This document shows positions 1-64,000 of a DNA stretch of 64,000 nucleotides, piece by piece. The notes beneath the pieces were generated by a model. It did no database searches. It was not told the origin of the DNA and saw only the letters and a program-made list of their open reading frames with translations. Positions within the stretch are counted from its first letter, which is position 1, and every line of letters begins with the position of its first letter. The position numbers and the translations under genes were made by a program. Origin of the DNA: Lepidodermella squamata (lineage: Eukaryota; Animalia; Gastrotricha); contig JBLDXI010000015.1 of assembly GCA_047495785.1 (NCBI GenBank), positions 2,914,001 through 2,978,000 of the forward strand, written 5' to 3'.

Positions 1-849
1 ACCGACAAGTGCAACGACGTGGTCCATGTCATATTTATTGGGGCACCCACCGACACCCCAATCCATAATTCCGGATGTGAACTTTTCCGGACCAGGTGCC
101 TCGCTGCAGTACGGCATAACCAGGCAGCCATAATCATTAATTGCCTGGGTTTACGCAATGCATGTTGGTAATTTTAAAACGACAGCTAAATTATGCTTAC
201 TTTCTTAGTGCATGTAAAGCTTTCAGCGCTGAAGCTCTTGTATCCCCATGAGTTCCACGGCAAGGAATCTCCACGAGCCTTCCGGAATGGGATGCTCTTC
301 GGAACGGCATCGTATCTGCACTGTCCGCGTAAGCTTTCGGTCATGTAGTTGCGTATCGGATAATCGTCATAGGTTGGCGTGCCATTTTTTCTGACCATGA
401 AATCGAAAACGTTCTCAGGAGCTCCCCCGCCACCGCAATATGGCGCATTACAGTCGATCAACGCCTGTGAAAAGAAAAGCTCATGTTTTAGCGTTGATAT
501 AGTTCCAGAGAATGCAAACCTGTTCAGAGATTTTCGGAGCTGGCTTGCCACCCCAGGCCTTTGACCATGCGCAACGAGCCGCAGCAACAGCCGACCAATA
601 GTAACAGCCCTGACAGTGCTGGCTCTTGACGTCGAACCATTCCGGATGAAGCTTTGAGTAGTCAAGATTGTCAGGGAGCCCTGTCGTATCACACGTTTCA
701 TCTGCTTGCCTTCCGGCTCCGCGCTGATACTCCAGCAAGTCGGCGCTGCATATCGCTGTTATATAATGGAGCCAAAATTTGGTCAAATTAGAGGAACTTT
801 GAATGATTAACTAACCAGCTAGAGCCGCCAAAGCTACAAGTGTCTTCAT
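1..849 (-). CDS. Papain-like (C1A) cysteine protease, copy A; multi-exon, continues beyond the left window edge
   Basis: ATG at 849 gives signal peptide MKTLVALAALAAICSA across a phase-1 intron (815-756). Then [25 protein letters not shown] (Gln and catalytic Cys region), ISEQ|ALIDC and YP motifs. MDHVVALVG with the catalytic His lies at the window edge. Confidence 0.9.
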
Positions 850-968
850 AATTCCCAATTATTGTCGAAAGAGAAAAGCGGAAATAATGAAATTTTGAAA
901 GATCTTCACGCATTATATCGGACTAAAATGCCCTCATGGATGACGTCATTCCGATGAGGGCGGAAAAC

Positions 969-983
969 ATGTAGATTCAGGCG
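969..983. promoter_or_regulatory. Conserved upstream motif ATGTAGATTCAGG(C/T)G of the protease units
   Basis: The same motif occurs at 969, 12954, 17097, 21323 and 27042. Four of these lie about 100-120 bp upstream of a protease ATG. Confidence 0.55.
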
Positions 984-1699
984 TACCGTCACCCACGTTC
1001 CAATCATCATCCATATAACTTATATTCGGAAAAGATGGTTAGCACTTGAAAAAACACCTGCCAACAATATGCTTTCGCATGGCATTTCATTGTTATAACA
1101 GTTGACTTTTGTTTTTTACTCGGTTTCTTACCAGCGCTTCTGTTATGCGTCTTAAGTTCAGTCCCTTTACTGAAAGCACCGAATAACTAATGGTGGGTGC
1201 GAAATATCTGATGTCCCAGTCGCATCCAGCTTCCGAACGATCGTAAGATGAAGTGCTGAGTCCGAATCACAATGATTATGTCTGAAGCTGCCAGTTTTTT
1301 GTTTGATTCGTTGATTCTGTTACTGCTTTTTACATGCTTTTTTACACAGCAGGCCTAATCAACACTGGCTAGTTTTACCGTAGCAGCATAATTTGCATAA
1401 TTTGAGCGTGTAATTTTCATTTACACGCTCAAACAATGTTTGCAAGAAAACTAGCTAAAATGTATGCAAATCATCAAGAAAATTGCATAATTTATGCAAA
1501 TTAATAAGATAATTTGTTTAATTTATGCAAATTAGGAGAAAAATGACATAAACGGGCAGAATACTTTTACATTTTCGACCGCACTAATTTCATTTTTTCC
1601 CTTTCCGCGTGAACCTAGCAATTTATGATTTCATGTGATCAGATTCTATCCATTTTGAAGAAGCGCAAGCAAAAATTCGGAAGATGCCGTTACGGCTGG

Positions 1700-1991
1700 C
1701 ACCTCCGCTGCAGCCACAGCGCCAAATGTTTGCATGTTTGTCAAACAAAATCGCCACCCCGAGTGATTTTGTTTGAAGTCATTTTCAACAAACTTCACAA
1801 ACATTTTCTTTCAAACACGACTATTTAGACGGACAAACATGTTTGAAAGCCTTGTTGGTCTTAACAATGTTTGAATAAAAAGTTGGAACGTGTAAATGCA
1901 ATGTTTGATCAAACAGTGTTTGAAGCCGTTGTTTGACAAACAATGTTTGAAGTCGATGTTTGGCAAACTTGTTTGCCCGTTTATCCGAGCC
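1700..1991. repeat. Degenerate short-unit repeat (CAAACA/TGTTTG), probable MITE remnant
   Basis: Many direct and inverted CAAACA(T)/TGTTTG units, ending GTTTGCCCGTTTATCCGAGCC followed by TAA. Confidence 0.4.
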
Positions 1992-2032
1992 TTAAAACTA
2001 AAGATCAAATAGAAATCAATATATAAATATAG

Positions 2033-2161
2033 TTAGTTAGATTTTGTACAATTTCCAAGAACGTTTTTCCGGTTAGCGATACTATTATTGCACATAACAT
2101 TCAAGCTAGGGTTAAGAGCCTGTATGTAAAATTTTTCAGTACGTAAAAGTCGGTTAGGTTT
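2033..2161 (-). mobile_element. 3' end of the Penelope-like GIY-YIG ORF, separated from 8328-8764 by the Gypsy insertion
   Basis: Joining across the GGTTT TSD gives ILHFCHKP-NRLLRTEKFYIQALNPSLN...stop at 2033. This matches the E-x-x-YI...P-x-LN tail of Penelope endonucleases. Confidence 0.8.
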
Positions 2162-2395
2162 TGTTGTGGAGTGCAATGTCGTCAACTAGGTCATTTAGAC
2201 AACCACGTGGTCGCTACTCGCACTCACCACGTGGCAGCAGTAGCCATCGTCATCGTCGTCGTCAGTTCATGATTTTATTTCTGTCGATATTATTTGTTGT
2301 GAATTGATGATTTTAAGCAATTAATGTGTACTGATAGGGGATCTTTATTACGAATAAAATTTCGGGTTGAAAACCGACTGTCTTTGAATACAACA
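2162..2395 (+). repeat. 5' LTR (234 bp)
   Basis: TG...CA ends. Nearly identical to 7309-7446 plus 8233-8327; only two differences were seen. Confidence 0.95.
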
Positions 2396-2421
2396 AATTG
2401 GCGACGCAGAAAAACCACTAA

Positions 2422-5400
2422 ATGGCTGATCCAGCATCAACAGCGGCGACACCGGCTATCACCGCAGGCGAACCTACATTGGCTCAATTACTGCAACAAC
2501 TAGTCCCGTTAAGTGTCTCGAGTCAAACGGCGCTCAAGGAACACAGCGAAGCAATTCAAAAACTAATTGCCGACAATGAATCAAAGGCGACTCGTGAGTT
2601 CCCAGGTTTCAACCCACAGGCCGAACTGTGGGAAGACTACAAAGGACGGTTTGATACATACGCACGTGCCCACGGTAAAACCAACACCAAGGCCGCTTAC
2701 TTCTTGGCTTGTCAAACGGACGTCTTGTACAGAGAGCTACAACTTCACGCCAAACAAGAACATGACAAAGAACTAAACGCCCTCAAATACGAAGAGATCT
2801 GCACGTTCATGGCCACTCAATACGATCCGAAAAGGTTCGTAGTGCGTGAACGTCACAAGTTCTGGAGCAACATGTGTCGAAAGACGAACGAGTCAATCCA
2901 GCAGTTAGTCAGTCGAATCAGAGCCGACGCTGCTACCTGTGATTTTAAATCCATAAAAGATCCCCTCGACGAAGCGTTAAAGTCTCGATTTATCGGCTCA
3001 ATTAAAAACGAAAATGTACTTCGTGCCATCTTCAAAATCAAAGACGACGAACTTACCTTCTCCAAAGCAATCGAGGTGGCTATCGAAACTGAGGAAGCTG
3101 CCAAAGTAGCAAAAGAAACAGTCGCACCACCGCCGCAACCCGTCTATCAAATATCGACAAAACCGAAGAAGTTCGGCAATAATACGAAATTTCAACGAAA
3201 GAATTTTCACAAGTCGAACCAACAGTCGTCGCAGCCACCGACTAACCAGCCCAATCAATTGTCTTGTCAATCTTGTGGCAAGTCGGGTCATCCACGGAAA
3301 AACTGCCACTACCGTGACTACGATTGTAACTCATGTGGCAAGCATGGACATATAGCTGCAGCTTGTCGATCGACCAATTCCGATGCGAAACCAGTTAAAG
3401 TCATAACGCTTCGTCAAAACAAATCGATCGTCCTCAACAAAGTTGCTGAATCAAAAGATGTTGTTTACGAAGATCTTCGAATCGGAGATCAAATATTCAC
3501 CTTTGAGGTTGATTGCGGTTCACCCGTCAATTTCATCTCGGAGGATTATTGGACGATTTTGGGCTCACCGACAATGTCGTCAGCAAACTACAAATTCGAA
3601 AGTGCTTCAAAACATCATTTGAATGTTCTAGGGGTAACTAAATTGGCAGTATTTACGGCATCTATCGGTCCGTGTACTCTGGATTTCTACGTTACGCCCG
3701 TTCCCAAGTTGAACCTGGTTGGTATTGACGGTATGAAACCTCTTCTCATTTCTGTCGATCAGAAACTGGGCATAGTTCCAGTCCCGGTTAATAAGGTCTT
3801 TGAGCACCTCAAACCCGATGTTGAATTACAGGAACAGGTTAGGAAAGTTTGCGATGAATTCCCTGAATTCTTCAGTCCGGAACTGGGTGAATTGAAAAAT
3901 TTTGAACTCGAAGTGAAATTTGTTGACAATTTTACACCTGTGTTTTGTCGTCCAAGACCAGTACCATTGGCTCTGACTGAGGACCTGAATAACGCTTACG
4001 AAGCTGGTATTAAACGCGGTGTCTGGGAAAGAACTTCGTTCAATGAATGTGGCACTCCGGTCGTACCAATCATCAAACCGTTATTACCAGGTCAAACTAC
4101 CCGAAAGCTGCGAGTTTGTGGCGATTATTCAGCGTCATTGAACGATCAAATCGAACCTCACCGTCATCCGTTACCATTACCGGAAGATATTATGCGGAAA
4201 CTTCAAGGTGGTTACATGTACAGTCAAATCGATCTGGCTGATGCGTACAACCAAATCAAACTGGGTCCGATTTCGCAACGACGACTTGCTCTCAGCACAC
4301 ATCAAGGTCCGCTACTTCAGAAACGTTTACCCTTCGGAATCAAGTCAGCTCCCGGGTATTTTCAGCAAATCATGGAAACTATCGTCCGACCTTCCGGGCG
4401 TTGCCTGTTTTCTCGACAATGTGATTGTCACTGGCAAATATGCTGCAGATCATTTGTCGAATTATCGTGGGGCGCTCAAACGTTTTGACGAAGTAGGTCT
4501 CCGTGGCCGCTTGGAAAAATTCGATTTTGCGGTTCCGGTTATGCCCTGCTTAGGACATCTTCTGTCGGCTGAAGGTCTGGGTAAAGGTTTGAAAGTTGAA
4601 GCTGTTTTAAAAATGGCTCCACCTGTTGATGTCCCAACTTTACGTTCTTTTCTGGGTCAAGTTCAGTTTTACGCGAAATTTTTGCCCCCGAACTTATCCA
4701 CTGTGCTAGAACCCTTTTACAAATTGACCAAACAAGGTGAACAATGGCATTGGGGCGATAAGCAGCAAACTGCGTTCGACGAGGTGAAGCGTCTATTAGC
4801 GTCCGACGAGGTTTTGGTTCACTTTGACCCGAAAAAGCCAGTGGGTATAGCAGTCGATGCGTCTCAGGTTGGTATTGGTGCAGTTTTGTTTCACCGATTT
4901 CCGGATGGTTCCGAACGTCCAATTGCGAATGCTTCGAAAACATTGACATCAGCTCAACGCAATTACAGTCAAATCGAAAAGGAAGCTTTGGCAATAATTT
5001 TTGGGTTGAAAAAGTTCCATAATTTTTTATTTGGTCGACATTTTTCAGTGGTCACTGATCATAAACCGCTGTTGTCACTTTTTCATCCGAAGAAAGGCGT
5101 GCCGCAAATGGCTGCAAATCGACTGGCTAGATGGTGTTGGATGCTGCAACAATACGATTACGAAATCGAGTTCCGTCGAACAGAAGATCATGGTAATGCC
5201 GATGCACTCAGTCGCTTGCCAGTCGGTGAAGATCCGAAGTTTGATGGGGAGGAAAGTGGTGAAGATGTTGATATGGTCCTGACAATCAAAACAATTGGCT
5301 ATCAATCTGCTGCTGAGTCAAACTCTGTGATTCAAGAATCTGTTCGCGATACAGTGGTATCAAAAGCAGCGATGTTCATTCGAAATGGGTGGCCAGATAA

Positions 5401-7277
5401 AATCGAAGAACAAGAACTCCGAGACCTCAAAAAACTTTCCTCTTATTTGTCCGTTAACGGTCCGTGTGTATTTTATGGCAACAGGTTGTTGGTTCCTAAA
5501 AAGTTACGCGACGAAGTGCTCAAAGTTATTCATCTGGGTCACTTTGGAATCCAATGCATGAAGCAACTGGCTCGAACGGCTGTCTACTGGCCGGGTATTG
5601 ATGATGTGATAACTAACCTGGCTAAAACTTGCTCCAACTGCAATGAACATCAAAACAATCCGATCAAAGCACCCGTTCACCCTTGGTCAATTCCTGAGAA
5701 GCCCTGGACTCGAGTTCATGTTGATCATGCGATAAATTTTCTGGATTCAAACTGGTTAATTCTGGTTGATTCTACTTCTCGCTACCCTTGCATTCATCCA
5801 ACGAAATCGTTGACGGCTAAAACGACCTTGGAATTGTTAGACCAAGATTTTGCTCATTTCGGTTATCCGCAAGTTCTTGTTTCCGATAATTTTCCAATGT
5901 TTCTTTCTGATGAGTTTCAGCGAGGTTGCCAAGATCGAGGTATAATTCATTTAACCCTTTCATGGCGGAATTATTTATCTGCGGGAGAAAAAATATTTGA
6001 CGGCTGTTATAGGGGTTTTAGAGGGCCCTGATCACGATTTTGAAACCCGTTTATCTCTATCTATCACCGTTAATGCTGTACAAAAACTGGCCGAAATCGT
6101 CCTATCCGCCCAGCTGATTTCAGCAGATTTTTCGAACTAATTTCTGTGTCAGGTGCCTCCAGCTTTGGAATTTTAGATTATAAATTACTCCCATGAATGT
6201 CCCCAAGATTCTCCCGCACTTAAATTGCCGAAAACATTCAGAGTAAAAAAGTTTCAGAGGCTCAGCATTCAGATCTGAATTCAGCTTTTCCAGTTTTTGC
6301 TCGCGACAGTTTTTGCAGCACAAAAACCACGCACTCCGCCTGTATAAGTCCTGGCGGATAGGACGATTTCGGCCGGTTTGATTAAATCTCAATAGCGTCG
6401 TCATTTTTAATTTCCAACTCGAAAAAATTTACACAGAGGTCAATGAGACTATGGCGGACCCGGTGGTATTTTTTGTTGGATCAAAAAATGATCAGAAACC
6501 TATGAGATTTCAAGTTGAAAAAAATCGAAATTTCAATCTCAGGTTGACTATTTTCAAATTGCTTGTATGTCCTGACCATGCAAGATAACGGCGCCCTGGT
6601 CTCAAAACCTGGTAGCCAACATCGAAAAGCAATATTCCTGAAAAGGGCGATCAAAAATTCATCGAATTCAATTTTCTGTGAATTTTCAAAGTCGAAATTC
6701 CGAAATCGTCCTTCCCGCCGTGAAAGGGTTAACCGGTGCACCTTACAAACCTGAAACCAATGGCTTGGCGGAGCGTTTTGTGGAAACCTTCAAAGCTTCC
6801 ATGAAAAAGTCTAATCTGTCGAAAACTGCTGCGCTAAACGAATTTCTGATGATTTACCGACGTACCCCGTTGGCTAATGGTTATTCACCTAGTGAATTGC
6901 TGAACGGTCGTCAAATTCGCGCTAAGATCGACACTCTGGTTTTGAATCCGATTCTAAGCGATCAAAAGCGACAAACTGCTCGAACGGAAACTGACGTTAT
7001 TGCGACCAAGTTTTCGGTTGGTGACGAAGTCTACGCTCGTGTTCTGGGTGGTCGTTTATCTAATAGCGATCCCAAATGGGCAGCGGCGATTGTTGAACGC
7101 GTATGTGGTCCACGTCGTTATGAAGTTCGAGTTATTGCAAATGGACTAATCTGGAAACGTCATGTTGATCAGTTATGTCCTAGGAGTGGCGATATTTCTG
7201 AACCTCCTGTGCCGACTGTACCTGAGATGTCAACTGGCTTACGAAGAAGCCCGCGCTTACGTGTGGATGGAAATTGA
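2422..7277 (+). pseudogene. Gypsy gag-pol polyprotein, disrupted
   Basis: Two CCHC knuckles (CQSCGKSGHPRKNC, CNSCGKHGHIAAAC), protease FEVDCGS, RT LPFGIKSAP, RNase H DAS...TDHKPL and integrase HHCC. Lesions: frameshift near 4384, RT motif FLDN instead of YxDD, and an insertion at 5955-6728 in the integrase core. Confidence 0.93.
5955..6728. mobile_element. piggyBac-like non-autonomous element inside the Gypsy integrase
   Basis: TTAA duplicated at 5951-5954 and 6729-6732. TIRs CCCTTTCATGGCGG / CCGCCGTGAAAGGG. Removing it restores IHLTGAPYKPETNGLAERFV. Confidence 0.93.
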
Positions 7278-7308
7278 GTGTCTCGTCTTTTCAAGACTGG
7301 TGGGGAGG

Positions 7309-8327
7309 TGTTGTGGAGTGCAATGTCGTCAACTAGGTCATTTAGACAACCACGTGGTCGCTACTCGCACTCACCACGTGGCAGCAGTAGCCATCGTCAT
7401 CGTCGTCGTCATTTCATGATTTTATTTCTGTCGATATTATTTGTTGCATAGATAAATAAAAAAGATAGATCTGACACGCTAGTACATTTATGTGTGCCGA
7501 GATGACTCATCAAGAGTTTTTGCTTTTTGGTCGCGTGACCTGATAATCACTTGTCGACATCACTATAAAAAATACGGCATAATCAACGCAAGTGACAAGT
7601 GATTTTGGGTGGCTACTTCACCTCAATTTATCTCAAAACACACCCCCTTCGATTTTTTGAACCAATTTTATTTTGAAGTATCAAACTCGAACCATATCTA
7701 CATTTTTTCCGAATTTGCGGCCGGCCTTCCGTCATTTTTCTAGAATTTTTCAAACCTTCCACATTTCAGCAATCAATTTAATGGCGCTGTGCTGATTGCT
7801 AGTTTTTTTGGTGGCGTGAATCATAATTATTGCAGATGACGCCGTGATTCATCAGGCGATTTTTTTGCACAAAGCTAGTAAAAGCAATAATAATCACTGC
7901 GCGGAAACGTGCGTCTTTCAGAATTTTTCTACCAACAACCATTCCCTGGCCGGAAATTCCGATTTGACAAGCGTTGAGTTGAAGGTGAGATCTACATGCC
8001 CTATTTTTTTCGAGAAAATCGAAGGGGGTGTGTTTTGAGATAAATTGAGGTGAAGTAGCCACCCAAAATCACTTGTCACTTGCGTTGATTATGCCGTATT
8101 TTTTATAGTGATGTCGACAAGTGATTATCAGGTCACGCGACCAAAAAGCAAAAACTCTTGATGAGTCATCTCGGCACACATAAATGTACTAGCGTGTCAG
8201 ATCTATCTTTTTTATTTATCTATGATTTGTTGTGAATTGATGATTTTAAGCAATTAATGTGTACTGATAGGGGATCTTTATTACGAATAAAATTCGGGTT
8301 GAAAACCGACTGTCTTTGAATACAACA
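7309..8327 (+). repeat. 3' LTR, interrupted by a MITE
   Basis: 7309-7446 and 8233-8327 together reconstitute the 5' LTR. Confidence 0.93.
7447..8224. mobile_element. Non-autonomous DNA transposon with about 210-bp TIRs and an 8-bp TSD (P- or hAT-like)
   Basis: CATAGATAAATAAAAAAG... is inverted at both ends (about 7447-7656 and 8015-8224). ATTTGTTG is duplicated at 7439-7446 and 8225-8232. Confidence 0.93.
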
Positions 8328-8764
8328 GGTTTATGGCAAAAATGTAGGATAGTAGAAGAGAAAGGTGGTTGTGATTTGTTACAATTTTGATGAAGGTAGT
8401 GTTCACCGATGGTACCAAGTTTTTCTTGGTTGGTCGCGTAATAGTTGATGTATTGTTGTTCACATTCTCTACAAGTGACTGAGTAAATAACATTTTGTAA
8501 CGTGCATTTAGGTGTGCCATTAGTCTTCGATAGTCCAGTGTTGCAGCCCCAACAAGTATATTTAGTGTGAATGTGGTTTCCAAATCGAGTAGGCATGATT
8601 TGTTTCAGAGTATTTGATTTCCAGGTGATCTGGATATTTTCTCCAAAGAATAGTGTAAGTGGTTTGATTGCTTCCTCGGCTTTTTCTGCTATTCTGTCAC
8701 CAAGGAATGGTAACGATAACCTGAAGACGTCGCTTTTAGGCTTAGGATTATTAGGTTTTAGCAC
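8328..8764 (-). mobile_element. Penelope-like element fragment (linker and GIY-YIG endonuclease)
   Basis: LSLPFLG, CWGC, CTLQNVIYSVTCRECEQQYI and IGEHY motifs. The ORF continues at 2161. Confidence 0.8.
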
Positions 8765-9309
8765 CCTAGTTATAGCGTTTTAAATAAAACCGGTCGCAGA
8801 TTGTTACCGCTGTTTACGCGCCGGTTGAGAGATTTGGCGTCGATTTTGAAAACAAGACAAATAAATTACGATTTTTTACAGTGATAATATCACTTTATGC
8901 ATGTTTTATTACTTTTAGAACCTCTAGAATTTTACGACCTCTAGTCACTCTGCTGATTTTACTTGCCAGTTTTAACCTGTTGAACCTGTTGAATTTCACG
9001 ATCATAGTGGTTATTATTCATTCGATTTTCGAATAAAAGTGTTTGCATCTTGCATTTTTCATCTCCCGTGTTTTGATTAATAAGCTGGATCGAAGGCAGG
9101 TCAAGCCTCTGACAGCCGAAACTGCCCAGCACGTCCAACCGTGATTTTAAAGTTTATGGAGGAAGAAGGAAAAATATCATTCCACGCTTTATTCTGTGTT
9201 CTCTATTTGCCACTTGAATTTCTCAATTTTCCATCACCATCAGATGCCTCATTACACTTGAACTCAGGCTCAACTCATCTTCATGAATTCTCTGAATTTC
9301 AACTAACGA

Positions 9310-12300
9310 TCAACTGCAGACGGAGCCGAGAGTGTCCAGAAACCATTGATGGCTGATCCACAAAATCGGTTTGGAACTCATGCAAGTCGCAGGTCCGGTC
9401 ATGCTCTTGTATACCGGAATTGCGCACTTCAAATGAGCGCAGATTTTCAGAATTTGCTTCTCATTATCGGCGATATTCTGCTGCAATTTGCTAACATCAA
9501 ATGAGGAAGCTTGTTTAGGCAGGGCTGGACATTGAGCGATGCCACCAATGAATCCCTGATAGCAAGTTTCTGCAACCTTGGGGTTTAACCGTGCAGCTCG
9601 GAAATTGCTGTCTGCCCTGATCAGATATTCGTAAGTTATGCCGTTCTTAGTAGCTATGGCTGAAGCCTGTGCAGCTCGAGTTGGATTACACTGGTTCCCG
9701 CACAGCGTGTAGGCGTACTCGTCTCTGAAATGAGAGATAAAAATTAGTTAGATGCTAGCGAATGTTGCGAGCGCTGACACAAACCTTATCTTTTCGTATT
9801 CGCTCAAACATTTCTTAGCGCATTTATTGAAGTCTGCTGGATCTACGATGGCAGTGAAGAACTGAATGTACACCCGGTAATAATTATCAGTATCCCACTC
9901 GGGAATTGGAGCAGGAGTAGGAGCTGGCGCAGTATAGGTTGTAGTAGTAGTAGTAGTAGTAGTAGGTTGTGTTGTAGAAGGCGCCGGTTTAGGTGGGACA
10001 CCGCCTGGACAGAGGTTGCTGATTTGGTACTCGGAAGCGATTTCGAAGTACAGCTGTAATCGCGCGCAGCTGTCGTTGGCTGCTATCTTTCCATACTCAA
10101 CAACAGCGCAAGATGCATACCGACAAGCTTCAAACTTGTCGATTTCGGTATAATTACTGAGAAATTCATAGGCGATTGGCACTGGTGAACAGGCAGATAC
10201 TTTATCGATTGGGCGGCAGCTATCATTTAGTGGATTCATGTTATTAAATTGCCAGACTGCCTCTCTACCATCACTTGCCGTTTTACCTCTCTTGACAGCC
10301 ACTTTAACAGCTTGCTCAATCACGAAGTAATTTCTCTCGCGGCATATGATATCTACGGTTCCTTGGGAACTAAAGAAATGTTCGGGGAAAATGTTGGAAA
10401 GCCACTATAGTGAAAATCTGGACTGCAGAATAGCACAAAATTCAGTTTTTAAGGCCATTTTCGTGTTGTCAGATTAGGGCCTGAAAAAAGTGCTCTATTA
10501 TGCGCTAATACGAGAACCCGAAAATGGCCTTAAAATACTGAATTTTGTGTTATTCTGCACTCGAAATATTCAATAAGGGGCTGTATTAGTCTCTTATATT
10601 GGATGAATGATGCCATTTTTACTTGGTGCACGTTTTACTTCCTTCGCTAGGGAGAAGTTTGGCGTTATGCAAGGCGAGGTCGTTGAGCACGTGGTAAGGG
10701 GCCACCTTGCCGTCAGGGGTCTCTACCAGTGGAGCGACGATATTACCGCCCACCAATTCATCGTATATTTTGAAGAAGCCACCATCTCCCCAATCAGCTC
10801 CAAGACTATTCAAGGCTACGTAATACGGTTTGCCGCTTGCTCGTTCGACGCCATACCCTACAAGTGTGACGTATTGTTCCGTCGGGGCTTCGACCGGACA
10901 GGCAAAGAAAGTCTGATTCTGATTCATGATTCCAGCGGATTTGTATTTAGGATATTGAGACGACATGAGATACGTGCCTTCGCAGTCGACAGATGCCGTC
11001 ACACAGCCATAATCGTATATTGCCTTGATGTAATAATCAACAATATTAATAAACAATAATAAATAATAAATAATAAAATAAAATAATAAACAAATTGAAT
11101 AATAAATTCAGAGGGAACTTCAAGACGATTTGAACCGTCTGAGCGATTGGCTTGCTTCAAATAGCCTTATGGTCAATGGTAAAAAATCCCAGTTGATCGT
11201 GCTACCAACTGACTATAACACCAAAATTCCCCACCAAAATTCGATATCAAAATTGAAAATTGTCCGATTGAAACGACATCGTCGTTCAAAATCTTAGGTT
11301 TCACTCTTGATAACAAGATGTGCTTCAAGGATCATTTGAAAGTGATTAGGAACAAAACTCGTAGTGGTCTATTTGCGTTGAGAATCACTGCCAAATATCT
11401 CGACCGAAAAACGCTAAAACTGATGGCAAACGGTCTGCCACCTGACGTATTGCGACACAACTCTATCGCAATTGGCACCTACGAAATTAAAGAAACTGCA
11501 AAGGCGCCAGGACCAGGCTGTCCGAATAATTTGCCGCGCTCCAGCGAACGCCGACCCGGTACCGCTGCGACAAAGTCTGCGTTGGCTAGATTTGGATGGG
11601 AAGCGTAAAGTCCATCTGGCTACCTTGATCTGGCGGTGCTTAAATGACGAAGCACCGGTTGCAATCGCTGCTTTTTTTACCAAGCAAACCGCGTCGGGCT
11701 CCACTCGAAGCCAAACAGCCAAGAAAACTATGAGCTGTCTCCTTAAAATGCCAAAGACAAAGTCCAAGACCATGGACCGTTGTCTTGAACACCACGGGGC
11801 AGTTTTTTGGAACAGTTTGCCCGACGCAGTGCGCTCTGCAACAAGCGCAGATCAGTGCAGGAACTTGGTCTACAACTACCTATTAAGTCTGGCTCCCAAC
11901 AACAATCTCAACAAAAAGCCAGCATCCTGAAATGAAACCTATACTCCCATATTTTTCTACCATTATTGTTGCTCAATTTTATACTGATTTTTGTCAACTT
12001 ATCTAACATGATGTTTTATAACTACATAATCTTGTGTACAGTTTGATCAAACCCTAACTAATCCATTGTCTTTTTTTACAGCTGAGCTTTCCAACTTTTT
12101 CTAAAAACGGATGAATGGCTCTTAAATAAATAAATAAATGAATAGGAAATAAAAAAGCACGACTATTGTGTACCTTTTTAATACATGAAAAACTCCAAGA
12201 CCTCTTAACCCAATTAGTACCCCAAACGTCCTGCATAATGTTACGCTCTTTCCGGAGAGGAATGCTCTTCGAAAATTCATCATATTTGCACTGGCCATTG

Positions 12301-12838
12301 TCTCCTTCGATCGTATGGCTGCGCATAGGATAGTCCTCATACGTCGGCGCTCCGCCTCTCCTGGCCATGAAATCCAACACTTTCTGAGGTAACGCCTCAA
12401 AATTTTCACCATCGCAGTATGGGAAGACACAGTCGATAAATGCCTGTGAAAAATAGTTTTATAGTTTTCTAACATATTTTCTAGTTTATACTTCTAGGTA
12501 GTTTTTACCTGCTCGGATATTTTCGGGGCTGGCTTACCACCCCATGCCTTCGACCAAGCACATCGAGCTGCGGCAACGGCCGACCAAATATAAGAACCAG
12601 AGCAGTGCTGGCTCTTGACATCGAACCATTCTGGATGAAGCTTCGAATGGTCTAGGCTGTCAGGAATCCCCGTAGTATTACAATTGACTGCAATATAGCT
12701 ATCGCTCTGCTTTTTGCCCTTTATGTTACCAGCATTCCAGAGAACTGAAATCAAGGGAACGAGTTGAAAGTTCAAAATAATAAAATCTCTCTGTTAACAC
12801 CTACCAGCTAGAGTTCCTAGGACGAAAATGTTGTTCAT
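9310..12838 (-). CDS. Papain-like copy B: intact six-exon ORF, catalytically dead (Cys to Ser, His to Tyr), with two Cys-rich C-terminal domains and a Thr-rich linker
   Basis: Approximate exons 12838-12805, 12744-12510, 12443-12174, 11023-10623, 10369-9785 and 9724-9310 join in frame. It reads KSQHCSGSYIWSA, EQYVTLVGYG and ALNSLG where the paralogues read [20 protein letters not shown] and NSWG. Confidence 0.88.
10408..10576. repeat. Small palindromic MITE in an intron of copy B
   Basis: TGCAGAATAGCACAAAATTCAGT...AAGGCCATTTTCG is mirrored by CGAAAATGGCCTT...ACTGAATTTTGTGTTATTCTGCA. Confidence 0.75.
11106..12140 (+). mobile_element. 5'-truncated non-LTR retrotransposon (CR1/L2-like RT C-terminus), antisense in an intron of copy B
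   Basis: LQDDLNRLSDWLASNSLMVNGKKSQ, FKILGFTLDNKM and WNSLPDAVRS motifs with frameshifts. A (TAAA)n tail lies near 12123-12140. Confidence 0.85.
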
Positions 12839-13533
12839 AATGTAAAAATTATCAAGTCAAGAAAATTAAATTAATGAAAAAATGGCTGAACCTGTCCATT
12901 ATATTGAATCTGAACGCACTCAGCACTGAGTCATTTGGATGAATAAGTAAATTATGTAGATTCAGGCGCGCACATATTCACGTATTGTTGTGATCAGTCT
13001 GACTGTCTGGCTGTCTAGCTGTCTGGTTGGATGTTTGAATTTACCCCTGGCGAACATCTTGCGAACATGACGTCAAATTTTCTATATTTTATATCTTTTT
13101 ATAATTCTTCAACTGCAACGGCATTATATTTCAAGTTGACATTGCATATAATTAATGAATTATAGTAAGTTCGCAACCGCAAATTCATAGTGATATATTC
13201 ATAACGTGATATTTCCATATAGAGTATATTCATAACGAGACATATTCGTATCGAAAGTGGTGATCTTTTCATAACAAGCGTAAATAAAAATAAAGAATGG
13301 TGACCTATTCGTATCAACGGCACACGTTAACGCGTGATATGACTGATACAGAAACCGAATAACTTAGTGGAACCAGTGAATCCACAATAATCTGATTGGT
13401 CGGGTGGTTCCAAGTCTGTGATTGGTTGGTTCAAAGAGCACGCGGCACGCATGGTTCGAGGGGTTGGTTCAATTTTTTTCTGCGATCATGAAATATGAAA
13501 TGTAGCGGAAAGTGACCACCCTTCTGCCATCTA

Positions 13534-13606
13534 GCCGAGATAGCTCAGTTGGGAGAGCGTTAGACTGAAGATCTAAAGGTCCCTGGTTCGATCCCGGGTC
13601 TCGGCG
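13534..13606 (+). tRNA. tRNA-Phe(GAA)
   Basis: 73-nt cloverleaf GCCGAGA...TCTCGGC-G with anticodon loop CTGAAGA, T loop GGTTCGATCC and a T-run terminator. Confidence 0.95.
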
Positions 13607-13675
13607 TACCTTTTTGCGCTGCCTTTGGCCTATCCTAATTGCCATGTTAGAAGCCTACGGGGGATTTCTATCGCA

Positions 13676-13738
13676 GGCCCGTTGGTCTAGGAGTATGATT
13701 CTCGCGAGAGGTCTCGAGTTCAATTCCCGAACGGGCCC
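13676..13738 (+). pseudogene. tRNA-Pro pseudogene with the anticodon loop deleted
   Basis: GGCCCGTTGGTCTAGGAGTATGATTCTCGC-GAGAGGTC...GTTCAATTCC...GGGCCC has a Pro-type body with the anticodon arm collapsed. Confidence 0.8.
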
Positions 13739-13822
13739 ACTCGTTTTTTCTTCATTTGAATTTCAACTTTCAACAAGGTATTGAAAAATTTATCACATAA
13801 TCCAGGCATTCAATTTCATATC

Positions 13823-13873
13823 TCCCTGATGGTCTAGGGGTTGGCGGCCCGGTTTCGATTCCCCGTCAGTGAA
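13823..13873 (+). pseudogene. tRNA-Glu-like pseudogene with the anticodon arm deleted
   Basis: TCCCTGATGGTCTAGGGGTT...CGGCCCGGTTTCGATTCCCCGTCAGTGAA matches both ends of eukaryotic tRNA-Glu. Confidence 0.7.
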
Positions 13874-13930
13874 AGTTTTGCTTTGAAATGGGTTTTTTGA
13901 AAAAATCACACTGCTTATCGCAAAAAATCG

Positions 13931-14004
13931 AGCAAGGCTCAGGGGGATCGAACCTTCAATCTTCTGCTAACTGCGCAGACACTGTATCACTAAGCTACTT
14001 TGCC
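13931..14004 (-). pseudogene. Divergent tRNA-like element
   Basis: A-box-like TAGCTTAGTGA, stem TCTGC/GCAGA with a non-canonical 7-nt loop, B box GGTTCGATCC, then a T-run. Confidence 0.55.
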
Positions 14005-14080
14005 TTTTGGCTTATAGATGGCCATTCAGTCCCAAATTTAAGCTGCCAAAGCAGAAGATTCGTGGCAAAAAATCTTTTGT

Positions 14081-14150
14081 TGGATACGGGTGCCGATCCC
14101 GTTGCCTCTCGCATGTTAAACGACCGCTCTACCATTTGAGCTAATGCCCC
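14081..14150 (-). pseudogene. tRNA-Ala pseudogene
   Basis: Degenerate copy of the intact tRNA-Ala(AGC) at 29334-29406. The anticodon reads AAC, and the acceptor and T arms are damaged. Confidence 0.85.
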
Positions 14151-14261
14151 ATGTATTTGAGCCAATATGTATAACAAAGGCATTCTAAACAATAACGTAA
14201 AACTAGCAGTAAGTTTTTGAAAAGCTGGCGCCCTTCTCGAACCCCAGAAACTGCGATTAAC

Positions 14262-14299
14262 TGCTCACGGGAGACCAGGGTTCGATTCCCTGCCAAGGA
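14262..14299 (+). pseudogene. 3' half of a tRNA (Glu- or Asp-like)
   Basis: CTCACGGGAGACCAGGGTTCGATTCCCTGCCAAGGA has a T arm and is followed by a T-run. The 5' half is not recognisable. Confidence 0.5.
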
Positions 14300-14358
14300 T
14301 CTAGCTTTTTTTCTCGATTTTAAAGCTGTACCATGCGTATTGCCCAAAAATGTACAAC

Positions 14359-14431
14359 CGCCCGATGTGGGGCTCGAACCCACGACCCTGGGATTAAGAG
14401 TCCCATGCTCTACCGACTGAGCTAACCGGGC
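14359..14431 (-). tRNA. tRNA-Lys(CTT)
   Basis: GCCCGGTTAGCTCAGTCGGTAGAGCATGGGACTCTTAATCCCAGGGTCGTGGGTTCGAGCCCCACATCGGGCG, a canonical 73-nt cloverleaf. Confidence 0.95.
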
Positions 14432-14744
14432 TGAGACAGAGTAGTGTACTGCTACATTTTATATTTCCTTACTGGTATTACTTCTGCTTACAAGCAATCG
14501 CAGAAAAAATGGTGCGTATCGCGTGCTCTTTGAACCAACCAATCACAGACTTAGCATGTTGTAGTTTTATTATTATAGGCCCTCCGCCTTTCGACGCTAT
14601 AGGCACACCGACTTGAAACCACCCAACCAATCAGATAATTTTGGATTCACTGGCTCCACTAAGAACGTATCTAATCATTCATTCGTGGGTTTATTAACTC
14701 GAGATGCTTTGCAAGATTTGAAATAAAACTTACAAGAATGAGCG

Positions 14745-15231
14745 GTGGCTCAAGATACACGCTGGTTGTGTTCACTCAGGGAAGACCCAGGTAGATGCAG
14801 TCGATACAGCAGCTGTATCATCTGCGGCACCTACAATATACCGTCACCTACAATACCTTCAATCAGCGACTTGCTTCCACGGGATACATCGACGCCGAAA
14901 TCGTCAACAATGAACGTTAACCCTCTACGACCTGTTGATAGGTTTTGCTTATTACTGGGTTGAATCTCGCGAAAATTTTCGCTGCAAGGACTGTTTTATC
15001 AACCCGGTACTGAATGCTGCCGGCACTGAGGTGGTCGGCCTAGCTGGTGTTCATAATCATGCACCCGATTACCACGAAGTTGAATCTGATATAGCTGTTG
15101 CCAAGATGAGGGCGCGAGTTAGGTCAGAAAACTGGCTCGGCATTCCAGAAATCTACAGGTCCGAATTAAAGCGATCGTTATATCGAATTCGGGACAAGCT
15201 TGAGCCGAAGCGACCTCTACCCGAACAGTAA
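14745..15231 (+). mobile_element. FLYWCH-like zinc finger fragment, probable Mutator-type transposase remnant
   Basis: GFAYYW...FRCKDC...HNHAPD pattern; frameshifted and truncated. Confidence 0.5.
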
Positions 15232-15244
15232 TCGAGAATTGATA

Positions 15245-15897
15245 CGACATAAGCTTTGTACGCTAGCATTTTCAGCCCATTACTTTTGCAACTTTTAACG
15301 ATAGCTGATCAAAGACTGACACACCTGTTAACAACATTAGCACAACGCCTGGAAAAATTAAGCTCATTAACAACAACCACATCCAAATCTTTAGCAAAAT
15401 CCACTCGCTGCAAAGGAGTGTTATTAATTGTATAATTCGCCATTTCCTCAGCATTTCCAACCCGGAGAACACAACATTCTTTACAGTTTACTTCCAGACC
15501 ATTCAAAGTTAAGGTTTCGATGAGTTTATCAATATCATTTTGCAAAGATTTTCTGTCTTCATCCGATATAATTGGTCGAAATATCTTATTATCGTCAGCG
15601 AAAAAATAGAGAGAAGAATCCATATTAAAATTAGCGTCAATGGCGATCAAAAATAAAATAAATAACAAAGGGCCAAGGACGGAGCCTTGAGGAACACCTG
15701 AGGTAACATGCCTCCAATCAGACTTGCAGCCTCCGATTTTCGTTCGAAATTGTCGTTCGTGTAAATAGGATATTCTAGCCAATTAAGAAGGTTTCCGCAA
15801 ATGTTAAAACTTTTGAGCGCACTGATTAGCTTATGAAGAGGAACCGAGTCAAAGGCTTTCGCGAGATCTAAGTAGATTATGTCTACAGAAATATTGA
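15245..15897 (-). mobile_element. CR1-like LINE reverse transcriptase fragment
   Basis: IYLDLAKAFDSV, SGVPQGSVLGPLLF and FADD motifs, with frameshifts. Confidence 0.9.
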
Positions 15898-15929
15898 GCT
15901 CACGAAATCATGAGATCAGGAGCCTTAAG

Positions 15930-16275
15930 TTGGAGTTTTAAGTTGAAAAAATCGAAGTTTCAATCTCAGGTTGACTATTTGCTCGTATGCCCCGACCTTG
16001 CAAGATAACGGTGTCCTGGGCTCAAAACCTTTTCAAGCACTACGTTCTCTATGAAGCTAACCAGTGAGGTGAAAAATCGAACATTTAAAAAATGAAATTT
16101 GCACAAAATTCTCTGCGCGCGCATAAAGGCGGATTTTTTATTTCACAAAATCTTGGTGTTCAAAACCATCGAACAGCAAACGTCCTCAAAAGAGCGATCA
16201 AGAATTCATCAAATTCAACTTTCTGCGATTTTTCAAAGTCGAAATTCCGAAATCGTCCTTCCCGCCGTGAAAGGG
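15930..16275. mobile_element. Right end of a second piggyBac-like MITE (same family as 5955-6728)
   Basis: Shares AAGTTGAAAAAATCGAA...CAATCTCAGGTTGACTA and the terminus TTCCGAAATCGTCCTTCCCGCCGTGAAAGGG followed by TTAA. Confidence 0.88.
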
Positions 16276-17399
16276 TTAAGCGCATTATGACAAGTTTTAT
16301 GTCATCTGCCTTGCGATAGATCTCGACAAGCCCGAGGGGCCAGCCTTGTAGAGCATTTTTCGGGCTATCTAAATCAAGAAATATAATTCCGCCTAGTGGT
16401 TACTATTTCTTGAATGCACAAATGTCACCCGGTTTTAGAGAAAAATGCTCTTCCCGGTTTAGTTTGACTGAAATTCGTAAGTGTCGTCTTTCTTGCTATG
16501 CGGCTGGAAGAATTGTAAGCGGGAGAACCTAACAACCTTATAGAGCATTCCTTGGGCTATCTAACGATACCAACATTATTGAAAATCCACTCATTGATTA
16601 GGAGCATCTAGGCGCCTAACTGTCACCCGTTTTGGAAGCAAATTAGTGAGAAACTACTTTTTTTACCCCATATTTTTGACGTCTAACCGCAAAATAGTAT
16701 CGTTAATCGCAAAATTTTATTGCCATGGATCGCGAGGCTATCCAACAGATCGACTGTCTAGCGACACCAAGAAATCGAAAATCGGATGCGTGGTTAGAAC
16801 TACACTAGCCTGACCTAATGGCTACGGTTTTTAGAAAAAATGTCCCCATGAAGCCCATTTTTACTCGTTTTCGGGTGCATTTTTTTCCGACCGGCTAAAA
16901 TCGACTACGGCACCCCAATTCTTACTACTTCTGCGAAGTGCCAAGTTGAGGTTCAGCGTGACGAAAATCGTCCGATTGGGCTCTGTCTTGTAAAGCATGT
17001 CCTGAAGCAACAATACCATGAATTACGATTCTTCGCCCTCGCCCTTCGCCTTCGAAACGCCCTCCCCAATTCGTCATTCCGGCGATGGAGAATAATATGT
17101 AGATTCAGGCGCTTGGACGCACATCCCGTCATCTTACTATTTGAGTGCGTAATATATCGCTGGCTATATAGAAAAATACGCGGCAACAACGGAAAATTAT
17201 AATTCATCGATCATCTTTGTTTTATCAGATGACAATTGTTTTCGCGAAAACTAAACTTGTGTTCTACTGCTCGCTTTTCAGTACTGGCCGTATGCGTGAA
17301 AAGCACCGAGCAAAACTATGACTGAAATATTGAACCCCTGCTGAAAATTAAAAAAAAAATAACATCAACGTGTTTTAAATAGAACACGAATTTTTCGTC

Positions 17400-17527
17400 G
17401 AACTTCCGGTTCCCTGATCCTTGAACTCATAACTCGGCCATTAATAACTGTTCGAAGGTAACGTGACCCGCTATCGAACTATTTTTGACGACTTCGGCGG
17501 ATCATTACGGCGCTAAAGAAATTACCA
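17400..17527 (+). pseudogene. Fragment homologous to the glycosyltransferase-like gene at 27609
   Basis: Translates CSKVT*PAIELFLTTSADHYGAKEIT versus CSNETWPDLELFLTTPADNYGAKEIT. Confidence 0.75.
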
Positions 17528-18905
17528 CTGTCGGCCTTCGGCCTTTGACAGTAGTTGACGGGGCACGGAGCAGTTTTTAAGAGGGCACTCATATCCTCCT
17601 TAACCTAAGTGCACACGTAACAAAGAAGACCCACGACAACGAGGTGTTCTCCGTCATTGATCTCGTTTCTACCCCTTATTGCACCTATTTGAGCCGGCTG
17701 ATCAGAAGTTACAGCTGCTTTTCGCCACTCATGCTGAGATACAAATTGCCGCGGTAAATGCTACAAGGCAGATGGATCGTTCGCATGAAGCACTTCAGAA
17801 ACAATCTGAACCATACATTTCGGTTTGGGTTTTGCCGACGACTCAAAACTTGTATTGAGATATTAGGGATAACTGACAACCTATACTCAGGTGTTCAATC
17901 GCAGAATATGAAATACTTGAAACGATTCATTTTTCTAGGCATGCGTATATTCGACAGGCGATTAAGATTCTGGCAATTTTGAAGAAGTTGTTCACAACAA
18001 CAGCAACAACATCTTGAGCTGTCAATGCGCAAGATCTCGATGCTCGTTGCGTTGGGATATTGCTCCTGGTTTTGTTCTGGATTTTGAGAAACGAAAGCTA
18101 CGGGTCCATCGCAGCTGCGGTTTTCAACGTCTTTCGCCGATGCGGGGCATCTCAGAAGGCCACGCTTCATTCCACGTGTAGTATGCTTAACATTTGACTC
18201 CCGAATTTCCTGAGAACTTCATCAGGTGTAATGAGAAATTGTTATTCACCCAGAATTTGACTTCCTCGAAGTTATAACGTCCATCTCTAACACCTTGACG
18301 GTGGAAGTAACTGATGGTTTCATTATTCCAAGAAAACATTAAATCCAACCTATTTGAACAGTTTCGAATTTCGAGGAAAAAATTACAAAAATCTAAGAAT
18401 TTATCTTGCATAAAAAGTGATTTTTTGCGGATATATTGCATAATTCTCTGCAAAGCGCTCTATACTATTGCAATAAAGCCTTTTTATAATTAATTCATTC
18501 TGCAGAATATAAGGCATCAACCCGCGCATTCTTATAGTAAATATGCTGCCCCGCGCCGCGATAATTCAATGTGCGTTGAGGCAAAAACTCACCTTTTCAA
18601 TATAGAGAATGGGTGTGTAAAAGGGGAAAAGTTACTTTATAGGGCAAAAGGAGCGATATTATTGGTCTCAAATGTTGTTCACGCAGGAACAAAGGATGGG
18701 TAAATGCCACTGAGAACAGAAGCTGCCATGCATGTCAAGCCATTTTCAATCAGAGGTAAAGAAAAGTAAACTTTCAATTGTAAGATTTATTTTTTTATCC
18801 TCTTCAGCTCTTAATTTTCCATCACCCTCAGATTTCAATAAGCCATTAAACTTGAACTCATGTTCAACTCATCTTCATGAATTCTCTGAATACTATAGTC
18901 AACGA

Positions 18906-21208
18906 TTAATTGCACAAGGAACCAAGAGTGTCCAAGAACCACTGGTGGCTGATCCACAGGATTGGCTTTGAACTCATGCAAGCCGCCGGTCCCGTCATGC
19001 TCTTGTAAACCGGAATGGCGCACTTGAGATGGGCACAGACCTGGGAAATTTCAGTCTTGAAGTAGCTAGAATACGACAGGAAGTATCTCAGGTCAATAGA
19101 CGATGCTGAAGCAGGCGGAGCTGGGCATTGAGCGACACCGCTAACTTGCCCCTGGTAACAAGTGTTAGAAGCACCTCCGTAGAATCGTGCGGTTCGGAAA
19201 CTGCTGTCTGCTCTGATTATATCCTGGTATGCCATGCCATTTTTAGCAGCAATCGCGGTGACATTCGCAACTTTAGCTGGAACGCATTGATTTCCGCACA
19301 GTGTATAAGTGTACTCGTCTCTGCAATTTAAATCATTGAAACTTGGAAATTTGGGTGAGCTCAGACACAAACCTGTTGGTGGAATCTGATCCGCTGTACA
19401 AGTAAGCAACCCAGCATTTCTGTTTGCAGTCTGCCAGTGACGCTTCATCACCAGGATACACCAAAGATCCCCAGAACGCGCGGTATAGCATGAAGTAGCT
19501 ATCAGCATACCAATCCGGAATAGGTCCGGTTGGTACTGGAGCTGGGGCAGGTGCTGGAGCTGGAGCTGGAGCTTGAGCAGGTGCAGGTGCAGGGGCTGGA
19601 GCTGGGGCTGGAGCAGGGGCTGGAGCAGGTGCAGGTGCAGGTGCAGGTGCGGGTGCAGGAGCTGGAGCAGGAGCGGGTGCCGAAGATGGGACTCCGCCAG
19701 GACAAATTTTGCTGATTTGGAACTCGGAAGCGATTTCGAGGTACAGTTGATACTTTTTGCAGTCGTCAGTATCTGCTAGCTTCTTGTACTCGTTAACAGC
19801 GCACGATGCATACCTGCACGTATCGGGTTTCAGATCCTCAGGATAGCCATTCAAATAGCCGTAGCCGAGTGGGATAGGAACACATGCGGATACTTTTTCG
19901 ATCGGCCTGCATGCCGATTGGTATAGACCGTAGTCAAACCCAGCAGCTGCGTCAGCAACGTCATTCAAAGTTTTCCCTCGCTTGGTAGCAGCTGCAGTGG
20001 CAAAATCACTCATGCCATTGATAGATATGTAGCAGCCGTAAACTTCAGTCAATGTTCTGCAATGTTGTTGTGCAAATAATCAGCAAACAGTTAAACAGTT
20101 ATTGAATTACCTATAACCTCTCCTTGAGCAGTCTCCTCTATTTTTCGTAATTTCCGCGGAAAATGTCTGGACGTTGGACAGCGCAAGGTCGTTGACGCGA
20201 TCGTACGGAAGCACTTTCCCCAAAGTTTCGGGTGTCTCGACTAGAGGAGCCGATACGCCAACGGCAACCGAGTCAGCATAAACCCTGAAGAAACCCCCTT
20301 CTCCCCATTTTGTCCCCCAGCTGTTCAGGCCGACGTAGTAGGGCCTGCCACTCGCTTGATCGACGCCGTAACCCACAAGTGCAACGACGTGGTTAATTCC
20401 ATAATTGGGGCACCCACCGACACCCCAATCCATGATTCCGGAAGTGTATTTGTTCGAACCAGGTGCATTGCTGCAGTACGGCATAACCAGGCAGCCGTAA
20501 TCGTTAATCGCCTGGGTTTAAGCAATGCAGGTTGGTAATTATAAATTACTACAGACTTTTGCTTACTTTCTTAGTGCATGTAAAGCTATCAGCACTGAAG
20601 CTCTTATAACCCCATGAGTTCCACGGCAAGGAATCACCACGTGCCTTCCGGAAGGGGATGCTCTTCGGAACGGCATCGTATCTGCACTGCCCGCGTAAGC
20701 CTTGGCTCATGTAGTCGCGTATCGGATAATCGTCATAGGTTGGCGTGCCACTTTTTCTGACCATGAAATCGAAAACGTCCTCAGGAGCACCCCCGGTACC
20801 ATTACAATATGGCGCATTGCAGTCGATCAATGCCTGTGGAAAAGCTTATATTTTTACGTTCTTCGTTCAGGAGAATGCTAACCTGCTCGGAGATTTTCGG
20901 AGCTGGTTTGCCCCAGGCCTTCGACCAGGCGCAACGAGTTGCAGCAACAGCCGACCAATAGTAACAGCCCTGACAGTGTTGGCTCTTGACGTCGAACCAT
21001 TCCGGATGAAGCTTTGAGTGGTCAAGATTGTCAGGGAGCCCTGTCGTATCACACGTTTCAGTTTCTTGCCTTCCGGCTCCGCGCTGATACTCCAGCAAGT
21101 CGGCACTGCATATCGCTATAATATTATATAGCCAAAGTTAGTTTACTTATAATGAACATGAACGATTAACTAACCAGTTAGAGCCGCCAGAGTTACGAAT
21201 GTGATCAT
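18906..21208 (-). CDS. Papain-like copy C: intact, catalytic triad present, two Cys-rich C-terminal domains joined by a (Pro-Ala)n linker
   Basis: Six exons from ATG 21208. Motifs [21 protein letters not shown] and GLNSWG. Stop TAA at 18906. Confidence 0.92.
19535..19680 (-). repeat. Coding hexamer repeat for the (PA)n linker
   Basis: GCTCCA/GCACCT/GCCCCA units encode more than 20 consecutive Ala-Pro dipeptides. Confidence 0.9.
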
Positions 21209-21728
21209 AATTCAAAATTAGTTGAAAAAGGAAAGCGGAAATAATGAAATTTTGAAAGATCTTCACGCATATCGAAACAAAACGCCCTCGCCAATGACGT
21301 AATTCCGATGAGGGAGAAAAACATGTAGATTCAGGTGCGCTGTCACCCACGTTCCAATCATCATCCATACGATATATTATATTCTCAAAAGACGGTTAGC
21401 ACTTAAAACCCATGTCATATTTTTTGGCATGGCATTTCATTGTTTTAACAGATGACCTTTGTTTTTACTCGGATCTTACCGGCCGCTTCTGTTATGCCTC
21501 TTTAGTTCAGTCCCCTTACGGAAAACACCGAAGAGCCAGTGCGATGGGTGCAAAATATCCAAAGTCCCAGTCGCATGCAATTGTTGAGTCTGAATCCCCA
21601 TGCGATTTCGCGAAATGAGTCTGAATCTGCCAGCTTTTTTGATTCGTTGATTCTGATACTGCTTTTTACATGCATAATATAAAATGACTTTTTCGGCGAT
21701 TCGACGAAAGTGCTAAGAGTTTACAGTA

Positions 21729-21943
21729 GGCCTAGTCAACCATGGCTAAGCAAGCGGGCCCATCACCCATCACGTCAAGGTTTCATTGCATTGAGCCCGC
21801 TAATTTTTCGTAAAAATTTAGTATCTTTCAAGTTGTTGATCAACATGAAAGGAAGGTGTATAATTTTCGTGTTATTTTCCTTTCTGGGCAGGCCGGGTTT
21901 GGAGACTCGTGGTTTGGAGGTTGCGTTAACCTTTGACTAGGCC
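21729..21943. mobile_element. Small MITE
   Basis: TIRs GGCCTAGTCAA / TTGACTAGGCC, flanked by TA on both sides. Confidence 0.55.
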
Positions 21944-22033
21944 TAGTTTGCGTTGGGCATCGGGTCTGAACACGCTGCTATAATTTCAGGTGGGAAGTAT
22001 ACACCAACCGTGGGGTTGATACGAAAATTACGA

Positions 22034-22906
22034 CTTTTTTCCTTTGCAATTTCATTATTTTTATTAAAGAAACACGTGTTTATTTTTTCATGATTCTCAG
22101 CTTCTTCAGCTTCTTCATTTTTTTACTTTTTTCTTTTTTCTACCTTAGAATTTACTCGATCTTCGAAGGTTCGCCGTAAGCGATTACAAAACCTGAATTG
22201 GATGAATTTGATAACAAATTAAAGCTAGATATAAGTAAAATCTTTTCAAATGCGATCATATGCGATCAGATCGACAAAATTATTATGTGTTTCGCAGAAA
22301 CTAAGGAGTAAGTAGAATGAACTGCAAAGATGTTTTTCTTGGGTAGGTTTTATATTTTATAAGTATAAGGCCCCTCCCTCCTCCCCAAAAATGATTAGAA
22401 CAATCAGGCGAAGGTGATATCTCGAGTAGAAGTGATAGAACCTCGAAAAATTGAGTTTTAGTAGCATTTAGGGCAATAGCTTAACCGGATGCTGAGGTAG
22501 TTTTCACAAATATTGCTTTGGTTTAATCATGAAATGATGAAATTAGCGAAGACTAAGTAATAGAATAATTCCTTAGTAGTTATTTGTTGAAAAATAAACA
22601 TTACTGTAGGTAATTTCAGAGGAAACTTTCCAAACAACCAGTCAGCTAAAAAGATGATTACCTTCAAGAACAAAATGACATCCAGTATTCTAATTTCACA
22701 GCTAGATAGATCACATCTCTAGCTTCAATTTGATATCAAATTCATCCTATTCGGGTTTTGTAATCGCTTACGGCAAACCTTCGAAGATCGAGTAAATCCT
22801 TAGGTAGAAAAAAGTAAAAAAATGAAGAAGCTGAAGAAGCTGAGAATCATGAAAAAATAAACTCGTGTTGTTTTAATAAAAATAACGAAATTGCAAAGGA
22901 AAAAAG
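22034..22906. mobile_element. Foldback or MITE element with about 190-bp inverted repeats
   Basis: 22034-22228 is the reverse complement of about 22718-22906 (e.g. CATGATTCTCAGCTTCTTCAGCTTCTTCA). Confidence 0.85.
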
Positions 22907-23289
22907 GTGTATGCACCAATTGCATCATATGTCATTAATACCCGTGTAAAATCATCAATTGAGATTGTCATCAATTCATCTGCACCTTGGCTCAGTTGGC
23001 TAGAGCATTCGATTCGAGATTTAGGTTCAAGCATGGTTCAAGCGCTTGTACTCGCATCCCGTTATCATGCTATTAGAGTGCGTAATATGGCGCTGGCTTT
23101 ATAAAATTACATGGCGACGAAGGAATATTTTAATTTCTCGATCATCTTTGTTTGATCAGATGACAAATGTTTTTGCTTATGTTTTACTGCTCGCTTTTCA
23201 TTACTGGCCGTATATGTATAAAGCACCGAGCAAAACTAGGACTGAAATGTTGCACTCAATTGTTGAAAATGAAAGCAAAATAACCTCAA

Positions 23290-24765
23290 ATAGAGAATGT
23301 ATTTCTCGCCGAACTGATTCTTGATCCTTGAACTCATCGCTCAGCCATTATTATCTGTTCGAACGGAACGTGGCCCGAATTAAAACTATTTTGACGACTC
23401 CGGCGGTTCATAAGGGCGCTGAAGGAATTGCTAATGCTGGATTTATAAACGACTTCGGACGGCCGAAGTTGCGTAATAGGCTCCGAAGTTGGGCGCGCGC
23501 ACGTCCGAAGAACGAGATCGTCATTTATAAACGCGCACAACTTCGGACAGCGCGCGCGACGTGAGAACAATAGGGCGCACCTAAGTATCCGAAGCGCGAG
23601 AACAATAGACTTCGGACCGCCGTGCTTCGGACAGGCCATCCGAAGCGTCCGAATCCGAAGAGCCGAAGTTACACGCATTAAAGCAATAAATGCTGGCACC
23701 AAAGCGCAGTAAATAAGAAAACACCGGAAGCGACAGCTATTACGATCTAAGCGCTTATAATCCACCTATTATTGGCTTCACTTTAAACGAGGCCACGGTG
23801 CGCTCATGACATGCGCTCCTTGACTTGACCATTGACACTTAAAAGTACACTTTCGCATTTGCCGCGTGCTTAATCCGCTCTAAAGCCCTCACTCGCCGCC
23901 GCTCGCCTGAATTAGCTAATTACGAGGCGACTGCACCTTGCGCCCTTTGAGTTACCGCCCGCTGTGCGTGCAAACAACTGGTGTCATAGACTGCGGATAC
24001 AATAGCTAAAATAAACGTCTAAAATGTTGAATTTTCGAATTTTTCTATGAAATTTATATGCTCATGCTCCTCTCGATGTGAAGAACTCGTTTACATTAAA
24101 TTAAACGGCATTCGAGCATTTTTCCGCAATTTTATTACTCGACCCCGTCGGTTGAGTGCACTCGCCGCGGGAGCGTCATGCCGCGCCACGCGCTTTTGTT
24201 CGGAGCCGCGCACGCCTTACAACTTCGGAGAGCGAACAATAGAAACGTCGGACGAAATTTGCCGCACTTCGGAACTGATAAGGCGTCCGAAGATACGCGC
24301 TTGGGCTCCGAAGTTCGGATACACCCGTCCGAACCGAAGCGCCGTCCGAAGTGTTTATAAATCCAGCATAACTCCTTCTGCCCTCTTTGTACCTATTATG
24401 ATATAATAGCAGGTCATAAAATCCAACTACTACTCGTCACTGATGCAGAGATAGATCAAAAATGCCGCAGTAACCTATAAGAGGCAGATGGAATCGTTGG
24501 CAAGAATCCATCCCCCTCGGACTGTTACGACGAATCCGACTTTCCCATGCCGCGGATGTCACAAATCCCCGTGTTAGCTGATTATTTTTCAAGTTATCGC
24601 ATTTCGTTGGATTTGTTGATATTGACGCTGTTATTGTCACACGGATTATGCGAAGTGATGCAGTTATAAACCGATAGTGCGGGGAGATCACGGCAGATTC
24701 GTTGAGAATTCGAATTGAGTGCCGATACGAAATGCGAACTTGTCGCTATACATTGGGCTGAGAGG
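23290..24765 (+). pseudogene. Pseudogene of the glycosyltransferase-like gene, split by a Harbinger-like MITE
   Basis: AACTATTTTGACGACTCCGGCG... and HFVGFVDIDAVIVTRIMRSD...GGGCTGAGAG|GTAAG match exon 1 of the 27609 gene, including its splice donor. Several frameshifts. Confidence 0.8.
23435..24368. mobile_element. PIF/Harbinger-like non-autonomous element
   Basis: TIRs TGCTGGATTTATAAAC / GTTTATAAATCCAGCA. TAA is duplicated at 23432-23434 and 24369-24371. Internal TCCGAAG/CTTCGGA repeats. Confidence 0.88.
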
Positions 24766-25871
24766 TAAGAATAATTTCTTCGATGTCAAAATGCCTATCG
24801 TATATCGTATATATTGGAATATAAAGGATTCCTTACTATTTTTTCAAGCGTTCCCTCTCATCCACCTCTCACCTCTCTTATATTTAGAGCCACAATATTT
24901 TTTCTTCGCCACGCACAAAAAGGAATCACATAGAATGCCGCCAATCACCTTCGAAAGAGAGGATTTTCACGGCGAAAATGCCTAGCACCGGGTAGTCGGG
25001 CAAATTTTTTTTTGAGTATCGCTTAAGCTGTATGCAAACAAAAGTATGAGGTATAAATGTGAACGCTAATTTTTACTTGCGCACGTTTTCACAGGTAGCG
25101 TCAAGAGTGTTGGCATTAGACCCTCTCTACAATTTAGGTCCTCCTTTCAACCCTTTCATGGAATAGGTAATTATTCTTATGATAGGGATTGCTTGATATT
25201 TCTTATGTTGCTTTATTTTCCATCACCATCAGAACAAGCCATACACTCGAACTCAACTCATCTTTACGAATTCTCTGAATTCCATTCAACGATTAATTGC
25301 ACTAGGAACCAAGAGTATTCAGACAGGTTTCCAAATAAATACTGCAATCAGACTTGACTCAACTTCAAATTTATTTCACCTGCAAGCTGGAGCTGGAGGA
25401 GCAGCAGGTGCTCGCACGATGGAACTCCGCCAGGACAGAACTTGTTTATTTGAAACTCGGAAGCAACTTCGAGGTACAGCTGAAACTTTTTGCAGTCGTC
25501 GTTATCTGCTAGTTTCTTGTACTCGTTAACAGCGCACGATGCATACTTGCACGTGTCTGGTTTTAGATCTTCAGGATAGCGTCTCAACCAGCCGTAGCCG
25601 AGTGGGATAGGAGCACATGCGGATACTTTATCGATCGGCCTGCATGCGGATTCATGAAAGCCGTAGTTGAAATCTACAACCGCTTCAGCGACGTCATCCA
25701 ACGTTTTCCCTCGCTTTGTAGCGGCTGCAGTGGCAAAGTCACTGAGCCCATTAACAGAAATGTAGCAGCTGTAAACTTCGGCCATTGTTCTGCAAAGTTG
25801 TTGTGCAAATATTCAGTAAATTAGTAACAGCTAATCAGTTTTAGAATTACCTATAACCTCTCTCTGAGCAG

Positions 25872-26945
25872 TCACCTCTCTTTTGCGGCGAAAACCTGAA
25901 CATTTGACAGCGCTACGTCATTGACACTATCGTACGGAAGCATTTTCCCCAATGTTTCCGGTGTCTCGACCAGAGGAGCCGAGACACCAAGAGCAACCGA
26001 GTCAGCATAAACCCTAAAGAATCCACCTTCCCCCCAGTCTCGTCCCCAGCTGTTCACACCGACGTAGTAAGGCCTGCCACTTGCGTCATCGACACCGTAA
26101 CCCACAAGTGCAACGACGTGGTCCATGTTATACGTGTTGGGGCACCCACCAACACCCCAATCCATAATTCCGGATGTGTATTTGCTCGAGCCAGGTGCGT
26201 CGGTGCAGTACGGCATAACGAGGCAGCCATAATCATTAATCGCCTGGGTTTAAGCAATGCATCGTGTTAATTATAAAATCAAAGTTGACTTTTCCCTACT
26301 TTCTTGGTGCAAGTAAAGCTTTCAGAGCTGAAACCTTTGTAACCCCATGAGTGCCAAGGCAAGGAATCACCACGTGCCTTTCGGAAGGGTATGCTCTTCG
26401 GAACGGCATCGTATCTGCACTGCCCGCGTAGGCTATCGCTCATGTAGTCGCGTATCGGGTAGTCATCGTAAGTTGGTGTGCCGTTCTTTCTGGCCATGTA
26501 ATCAAAAACGGTCTCAGGAGCTCCCCCGCCACCGCAGTATGGCGCAACACAGTCGATCAATGCCTGTGAAAAGAAAAGCTTATGTTTAGCGTATATAGTT
26601 TGGGGGGAATCCAAACCTGTTCAGATATTTTCGGGGCTGGCTTGCCACCCCATGCCTTTGACCAGGCGCAACGAGCTGCAGAAACTGCCGCCCAGTAGTA
26701 ACAGCCTTGACAGTGCTGGCTCTTGACATCAAACCATTCAGGATGAAGCTTTGAATGGTCAAGGTTGTCAGGGAGCCCTGTCGTATCACACGTTTCAGTT
26801 GCTCCCCTCCCAGCTTCGCGCTGATACTCCCATAAGTCGCCACTGCATATCGCTGTAATAAAAGAACGCCAAATTCAGTGAACTTGGAGGGAATATGAAG
26901 GAATAACTAACCAGTTAGGGCCGCTAGAGCTACAAGTCTGATCAT
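25872..26945 (-). CDS. Papain-like copy D: protease domain intact, premature stop right after it (possible pseudogene)
   Basis: ATG 26945, with catalytic Cys, His ([10 protein letters not shown]) and Asn (GVNSWG) retained. A deletion relative to copy C shifts the frame to TGA at 25872. Orphaned downstream exon at 25790-25380. Confidence 0.8.
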
Positions 26946-27608
26946 AATTCGTCGAAACAGAAAAGCGAAAATAATGATCATTTGAACGATTTTCATGAAT
27001 TATATTCAATCGAAACGCCCTCGCCGATGACGTCGGATAACATGTAGATTCAGGCGTGCGGTCACCCGCGTTCCAATCGTCATATATATGATAGAGTTTT
27101 AAAGTGATGGTTTTAGCGCTTGAAACATCAGTCATTATAGTATTATGCATTGACATCATATTATCTCATTGTTTTAACAGATGAACTTTTCTTTACTCGC
27201 TTGTTACTGCTCGCTTCTGTCATGCGTCATTAGTTCAGTCCCTTAATGAAAGCACCGAAAACTTAGCGGTAGTTGCTTGATCAAACCACCTAGTAGTGGT
27301 GATGCAGATTCGGTACCATTCACATGCAGGGTCCGAACGATCTTGAAATGAAGTAAATTCCGCTAATTAAAATAAGATTTAATGACCCGTCGATGCGAAA
27401 TTAGCCTCATTTAAGCTGAGATGGGTCGATTTCACACGCATTTTGATGTGCGATGAACAATCCTCGAGAAATTACGCAATTCGGACGGCAATGCTGCGGC
27501 CATTGCATCTTACATACAAACCTTCACTGCGCAAAGCATTTCGTTCCAGACTTTTTGTGAATCAGCCACTGCTTTCCGCTTGCATTCACTTTTAACTTTC
27601 GATCGAGT

Positions 27609-30177
27609 ATGGTATTTAAAATTATCCTTCCAAGTTTTTTCTCAATATGCCATGCTCTCTGGATATTCATAAATTTACTATCATCCTACGAGGAAATACC
27701 AGCACGTCCGAACAATGGCTCCAACAACACAAAAACGCATTATCTAGAAATAGAAAGTTGTTCGAATGAAACATGGCCAGATCTCGAGTTATTTTTGACA
27801 ACCCCTGCCGATAATTATGGGGCGAAAGAAATCACCGAATGGTTTTTACCATCTTTGCACCTCTTTTGGCCCGCCGATCAGACTCTGAAGCTGCTATTCG
27901 TCACCGATGGCGAGAACGAAAACACCGCAATAACTTTTACAACGAAAATGGAAGCAATAGCGAGGAATACTACTCAGCTAATTCAAGCTCGAAGTGTTGC
28001 GGTAAATCGGACCTTTCCATGCCGCGGCTGGCACAAATCACAGTGGTTAAAGTTGTTAGCTGATAATTTTACAGCATCCCGTTTCGTTGGATTCGTTGAT
28101 ACTGACAGCGTTTTTGTCACACGGATAATGCGAAGTGATTTGTTCGTCGGCGATAAACCGATAGTTCGGGGAGTTTACGGCAAACCTCGCACGGGGTTCT
28201 TTGGCAATTGGCACCGGGTTCCGATTCGAACTCGGCGCTACACCGGGCTACGAGGTAGGAATTTTACACTGGTCATGGTTGGAAATAAGATTAAATGCCT
28301 TTTATATTTATTTATTGGAAATAAGAACCTCGAGTGAAGCTATAACGTCGTTGCTCTAATGAAAGGCCCCCTCTATTATTTCGCATAAAATTGAATTTCA
28401 CGAATTTCAGCTCAAATTTGATAAGATTCCTCGCAATAAATGTATGAGGCTGGCTTTGGCGAAAACTGGAACATCCTCATTCCATGTATCAATAGACTCA
28501 TCTCATTGAGTTTGATACTTAATTCGTGATGAAATTCGTGAAATAGTTGATAAATAGCTTGGTATGAGCAATTTCATTTGATCATCGACGATAAAACATC
28601 CAAAAATCAATCACAATCCACTATTAGGATAGACGTCGAATTATCATCAACAGCGCCTCCTTGGCTCAGTTGGCTAGAGCGCCAGTCTCATAATCTGGAG
28701 GTCGTGAGTTCGATCCTCACAGGGGGCAGCTTACGTTTTTTTAAGCGCTAACACCGAGCGAGCTAACAACAAATTTTATTACGCTGTAGTAGCGTATAAT
28801 CAGCTGCGAAAGACGATTCTTATGCATGCCCAATATAATATGTAATGAATAGATGTCAGTGATAGATTAATATGGCCAGATAGATGCACATGCAGTGAAT
28901 CACGTAGTGTCATTTATTTGATTTATTTATCTGATATTCTGGCATATTAAATCTGTAGTTACTGATTCATGCAGGGAAATTGCAGCGATTTTTCCACAGG
29001 GTTTCCGCTCAAACAATATTCCAGGACGGCTCCTCTGTTTTGGGCACTAATCAGTGGGACACAATGGCCTTCGATAGATACAAGCAGGTTTTGTCGTCGT
29101 GATCAGGACCATTGGAAACCCCCTAAACTGCTGGCAATTGTTTTATCTCAAGGAAACAAATAATTCGGCCCCGAAAGGGTTATTATAAAGTGATTCGATG
29201 ATAGCCGTTCGACTACCCTGGTCTCCGCCAGATCGAGAGATCCTTCGCGGAGCTATGCTCCCAGATATTCATTTTAACCAGTCTAAAAATATGTAAATAA
29301 TTTAAAAATTTTAGGGAAAATCCGAGAAAAAATTGGAGGATACGGGCGTCGATCCCGTTACCTCTCGCATGCTAAGCGAGCGCTCTACCATTTGAGCTAA
29401 TCCCCCGGCTTAACAACTAATGTTGTAAGTGAAGACTCAAGTTGGCGCTTGCAGCACGCTTTGTTGACACGCACTTATTAAAACAGCTCAAGTATTACCT
29501 TATAATTTACAACGTACTAATTAAACTCAGTTGGTAACGTATATTCACTTTTTTCAGAGCCGTTCAACTGCATGACCTATTTCCCTGTCATAATCAAAAC
29601 CGAACATTTGAAATTTATCCGCAGCCTAATGCTTCGGCAATTTCGTGATCCGGATTTCGATCGAACTTTCGCGAAATTGGCCGCTCAAGAACTGTATTCG
29701 GAATACAACATAATGTGCACGGTATTATGGTGGCATTTCCGCGACGATTATCATTGGATAATTACCGAAACCGAAGTTGGGTGGCGGGGTCGAGCTCCAG
29801 CTGGTCAGGTCCGGAACTTGGAAGATGCGGAAATTTCAACGGAACTACTAACTCGATCCCCGAGTCCTCATTTATCAGTCCATTGGACCTATCACAGCGA
29901 GGTTAATGAGCCTAATTCTCTATTGAAAGCATTCCGGAAAGGATACTGTTATTCAATCGCCGAAAATAAGCCAGGTTATTGCAGCAATTTTGAAGATCCG
30001 GAGTCACGAGTCGATCCGAATCTATTCATCTTTGAATGGGATGATTTTTCAAAGCGGCCAGGTGCTTTCGAGGCTCATTTACAGCGGCTTGAAGCAATGA
30101 AAATTTGCCCTCATAAATGGAATGAGGACGCTGTTGAAAAATTAGTATCAAATAATAATAAAACTGAGGCTAACTAA
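27609..30177 (+). CDS. Type II membrane GT-A-like (DxD) putative glycosyltransferase, two exons
   Basis: Exon 1 27609-28254, intron 28255-29557 and exon 2 29558-30177 join in frame (GLR-EPFNCMTYFP). N-terminal hydrophobic anchor, GWHKSQWLKLLAD and FVGFVDTD motifs. Confidence 0.75.
28655..28728 (+). tRNA. tRNA-Met(CAT), elongator type, intronic
   Basis: GCCTCCT...AGGGGGC-A cloverleaf with anticodon loop CTCATAA, T loop GTTCGATCC and a T-run downstream. Confidence 0.93.
29334..29406 (-). tRNA. tRNA-Ala(AGC), intronic
   Basis: GGGGGATTAGCTCAAATGGTAGAGCGCTCGCTTAGCATGCGAGAGGTAACGGGATCGACGCCCGTATCCTCCA, 73 nt. Confidence 0.93.
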
Positions 30178-30237
30178 TCAATTTTATTTCAAAATATCAA
30201 AAAATTCGATGAAGAAAAATGTTATAATTTAAAGTTT

Positions 30238-33009
30238 TCATTGCGATTTTGAGCCAAAAACCAAGCCCCATTTGACACCGGCAACAATACTGACTGACAC
30301 GCCGGTTACAACATTAAGGTCTAATTCAATCAAGCGGATCCACCTGGTACTGATATCGGAATCGGCTTGATTTTTCTCCGTTAACGCGACTACTGCTTCA
30401 AAAAATCGGCCAGAATTGAGCTTCATTATCTGCGTCGTGAAAATAGTTACTTCCAAAGACTTGAGGGTTAATTCAAACGGCATCATAACCAGACACGGTT
30501 GAATGATTTCATGGAGGCTAGGTTCAATATTAGCATCAAATAATGACCTTTCGACAACAAAACACCACATCGGGGTAACATTGCCATAGAAACGAGGCGC
30601 GCCTTTGATTCGATATTGAAATCCTAATTGATCCAGCTCAAGCCTATCTCGTCGAAATCGACTAAAGTCACGCATGATTTCACATTTTCCAACCTCATCA
30701 AAATTCAAAGTCCAATCGCTTATTTTCGAATCGAAAATCAGTCGATGCGGCTTGTTCCAGGGTGACTCAAATAAAGCGGCGTAATTTATCAAATTAACAG
30801 CCGCTTCGTCGTTTCGAATCGAACTTGAAATCGCTCGCAAAATATCGTCATCGTTAATTTTCGTAAACGCCTCAACAGCTGATCGATAATCAAGCATCGC
30901 CATTTCATCGCCAAGATTCGATTCAAAAATTGATTGGAAATCGAAATTTGATAAATCAGGAAACTGTTTCTCCGCAAACCAGTCGGTAGGAAGACGTGAG
31001 TTTGCGAGGGCCAAATCTATAGCTTTCGAGCTATTTCGATCCCAAAATTCGGTATCTGAACCCGTATTTTGCGACCCATTCCAGCGCCTTCGATCCCGTT
31101 CCACTTGACTGACCGCCTGCTCAAGCGACCGTTCACTCATCCCGCCGTAATAAGCCTTTATTTGGCGATAAAAAGCTCGAGCCAAACTAGCGTTTTGAAA
31201 TTTTATCGAGCATACCAACTCGAGGTCACAATCGATCCGAGACGATTTGAAGAAAGTTACTTCCTTATCTTGCCAATTGATGTGAGTCGTCGCGGCTGGG
31301 AAGTCGTAGCTCCAGCGAAATGGCGCCTGCTTCCATCGACCTTCGTTCCATTTCGGGGTTGGGACAAGGTACAAAGACCGTTCGCCCCAATCGTTGGCAA
31401 CTACCATGGCGTCAACTTGGTCAGAATCTCGATAAATTGCCTTCGAAAACGCGATTGGTAAAACATTATTCGCTATAGCTATAATCTAAATAAGAAAGGA
31501 AAATTAAATTGATGAAAAAATTAAATCTCAATGTTTCTGATTTTTTTCTCGACCTTTTTTCCACTCCAAGCTAACACGGTTTCAAAGTTTGAAATCGACA
31601 AAGTCGCCGGCTTATTGGAACCTGACAAAGCCAACGCCCAATGCACCGAATTATCAACCGGAACTAAGCGATGTTGACTCGAGGTGAGATGAACCTCGAC
31701 AAAGCGTAACCAGCGCGTATTTGGCAATCGGCCAATTGGCTCGTGGCAACTCCGCTCAGTCGACATGACAAGAACGCGACACGGCCGCCAGTCGTTTAAA
31801 CTCGGCACTGGCTTTAGGGCGACGGAAAAGAAAACAGTCACTTTCTGCTCGCTGTTCAACATCAATTTTTGCGGGAATAGAACCAGCCAGGGGGTCAAAA
31901 GTCGGGCCATTAAACCGTTCAATTTAACTGCCGTAGCCGAGTAGCACCAAACTGGTTCCAGCGTGGTACCTCGAGCCGAAGGCACATCCGCGTTAGGGCT
32001 GGTCAAATTTCTTAGAAAATTTATCAACGCCAATCGATGGTTAGGTCTAGGCGGTGAAATCAGGGTCAGCGACCATTCCAGGGTGGCTAATAAACCGTTG
32101 CGAAATAAATGCGGCACATTGAACGGCCACTCGAGGAGAGGTGCAATATTTTCAATCGCGAAACCGGTGTTTAAAACCTGTTTAGAAACAGCTCGCATCA
32201 AATCTTGATCATTCAGGCTGGAAAAAGCTAACACAGAATCTGCATCGTCGTGGAAAAACGGTTGTAGGCCGTGTTTCGTGCACTGGCCACCCTGGAAATT
32301 GTAACTATTATCCATCTCAGCTTTCACAGATTCCGGGTCGGGTAAATGCGGCAGCGTAAAATTTGGCGTGACAAAATTGTTATCAGGTAACGTCAATTTT
32401 CGCCAGGTTGGTCGTTGAAAGAAGATTTGGTCATCACAAGCTCCGATAAATTCATTCAGCCGCCGGTGGGTTTTCTGGTAAGGCAGCAAACAATCGCCGA
32501 ATTCAGGCTTCAGCAGCAATCCGATGTAACTTTTGACTTGGCGAAAGAAAATCAACGCTCTTTGGCTTGATTTGAAAGTTAATTTCAAACTATTTCCAGC
32601 TACATCGATAGGCGATGACTTGACCGGCATTGATTCAATAGGCATTGGCATCAAATTGGTGATAATTAACGAGCGATTTGCTACGTCAAGTTCGATTGAA
32701 GAATCAGCAGCGTTGTCGGATGGGATGAAATAACGATGAATTATGGCGGTTTGTTTATCGATGACAAAAAGCCATCGATTAGCTGATGGATCAGCGTTGA
32801 TTTGAACAGTCATTACGCCTAAACCCTCGTCAACAGCTGGGCAGTAAACATCCCTAGCTCTAGCAATTTTCTGAAAAATTTAGGAAAAAATGAAGTATTG
32901 ACCGTTTTTTAATGAATTTCAAAACCTTTGTGCCAGGGATTTCAAGGTGTCTGGGCTTCGTTCCGATTGGCTGATCGCATAGCGTTTCTTCACTTGTGAA
33001 TCGAAACAT
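30238..33009 (-). CDS. Uncharacterised three-exon protein (about 880 aa) made of two homologous halves
   Basis: Exons about 33009-32926, 32870-31554 and 31485-30238, joined by phase-0 GT-AG introns. The halves share F..ndxDlxRAvS, A.L.E.P.N.PH, P.WC and TRW.R..E motifs. Confidence 0.75.
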
Positions 33010-33255
33010 GTATTACAGTTTTTCAAATCACAATACCAGCGCAGTTTTTATTGTGAGATTGTCATTGTAAATAATTAAGGTGGCGCTTTTATTATTTTCC
33101 CGCAGTCATTCGCGACTTCCCACTTTTATCTCCGAAGAAGAAAGGGATATAGTGAAATCATTACCAAATTATTGAATTCAGTACCAAACATCATTGAATT
33201 CCGTACCAAATTATTCCAAACAGTTCCAAATCCCCAATTTGAAGACCCAGTCTTC

Positions 33256-33329
33256 AACCCTAACCTAACCCTAACCTAACCCTAACCAAAACCTAACCCT
33301 AACCAAAACCAAAACCCTAACCCTAACCA
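33256..33329. repeat. Telomere-like (CCCTAA/CCTAA)n mixed repeat
   Basis: AACCCTAACCTAACCCTAACC... flanked by TACCAAATT / AATTTGGTA inverted motifs, so probably part of a small repeat element. Confidence 0.7.
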
Positions 33330-33529
33330 GTTAAAAAACGAATAAAATGGTTAGGTATTGAATTAAATGAAATTTGGTACCGGCGTAAGATTTTCCCAAG
33401 AAGAAATAAACATTGCTTCAATGATGGTTAGTCAAATGTCAGAGTCGGCACATCCTCATGCTATAAATAGCCGCTAAAACAACAAACACAGACTCCAACA
33501 CAAAATTAGGTGTGTCCTATAAGTTGCGC

Positions 33530-33860
33530 AAATATTTTTTAATTTGCACATTTTTGCAATAATTTCAATTAATTTTTCAAATTAAACCCAACGGGAGAAT
33601 CTCACGTCCTTATAATCCGAGATTTAGAATAATATTAAAAAAATTCCGGAGAAAACCCGGAAGAACCCGAAGGTTCGGTAATTTTCGGTATTTTACCCGG
33701 TTGGACCAAATTTCTCCGGATTATTTTGACGAGTTTATTACCTGATTGAAATTCTCGCGGCATTTCGAGTTTTTCTATGAATTTTCCAGCCGAATTTGAT
33801 ATATGTAGGACTGTCATATGCCTGTCATTCAGAGTTTCTAAACCCTTTTCCGTGCATTTT
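33530..33860. repeat. Dispersed repeat; an inverted relative lies at about 35570-35830
   Basis: CCGGAGAAAACCCGGAA...GGTTCGGTAATTTTCG here versus CGAAAATTACCGAACC...TTCCGGGTTTTCTCCGG at about 35675-35727. Confidence 0.7.
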
Positions 33861-34489
33861 CTTTGTTTACGTTATCATGCGTTACTAGCGTTTCTAGTCG
33901 TGGCTCCGATCTTGGTATCAGAAATATCATTGGCTTAGCGTAACCTCTATTTAACGCTGCCGAAAAAATCGCACAATAAAGCAGTAAAATTACCGCTATA
34001 TGATTGAACCTATTTTTTTTATTGTCGCATAAATGAAAAATATTTGCTGCACTTAATTGCTAAAATTAAAGTCGGTGAAAACTGGCTGCGTTATTGGGTT
34101 TTTTCATAGTTTTTAGCACACATTTTTGGCGGTCAATATCCGTGATTTTCATTGCATGAAGTTGAATAAAAGAGCCTTTTAGCGCAGTTTTCGAGTATTA
34201 ATTTGCGAACTCGCAATCCGCAAACAATCCAAAGAGGTAACATTTCATTTCATTCCCTCGTTCATAATAATATCTCTTTCATTCATCCCCATTATATTAT
34301 TGTCGCGCTATTTGCTGTAATAGAGAACTTTGTCGGCGTAAACGTGACACCAACGAGTTGCGCAACTGCGCGTGCGTGCGCAAACAACGTTTCACGCGCG
34401 GCCAGAAGGTAACAATAAACAGTTTGAAAGTTCGCGTGCGCTCATTTCGCCCACTTTTCACCTCAACAGAAATTATTGAGTTTCACGTG

Positions 34490-34945
34490 ATGATGATCAC
34501 CGCCGCTCTCGTTTTGCTCATCGCTGCAACAACCTATTGTTTAGCCGAAAATCCTAATATCAAGGGCGCCCATAATGGTGATTTTTTCTCATTTTTTTCA
34601 CTCGATGATATGTTATTGCTAATTTTTTCAGCTCGCAATATGAAGGGCGAATTTGAGGCGCCCGTTGAGGTGCCGACGTACCACCACCACGCCAAGGGTG
34701 CGCATCACACGTTTCACAAGCACGTGGTCGACGACGATACGGCCGTGCCTGATGGCGTTCATTTAGGCGAGCGATTTTTTGCCGTGCCCCTGCACCTCGG
34801 CGCCCCTCCGCCGCCGAGTGGACCCGAATTGACCGGCAGTGTCGCTAAAAAGCCTAAACACCCTGAACACATTGCAACTGGCCACAAGGGCGAGCTGGAT
34901 TTCGAAGATCGTCATAATTTACCGAAACCTAAAGGCATCTTCTAA
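34490..34945 (+). CDS. Small secreted His/Pro-rich protein, two exons
   Basis: Signal peptide MMITAALVLLIAATTYCLA, a 54-nt intron at 34578-34631, and the segment YHHHAKGAHHTFHKH. Confidence 0.75.
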   Translation: MMITAALVLLIAATTYCLAENPNIKGAHNGDFFSFFSLDDMLLLIFSARNMKGEFEAPVEVPTYHHHAKGAHHTFHKHVVDDDTAVPDGVHLGERFFAVPLHLGAPPPPSGPELTGSVAKKPKHPEHIATGHKGELDFEDRHNLPKPKGIF

Positions 34946-34989
34946 TATTACAATAAAAACGATGATTTTACTAATTTGGATTATATATT

Positions 34990-37331
34990 TTAGTCTTTGA
35001 AATAGCGAGGTATTACGCAGAACATGATAACCGGTGTCAAAATAATTGCTGTTAGGTAGAGGATGAAATTTAAACGGGCAGTGACATTTGCGACGTACAT
35101 CCACTGCGCGGAATAGCGCTCTTTTCTCAGCATCACTTTTCCCGCGCGATGGCTGGTCGATTTTCGGCAGTTTTTGTTTACGAAACCACTCGACCGGCGA
35201 CTGCTCGAGTTTGCTGTTATGATTTCGTAATCTTTTGACGGCGATTGCTCCTCGATTGTCGGCGAGATGCCGTCTAGGCACAAGCTGTGATGGCGCCGAT
35301 GTCTAGTCGCCATTTGTTCGGATGAATGATGAGTTCTATGCGGATTTTCGTAAATAGACAGTGGGAGCGCGCTGATAGGCGTTTCGGTTATTGCAACGTC
35401 ATCGCCCGAAATTTCGTCTATTCCTGCAGCCAGTTGCGGCTCTTCAACCAGTAAAATCTTGCCAACGATTCGGCAGATGGTATAAAACAATGAAGGAATA
35501 GCCTGAAAAATTTCAAAACATACCAGACTTTAGTTTAAAATTATTAAAAAAATTGAATTCTCAACTGTTGAAAGTTGATAAATTCATCCAGTTTTTCCAT
35601 TAGTTTAAGAACATTTCAAAAATGCACGAGAAAATGCAAAAAAGTCCGGAAAAATGCTGTCCTACCGGGTAAGATATCGAAAATTACCGAACCATTACCG
35701 AATCGGGGTTTTCCGGGTTTTCTCCGGTAAATTTTTAAATTCTTCGGTTAAATCGCGGATAAAAGGTGGAATATTCTCTCGGTAGGTTTGAATTTGAAAA
35801 ATTTGTTGAATTTCTTACAAAAAGTTTCCGAATAATAAATAAAATGTAAGCCGCCATCGAAAATTTGACCGTTCAATTTTTTTGATTTTTTAGCTTTCAC
35901 TGAATTTAAAAAAGTGGAATAATTCATAATGGAAATGGATCGGAAAATTAGAGGTAGAATGCTTAAATTTAGAACCTCAATTTTAGCGTTGCTAAAATTC
36001 AGATTTTATTTTATTTCAAATTTAGGATGTCCCACAAATAGCTTCTTAAATTTTTAAATGTTAAGCCTTTTCTCACCTTTCGCTGTTTCGCCAATTCAAT
36101 GATGTAAAATACGATTCCTTCGCCCAGTAGAGCGATTCCGCCGATGAAACTCATCTGCAAATTGAGGTAGAGAATCAATAGCGGCAGCGTTTCACTCGAC
36201 CTAGGAATTTGTTCCGAAATCATCGTTTGAAAAACCGAATACGCCAACAGGCACGTGACCGATATGTGAATTTTGATGACCTCAGTTGTCGGCAGTAAAA
36301 ACGTCACCAGCTCAACGACGGATATAATAATGCTCGGAATTATCACATTCGCAAAGTAGAACAACGATTTCCGCTCCAATTTAAGGTAGTAGATAACGTG
36401 GGAATAGTTGTAGGAGCTATCCGGCAGGTATACCGTATAGCCGCCATCAGTTCGATTTCCAACAAGTCGCCACAGCTTGTTTTCAGTCCAAAGACCCTGT
36501 ATTTTGTTGAGCTTTTCCTCGGGATAAAATATTTGCTGCGTCGTAGGCGTTGACCAGCTTTCGAAGCGCAGCATGCACTCTTGCTCATCGAAGGGAAAGT
36601 AGGTCAAATCCGCCTCGCAATTAACGGCTAAACGACCCGGTGTGTCGTAGTAAATTTCGCCGTCGCTCGATATCGCCACTTTCGCGCCTTTGTATTCAAC
36701 GATCTCGTAAGGATCCTCGGCCTGATTTTAAGTCAACAATACAAATAATCAATGTAAAAATTAGTGAAGCGTACCGAATTTAGCAGAATGACATCAGGCA
36801 GCCAGACCAATTTAGCAGAAAGAACCAAAAATGGCACAACACAGCGAAAATCACGTGAATGATTCCAAGTCAGATAATCGTCATACCAATGCTGATAAAA
36901 TTTTTAAAATTTTCAAAAAATAACAATAAAACTCACTCACCAATGTAACGTATCCTTCGATTATGAAAATATTGTCACGCTCAATCTAAAAATAATTGAA
37001 AATAACTTGGAAGATTTGAATCGATTTGTGAATTATACGAAGTCTTCGATTTCGAAGAGATTAAGGGACATGCCAACTTCAACTGGCCGGCTGGCGTTTC
37101 TTCTCGGACGTGTTAGCCTCGAGTAATTAGCGAATATTGCATCGGTGACATCCTTCTCTGAAATTTCACGCCTAGTGGGTGCTAAAAAAAAATCACGTGT
37201 GGTTAAAATTCCGGCGGTGCACTCACAGCAATCTAGTTACCCTGGTCGCATTCTTTATTTAGCGCTTCGATAATACACGAGCTAATCAGCGTCGATAGCA
37301 CAACACTGGCGATCAGCCGACCATATGTCAT
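34990..37331 (-). CDS. Cys-loop ligand-gated ion channel subunit (nAChR-like, non-alpha)
   Basis: Signal peptide exon from 37331; motifs RP, WYDDYLTW, WLPDVILLNS and Cys loop CEADLTYFPFDEQEC. M1-M3 lie in 36679-36077 and M4 in the last exon. No vicinal Cys in loop C. Confidence 0.92.
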
Positions 37332-38881
37332 GCGGACAATTTTCGTAATTCACCGCCTAGACGCTGTAAAGACAGAGAATAAATTCCTATAAAAGCATTT
37401 ATTAGCCTACATTTTACGACGAAAAATTCGGCATTTTTGCCCTTTTTGCTTTCATACCTGTTTAAAAATTCTGAATGACGCCTTATTCGCATAAATTCTT
37501 TGTTTACTTTTATCTTCAGGCTTTAAATGATTTACTAGACATCCGGCAATATATTATCTATAAAAACCTATATTTATTTTGTGGGCCCTAAGAATGTGTG
37601 ACAACATCGTTATCGCATGAGCAGAGAGCCGGGGAAATATTTTTACAGCTCGCAAATATTTCCCAGCTGACCAGGAAATCGCATCGTCGTTTATTATTAG
37701 ATTTTAACATGGCACATTTGGCTCATCATCGCTTGGATTCGATGACCATAACAGGAGCTGCTGTATTTTACATTCAATTTATCATGTGGCCATAAAGTCG
37801 AGAAAATGTTACGAGTGTCCTTCGATGGGTGCACAGTTATTTATTTCAAGGTTAAATTCGACGTGGGAAACGTTTCCTTATCACTTATACCACTTTGATG
37901 CAAAATTTTGAAGGACAAAAAAAGCAAAAAAAATAATTGCTGTCCATTGATTTTAAAATTGATTAACCCACGCAATTTCTTAATGATATTAATGAGAATC
38001 CTTTGACAGTAAGACGTGGCTGAACCAACGCGGCGAAACGTTATAAAAAATGAAGCATCGATTGGAAAAACTCGTGAGGTCATTTACGATCGTGAGTCGT
38101 GACTGCTACTACGTGACAAATTGCCTCTGCGGATTTGAGCAGCAGACAATATAGTAGATTTGAAGATGAAAAACAGCGAATCATGATGGGCAGGAGCTCT
38201 TCGTGTTCACATCAATATTTTATGGTGAACTATTACCATGAAACGTTCGCCGAAAGTTTATATACAGGTTAACTCACCCTAATCCACCTGAATAGAAATT
38301 GATTTCCCAGTAATTTCTATATTTTTCTACATAGCATGACTTTTTTCTTTATATCAACCTGTAGGAGGAAATGAGATTTGAAGAAAGCGAGGGTAGGCCT
38401 TACTCATTTTCAATTATTGCACCATTGGGACCTGAACACATTTCTAAGACGCAGTTTATATCGGGAAAAAATGCGCGTTGTTTTTGTTATGAGAATCGAT
38501 TCAGGAAAATTTCCTCAGTATATGTCGACCCTAATAATCACCTATCATTGTCTAATTATAAATCGATTGTCCACCGGTAATATCAGTAAAAAAAAACCTT
38601 GCGTGCACCTATCTTTAGCATGGTCGATAATTTCTTTGATTGTTTCCCTCAGGCAGTAGGACACAATGGCCGTGACCTAATATAATAAACTCGCGCCTCG
38701 TGCAATCTACATTAAAGGCCGTCTCGAAAAGATTTAAGGCGATCAAGTTTGATTAAATGTCTTCGGGCGATCAAAATCGTCCTAACGTCATCTCTTCATA
38801 TCATTTTATAAATTTCCACTTGTACTGTTTTAGTTAATTCCGCTAAAATAAAACGCGAATAGCTTGTCTCTATTTTAATAG

Positions 38882-41222
38882 ATGGACGAGTTTTTCTACT
38901 TCGACGTTACAGTTTTGACACTGGCAATAATTGCGAATATTGCCGCTATTTACGGCGTGGCGAAGGGCCAGTTTCACGTCGAATCTTATCGCCGATTTTT
39001 GCTCTCGCTCCTCTCATCAAACCTCTTCATCTGCACCATAAATATCAGCCTTTTTGTGATTCAAAGCACCATTGGAAACGGCGAAAATGAAACCAAACTA
39101 ACACCATGTTGGGTCGAAGTAATTCGAAGACTGGGCTGGAGCGGTTTCTTCGTAAACTTGGTCCACCTGCTGGCGATGGGGGTCGACCATTTCGTCGCAA
39201 TCATGTACCCGTTAAAATATCGATATGTACAAGTGAAAATTTCAGAATTTCGTTTGCTTGATTCATGAATATTTTTCATTCCTTAAGATTTTCGACAAGC
39301 CAGTCGCGAAATTTTCTATAGCAGCTCTGTGGTTATCTTCGATATTAATTGTTTTCGCCGATTCGCCTGTCAAATTCTTGCTAGACCAAATAACGTCTTA
39401 TGAATCATCAGTTTCCGGTGAGAAAATAATTTGCCCAACGATAAATTCGACCGGCGAGGAATTTACCTTGAGAATAGGGTGAGGCATTCAATTTTTAAAT
39501 CTGATTCTTTAATCGCATATGATTTTACTAAAAGGCTTGCAACTGTTAGTCATGGCAGTGTCCAGGGGCCGCAAAATACATACGATCTATCGGTAGCAGA
39601 TTTCGAAGAGTATCTACGGTCGAGTGCCAACGAAGACCACCTGTAAGCTATTCCTATTTCAGAAAAGTTAATCAGGCCAGTTTTACTGATTTTGATAGGA
39701 ACGCGCAATTTTCCGATCCATGCAATGGTAATGAGGAATCACTTTCCTTACTCGCTGAAATCAGCCAGTCGAGCGATTTTACGTCGTCAAGTGGCGGCTT
39801 GACGTTGGGGATATGCTTCGCTTTTTATGGCTTGTACCTATTCTACCTCGATTGCTGCGCCATGTTTCTGGCATTTGTTGGCCTTTTCCTGCTCTTCGTC
39901 TGCTGCGGGTCCGTTTTTAAATGGGCAGCCTTCAAAACTGCTGACCAGTCGCGACTGCACCTGCGCCAACTTGTTGTTACAACAATCATGCTGTTGTCTA
40001 CATTTACGCTATGGTAAAAATTCAATTTTATAAATTAATTTAAATTAAATTAAAAAATGTCCGATAACCAATTTCACAAACTTCAATCCCCTCGCAGTAA
40101 AGCTCAATGGTAGCTTTTTCGATCATTTAAAAAATCTTGTAGGGTGGCTACAATCCCAGGGTGTCTAAAAGACATAATATCCGAGCTGGGAAATTTTAAA
40201 TAAGTTTTTTGTCGGCCAGGAGATGAGCTAGGACCAGTTTTATGGGACCGTCACAAAAGTGCACTAAAGTGTCATTAAAATCGAAAATGGAATTCTCGTG
40301 ATAACCGCTCAGGTGTGACATCATCTAAGGTCGCGTGATCAACGTGACACTGGAACTCCTCCAGTAACCGAACTGAAAGTGATAGAAATATGGGGTTTTC
40401 GAATTCTTGCTCATCCCCAATTTCATAGAGATCAGATTAACCTGGTAAATCTGATCTCTATGCCCAATTTTCTCCCTGATTTTTCTCTCTCGAAATGGGA
40501 AAAGAAAAGTAAGTAAACATTTTTCTCAAATTAAACCATTCTGAGCTTCACCAGTTTAGTACATAATTTCCCTTTTTTCGATTATATATATTTGGGTATT
40601 TAGGAAATTCATAACCGAAAATAATTGAGAGCTTGTGAAATGAGTAAAATGCTGAATTTTACGTCATATTTCCTAGTCCGGATTAGTCCAGTTTCGGACT
40701 ATCTCTGACAATTTCGCTTGGCACGATCCTAGTGCGTTCTGTAACATTTTGTGCCCTGGAAATAAGCTTCCTTACTGGCATTTACCTATAAAACATCAAA
40801 ACATCACGTTTGAATTTACCAAAATCTATAATGTGAATTAGCTATATTTTTGATAAAATAATTGATCATCAAGGGAAGTTATTCCTTTTTTAGCTGGGTG
40901 CCCTACGTGGCGTGGGAGGTGGCGTTAGTTGTCATATATCGATCCAACCCAGGCGCTATCCCGGAGTCATCCACTGAGCGAACTGTCCATGGCATTCTTT
41001 ACTCGATCTTCCTGCTATCGCCCCTGTTTGTACCCTTCATCTACGTCGCCCGCAATAAAGTCGTACAGAGGTGAGGTATCATACCGTACTTGATGACACT
41101 TTCTATTAATGTTTCCCGACTCAAGACGCATGCTCAGCTTTCGAGGTCGACCACGGTTCAGTCAGACGCCGATGCTTGGTCGCAACATGAGTCTGCCAGC
41201 TGAAGCTAGCGATGTACTATAG
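38882..41222 (+). CDS. Orphan rhodopsin-like GPCR 1
   Basis: Seven hydrophobic segments over several exons. TM1 Asn, DHF at the DRY position, spliced CWVP, and VPFIY...RN. Confidence 0.82.
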
Positions 41223-44200
41223 AGACAGAGAAGCCACTTGCTGTTCATCGTCCTGTTTATAATTTCATATAAATGGGTTTCATCATTTGCACTTCAGCCT
41301 CGTTCTCTACTGCTTTTCTCCTGAATTCTGATGAAATAAATTGAAGATCCCCAATGCAATTCCTTGTTGTTTAAAATAATTTTCTTTCGTTTATCTTGTA
41401 CGAATATTTACCGATGGCATGTCAATATTTATATAATAAGTCTATAATTTTTCGCTCTAATACGTGCATCTATCCACCTGAGGGCGAGCAAAGGAGATAA
41501 TGAACTCGCGAGCTTGGCTTTATTACAAAAAATCCGAGTATCCAGGGATAATGCCTTTTCAAATCGCGACGCAACGGGACACGTGCCTCTTTTCGGTTTA
41601 CACAGAGAGATTGGGAATTAGCCAATATTTTAGCTATGCTATATAATTCGATTTGAGGAGTAGGCGAAGCGCGATAAATTCATTGGGGCGGGCCAAAATT
41701 TAACTAAAATGTATTAATCACTCTTTCATCATTTAATTATAAATTTTTCGATACACTGCTTGCGTGGCTTCCAACTACGGTTCGAAACTGGGATCTTTTG
41801 TTTTGCGTGGTTCGACAGGAAAAAACAGTGATTACGCGACTTTCATCAAATTTCTGACTGAAAAGTTCTAGTTAATGAGGAACTTTTTACAAACTTCCTC
41901 TGTGTCAAATTATTAGTTCCGAGGTATATGGACTTCATAGTTTCATCTCCTATCATCGATCAATGTCTATCAAATAATAAATTTCGTTAATTATTCGCTT
42001 AGACAAAGCTTCCAGACTGACCTTAAAACTAATTTTACTCTCCTATATGAGCAAGTTTGGTTGGCTATTTTTGGCTGTAAAAATTCGATTTTTACGTCAT
42101 CTGAATTTCGATTTTTAAAAACATTGCTGGGCAGTCGCATTAATGAATGACGCGCATATTATAGCATAATAATGTTCACCAGCCATTACACTCGTTTTTC
42201 TTGCTGTGAATTTTTATTCCCACAGGATCCTTGGAGGATTATAGGAGAAATTCCCAAATGGATTAGACCAGTTGTGTTTTTCTGACAAACTAATTTTTGC
42301 CGCCGCATTCTTCGCGGCGGGTTTCAATCATTAGCTGAAATATAAGGCGGAAGTTTCATTGTTTCTGTGCTAGAAAAATACAAAAATTCTAGATTTCGTC
42401 AGCCGAGCTACCTCAGGCGCATTTTAGGTCGCTTTCACATTCCGCACATCGCCGTTGGCTGTAAATCGAATTATAAGTATAGCCCTCAAGGTTCAAGTAA
42501 GTCGGACTCGACTCTAGGCTGTTCTTAACCTAATTCGAATGACTTTTCAAGCCTTGAAACAGACAATTTTACTTCTGAATGATTTATTGACCAATTGTAA
42601 AAAAATCAGCTATCAGCTTTCATCGGGAAAACGATTTTTTCACATTTAATTGAATTAATTTGAACTCTGTTGGGAGATTTCTGAGCCCAGTGCGCCATCA
42701 ATCATCTCACTTTCGCCACTGCGCAGCACGCAGTGCCTATAATTGAATCATGTGGCATTTTGACATTTGACAACCGAAAAAACCATTTTCCTCTTCGAAG
42801 AAGACTGGTACCGCCTCGCTTGATGTCTTTTTTCCGTGTTAAAGAATCAGCATCGATTTTTATAAGGAATTAGCGAATTTTTCCGTCTAGGTAATATAAA
42901 TTGTTAATTTATGCCTATTTTTTTATCGAAAAAATTCGAAGCGAGATGTGCAATAAAACTGCCTTCTGAAAGCAAACAAACTGGTGTCTTCTTCCTTTTC
43001 CGTTGTGCATTCCTGTGCTTTTCATTGAAAAATAATTTTCGCATTGGTCCTATATAAGCCAATTATTGATGCTGCATTGAAAATTATTCCAATAACGATC
43101 AGAGCCGCCAGCGTATCTTGCAGCGAAAGCATAATATAATAGCATCTCACGACTAAACGCGGCGCAAATCTTCGGCAAGTGTTGTTTGCTCGAGATTTTT
43201 TATTATAACGAGATACTCACCCCAGTTTATCTGCGCTGTCCGTTTTTATAGTTAGCCGTTTTTTATATAATATTCTTATATCAAAATGATTGGAACTGTG
43301 AACTGAACTGAAAGCACGTGGCTTCAGTTATAGCTACGAATTATTAAATTATTTATTTTTGTATAGCTAGGCTTAACAAATACGAAAATTCCTTGTTATG
43401 TCTGAGAATTTCGTTGAATGGCCGAGGCCATGGCTCCCGAATGAGCGCTCTTAGGGTTCTCACAGCTAGGTAGCGATTAGTGCTATAATAATGTTTTTAT
43501 TTGTCCTCTTCGGGCATAGACGGATACCGTTTCCGGTTTTGAAGAGGGCGCTGGCACTCCTAAATCAACCAATTTCGATCTTGACGCTCAATGCACAGCA
43601 GACATCAGCTTTTTGTTTTAAATACAGCTTTATTTGGTTTCAGGCCACAGAGGACAGCTATCAACTGAACAACTGTGTGCCCCTTAACTATTTATTATTA
43701 AATAGCTTAGCTATTTCCGTGAAAATTACCTTGGAGACATAAATGTATAAAAAATATAGTTTTTATTCTGGTTTCAATAATTGAAGTGCTGATTATTATT
43801 TGAGAAGTAGATTTTACGCAATTTCAAATGAAGCCTTTTTCTGTACGTTCTAACGTTAGACTTCAATCGAGGGAGTCTCTTACTTTTGATTAAAATTCCC
43901 GGTACCCCGTGAAATGTCATCGGTGCTCAGTTCTATAAATTTAGTTATTTTAGATTAATCAAATACAAAATCCGCCCACCCTTCATTGAGAAACAGCACT
44001 ATTTTTTTTGTCTTCACACTCAATATTTCTGATGACTTCTATTCTGAGGACTTCAAATTCAGAACATAAAAAATGTCCAAATTGCTGACAACTTTTGACA
44101 ATGCTTTGATTTGCTAAGGCCTAAGGCTAGCATTCAGTCAATAAAAACGAAATTATCCCATTAATTACGGGAAAGCTAATAAAAGGTCCGGAGGAGTCTT

Positions 44201-44383
44201 AAATTGTTTTTTTCTGAAGCCATACAAAATGCCAGCCGAATTTCTCAAGCACTACTCGTTCCCCCTTGTTTAAATCCGTTCCATGAATTATCAGGCGGAA
44301 GTACTTGCGAAAAGTGAAGAGCAGGGGGCTAAAAATAACTTCAAAATAATTTGTTATTTTTTTAGTCCTATATTTTAGACAAA

Positions 44384-45915
44384 ATGAATGGTTTGCAAAG
44401 CAGCACGCCAGACGACGGTGACGACTCCAATACGGTCATGCAGCTGGTCATCGAAAGCATCCACTACTTCGACATGGCCGTAGTAGTGCTGGCTATCATC
44501 GCCAACTCGATCGTATTAAGCGGCATCAGTGAAACAAGCATTCACATAATATCACACCGGCGCTTTTTAAAATCTCTTCTCGGCTCGAATTTATTCATTT
44601 GCTTCGTCGATTTGCTGCTGATTGCCCTGGCGACGGCGCCAAAAAGCGGTGTTTCTTTCACAATACCGAAATGTGTATCGGAAATCGTCCGCCGGCTCAG
44701 CATTGTCGGTTTCATCGCTAATCTGCTTTCACTCATGGCGCTGGCTACCGATCATTTTATCGGCATTGTTAAGCCTATTCAGTACAAAATGGTTAGATTT
44801 TTTACTTTTTCATCTTTAAATTTTAAAATTTCAATTATTTGAAGAATTTTAATTTTTTCTAATTTCTAATTTTAATTTTTTCCGTAGTTTTTTACTTTCT
44901 AAAATTGAAAATTTGAAGAAATTCAATTTTTTTTTAATTTTTAATTTTTTATTAGATGATGAATAATGGCATCGCTAAGCGGTCCGTTCTTATCATCTGG
45001 ATACCAGCTTTCATCGTTGGTTACATCGATTTCCCATTTCGAACCATCGCTTATTACGCGAGGGACAAAACGCCGGCTACAACACAGATGTGCAACCGAA
45101 ATTTCCAAGATTTCACCGTCGCCCTCAAATCAATGAACACCACAGAGATGGAGTCGCTTTTCGACTCGGACGAGCTGCAATTATTGCAGAGCCTATCCGA
45201 GGCGAATGATCTCAAGGTTCAAATGCCGTGTGAGAATCAATTAGCCGGCGACATGCCACGATCTGGCGGGGCCAAATCGACGTGGTGCGAGCAGTTTGAC
45301 GGGTCTAAGGACGTATGGCTGCAGCTGCTGCTTGTCGTTCTTGCTATTGGCTCGTTGTTAATACTCGGCTTTTTTGTTCACGTGGTTTTCACAGAGGCGG
45401 CTGATACGCAGGACGGCCCGAGGCGGAAATTGCGTCGCCTAATTATCACAGCCTTCCTACTACTCGGCACTTTCTTCCTATGGTAATGAGTGATGTCCCC
45501 AGCAGACATTTTTTTGATTAACGACACCTTTTTCCAATTTTAGTTGGTCACCCCTTGTCGCTTACGAAATTTCTATGGTTCTGGTGGCAGAGGTGCTGCA
45601 GAACGCCCTAAAATCACAGATGAAACTGCTGTTTGTTCATAAAATCCTGTTCTCACTCTACATGTGCTCGCCGTTATTTTTGCCGTTCATCTACGCGGCT
45701 CGAAACAAGGCTGTTCGAAGGTATTAGGACTCTTGAAGAGTTCGAAGAATTCCCCTAATTTTGCTCAATTTTTTAGGCAAATTTTCGCGAATTGTGGATG
45801 CTGCATTTTGTTGAAGCATCGCTTCACCACGCCGCCTGTAAGGGAATCAATCGAATCGACAATCGGAGTGAGGTCTAGTCTACTGCAATCGCCGCCCAAC
45901 GGTACCCAAATTTAG
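44384..45915 (+). CDS. Orphan rhodopsin-like GPCR 2
   Basis: RRFLKSLL, DHFIGIVKP, spliced CWSP and LPFIYAARN, in four exons. Confidence 0.85.
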
Positions 45916-47153
45916 CAAAAATATCGCTGATAAAATTATTACGATCTGAATCTTTTACTATATAATTGCTTTGCTGCTTGAAAAAATACAACGATGTGTT
46001 TTCTATATTCGTTTCAAAATAAAGAAGGTTTTATGCGATTCTTTAGCTGAATTTCCGTTCGAGTTATTTAATCAATTTTTTATTACGACAGCGCGAGGCA
46101 GAAATATGGAAAATATCGCACATATAAGTGACCTGACTTCTTTTAGTCCTTTAATAAAAGAGCAAAAAACTAACGCAAAATTAATGGAGTTGAAATAATA
46201 AGAATTATTTCTTTTATTCACACCTATAAATCTTATATGCACAGTAATCTTCCTTCATTAATTTATTGATTAATGATTATATAAATCTTAGAGCTCGTAG
46301 CGTTTTCTTATTGTGTGAAGAAAACAACGCCCATCACCTTCCTTATTCCTATAATTTTTCCAGTGCATTGTTTTGCATATCCTGCAGGTGTAAAAAAAGT
46401 TTTATCACTACGGCCGCGTGTTGTCTCATTTTTCTAGAATTTTATTTCGTATATTATCAGTAATTTTTCAAGACTCGTCGATTGAATTACACAATCCGCA
46501 AGAGACGATCCTTATCGCAAAATGGCACTCGACACCCGGGTAATATACTGTAGCCTCTACCCATAAATTAATTTCGAGAGGAAATAAATAAAATAGGCCG
46601 GCCCACACATAGGAAACATGATAGATTTATATTTTCGCTTGGTTTTTTCCAGAAAAATAAATAAGACCCGGCTATATTCGTATTGCGTCACTTAGATTTG
46701 TTTGCCCTATACCTTTGTGACATAAAGGTAAAGACCCGAAAATAGCCTATTAGAAGACTCAATAAAATCACAATATTTTTCGTCCTTATCTCTTTAGATA
46801 GCAAAATCGATCGATTTTGTTTTAATTGTCGCCCAACTGTTAAATTCAGCAGACATACTAAGTATGGTCGTCTGCGAAAAATAAAGCTTATCTCAACTCG
46901 TTTTATTATGCTATTTTAACGACGCATTTCAGTTTTAAATTTCAGACGCCTAGTTTTCGGTGAATAATCCTAGACGGATTGAAAAACAAAGCTCTAGTGA
47001 TATAAAATTCATTTTTTTTTGATAATTCTAGAAAATCGATTTGAGCTAAAACACCGATTCTAACTCCGGGGCAATTCCCCAGTTCATAGTATATAAATCG
47101 TTTTTTTACAACTTTCAAATTGTTTTTTAGAAATATTCTCAATGGTTTGAAAC

Positions 47154-48791
47154 ATGGGCCCATTTTACGCTGTGAACATGGGCATATTAGCCCTGGCTAT
47201 TATCAGCAACTGTTTAGCTCTTCAAGGCGCTATTTTGGGCGAGTTCGTTTTCGGCGGATACCGCCGTTTCCTAATTAGCTTGCTCATTTCTGATCTCATC
47301 GTCGTTTTCGTTAACATCTACATGTTCACGCTGCAAGCAGTAGCCTACTACAACCCTGACTCCAGCTATGACGTAGCTGATTGCCCTGTCCTCATCGCTC
47401 GGAGACTTGCCTTTTGCGGGATAATGGCTAACCTCCTTAATTTCTGCGCTATGTCAGGGGATCACTTTGTAGGGCTGGTTTGGCCGATCAGGTATCGCCA
47501 TGTCATGAAGGTGTCTACAATTTCGGTTATCATACTACTGATCTGGAGTGTCTCACTCATTTCCAGCTTTGCCGATCTACCAATCAGAGGTGTAGTTCAA
47601 TCTTTCGGCTCGGCAGGAGAAGAAAATGAGACTCAATCAAATGAGAGAGCGATTCGGGAAACTTCGACCGAATCAAACCTTGTGGTTACTAGTGTCTCTC
47701 CAGACTTTCCCGATGTCACTGCAGTGGATATTCTCAACTTTTACCAGGCTAATAATATCGATTTAAAAGCCGACCGTAAAAAACCTGATATTGCTAACGA
47801 GTTAGTCGGATTAACCTTTCAAATTTAAAAAAAGTGTTGAATTTATTTTCAGAGTTTCTTTCTCGCCAAATGACGAGCATTCTGTCAATGTTTCGCCCAC
47901 GGCCAATATTTTGGACCAATTGTTCCCGGAAAACATGAACGAAGAACACTGGTGTGACGGTCTTTTCGGCCAACAGTACAACTTATGGCTAGATTGCATC
48001 GCTTTGGGGTTGACTTTGCTCGCAATGGTATTCCTAGGCACCACTTGCATTGTCTTACTTACCGAGAGCTACATCGTCCATGATACATCCAAGCGGAAGT
48101 TAAGGCGGCTCATTTTCACTACAATACTTCTATTTGGCTCATTTTCGATTTGGTATGATTTGGAGGTCTCAAGAATAATTATATTTTGTTTCAATTTGTT
48201 TAAGCTGGCTTCCGTACATGTGTTATGAAATCTCGCTCATGCTGATTTCGGTGCAGGCTGATGGCGAATTTATGCCTGAATCAAAAACAGACTTCTTCCT
48301 GCACAATTTTCTCTACGCCTTGTTCACTTTCAGCCAGGTGATCGTTCCGATCGTTTACATCGCACGCAATAGAGTCGTTCAAAAGTACGTTCCTTTATCA
48401 AATAACCAACTCAAAGGTCTAAAAATAGCAGTGTAGCAAAACTGAGAATCACGAACTTACTCTGGTTATAGACATGCTGATTAATTGGTTTTCTTCAATT
48501 TACAGGCAATTGATTCGGCGCTATGGCTGTCTTGTTCCACCTTGCCTCGCCCGCCTCAAATGTTGCGCTGCCATACTTGCGACGGACGATTCGCGTGCTG
48601 GAGCATCCATGTTAACGGAAGGAGTGCGCATTCATTCCGCGATAGTAAAAGCTGGATCCGATGACCATGAAGAAGCTGGCATAAAGCCATCTACATCAAC
48701 AATTGAAACTAATGTGCTGAAGTACACCTCCAGCTTGAGTGTAGAAAGCCCTACTGATGCTGCTGCGGGGCCGCTTCTCTCATCGTCTTAA
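47154..48791 (+). CDS. Orphan rhodopsin-like GPCR 3
   Basis: YRRFLISLL, DHFVGLVWP, spliced CWLP and VPIVYIARN. Confidence 0.85.
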
Positions 48792-49423
48792 ATTCGATAT
48801 CCATCGCAGTTGTAAAGAAGCGTGTTCCCATCGAGAACGGTGAAGCACTATTTTTTGATCAAATCAAGCGACAGCAATAAAGGAATAAATTTATCAATAT
48901 AACTGCATATTTGTGCGTCTACATATGTTTTTATACGACAGAGACACATACAGACAGTGCTGTAGTCGAAATCGGAAGTGGCTAATAAATCTCCGAAAAC
49001 AAGACAAAGTGCATAGCCAACAGATTTCACTTTTTCCAGATTTTTTTGCGATAAATCATTGTCAGCGATTTTCAGGGGCATTTCGAAGATGAATTATATC
49101 CAACAATATCGATTTGCTCTTCTCAAGAAGTTTTCGTTTGCTCTGCTTCGCAAAAGAGTAATTACCCTCTACCCTCTTCATCTTCTAAAAAACTGGCGCT
49201 AGGCATATTATGGCGAAGAGGGTGTTTGCTTTAGATATTATTCTACATATTTTCTAGGATATAACGTCACTCTTGGGAATATTGATACTGATCGATATTG
49301 GCTTGCTATGCGCCTTAATAATAATCAATCTGGAATATAGAATGAAACTATTTTTAGTCATCCGTGGGCCATTCATCGTTTGCGGGTGAAACCGCGAATC
49401 TCGGCCGATTTCCATCCGGTTCA

Positions 49424-51104
49424 ATGGATGCATTTTTCGTGATCAATATCAGCATCCTATTATTTGCCCTGCTTTTCAACTCCCTGGCCTTACAGGGCGC
49501 GTTTCTCGGGGACTTTGCCTTTCCAGGCTACAGACGCTTCTTGATCAGTCTAATCGTCAGCAATATCTACGTCATATTCGTTAATGACGCCATGTTTGCT
49601 GTGCAAGCTTTTGCTTTCTATTCGGCCAACTTTGACATGTCAGCATGCGCTGTGGTTGTCCTTCGCCGTCTTGCCGCGACTGGCTTCATCGCGAATCTCA
49701 TGAACTTTTGCGGGCTGTCCATCGACCATTTTATCGGCATGGTTTTCCCGCTAAACTACCGCCATGTAGTTCTTTCTGGATCTGAATGATTGTAACATGA
49801 ATTGAACTTATTTTTCAGTGGATGACGGACAAAGTTTCGATGGTAGCTGTGATCTGCATTTGGGCTGCTTCATTATTTACCGGTAAAGTTATCTGTATAA
49901 TTTGGATTACCATCCAGTAAGATTCTGGACTATCTTTAGGTTTTGCGGATTGTCCTATTAAGGCGATCCTTATGGTATCTGCTGAGGATGAGATAATTAT
50001 TCCGGTTAACGACATATATGAGGAAACAACTACGGCTATAACAACTTCTTCGACAACCATTACACGGCGCACGATTCGGACAGTTAAACCTATAAATAGG
50101 ACCACGCCTTCGAAAAAGCCGATGATCACTTATTTGAGTAAAGCAACGACTTCTATTACTACTACAGAAAGTACAAGCGATTATGCTGACGAGGACTTTT
50201 TCCCAGATTTCGCAACAAGTTGGTGCGATACTTACTTCGACTCTAGATACAACTTGTGGGTGGAGTGTTTCGCCCTTCTTCTCGCTGTTTGCGCCGTAAC
50301 ACTGCTCAGTGTCACAATATGCGCCATTCTCTCGGGGGTAAAACAGCAGGTTAATGTGTTAAGGACTTATGAAGGTATTGCTCCAATTTTCTAGACTATC
50401 TCCACAATTGCTGATATGGCTAAACGTAAGCTGCGGCACTTGGTTATCACTACAATGATGCTGCTGATCTCTTTTTGTTTCTGCTGGCTTCCATACGGTA
50501 GGGAAAGATTTCTAATTCTACAATTTCCAAAATTGGATCCCTTTAGCTTGTTACGAGTCCTTATGGGTGTTAATCGCCACCGCTGGAGGCAATGAAGACT
50601 ATCCTGTTGATTCTAGCTCCGACTTGATGCATAATCTGCTGTATTCCGCCTTTGTATGCTCAACTCTGTTCATGCCGATTGTATACATAGCTCGAAATCG
50701 AGTCGTACAAAGGTAAAATCCCTAATTCCCCATTTTTGATAACTTATCGCGATTTTTATAGGCAACTATTCCTAAAGTACGGTTTCCTCGTGCCTAAATG
50801 GGTATCTTGCCTTAGACCCGATGAGGCGACAAGCCAGTTGGCCGTTGTAGCTATCCGGCACCTATCTGGAACGGGAATGGTTCATAAAAAAACTCCGAAA
50901 ACTCCGAAAAGACCAACATCAATAAAAATAGTCAGTTTCAAAGCGAATCCAGTATGCCGAATCAACATTATACCCGCTTCGCCTGTCGAACTCGATGGTG
51001 ACGAGCCGGAAAAGGGTCTGCTAGCTAATCAAACACAGCAAGATCAAGTCGATAATGTGGTCAAGTGTGATATCACTGCCGACGAAATAATCATTGATCT
51101 GTGA
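49424..51104 (+). CDS. Orphan rhodopsin-like GPCR 4 with a Thr-rich ECL2
   Basis: YRRFLISLI, DHFIGMVFP, CWLPY and MPIVYIARN. The start codon is uncertain. Confidence 0.83.
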
Positions 51105-51591
51105 CGAAAGCGTACTACAATTTACATTTGAAAAATCAATATTTTGCACCAATTCCCAAGGATGGCGAATAAAAATTCAGTTTTACTGTCTGGCTGTCAA
51201 ATGAGTCACATGACCGAATCTATTATAAAAGGTCCGTATACAAGTAATTACAGTAAAAAAGTCGCTTCGCAAGATTGGCTGGCGAGCATAAAAGCTCAAA
51301 GCTTAACTGACATAATGAAACCTGCTCAAAGGCTTAATTCCCTTGTCACCGTCTCTGTAGACTCTAATGACTTGTGCCCAGAAAAAACTTCTCTAGAAGC
51401 CTAATTTGCCCGTATTGATTTGCATGAAATAGTAGCCATGTCATCGACCATATAAGCTGCTCATTTAATATTTTTGTTGACTCCCACCAGTACTGCGTAA
51501 TCGAATTTCGCCGAAGCTCTTGCCATTCATTCTACAGGGGTTTCAATTAATATTTCACAGCTTGTCGCTTGTTTTTATGCGAACACAATAT

Positions 51592-53237
51592 ATGTGCGAC
51601 GCAAGTCAGACTTTCAACATCTCAAACAGCTCAGAGGCATGCATTCAGCAGTTTTTCACGGAGCTCTTCCAAGATCAAGGCGAAAGCTACGTCGAAGCAG
51701 CACAGTTAGCGACGAACCTTGGACTCCTCCTTATCGGATATCTCAGCAACGCGATAGCTCTTCATGGCGCTATTCGCGGCTCCTTCAGCGTTCCGGGCTA
51801 TCGGCGTTTTCTCATCAGTCTTCTCGCCAGTGATTTCTACATTTTAACTGCTAATGGAGTTCAAATCCTACTGACGACATCGCTTTCTTTCGGGTATGAA
51901 TTTACTGCACCTTTCACAGCGTGTGCGATTGATGTGATCCAGCGGCTATCAACTACCGGTGTTTTGGTCAATATTCTAAACTTTGTACTTCTTTCCTATG
52001 ATCACTTTTCCCAAGTTGTTTATCCACATTCACACAATTTGGTAGGTCTCGGAATTTGTTACTTTGCATTTTAAGCTCAATGTTTTCCTATAGCTTGGCA
52101 ATGAAAAATCTGCGAAGATAGCAGTTGTCCTGGTTTGGCTATTATCCATTTTTACTGGCTATGTGGACTTCCCTGTGCGAGCCATTTTGTATCTCACTGA
52201 AAGTTCCAACCCTCCAAAACTTGCTAAACGAGGCTCGAAATCGAAAATTCGGAGCTTGAATAGAACCAGGCTAAAAGCTCCAAAGTTTACGCAATCAATG
52301 CAATACTCTGAAGATTCATCCGCAGATAGGGAAGCCAGAAGTAGCAAAGCGGTACCTCAATCATGGTGCAACGACAATGCAGCTTCGTCAAACAGCCTCT
52401 ACCGGATTTCCATGGACTTGTGCGTCTTTCTTCTTGCGTTTCTCATAATCATTCTATTGGTCATCCTCTGCGCGGTTGTGTTGCGAGAAACTTCCCGTTT
52501 AGTATCACGGCGACGCTTGCGTAGATCTATGACGACTGCAGTCATGCTTCTTGGCTTCTTCATTGCTTGGTAAGAGATATCATCACACTAGAAATACTTT
52601 GATTTATTTGCTTCTTTCAGTTGGATGCCGATTGTTTGTTACGAAACTGTCCTCGTGCTACCGGTGCTTATGGATAAAATGTTTGCGAAGGGCTCGCAGC
52701 GCTACTCAGCTTCGATTCGACGAATTTTCCCTGCAGATGTTGATGCAATAGTCCATCCGATCTGCTTCATGATCTTCATGCTCGCACCCACTGTACCTGC
52801 TATCATTTTCATCTTCAGGAATCGCCAAGTGAGCTCGTGAGTTTTGACCTTGATAATTAGTTCCCAATTAGCTGACCGGATTTTTGTTGTTTTCAAGGTT
52901 TTTGGCAAATCGTTATGGTAAATATTTGCCTGCGCCCTGTTACGATAGATTGTTTCTACGAAAGGTTTCCCTGTCTTCATCAATATCAAGCAGGCGACCG
53001 ACACTTGCCCCTTGCACCGAGCGTAGGCTGTCAGTCGTGCTCAAGTGGGATGCTTCAACGCGGACTTCAGTAGCTTTCTTGATGGCAAGGCCTGTCATCG
53101 AGGAAGAAGAAGAAGAGGGCGCCGATGAGAGCTTATTAGTTATGGAGCAGATGGTTGAAAGCCCTTCAACGGCTGAAAATTGTGCTAGAAATTACGCCGA
53201 TTCTCCACATAGTTCCTCTCTTTCTACAACCGCATGA
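51592..53237 (+). CDS. Orphan rhodopsin-like GPCR 5
   Basis: YRRFLISLL, DHFSQVVYP, spliced CWMP and IFIFRN. Confidence 0.85.
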
Positions 53238-53877
53238 ATTTATATAAAAAGGCATAACGATTATTGCAGATTATATAATCATTTTTCCGCGTTTTCAATC
53301 GAAGAATGTCGGGTGGGATAATGCAATTTCACACGCAATTACAGTCCGCCGATATACAGCTTTGATATTCCTACGATTACGCATCGGCTCATTCAAGGGG
53401 CTTGTGATGCTGAGAAGCGGAAGTCCAGCTGGAAATAGTATTTGATGCATTGACGATTTCACACTAACTTGCCACATTTTGAAATCATTAATACAGTATA
53501 TGGCTCTCGATTTAATAAGTCGCAGGTCGCAATCCCTACGCCCTACGCCTGCTAATCCCCGAATGTTTCGGACATTGACGAGGTTTGAAAATGCTCCGAG
53601 CGTGAAGGATTAATCTGCTGCTTTTCCAAATAAAAGCGAGAACGTGGTTTGTACTCATCGACTGAATTTTAAATTCATTTAATGAGAGCGTCGTAAATAT
53701 TTCCCATACTGGGAACAAAGCGTTTTTGTCATTTGAGCGTTTAATTATTTATCGATTCCGCCATTTGAATAGCATTTAAGCATGCTCACATGCGCATATT
53801 AGGTAGATATTTTACCAAATAATTTGAACCGAATGGAAGAGTGATTAGCCATTTTTTGCTGTTGATTAATCGGATCG

Positions 53878-55333
53878 ATGCGGAAAATGGAGCTAAATTC
53901 TAGTGACCAATATTTGGACGATTACTTCAGCGAATTATTCGACGACAGTAATCGCCTCTCTTCTGAAGCTCTTCAAATTACTGTAAATGCTTTGCTGGTA
54001 ATTATTGGCATTCTGATCAATGCCATTGCCCTGCAAGGAGCTTTTCAAGGCACATTCAGCCTACCGGGTTATCGGCGATTCCTCATAAGTCTGCTTTCAA
54101 GTGATTTGTACATTTGTCTCGCAAATGGCGTCCAAACTCTGCTGACATTTTTGTTAAGCAACGAGTACATTTACCCTGAAAATTCTTACAACGCCTTGGA
54201 TATCGTGCAAAGGATCACACTCACCGGCATTTTGGCTCACATTTTAAATTTCATGATCCTCTCTTTCGACCACTTCGCTCAGGTTGTCTATCCACATGCA
54301 TATAATATTGTAGGCTTTGAACTCATGTTAAATGCCGGCTGATTTGTTTTTCTTACAGTTGGGGAGCACTCATGCATCGAATATTGCGATACCCATAGTC
54401 TGGATAGTGTCGATTATTGTCGGTTTTATAGACTTCCCTATCCGAAGTGCGATTACGGCTCTAGATAATCTTTATGTTAGCGAAAAGGTGGCCTCTGATC
54501 CCGCCACAGCCTCCGTCACGAGGAGGAGCCAATCGAACACGAAATACAGACAAACTACAACCAGCATGACTACAGAACCAGTGGTTTACAGAAACCTAAC
54601 TTCCAATAGTCTCTATCGCATTTCAATAGATCTAGCTGTCTTTCTACTCGCAATATTTCTCATGGTTTTCCTCATTGTCCTGTGTGGCATTGTTGTCAAA
54701 GAAACGACAAGGCTTAACTCTCGTCGTCGCCTTAGGCGGTCCATGATGACCGCTATTCTGCTTCTGGGTTGTTTCGTCGCGTGGTAATTAACTCCTCTAA
54801 TTAAAGTATTTGCTTATATTTCTATGTTATTAGCTGGGCACCGATCGTTTGCTACGAGATGGTACTAGCTTCCCCGGTGATTCTTGACCAAATTTTTTCG
54901 CCAGAATTTCATCAATTTGCGACTGGTATCCGCAGCATTTTTCCGGCTCAAGTCGATGAGATTCTCCACCCGATCTGTTTTACGATATTTATGTTCGCAC
55001 CCATCTTCCCTCCGCTGATTTTCATCTTCCGGAATCGTCAAATCAACAAGTTTGTCATGTTGCTAATTGATTATGACCAGTTGAAATAAGTCACTTTGTC
55101 GCATCAATAGATTCCTAATTACTCGCTACGCTAGAATCTTGCCGGAGAGTTGCATTCAGAACAGTATAGATCGGAACTTCTCTACGTCGGCTCGGCAGTC
55201 CATGGATGAGCGCAGGGCGTCGACTGCAATTATGTTGAAATGGGACAGCCAGCAGAAAGCGACCGTGGCTTATTTGATTAGGAAAAGTGCGGCTGAAGCG
55301 GAAAAAATTACGATGAACATTGCCAATGGATGA
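53878..55333 (+). CDS. Orphan rhodopsin-like GPCR 6
   Basis: YRRFLISLL, DHFAQVVYP, spliced CWAP and PPLIFIFRN. Confidence 0.85.
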
Positions 55334-56113
55334 CGCGCTCTAGTTATATTATATATATTATATAGGTTGACACCCTCCGGCTATAATTCAATTTTCAGTT
55401 TCTAGCAACATTTGCTATGAATTCATTATGGGTTAAACAAATAAAATCCGAATAAATAAGTATACCTTTAGGAAAAGAATGACTGATCCCTAGATTTCGG
55501 GATTTATAAACAGACGGAGAATGCGCCCTCATCAATGACCCGCAAGTATGTCCTAAATTATGTTGGTCCAAGAACATTTGGAAGTGGATGAAGGGTGCGA
55601 GATGAATCTTTCATGAACGGAGCATAACTGCAGCTTCGTCCGTCGCAGAATTAAGCTGTTTTTGTTATTGTTCGATAAAACGCCGGCAAAATCAGTCGAT
55701 TTTTGCTTCAAAGAAATGCCTCCTATAACAATCTACGCCTGCGTTCTGCATTTAGTATATACAATATACTAAATATACATATACAGCGGCAGTCCTTTTA
55801 TTACGCATGCATACATGCACAGGAAATTATCAACGACGACAAGGACCATTCCACAGTTTTTGATAGTATTACAATTACGCATTTATGCATAGCTCATTCA
55901 ATTCACTTTTCCATATTTTTAATCAGTTAATGTATATATATAGAAAAATATACGGAGGGAATCGATGCCTCACACGCAGCAGCCGAAGATAAGGATACGC
56001 GCGAAGGTCCCATTATAATCTTCAATTTTCTCTAACATGCTTTCGCTCACATCGATATGAATTTCATTGATCAATTTCGGTTCCGAACATAAGGAAAGCT
56101 ACTTCGAGACAAT

Positions 56114-57829
56114 ATGGATGTGTCACTGAACGAATCATTGCTCAGCCCCTACGAAAATCAAAGTATGCCGAAAGGCTATTCATCGGTTGATAACACATTG
56201 GACCTATACTTCTCGGAGCTTTATGCCGGTGAAAATGACGACTTTTGGTCCGAACTTGTGCAGCTAATAATCAACGCTTCATTTTTAATCATCGGATTCG
56301 TTGCAAACATTATCGCTTTGCAAGGCACGATTCGAGGGACCTTCAGCTTACCCGGTTATCGCCGATTCATGATTAGCCTGCTATCTAGTGACATTTACAT
56401 CAGCACTGCTAATGGGATACAAATTTGGCTGTCGACAACAGTCAGTTTGGGTCAGGATATAACAGCACCGTATACATACTGCGTTATTGATTTCATTCAA
56501 CGGGTTACAACTACCGGCGTACTCGCGAACACCTTTTGCTTTGTCATCCTTTCTTTCGACCACTTCATCCAAGTCGTTTATCCTCACTCATATGACGTGG
56601 TAAGGAATTTTTCATTCTGCAATTTTGAGCTATAGATATTATATTATTTTGCAGCTTAGCAGTGAAGCTAGCGCGAAGATAGTAATATCGATTGTCTGGA
56701 TAATATCCCTCACTGCTGGTTTCGTGGACTATCCCATAAGAGCTCTGATAGCTTCATTTGGACACGAACCTGCAGTTAGCAAATCTGAGGTTTCACGGCC
56801 AGAAACGAACGAAACGATAGAGACAGATCAACATTCTATCACATTCGCTGTCGTTTCTTTGGCTCCCCAAGTTCCTTCAACGGTTTTCCCACCATTTGCA
56901 TCAAGTCTTTCATCACTGGAACAATTCGAGACTAATTTGACCCGATCGTTGCGGTCAGTGGGCGAGACGACACTTGATTCATACATTGATTCCCTCGGGG
57001 ATTCTGCGGCGACAACCCCTGCACAGAAACCAGGGTGTGACGATAACGAAATGTCGCCAAATAATATTTATCGAATTTCAATGGACCTTTCCGTGTTCAT
57101 TCTATCCGTCTTTCTCATGATCTTTCTTGTCATTCTGTGCGGTTTTGTGGTCAAAGAATCCAACCGCTCGACATCACGGCGAAAACTTCGGCGATCAATG
57201 GTGACTGCGATTTTACTACTCGGATGCTTCATTATCTGGTAAGTCAGGGCTATTTCCATCCACTAGGTCTAAAACTAAATGTTTCTCGATTTTGGTAGCT
57301 GGGCGCCAATAGTGTGCTATGAAATGATGCTGGCTATTCCCGTTCTTCTCGATTATTTCTTCTCACCAGATTCATCGTATAATTATTACTCATCAGGCGT
57401 GCGAGAGGTCTTCTCTGCGGAGGCTGACACGATCATTCATCCAATTTGCTTTTCGATATTCATGCTGTCCCCCGCAACCCCTCCTATAATTTTCATCTTC
57501 CGCAATCGACAAGTCAATAGGTATTTATTCATAGAAATTAGCCTTTAATCTTTATCGATTGATGGGCCCATTTACATAGGTATCTGGTCACGCATTATGG
57601 TAATCTCATTCCGGCATGCTGTCTGAAGAGCAAGTTAATGAGCCAGCACCGCGGGAGCATCTGCTCGATTCGCACCCCACCGATGCTTCCACCGGGCAGC
57701 GAGGAAGACGGTGCGTCATTCATCGCGATAGATCGAAGACCTTCGCAAGCTTACAGCCTGAAGCGGGTAACGTTCCGTGCCAATCAACAGGACGAATCGT
57801 TTTTCATAGACAACGTGCCGCCTCAATAA
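56114..57829 (+). CDS. Orphan rhodopsin-like GPCR 7
   Basis: YRRFMISLL, DHFIQVVYP, spliced CWAP and PPIIFIFRN. Confidence 0.85.
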
Positions 57830-58111
57830 GATTAGTATTTTCCACGCCCCGATGATGTTTACTTCTTTTACGCACTTTTCTTTATTAAATTTTTGAGATG
57901 AAGCAACTCGCAAATTTAGACTCGTGACTTTATTTTGATCACCGATGAGAAAATGTTCATTAGCTCTTGATTGCAGGCATCAGTTCGAATGCTATCGATA
58001 GTCCGCCGTTTCGAACAGTCTCTCGCGTTACGTTACCGAGAATGACGCGGACAAGTCCTAGACGGGCATCAAATTCCAAAAGTAGACAATCAAAGTAAAA
58101 TCAACACGCGA

Positions 58112-58420
58112 CTAACCTGCGCCATAGCTTACTCTCAGACGTAGAATGTGCGTAACGCGGCCTGAAGACAGCGACTTAGCTCGATTAAAACATACGATCT
58201 TGAACTCCGTAGGCTTGACCGTCCTGTTCGTGAATTCAACGAATTTGTCCTGCAAGCTCAATTTCTTAGACAGATATTCCAATCGCTGAAGGGCGACCGT
58301 GTTATTTGCACATTCAAGAACTGGTACAGCATTTGCCCTTTCCGCAACTTTACCAGAAATTGCCCACTCCACAAAGCAAATTAAAAAGGCCGACGAAAAA
58401 AATCCTACGAGTCGATACAT
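58112..58420 (-). CDS. Putative small secreted protein; 3' end uncertain
   Basis: Signal-like MYRLVGFFSSAFLICFVEWAIS followed by about 80 open codons. Possible splice donor GTAAG near 58132. Confidence 0.45.
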   Translation of the reverse strand: MYRLVGFFSSAFLICFVEWAISGKVAERANAVPVLECANNTVALQRLEYLSKKLSLQDKFVEFTNRTVKPTEFKIVCFNRAKSLSSGRVTHILRLRVSYGAG

Positions 58421-59187
58421 TTTAGCATTAGTTTTATTGAAAAAAGATGAAATCATTTATTAAATAGGGTGTAAAAAGATCATTAATCATTGTCGTCTGA
58501 TGGATAATCCCAGTTATAGTGTTATTTTCGGGCTATAAATTCGCACGTGTGTTCCGATTAAAATCTGCGCTTAAATGCGTAAATAAAAAGTGACGCGATA
58601 TAAATTAACGGCCAAGAGCAGGAAGATTTTTCTATTAAGGCTGAGCGTGTTACTAGCCCATTGCCTTTGTTTGAGCGTGAGTCATCGATCGATGGAATGA
58701 GTCGCGCGCGCGCGCACCTGGGATAGCGTCCCACAACACGCGAGATAATATGACGTTTAAATTCTTGATTGCCGCGCGACGCAAAAGTGGAAGATCAATT
58801 TGACGATGACGACATGCAGGTGATGATGTTTGCTCATTCTCGAGCAGACATCTTCATCCTAAACTTGAGCAAATACTGATGTTGGCTTGCAGTGTCGAAG
58901 AAAGGACAGAGGGGAAGAAAAAACACAGAGCGCTGGTATTTTTAATGGGAATTTTATGCCGTGCCTAAAACCTGACTCATGCACATTAACGGACACTCAT
59001 CAGACTTACCAGGTCGGAAATCACGATTGTTTCGTGTGCACTTTTCGAGTTCCTAACACGGACGTATAATGCTCGGGACAAAGCTTTTTATTAAATTAGC
59101 TTTTCTGGTGTCTATTATATCAACTACAGGTTAGCTGAAAGATGATCGATGACTAATTTCTATTTCAAACTATTTTTTTTAATAAAG

Positions 59188-61717
59188 ATGCTCTAACGAG
59201 TTGTACTAAAGCCGCCGATTGCGGTATGAACCAGTACTGCAGGTATTACGACCATTCAAAAGAAATTCCTCCCCTGTGGCCACCGTGTCCTCATTTTGGA
59301 TTGTGCGTCTGCGTGGAAAATACCTTAATGCTCCAAAATGGATCTTGCACCCCAAGTAAATTCATTATTGTACGGACGATTTCCACCTTAATTATTCTTT
59401 TTTTATTAAGTCACATTGCTCAAATTGGGAGACAACTGCACGGGATCGGTCAATGAGCGAGTTGTGAATCCTGAAATGATGAGATGCCAAGCTGGTGTTG
59501 TGGTCTGCAACTGGCCATACGCCCCCGATGATAACAACAACACCTGCTTGGTAACAACGACAACCCAAACAACATCAACAACGACAACTAATTTGCCAAC
59601 CACTCAATTTATCGCTCCTTCTCAGCCCTTGTTCAACAATTTTACTCTATCGATTTTAGCCGTGACTTTACCACCATCGACTACTCCTATTCAGTTTAGC
59701 GGGGCTACTCGGCCTGTCCAAGCGGATCAAGCCAGTAGCGACTCGACTTTCGCAAACTATCTGGCATCATGCAATCCTGCTAATCGACTGTTCTGCGACC
59801 AGCCCCGCCAAGGTTTATGTTGTCTTCTCCGCGGGCCTGATCCCAACTACCAACAGTGCCAATGCTGCGACCCTCATAGCACATTTGACATGACTCTGAA
59901 TAGATGCCGTCCTAGACTTTACGGCGATCTATGCGTAAGTGATGAAGATTGTAACAGCGGTTTGATTGGTAGCACCGGTTTCGAGTGCCGGCTGGGGAAG
60001 TGTCGATGTGCTACTAATTTTGAACCTATTGACAACTTGTATTGGAATGAAACTGGAAGGTCGACATACGTCAGACGGATATGTGTCATTCAGGGAGCTA
60101 CAACATGGGTACCAACCGGTCACGAATGCACTATGAATCCAGTAATATGAAGCTTTCTGATTTCCCTATATTTTCATTTTCCTTAATTATAGCATGTCTA
60201 CTCGCAATACAATACCACGAGGATTTGTCACACGAGAGCTTTTTGCCACCAGTGCTTTCGTGAGCGGATAAGCTTTACCGACGCTCGAAGCCGCACTGTT
60301 GGGGTATGCCGTGAAATCGCTTGCTCTGGCGATTTAGAGTGTCAATCCGGCATGAAATGCAATAAATGGAACTTCATGGTCGATCCGCCTTGTGAACGGG
60401 GCATGTGTGACTGCGACAAAGCCAACGCTTACTACCTCGACCGCTATAGCCGCTGCTCGCCATGTGAGCTGCCATAAATTAACTGAATTTTGTTTCATTC
60501 TTTCTTCATTATTTAGATCGATTATTAACTCTAGGAGATCGATGCATTTTGAATTATCCCTTTGGTCTCTACCCCTGGTTTCAGACGAATGAGGACTGGG
60601 ATGGGAAGCGTGATTGTGTTCAGGTGCGAGGTGCCGCAGTTTCCGTTTTCACCGGAGTAATCAAGTGCTCATTACCACTCTTCGAAGAGGTGGACGGAAA
60701 TTGCGTTCCGAACAATGAAACAACAAGTTCGCTGCTAATCAAACGCAGCTACGGCGAGGCATGCGACGACTCGGACTCCCGGCAGCCACGTGTTGTCTGT
60801 GATTCGGACAAAAAGTTGAACTGCTTCAAGAAAAAATGCTTGTGTACCGAGAATGATGCAGCTGTGCCTAGCTACATTTTCTGGGATGGCACCACCTGCA
60901 GACCGAGTGAGTACATTTAAACCCAGAGTTTTAGAACGGAGTATATTTATACACTGACAGAGACACTTGGAGACGCGTGCAAAACTGACGTTGAATGCTT
61001 GACGGGATCTTACTACCCGCCGACCGTGGTGGGAGCTCGATGTTTGAAAAATATCTGCGCTTGTTCGGAAAATTTTACTTCGATCGATGTCAACAACTTG
61101 GTTTTCGACAATGGAGCTAATACGCAGAAAATCACGAAAACCAAGTACTGCTTCCCTCCTAATGTCACTATAGTCAACAAAGGTAATGTGTCTATAGTCT
61201 ATACTACAATAGAAATAATGGTCACTAGAATATCTCACTAGAAATAATGGCAAACCTTGTGATTTTAAGGGGGCGAGTGTCATAACGACGTCATTGGATA
61301 CGCTGAAGATTCATTGCTGCTACCTGAGTCGCCCGGTCCTGCTTTAATATGTGACGCCGCTCAGGACCTGTTTTGCCTCCGTTGCCCGGCTGATTTCGGC
61401 CCTGATGACGAAACGAGAGGAATTTGCCGTAAGCTTTGAGCTAAATAATCAGTTATTCTTGGTGTAATATAAGAGATTATAGGGAGTTTCAAGCTACCAC
61501 CATTCTTACCGCCGCCGAATTTTGTGGCTCTATGCGGCACTGTGGGTCTAACGACGCAGATTCTGGCCGATGCTATAACAACTCCGGCAATGACCTCGCC
61601 TGTACCAGTTGGCCAGGTGGCGCGGTGCCATGCAGCGATTCAGAGAGCTGTCTTTGGACAATCAGTGCTGATATTACTTTCGATCACAAGTTTCGTAATT
61701 TACTGACGTGTAGTTAG
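59188..61717 (+). CDS. Cys-rich extracellular protein with EB-module-like repeats; first exon not resolved
   Basis: Repeated G-x-x-C-x-x-D-x-x-C...C-x-x-x-x-C-x-C units (YGDLCVSDEDC, LGDACKTDVEC) over several short-intron exons, plus a Thr-rich segment. Confidence 0.75.
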
Positions 61718-61917
61718 TGTTTGTTAAGCAAAGCTATTTTTGTCAAAGTAAAGTATATTTTCTAGCCTTCATATCACGTCTTTTCGCCTGTGTAGTCCAG
61801 TTTTTTTATTTTTACAAAACCTTTGATCTTTGGTAAAGTTTTTATTGCCTCTTGGCTTTAATATTGTCGATAAATAATTTGGCATAATTTAGCTTTCATC
61901 ATGACAGCTTTATCGTA

Positions 61918-64000
61918 TCAGCATAGGAAAGCCGCAATTAAAGACAAGGCTAGGATGAGGCTGGATGCTAAAGTTGAAGCGGCACCGCAAGTTTTCTTTG
62001 TCGACGCAGCTGTAGTCGGCGGAAGAGTAGTGGCGGCAGTTGTTGTAGTGGTGACTGGATCGACAAATTCAGTTTGATCAGCAGCTGTAATTATATGAAA
62101 AATAGTCATCATATCTCAAACATTAGTTATAAGTAAACTCACTGCAAACTGGCATTGAAACTCCAGAGCAGCTTTCAAACCCAGTGCTTGTGATTACACA
62201 GCCTATGAATATACGATTTTTAGTGGGAATGTGTAACGCAAGTTACAGGAAGTTACTATTCGGAATATCAGCAACACTTCGGGTCGTTTCACAGGTCGCA
62301 TAAACGTTCAACAAGAAACCATTCCGCCGCCCAGCTCCGCCTCTTTCAGCCTTCGTTGTGCTGGAGAATCTGACCACAACTTCGCCATTGTCCACTTTAA
62401 CAACACGTCCTCGGTTCTCACCGCATGCGCAGAAGCTATAACATAATCAAGGCCATGAAACATCTTCACAAAAATCGAGAGCCGCTTACAATCGTCCAGG
62501 AGATGCGATGCCGCTCATGTTGGTTTTAATCTCAACATAATCGTAGCATGTATCGGCTGAACTGCAGGGCATGTCTGGCTTGTCCTGGAAGGCGAAGGCT
62601 AGACCGTTTGCGTTAGTCTGTGAGCACACAAAATAATGAACATCGCTCTTTATCACCTAAAATCAAACCTTTATACGCCAAGTACAATGATTCTCCTCCC
62701 CATAAGCCTGAGGGTAGGTCGGAAGACTGATTGTCCTAATCGTGCACGGATCCATCCAAACTCGACCACCACATGATGTCATGCCGGAGCCTTGGCCCTG
62801 AGGTATGCCACCACAATCAACGCCAGAGGTTCCAGGGGGGCATCTGCAAATCTTGCAGTTTTTCGGGTCTTGGTAGCCTCCGTTCAAACACGGCCGTTCT
62901 AACTGCTCAGGCTTACACATTTTCTCAATACATTTATAAGCAAAGTTGACGCGTTTCAAGTCGTTGAATTGGAGACGTGCGCGTTGTCCGATTGCAGTCA
63001 AATGGTGGATGTCCACAGGCATCATTACTCGCTTTTTCAAGGTTGTGTTGATGCTGAAGCCGAGGGAGTCGTAGTGCATTAGGGAGGATACGTCATAACC
63101 AGTGTTGGCATAGTCTTCATCTTCCTCGGGAGGATTCATCGCGAAGTTGTGCTCCTTTCCTTCAAGAATGTTCTCCCAAATAATCTTTACACTGAGAAAA
63201 CACAAGTCAGCTAAATTAGAAGCAAATTGAGGTTTTCTCACTAGTCATCACGATCAGGTCGGCTGAACTCATGCCAACTGTTCAAAAAATACGATTTAAT
63301 ATAGTATTAGTGAAGTTGCTATGTACTTACAGTCCAAGAGCATGGCCTATTTCATGGGCAATAGTACCGGGCTGAAATCGAACGTGTTTAGCAAGGTTAG
63401 ATGCGGCTAAGTTCAAATTACATGAATGCATCCAGTGGCTAAAGAGAGATCTTGGCCGTCTGGCTTGATGATGCCGATATAGGACCAACACCTAATGATA
63501 GTCACCGAATGAAACTGTCAAACTGTCAACTGTCTTCAAATTCAAATTCCTTACCCTGAACCTCGGAAAATTTTAATATGAGGAGTAGCTCCAATCGCTG
63601 CTGAATTCGGATATTCCTCAAAGCTAACGCAAGAATTGTTCGACCACATTTCCATGGCTTCTCTCACAACGACTTTCTCTTCTTCGGCTAGGTAAAAGAA
63701 AAACACAATTCAATGCATGTGATTTTCGAGTCTTCACTACGAACTGTGATCCGCTGGTTCGAATGTGTACTTCATCGGAAACTTCCAATAGTTGTCGGTA
63801 ACGTTGGGGTAGATTCGATCCCTGAAGAAATTAATGAAGCAACTTCCACTAAAAACGCCTTTCAAAGCTCATACTTGACAGGGTATCCCCAGCGCCTCTT
63901 CATTCCGTTCAAAACCCGCATGGCTTGTTCAGGCGTGTATCGGATATCATCTAAAAGATCAGCTTTTTCGAGATCTTCAGCTGATGCTTCTGGGCGGTTC
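61918..64000 (-). CDS. Astacin (M12A) metalloprotease with EGF and CUB domains and a hydrophobic C-terminus; 5' end outside the window
   Basis: Spliced HEIGHALGLWHEFSRPDRDD, Met-turn SLMHY, EGF CLNGGYQDPKNCKICRCP, CUB CGG...CTWRIK, then a Thr-rich stalk and a hydrophobic tail. Confidence 0.92.

Follow-up and report, generated by a model that had tools for sequence, protein, structure and literature searches.

How does a protease gene persist once its catalytic residues have been replaced? The question is raised by one member, here called copy B, of a papain-like gene family in the gastrotrich Lepidodermella squamata. It lies in a 64,000-nucleotide stretch of genomic DNA that was analysed as a whole (hereafter, the window). 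The family comprises six full copies (A–F) on one contig and a seventh gene, G. Copies B, C, and D are inside the window, copy A extends past its start, and copies E and F lie about 90–100 kb past its end. In a full copy, a short hydrophobic leader precedes a papain-like domain, which is followed by two Cys-rich modules with a low-complexity linker between them; gene G retains only the leader, an Ala-Pro linker, and the C-terminal module. Because copies A and D are damaged by a common frameshift directly 3' of the first Cys-rich module, and copy D is also missing exon 6, the clearly intact catalytic copies are C, E, and F (677, 685, and 685 codons, respectively). The damage to A and D thus affects two of the four "active" neighbours located in or next to the window.

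A Pfam scan of exons 2–3 detected no inhibitory propeptide (I29 or equivalent), and such a propeptide is absent across the whole local family. In copy B, the mature domain begins within about 25 residues of the leader. Copy B differs in this respect from C1A zymogens of the cathepsin L/B type, which have an N-terminal propeptide. The family has so far been found in one genome only and appears to be lineage-restricted.

Is copy B an intact gene? Our rebuilt model comprises six exons on the minus strand of the window (positions 9310–12838; Table 1), with a coding sequence of 1941 nt (646 codons plus stop) that contains no internal stops. As the first-pass annotation of this DNA had proposed, the frame is open through all six exons. 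Each of the five introns is GT-AG (phases 1, 0, 0, 2, and 2), and intron positions and phases are identical in copies C, E, and F. A 34-nt first exon followed by an intron of about 60 nt is a layout common to all six full copies. The linker encoded by exon 5 is Thr-rich in copy B and an Ala-Pro repeat in the paralogues.

Table 1. Parts of the copy B gene, listed 5' to 3' along the gene in window coordinates.
Feature	Position	Strand	Description
Core promoter region	12847..12935	-	TATA-like ATATAAT at 12898-12904, 66 nt 5' of the ATG
Exon 1	12805..12838	-	ATG plus 11 codons of hydrophobic leader; phase-1 donor
Exon 2	12509..12744	-	Papain-like domain, N-terminal part; nucleophile position Ser (TCT, 12593-12595)
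Exon 3	12174..12443	-	Papain-like domain, middle; four conserved Cys
Intron 3	11024..12173	-	1150 nt, versus 55-58 nt in paralogues
Non-LTR retroelement in intron 3	about 11101-12100	+	5'-truncated, antisense, young
Exon 4	10623..11023	-	Papain-like domain, C-terminal half; Pfam PF00112 match
Catalytic sites in exon 4	10874-10876; 10808-10810; 10802-10804	-	Gln (CAA); Asn; Leu, respectively
Intron 4	10370..10622	-	253 nt, versus 51-54 nt in paralogues
Palindrome inside intron 4	10408-10575		MITE-like
Exon 5	9785..10369	-	Cys-rich helical module 1, Thr-rich linker, start of C-terminal module 2
Exon 6	9310..9724	-	C-terminal module 2 with nearly invariant 40-residue tail; stop codon 9310-9312
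3' UTR and flank	9120..9309	-	AATAAA at 9188-9193

What does copy B retain of a papain-like protease? Homology searches were run exon by exon. Exon 4 of copy B matched Pfam Peptidase_C1 (PF00112) with 33.3 bits (E = 6.7e-8; cut-off 20.7), and exon 4 of copy C matched it with 52.8 bits. Exon 3 of copy C aligned to positions 53–105 of the same profile with 20.1 bits, slightly below the 20.7-bit cut-off. The closest solved structures in the PDB to the His-Asn region were cathepsin C, plant papains, and cathepsin B. Exon 2 is too divergent for sequence searches of Pfam and the PDB (exon 2 of copy C alone gave no meaningful match in a PDB sequence search), and we therefore placed the nucleophile column by profile-profile alignment, in which the exon-2 translations of all six copies were combined into a profile and aligned with canonical cathepsins from the same genome. 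In this alignment, the second Cys of a C-Q-G-C motif corresponds to the papain nucleophile, and the Gln before it to the oxyanion-hole Gln. The distances to the LP-D start motif and the SEQ-DC motif also agree with this placement.

In the nucleophile column (papain Cys25), five paralogues encode Cys (TGT) and copy B encodes Ser (TCT). The column of the general-base His (papain His159), which was fixed by alignment to the cathepsin C light chain, contains His in the five paralogues (CAC) and in cathepsin C but Gln (CAA) in copy B. In the Asn175-Ser-Trp motif, copy B keeps Asn and Ser, and Trp is replaced by Leu (TGG to CTT). The first-pass annotation had read these three changes as Cys to Ser, His to Tyr, and NSW to NSL. 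The first and the last agree with our alignments; for the second, the His is indeed gone but its replacement is Gln, and the Tyr is the next residue, which is Val in the other copies. Counted together, the six altered codons of the active-site region show 12 nucleotide differences from the paralogues, with up to three bases changed per codon, which indicates that the remodelling is old.

The changes in exon 2 are also concentrated. Between LDHSKL and ISEQ (about 49 residues), copy B is off the consensus of the other copies at three positions only, and all three are within five residues around the nucleophile, a clustering that is more than chance. Copy B contains 28 Cys and copy C contains 30, including the nucleophile and a leader Cys. 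Where a Cys column is invariant in the other copies, copy B has generally kept it (25 of 29 columns); the four columns that it misses are the nucleophile, the leader Cys, and two that are shifted by nearby indels. None of the 28 structural cysteines has been lost. With canonical cathepsins as a distant outgroup, copy B has lost 18 C1-consensus states as compared to 7 in the active copies (p = 0.04, an alignment-dependent value), and these losses would fit a relaxed catalytic constraint on a retained fold. Copy B thus resembles the non-peptidase homologues of family C1: it is a papain-fold homologue that carries neither the catalytic Cys nor the catalytic His.

Could copy B still be an enzyme, with a Ser nucleophile or with a non-proteolytic activity like that of silicatein-type cathepsins? 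A Ser does occupy the nucleophile position, the Asn is retained, and the active-site helix has perfectly conserved flanks. However, with the general-base His changed to Gln and the neighbouring Trp changed to Leu, no Ser-His pair is left in copy B. The known papain homologues that have Ser for Cys and show residual activity retain the His, which also counts against an altered chemistry. We thus consider it very improbable that copy B has remained an enzyme of this type.

Is the gene under selection? Across the last 36 codons, copies B and C differ by exactly 15 synonymous and one non-synonymous codon differences, as had been counted at first pass. By the Nei-Gojobori method (NG86), comparison of the alignable codons of copy B with those of copies A, C, and F yielded pS values of 0.67–0.71 and pN values of 0.26–0.30; pS is saturated, and omega is at most about 0.2. 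We also performed a branch test under a Goldman-Yang codon model with F3x4 frequencies, in which we pooled the exon blocks and treated their columns as independent. On the copy B branch, omega was (i) 0.20 in the protease domain (exons 2–4, 277 codons; background 0.146; 2dlnL of 58.0 versus omega_B = 1); (ii) 0.27 in exon 5 without the linker (153 codons; background 0.193; 2dlnL 18.3); and (iii) 0.15 in exon 6 (137 codons; background 0.758; 2dlnL 53.6). In the protease domain, the difference between the omega of copy B and that of the background was not significant (2dlnL 1.2).

The first-pass annotation had claimed purifying selection and had singled out dN/dS in the protease domain, on the branch to copy B, as a check on that claim. 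Omega = 1 is rejected in that domain, and the claim extends to the C-terminal modules, with omega_B ranging from 0.15 to 0.27 over all three regions. Because the tree is unrooted, the copy B branch (dS 1.67, dN 0.33) also covers the stem of the active clade as well as any evolution prior to inactivation, and its omega is a mixture from which the value after loss of activity is not isolable. Gene G derives from the active clade by deletion, which disqualified it as an outgroup.

How long could copy B have evolved without constraint? We simulated decay by mutating its exons and splice dinucleotides randomly, with substitutions only, and scored a gene as intact when neither the start codon, nor the open reading frame, nor any of the ten splice dinucleotides was lost. 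The probability of remaining intact was 0.34 at K = 0.01, 0.11 at K = 0.02, and 0.045 at K = 0.03. At K = 0.077, which equals the dS between the youngest duplicates, E and F, none of 2000 simulated genes was intact. The simulation would allow at most a neutral phase of about 0.03 substitutions per site, which implies that selection has acted on copy B throughout essentially the whole of its saturated divergence. So short a window does not accommodate the multi-nucleotide remodelling of the active site. The Cys-to-Ser and His-to-Gln changes each require one nucleotide; their age is therefore not strictly fixed, and they could in principle be recent.

A related possibility is that selection on copy B ceased only very recently, leaving a young pseudogene that was silenced, for example, by the retroelement in intron 3. 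This insert shares 98% identity with three other copies in the genome and is hence young, and silencing could predate visible decay, since a substantial fraction of simulated genes is still intact at K = 0.01 and some are at K = 0.02. However, the insert is intronic and antisense, and we found no sense-strand poly(A) signal added by it or by the insert in intron 4. Copy B has kept its ORF, splice sites, promoter, and 3' UTR intact. Moreover, recent silencing would still require that copy B was first retained for a long time under selection and that multiple nucleotides of its active site were remodelled inside a functional gene. Altogether, we regard a young pseudogene as unlikely.

Alternatively, the conserved blocks of copy B could result from gene conversion by its active neighbours rather than from selection. 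Conversion occurs in this family: in exon 6, the dS of copy C versus E and F is 0.05, as compared to about 0.9 in the rest of the gene. Copy B itself has one short dip in synonymous difference, in exon 5, and its 3' flank is unexpectedly similar to that of copy A. Yet no low-dS tract underlies its conserved protein blocks: 42–58% of the codons for identical residues differ beneath them, as elsewhere in the gene. Furthermore, conversion would have brought the catalytic residues back. We therefore rejected conversion as the source of the coding-block conservation on the basis of synonymous divergence, and the chance that it explains these blocks is extremely small.

The flanking regions are conserved as well. 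Over about 90 nt 5' of the ATG, copy B is 78% identical to copies E and F, and it is as similar to E as copy C is. Immediately 3' of the stop codon, about 190 nt of copy B are 80–82% identical to copies A and C, and the AATAAA is equally distant from the stop. This 3' flank is far better conserved than the adjoining synonymous sites, which we read as UTR constraint; it may also contain a conversion tract that is confined to the flank. An Rfam scan of the conserved 3' flank returned no match.

Could the substitutions be errors of assembly or amplification? The published Lepidodermella squamata assembly was made from amplified DNA (PMC11660948), which counts in favour of such errors. However, about 30% of non-synonymous and 70% of synonymous sites distinguish copy B from each of its paralogues, and single active-site codons are off by up to three bases. 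Divergence from every paralogue identifies copy B as a separate locus and not as a mis-called copy, and the error explanation has next to no chance of being correct. In our view, copy B is probably a real gene, the oldest member of the family, which selection has maintained for a non-catalytic papain-fold protein (a pseudo-protease).

Do the modules downstream of the protease domain have relatives elsewhere? A phmmer search with exon 6 of copy B against 1.84 billion representative proteins and a word search of the protein collection with exon 5 each gave zero matches; thus, the proteins searched contain neither an orthologue nor an outgroup nor any transcript-derived protein. In a control search with a canonical cathepsin-L ORF from the same genome (an imperfect control, as this ORF lies near a TGA-interrupted match), the best identity was 56% and no same-species protein was recovered, so that the blank searches are uninformative on the expression of copy B. 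In the ESM Atlas, exon 6 matched only sub-threshold nematode Cys-rich clusters. AlphaFold2 models built from six-sequence alignments were helical for both the exon-5 module and exon 6 (pLDDT 68 and 60, respectively), and a Foldseek search of the PDB with the exon-5 model only gave no match below E = 0.9. The C-terminal module is an orphan in public data.

What could be the function of the pseudo-protease? Its N-terminal hydrophobic leader, 28 cysteines, and Thr-rich linker point to a secreted protein, which would be disulfide-bonded and probably O-glycosylated on the linker. Copy B would retain the papain fold but would not hydrolyse peptide bonds by the papain mechanism, and it may act through binding instead of cleavage. 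Binding could involve the remodelled cleft and especially the C-terminal module. The last 40 residues of this module are almost identical in the active paralogues and in the protease-less gene G. Because this most constrained surface is common to the active enzymes and to G, copy B would most likely encounter the ligand or matrix that they do, as a non-cleaving binder or competitor. The first-pass annotation had proposed a decoy, a binder, or a regulator of the active neighbours, and copy B might compete, act as a scaffold, or regulate.

A stronger version of this role can be envisaged in a family that has no propeptide: the ancient, dead copy B might be an obligate partner of the active enzymes that has their conserved C-terminal docking module in common with them and thereby sets where or when they act. 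Copy B would then be a trans-acting substitute for propeptide-based control. This is a long shot, and we give it little credence.

As a selectively maintained pseudo-protease, copy B represents a known fate of duplicated proteases and leaves the knowledge of pseudo-enzymes unchanged. Inactive papain paralogues are already well known, and copy B adds a further example. It is nevertheless a clean, sequence-only case of a protease look-alike that selection appears to have maintained, and it comes from Gastrotricha, a phylum with almost no molecular biology. Its C-terminal module, the most constrained part of an orphan family of predicted secreted proteins, is the place to seek the ligand of that family.

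How does copy B compare with other inactive papain homologues? Silicatein, testin, TINAG/TINAGL1, and Plasmodium SERA5 have a papain fold with Ser in place of Cys and are functional proteins with a non-protease or altered function. Most of them keep the catalytic His, which copy B does not. We know of none among these proteins that contains the C-terminal modules of copy B, and their domain architectures differ.

The first-pass annotation had named the scabies-mite SMIPP-C pseudo-proteases as a precedent, and the corrected alignment bears the comparison out, since SMIPP-Cs carry the same pair of replacements as copy B, Cys to Ser and His to Gln. Like copy B, SMIPP-Cs are papain-family (C1A) paralogues that occur beside active copies in a multicopy family; they are secreted and non-proteolytic and act by binding. 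In contrast to copy B, they arose in the mite group-1-allergen/cathepsin-L lineage and are without Cys-rich C-terminal modules, and their expression and their modulation of fibrin clots are experimentally established, whereas expression and function of copy B are putative. Since its intron positions, C-terminal modules, and flanks are common to the local paralogues, copy B represents an inactivation independent of the SMIPP-Cs, one that has converged on the same pair of replacements.

The dead copy B has kept an intact reading frame, whereas two of its catalytic-looking neighbours, copies A and D, are probably broken, since both carry the same frameshift directly after the CPGGVPS motif, where the Ala-Pro linker begins, and copy D has in addition lost exon 6 while keeping part of its 3' UTR. 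In copy A, a GT lies exactly at the frameshift and could allow an in-frame splice to exon 6.

The C-terminal modules of the family appear isolated in current databases. When exon 6 of copy B was compared with 1.84 billion representative proteins, 0 relatives were recovered, and a word search of proteins with exon 5 returned no match. The AlphaFold model of the first module is helical, and its fold found no match in the PDB. Gene G, a member derived from the papain-type family by deletion, lacks the protease domain: its leader and first exon 2 residues run straight into a short Ala-Pro linker, followed by the C-terminal module. This protease-less gene is intact, suggesting that the C-terminal module functions by itself.

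Features discussed, with positions (window coordinates unless a contig or sequence piece is named)
Feature	Position	Strand	Location or content
Frameshift, copy A	L019:~3300-3320		
Frameshift, copy D	~25400-25420		
Copy B exon 6	9313-9723		Bulk of second C-terminal module
Copy B exon 5 stretch	9994-10368		First module and linker
Gene G	L020:~4620-5391 = G000:C15:~3062620-3063391	+	
Exon 6, copy C	18909-19319		
Exon 6, copies E/F	L021:8191-8601; L016:1501-1911		
A/B-conserved downstream block	8788-9060 (B); G000:C15:2911982-2912240 (A)		
Element-like ORF	8249-8779	-	Interrupts A/B-conserved downstream flank
Gypsy-type LTR retrotransposon	2422-6031	+	Between copies A and B; ORFs for RT, RNase H, integrase
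5'-truncated non-LTR retroelement	11101-12100	+	Copy B intron 3
Palindromic MITE-like element	10408-10575		Copy B intron 4

How does exon 6 evolve among the other copies? Between copy C and E/F, dS was 0.05 in exon 6 and ~0.9 over the remaining gene, a comparison that points to recent gene conversion; since the 3' flanks of C and E/F cannot be aligned, the tract would end with the stop codon. Among active copies, omega in exon 6 was 0.76.

Copies A and B share a block 250–520 nt past their stop codons, with 84% overall identity and some stretches above 90%, far above the similarity of synonymous sites in the two genes. The block did not occur again in the rest of the genome, had no match in Rfam and contained no conserved ORF. 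It is either a conserved regulatory element or the product of conversion limited to the flank.

Mobile elements lie around and inside copy B. The non-LTR element of intron 3 shares 98% identity with its copies on other contigs and was thus recently active. For the MITE-like element of intron 4, about ten relatives lie in other parts of the genome.
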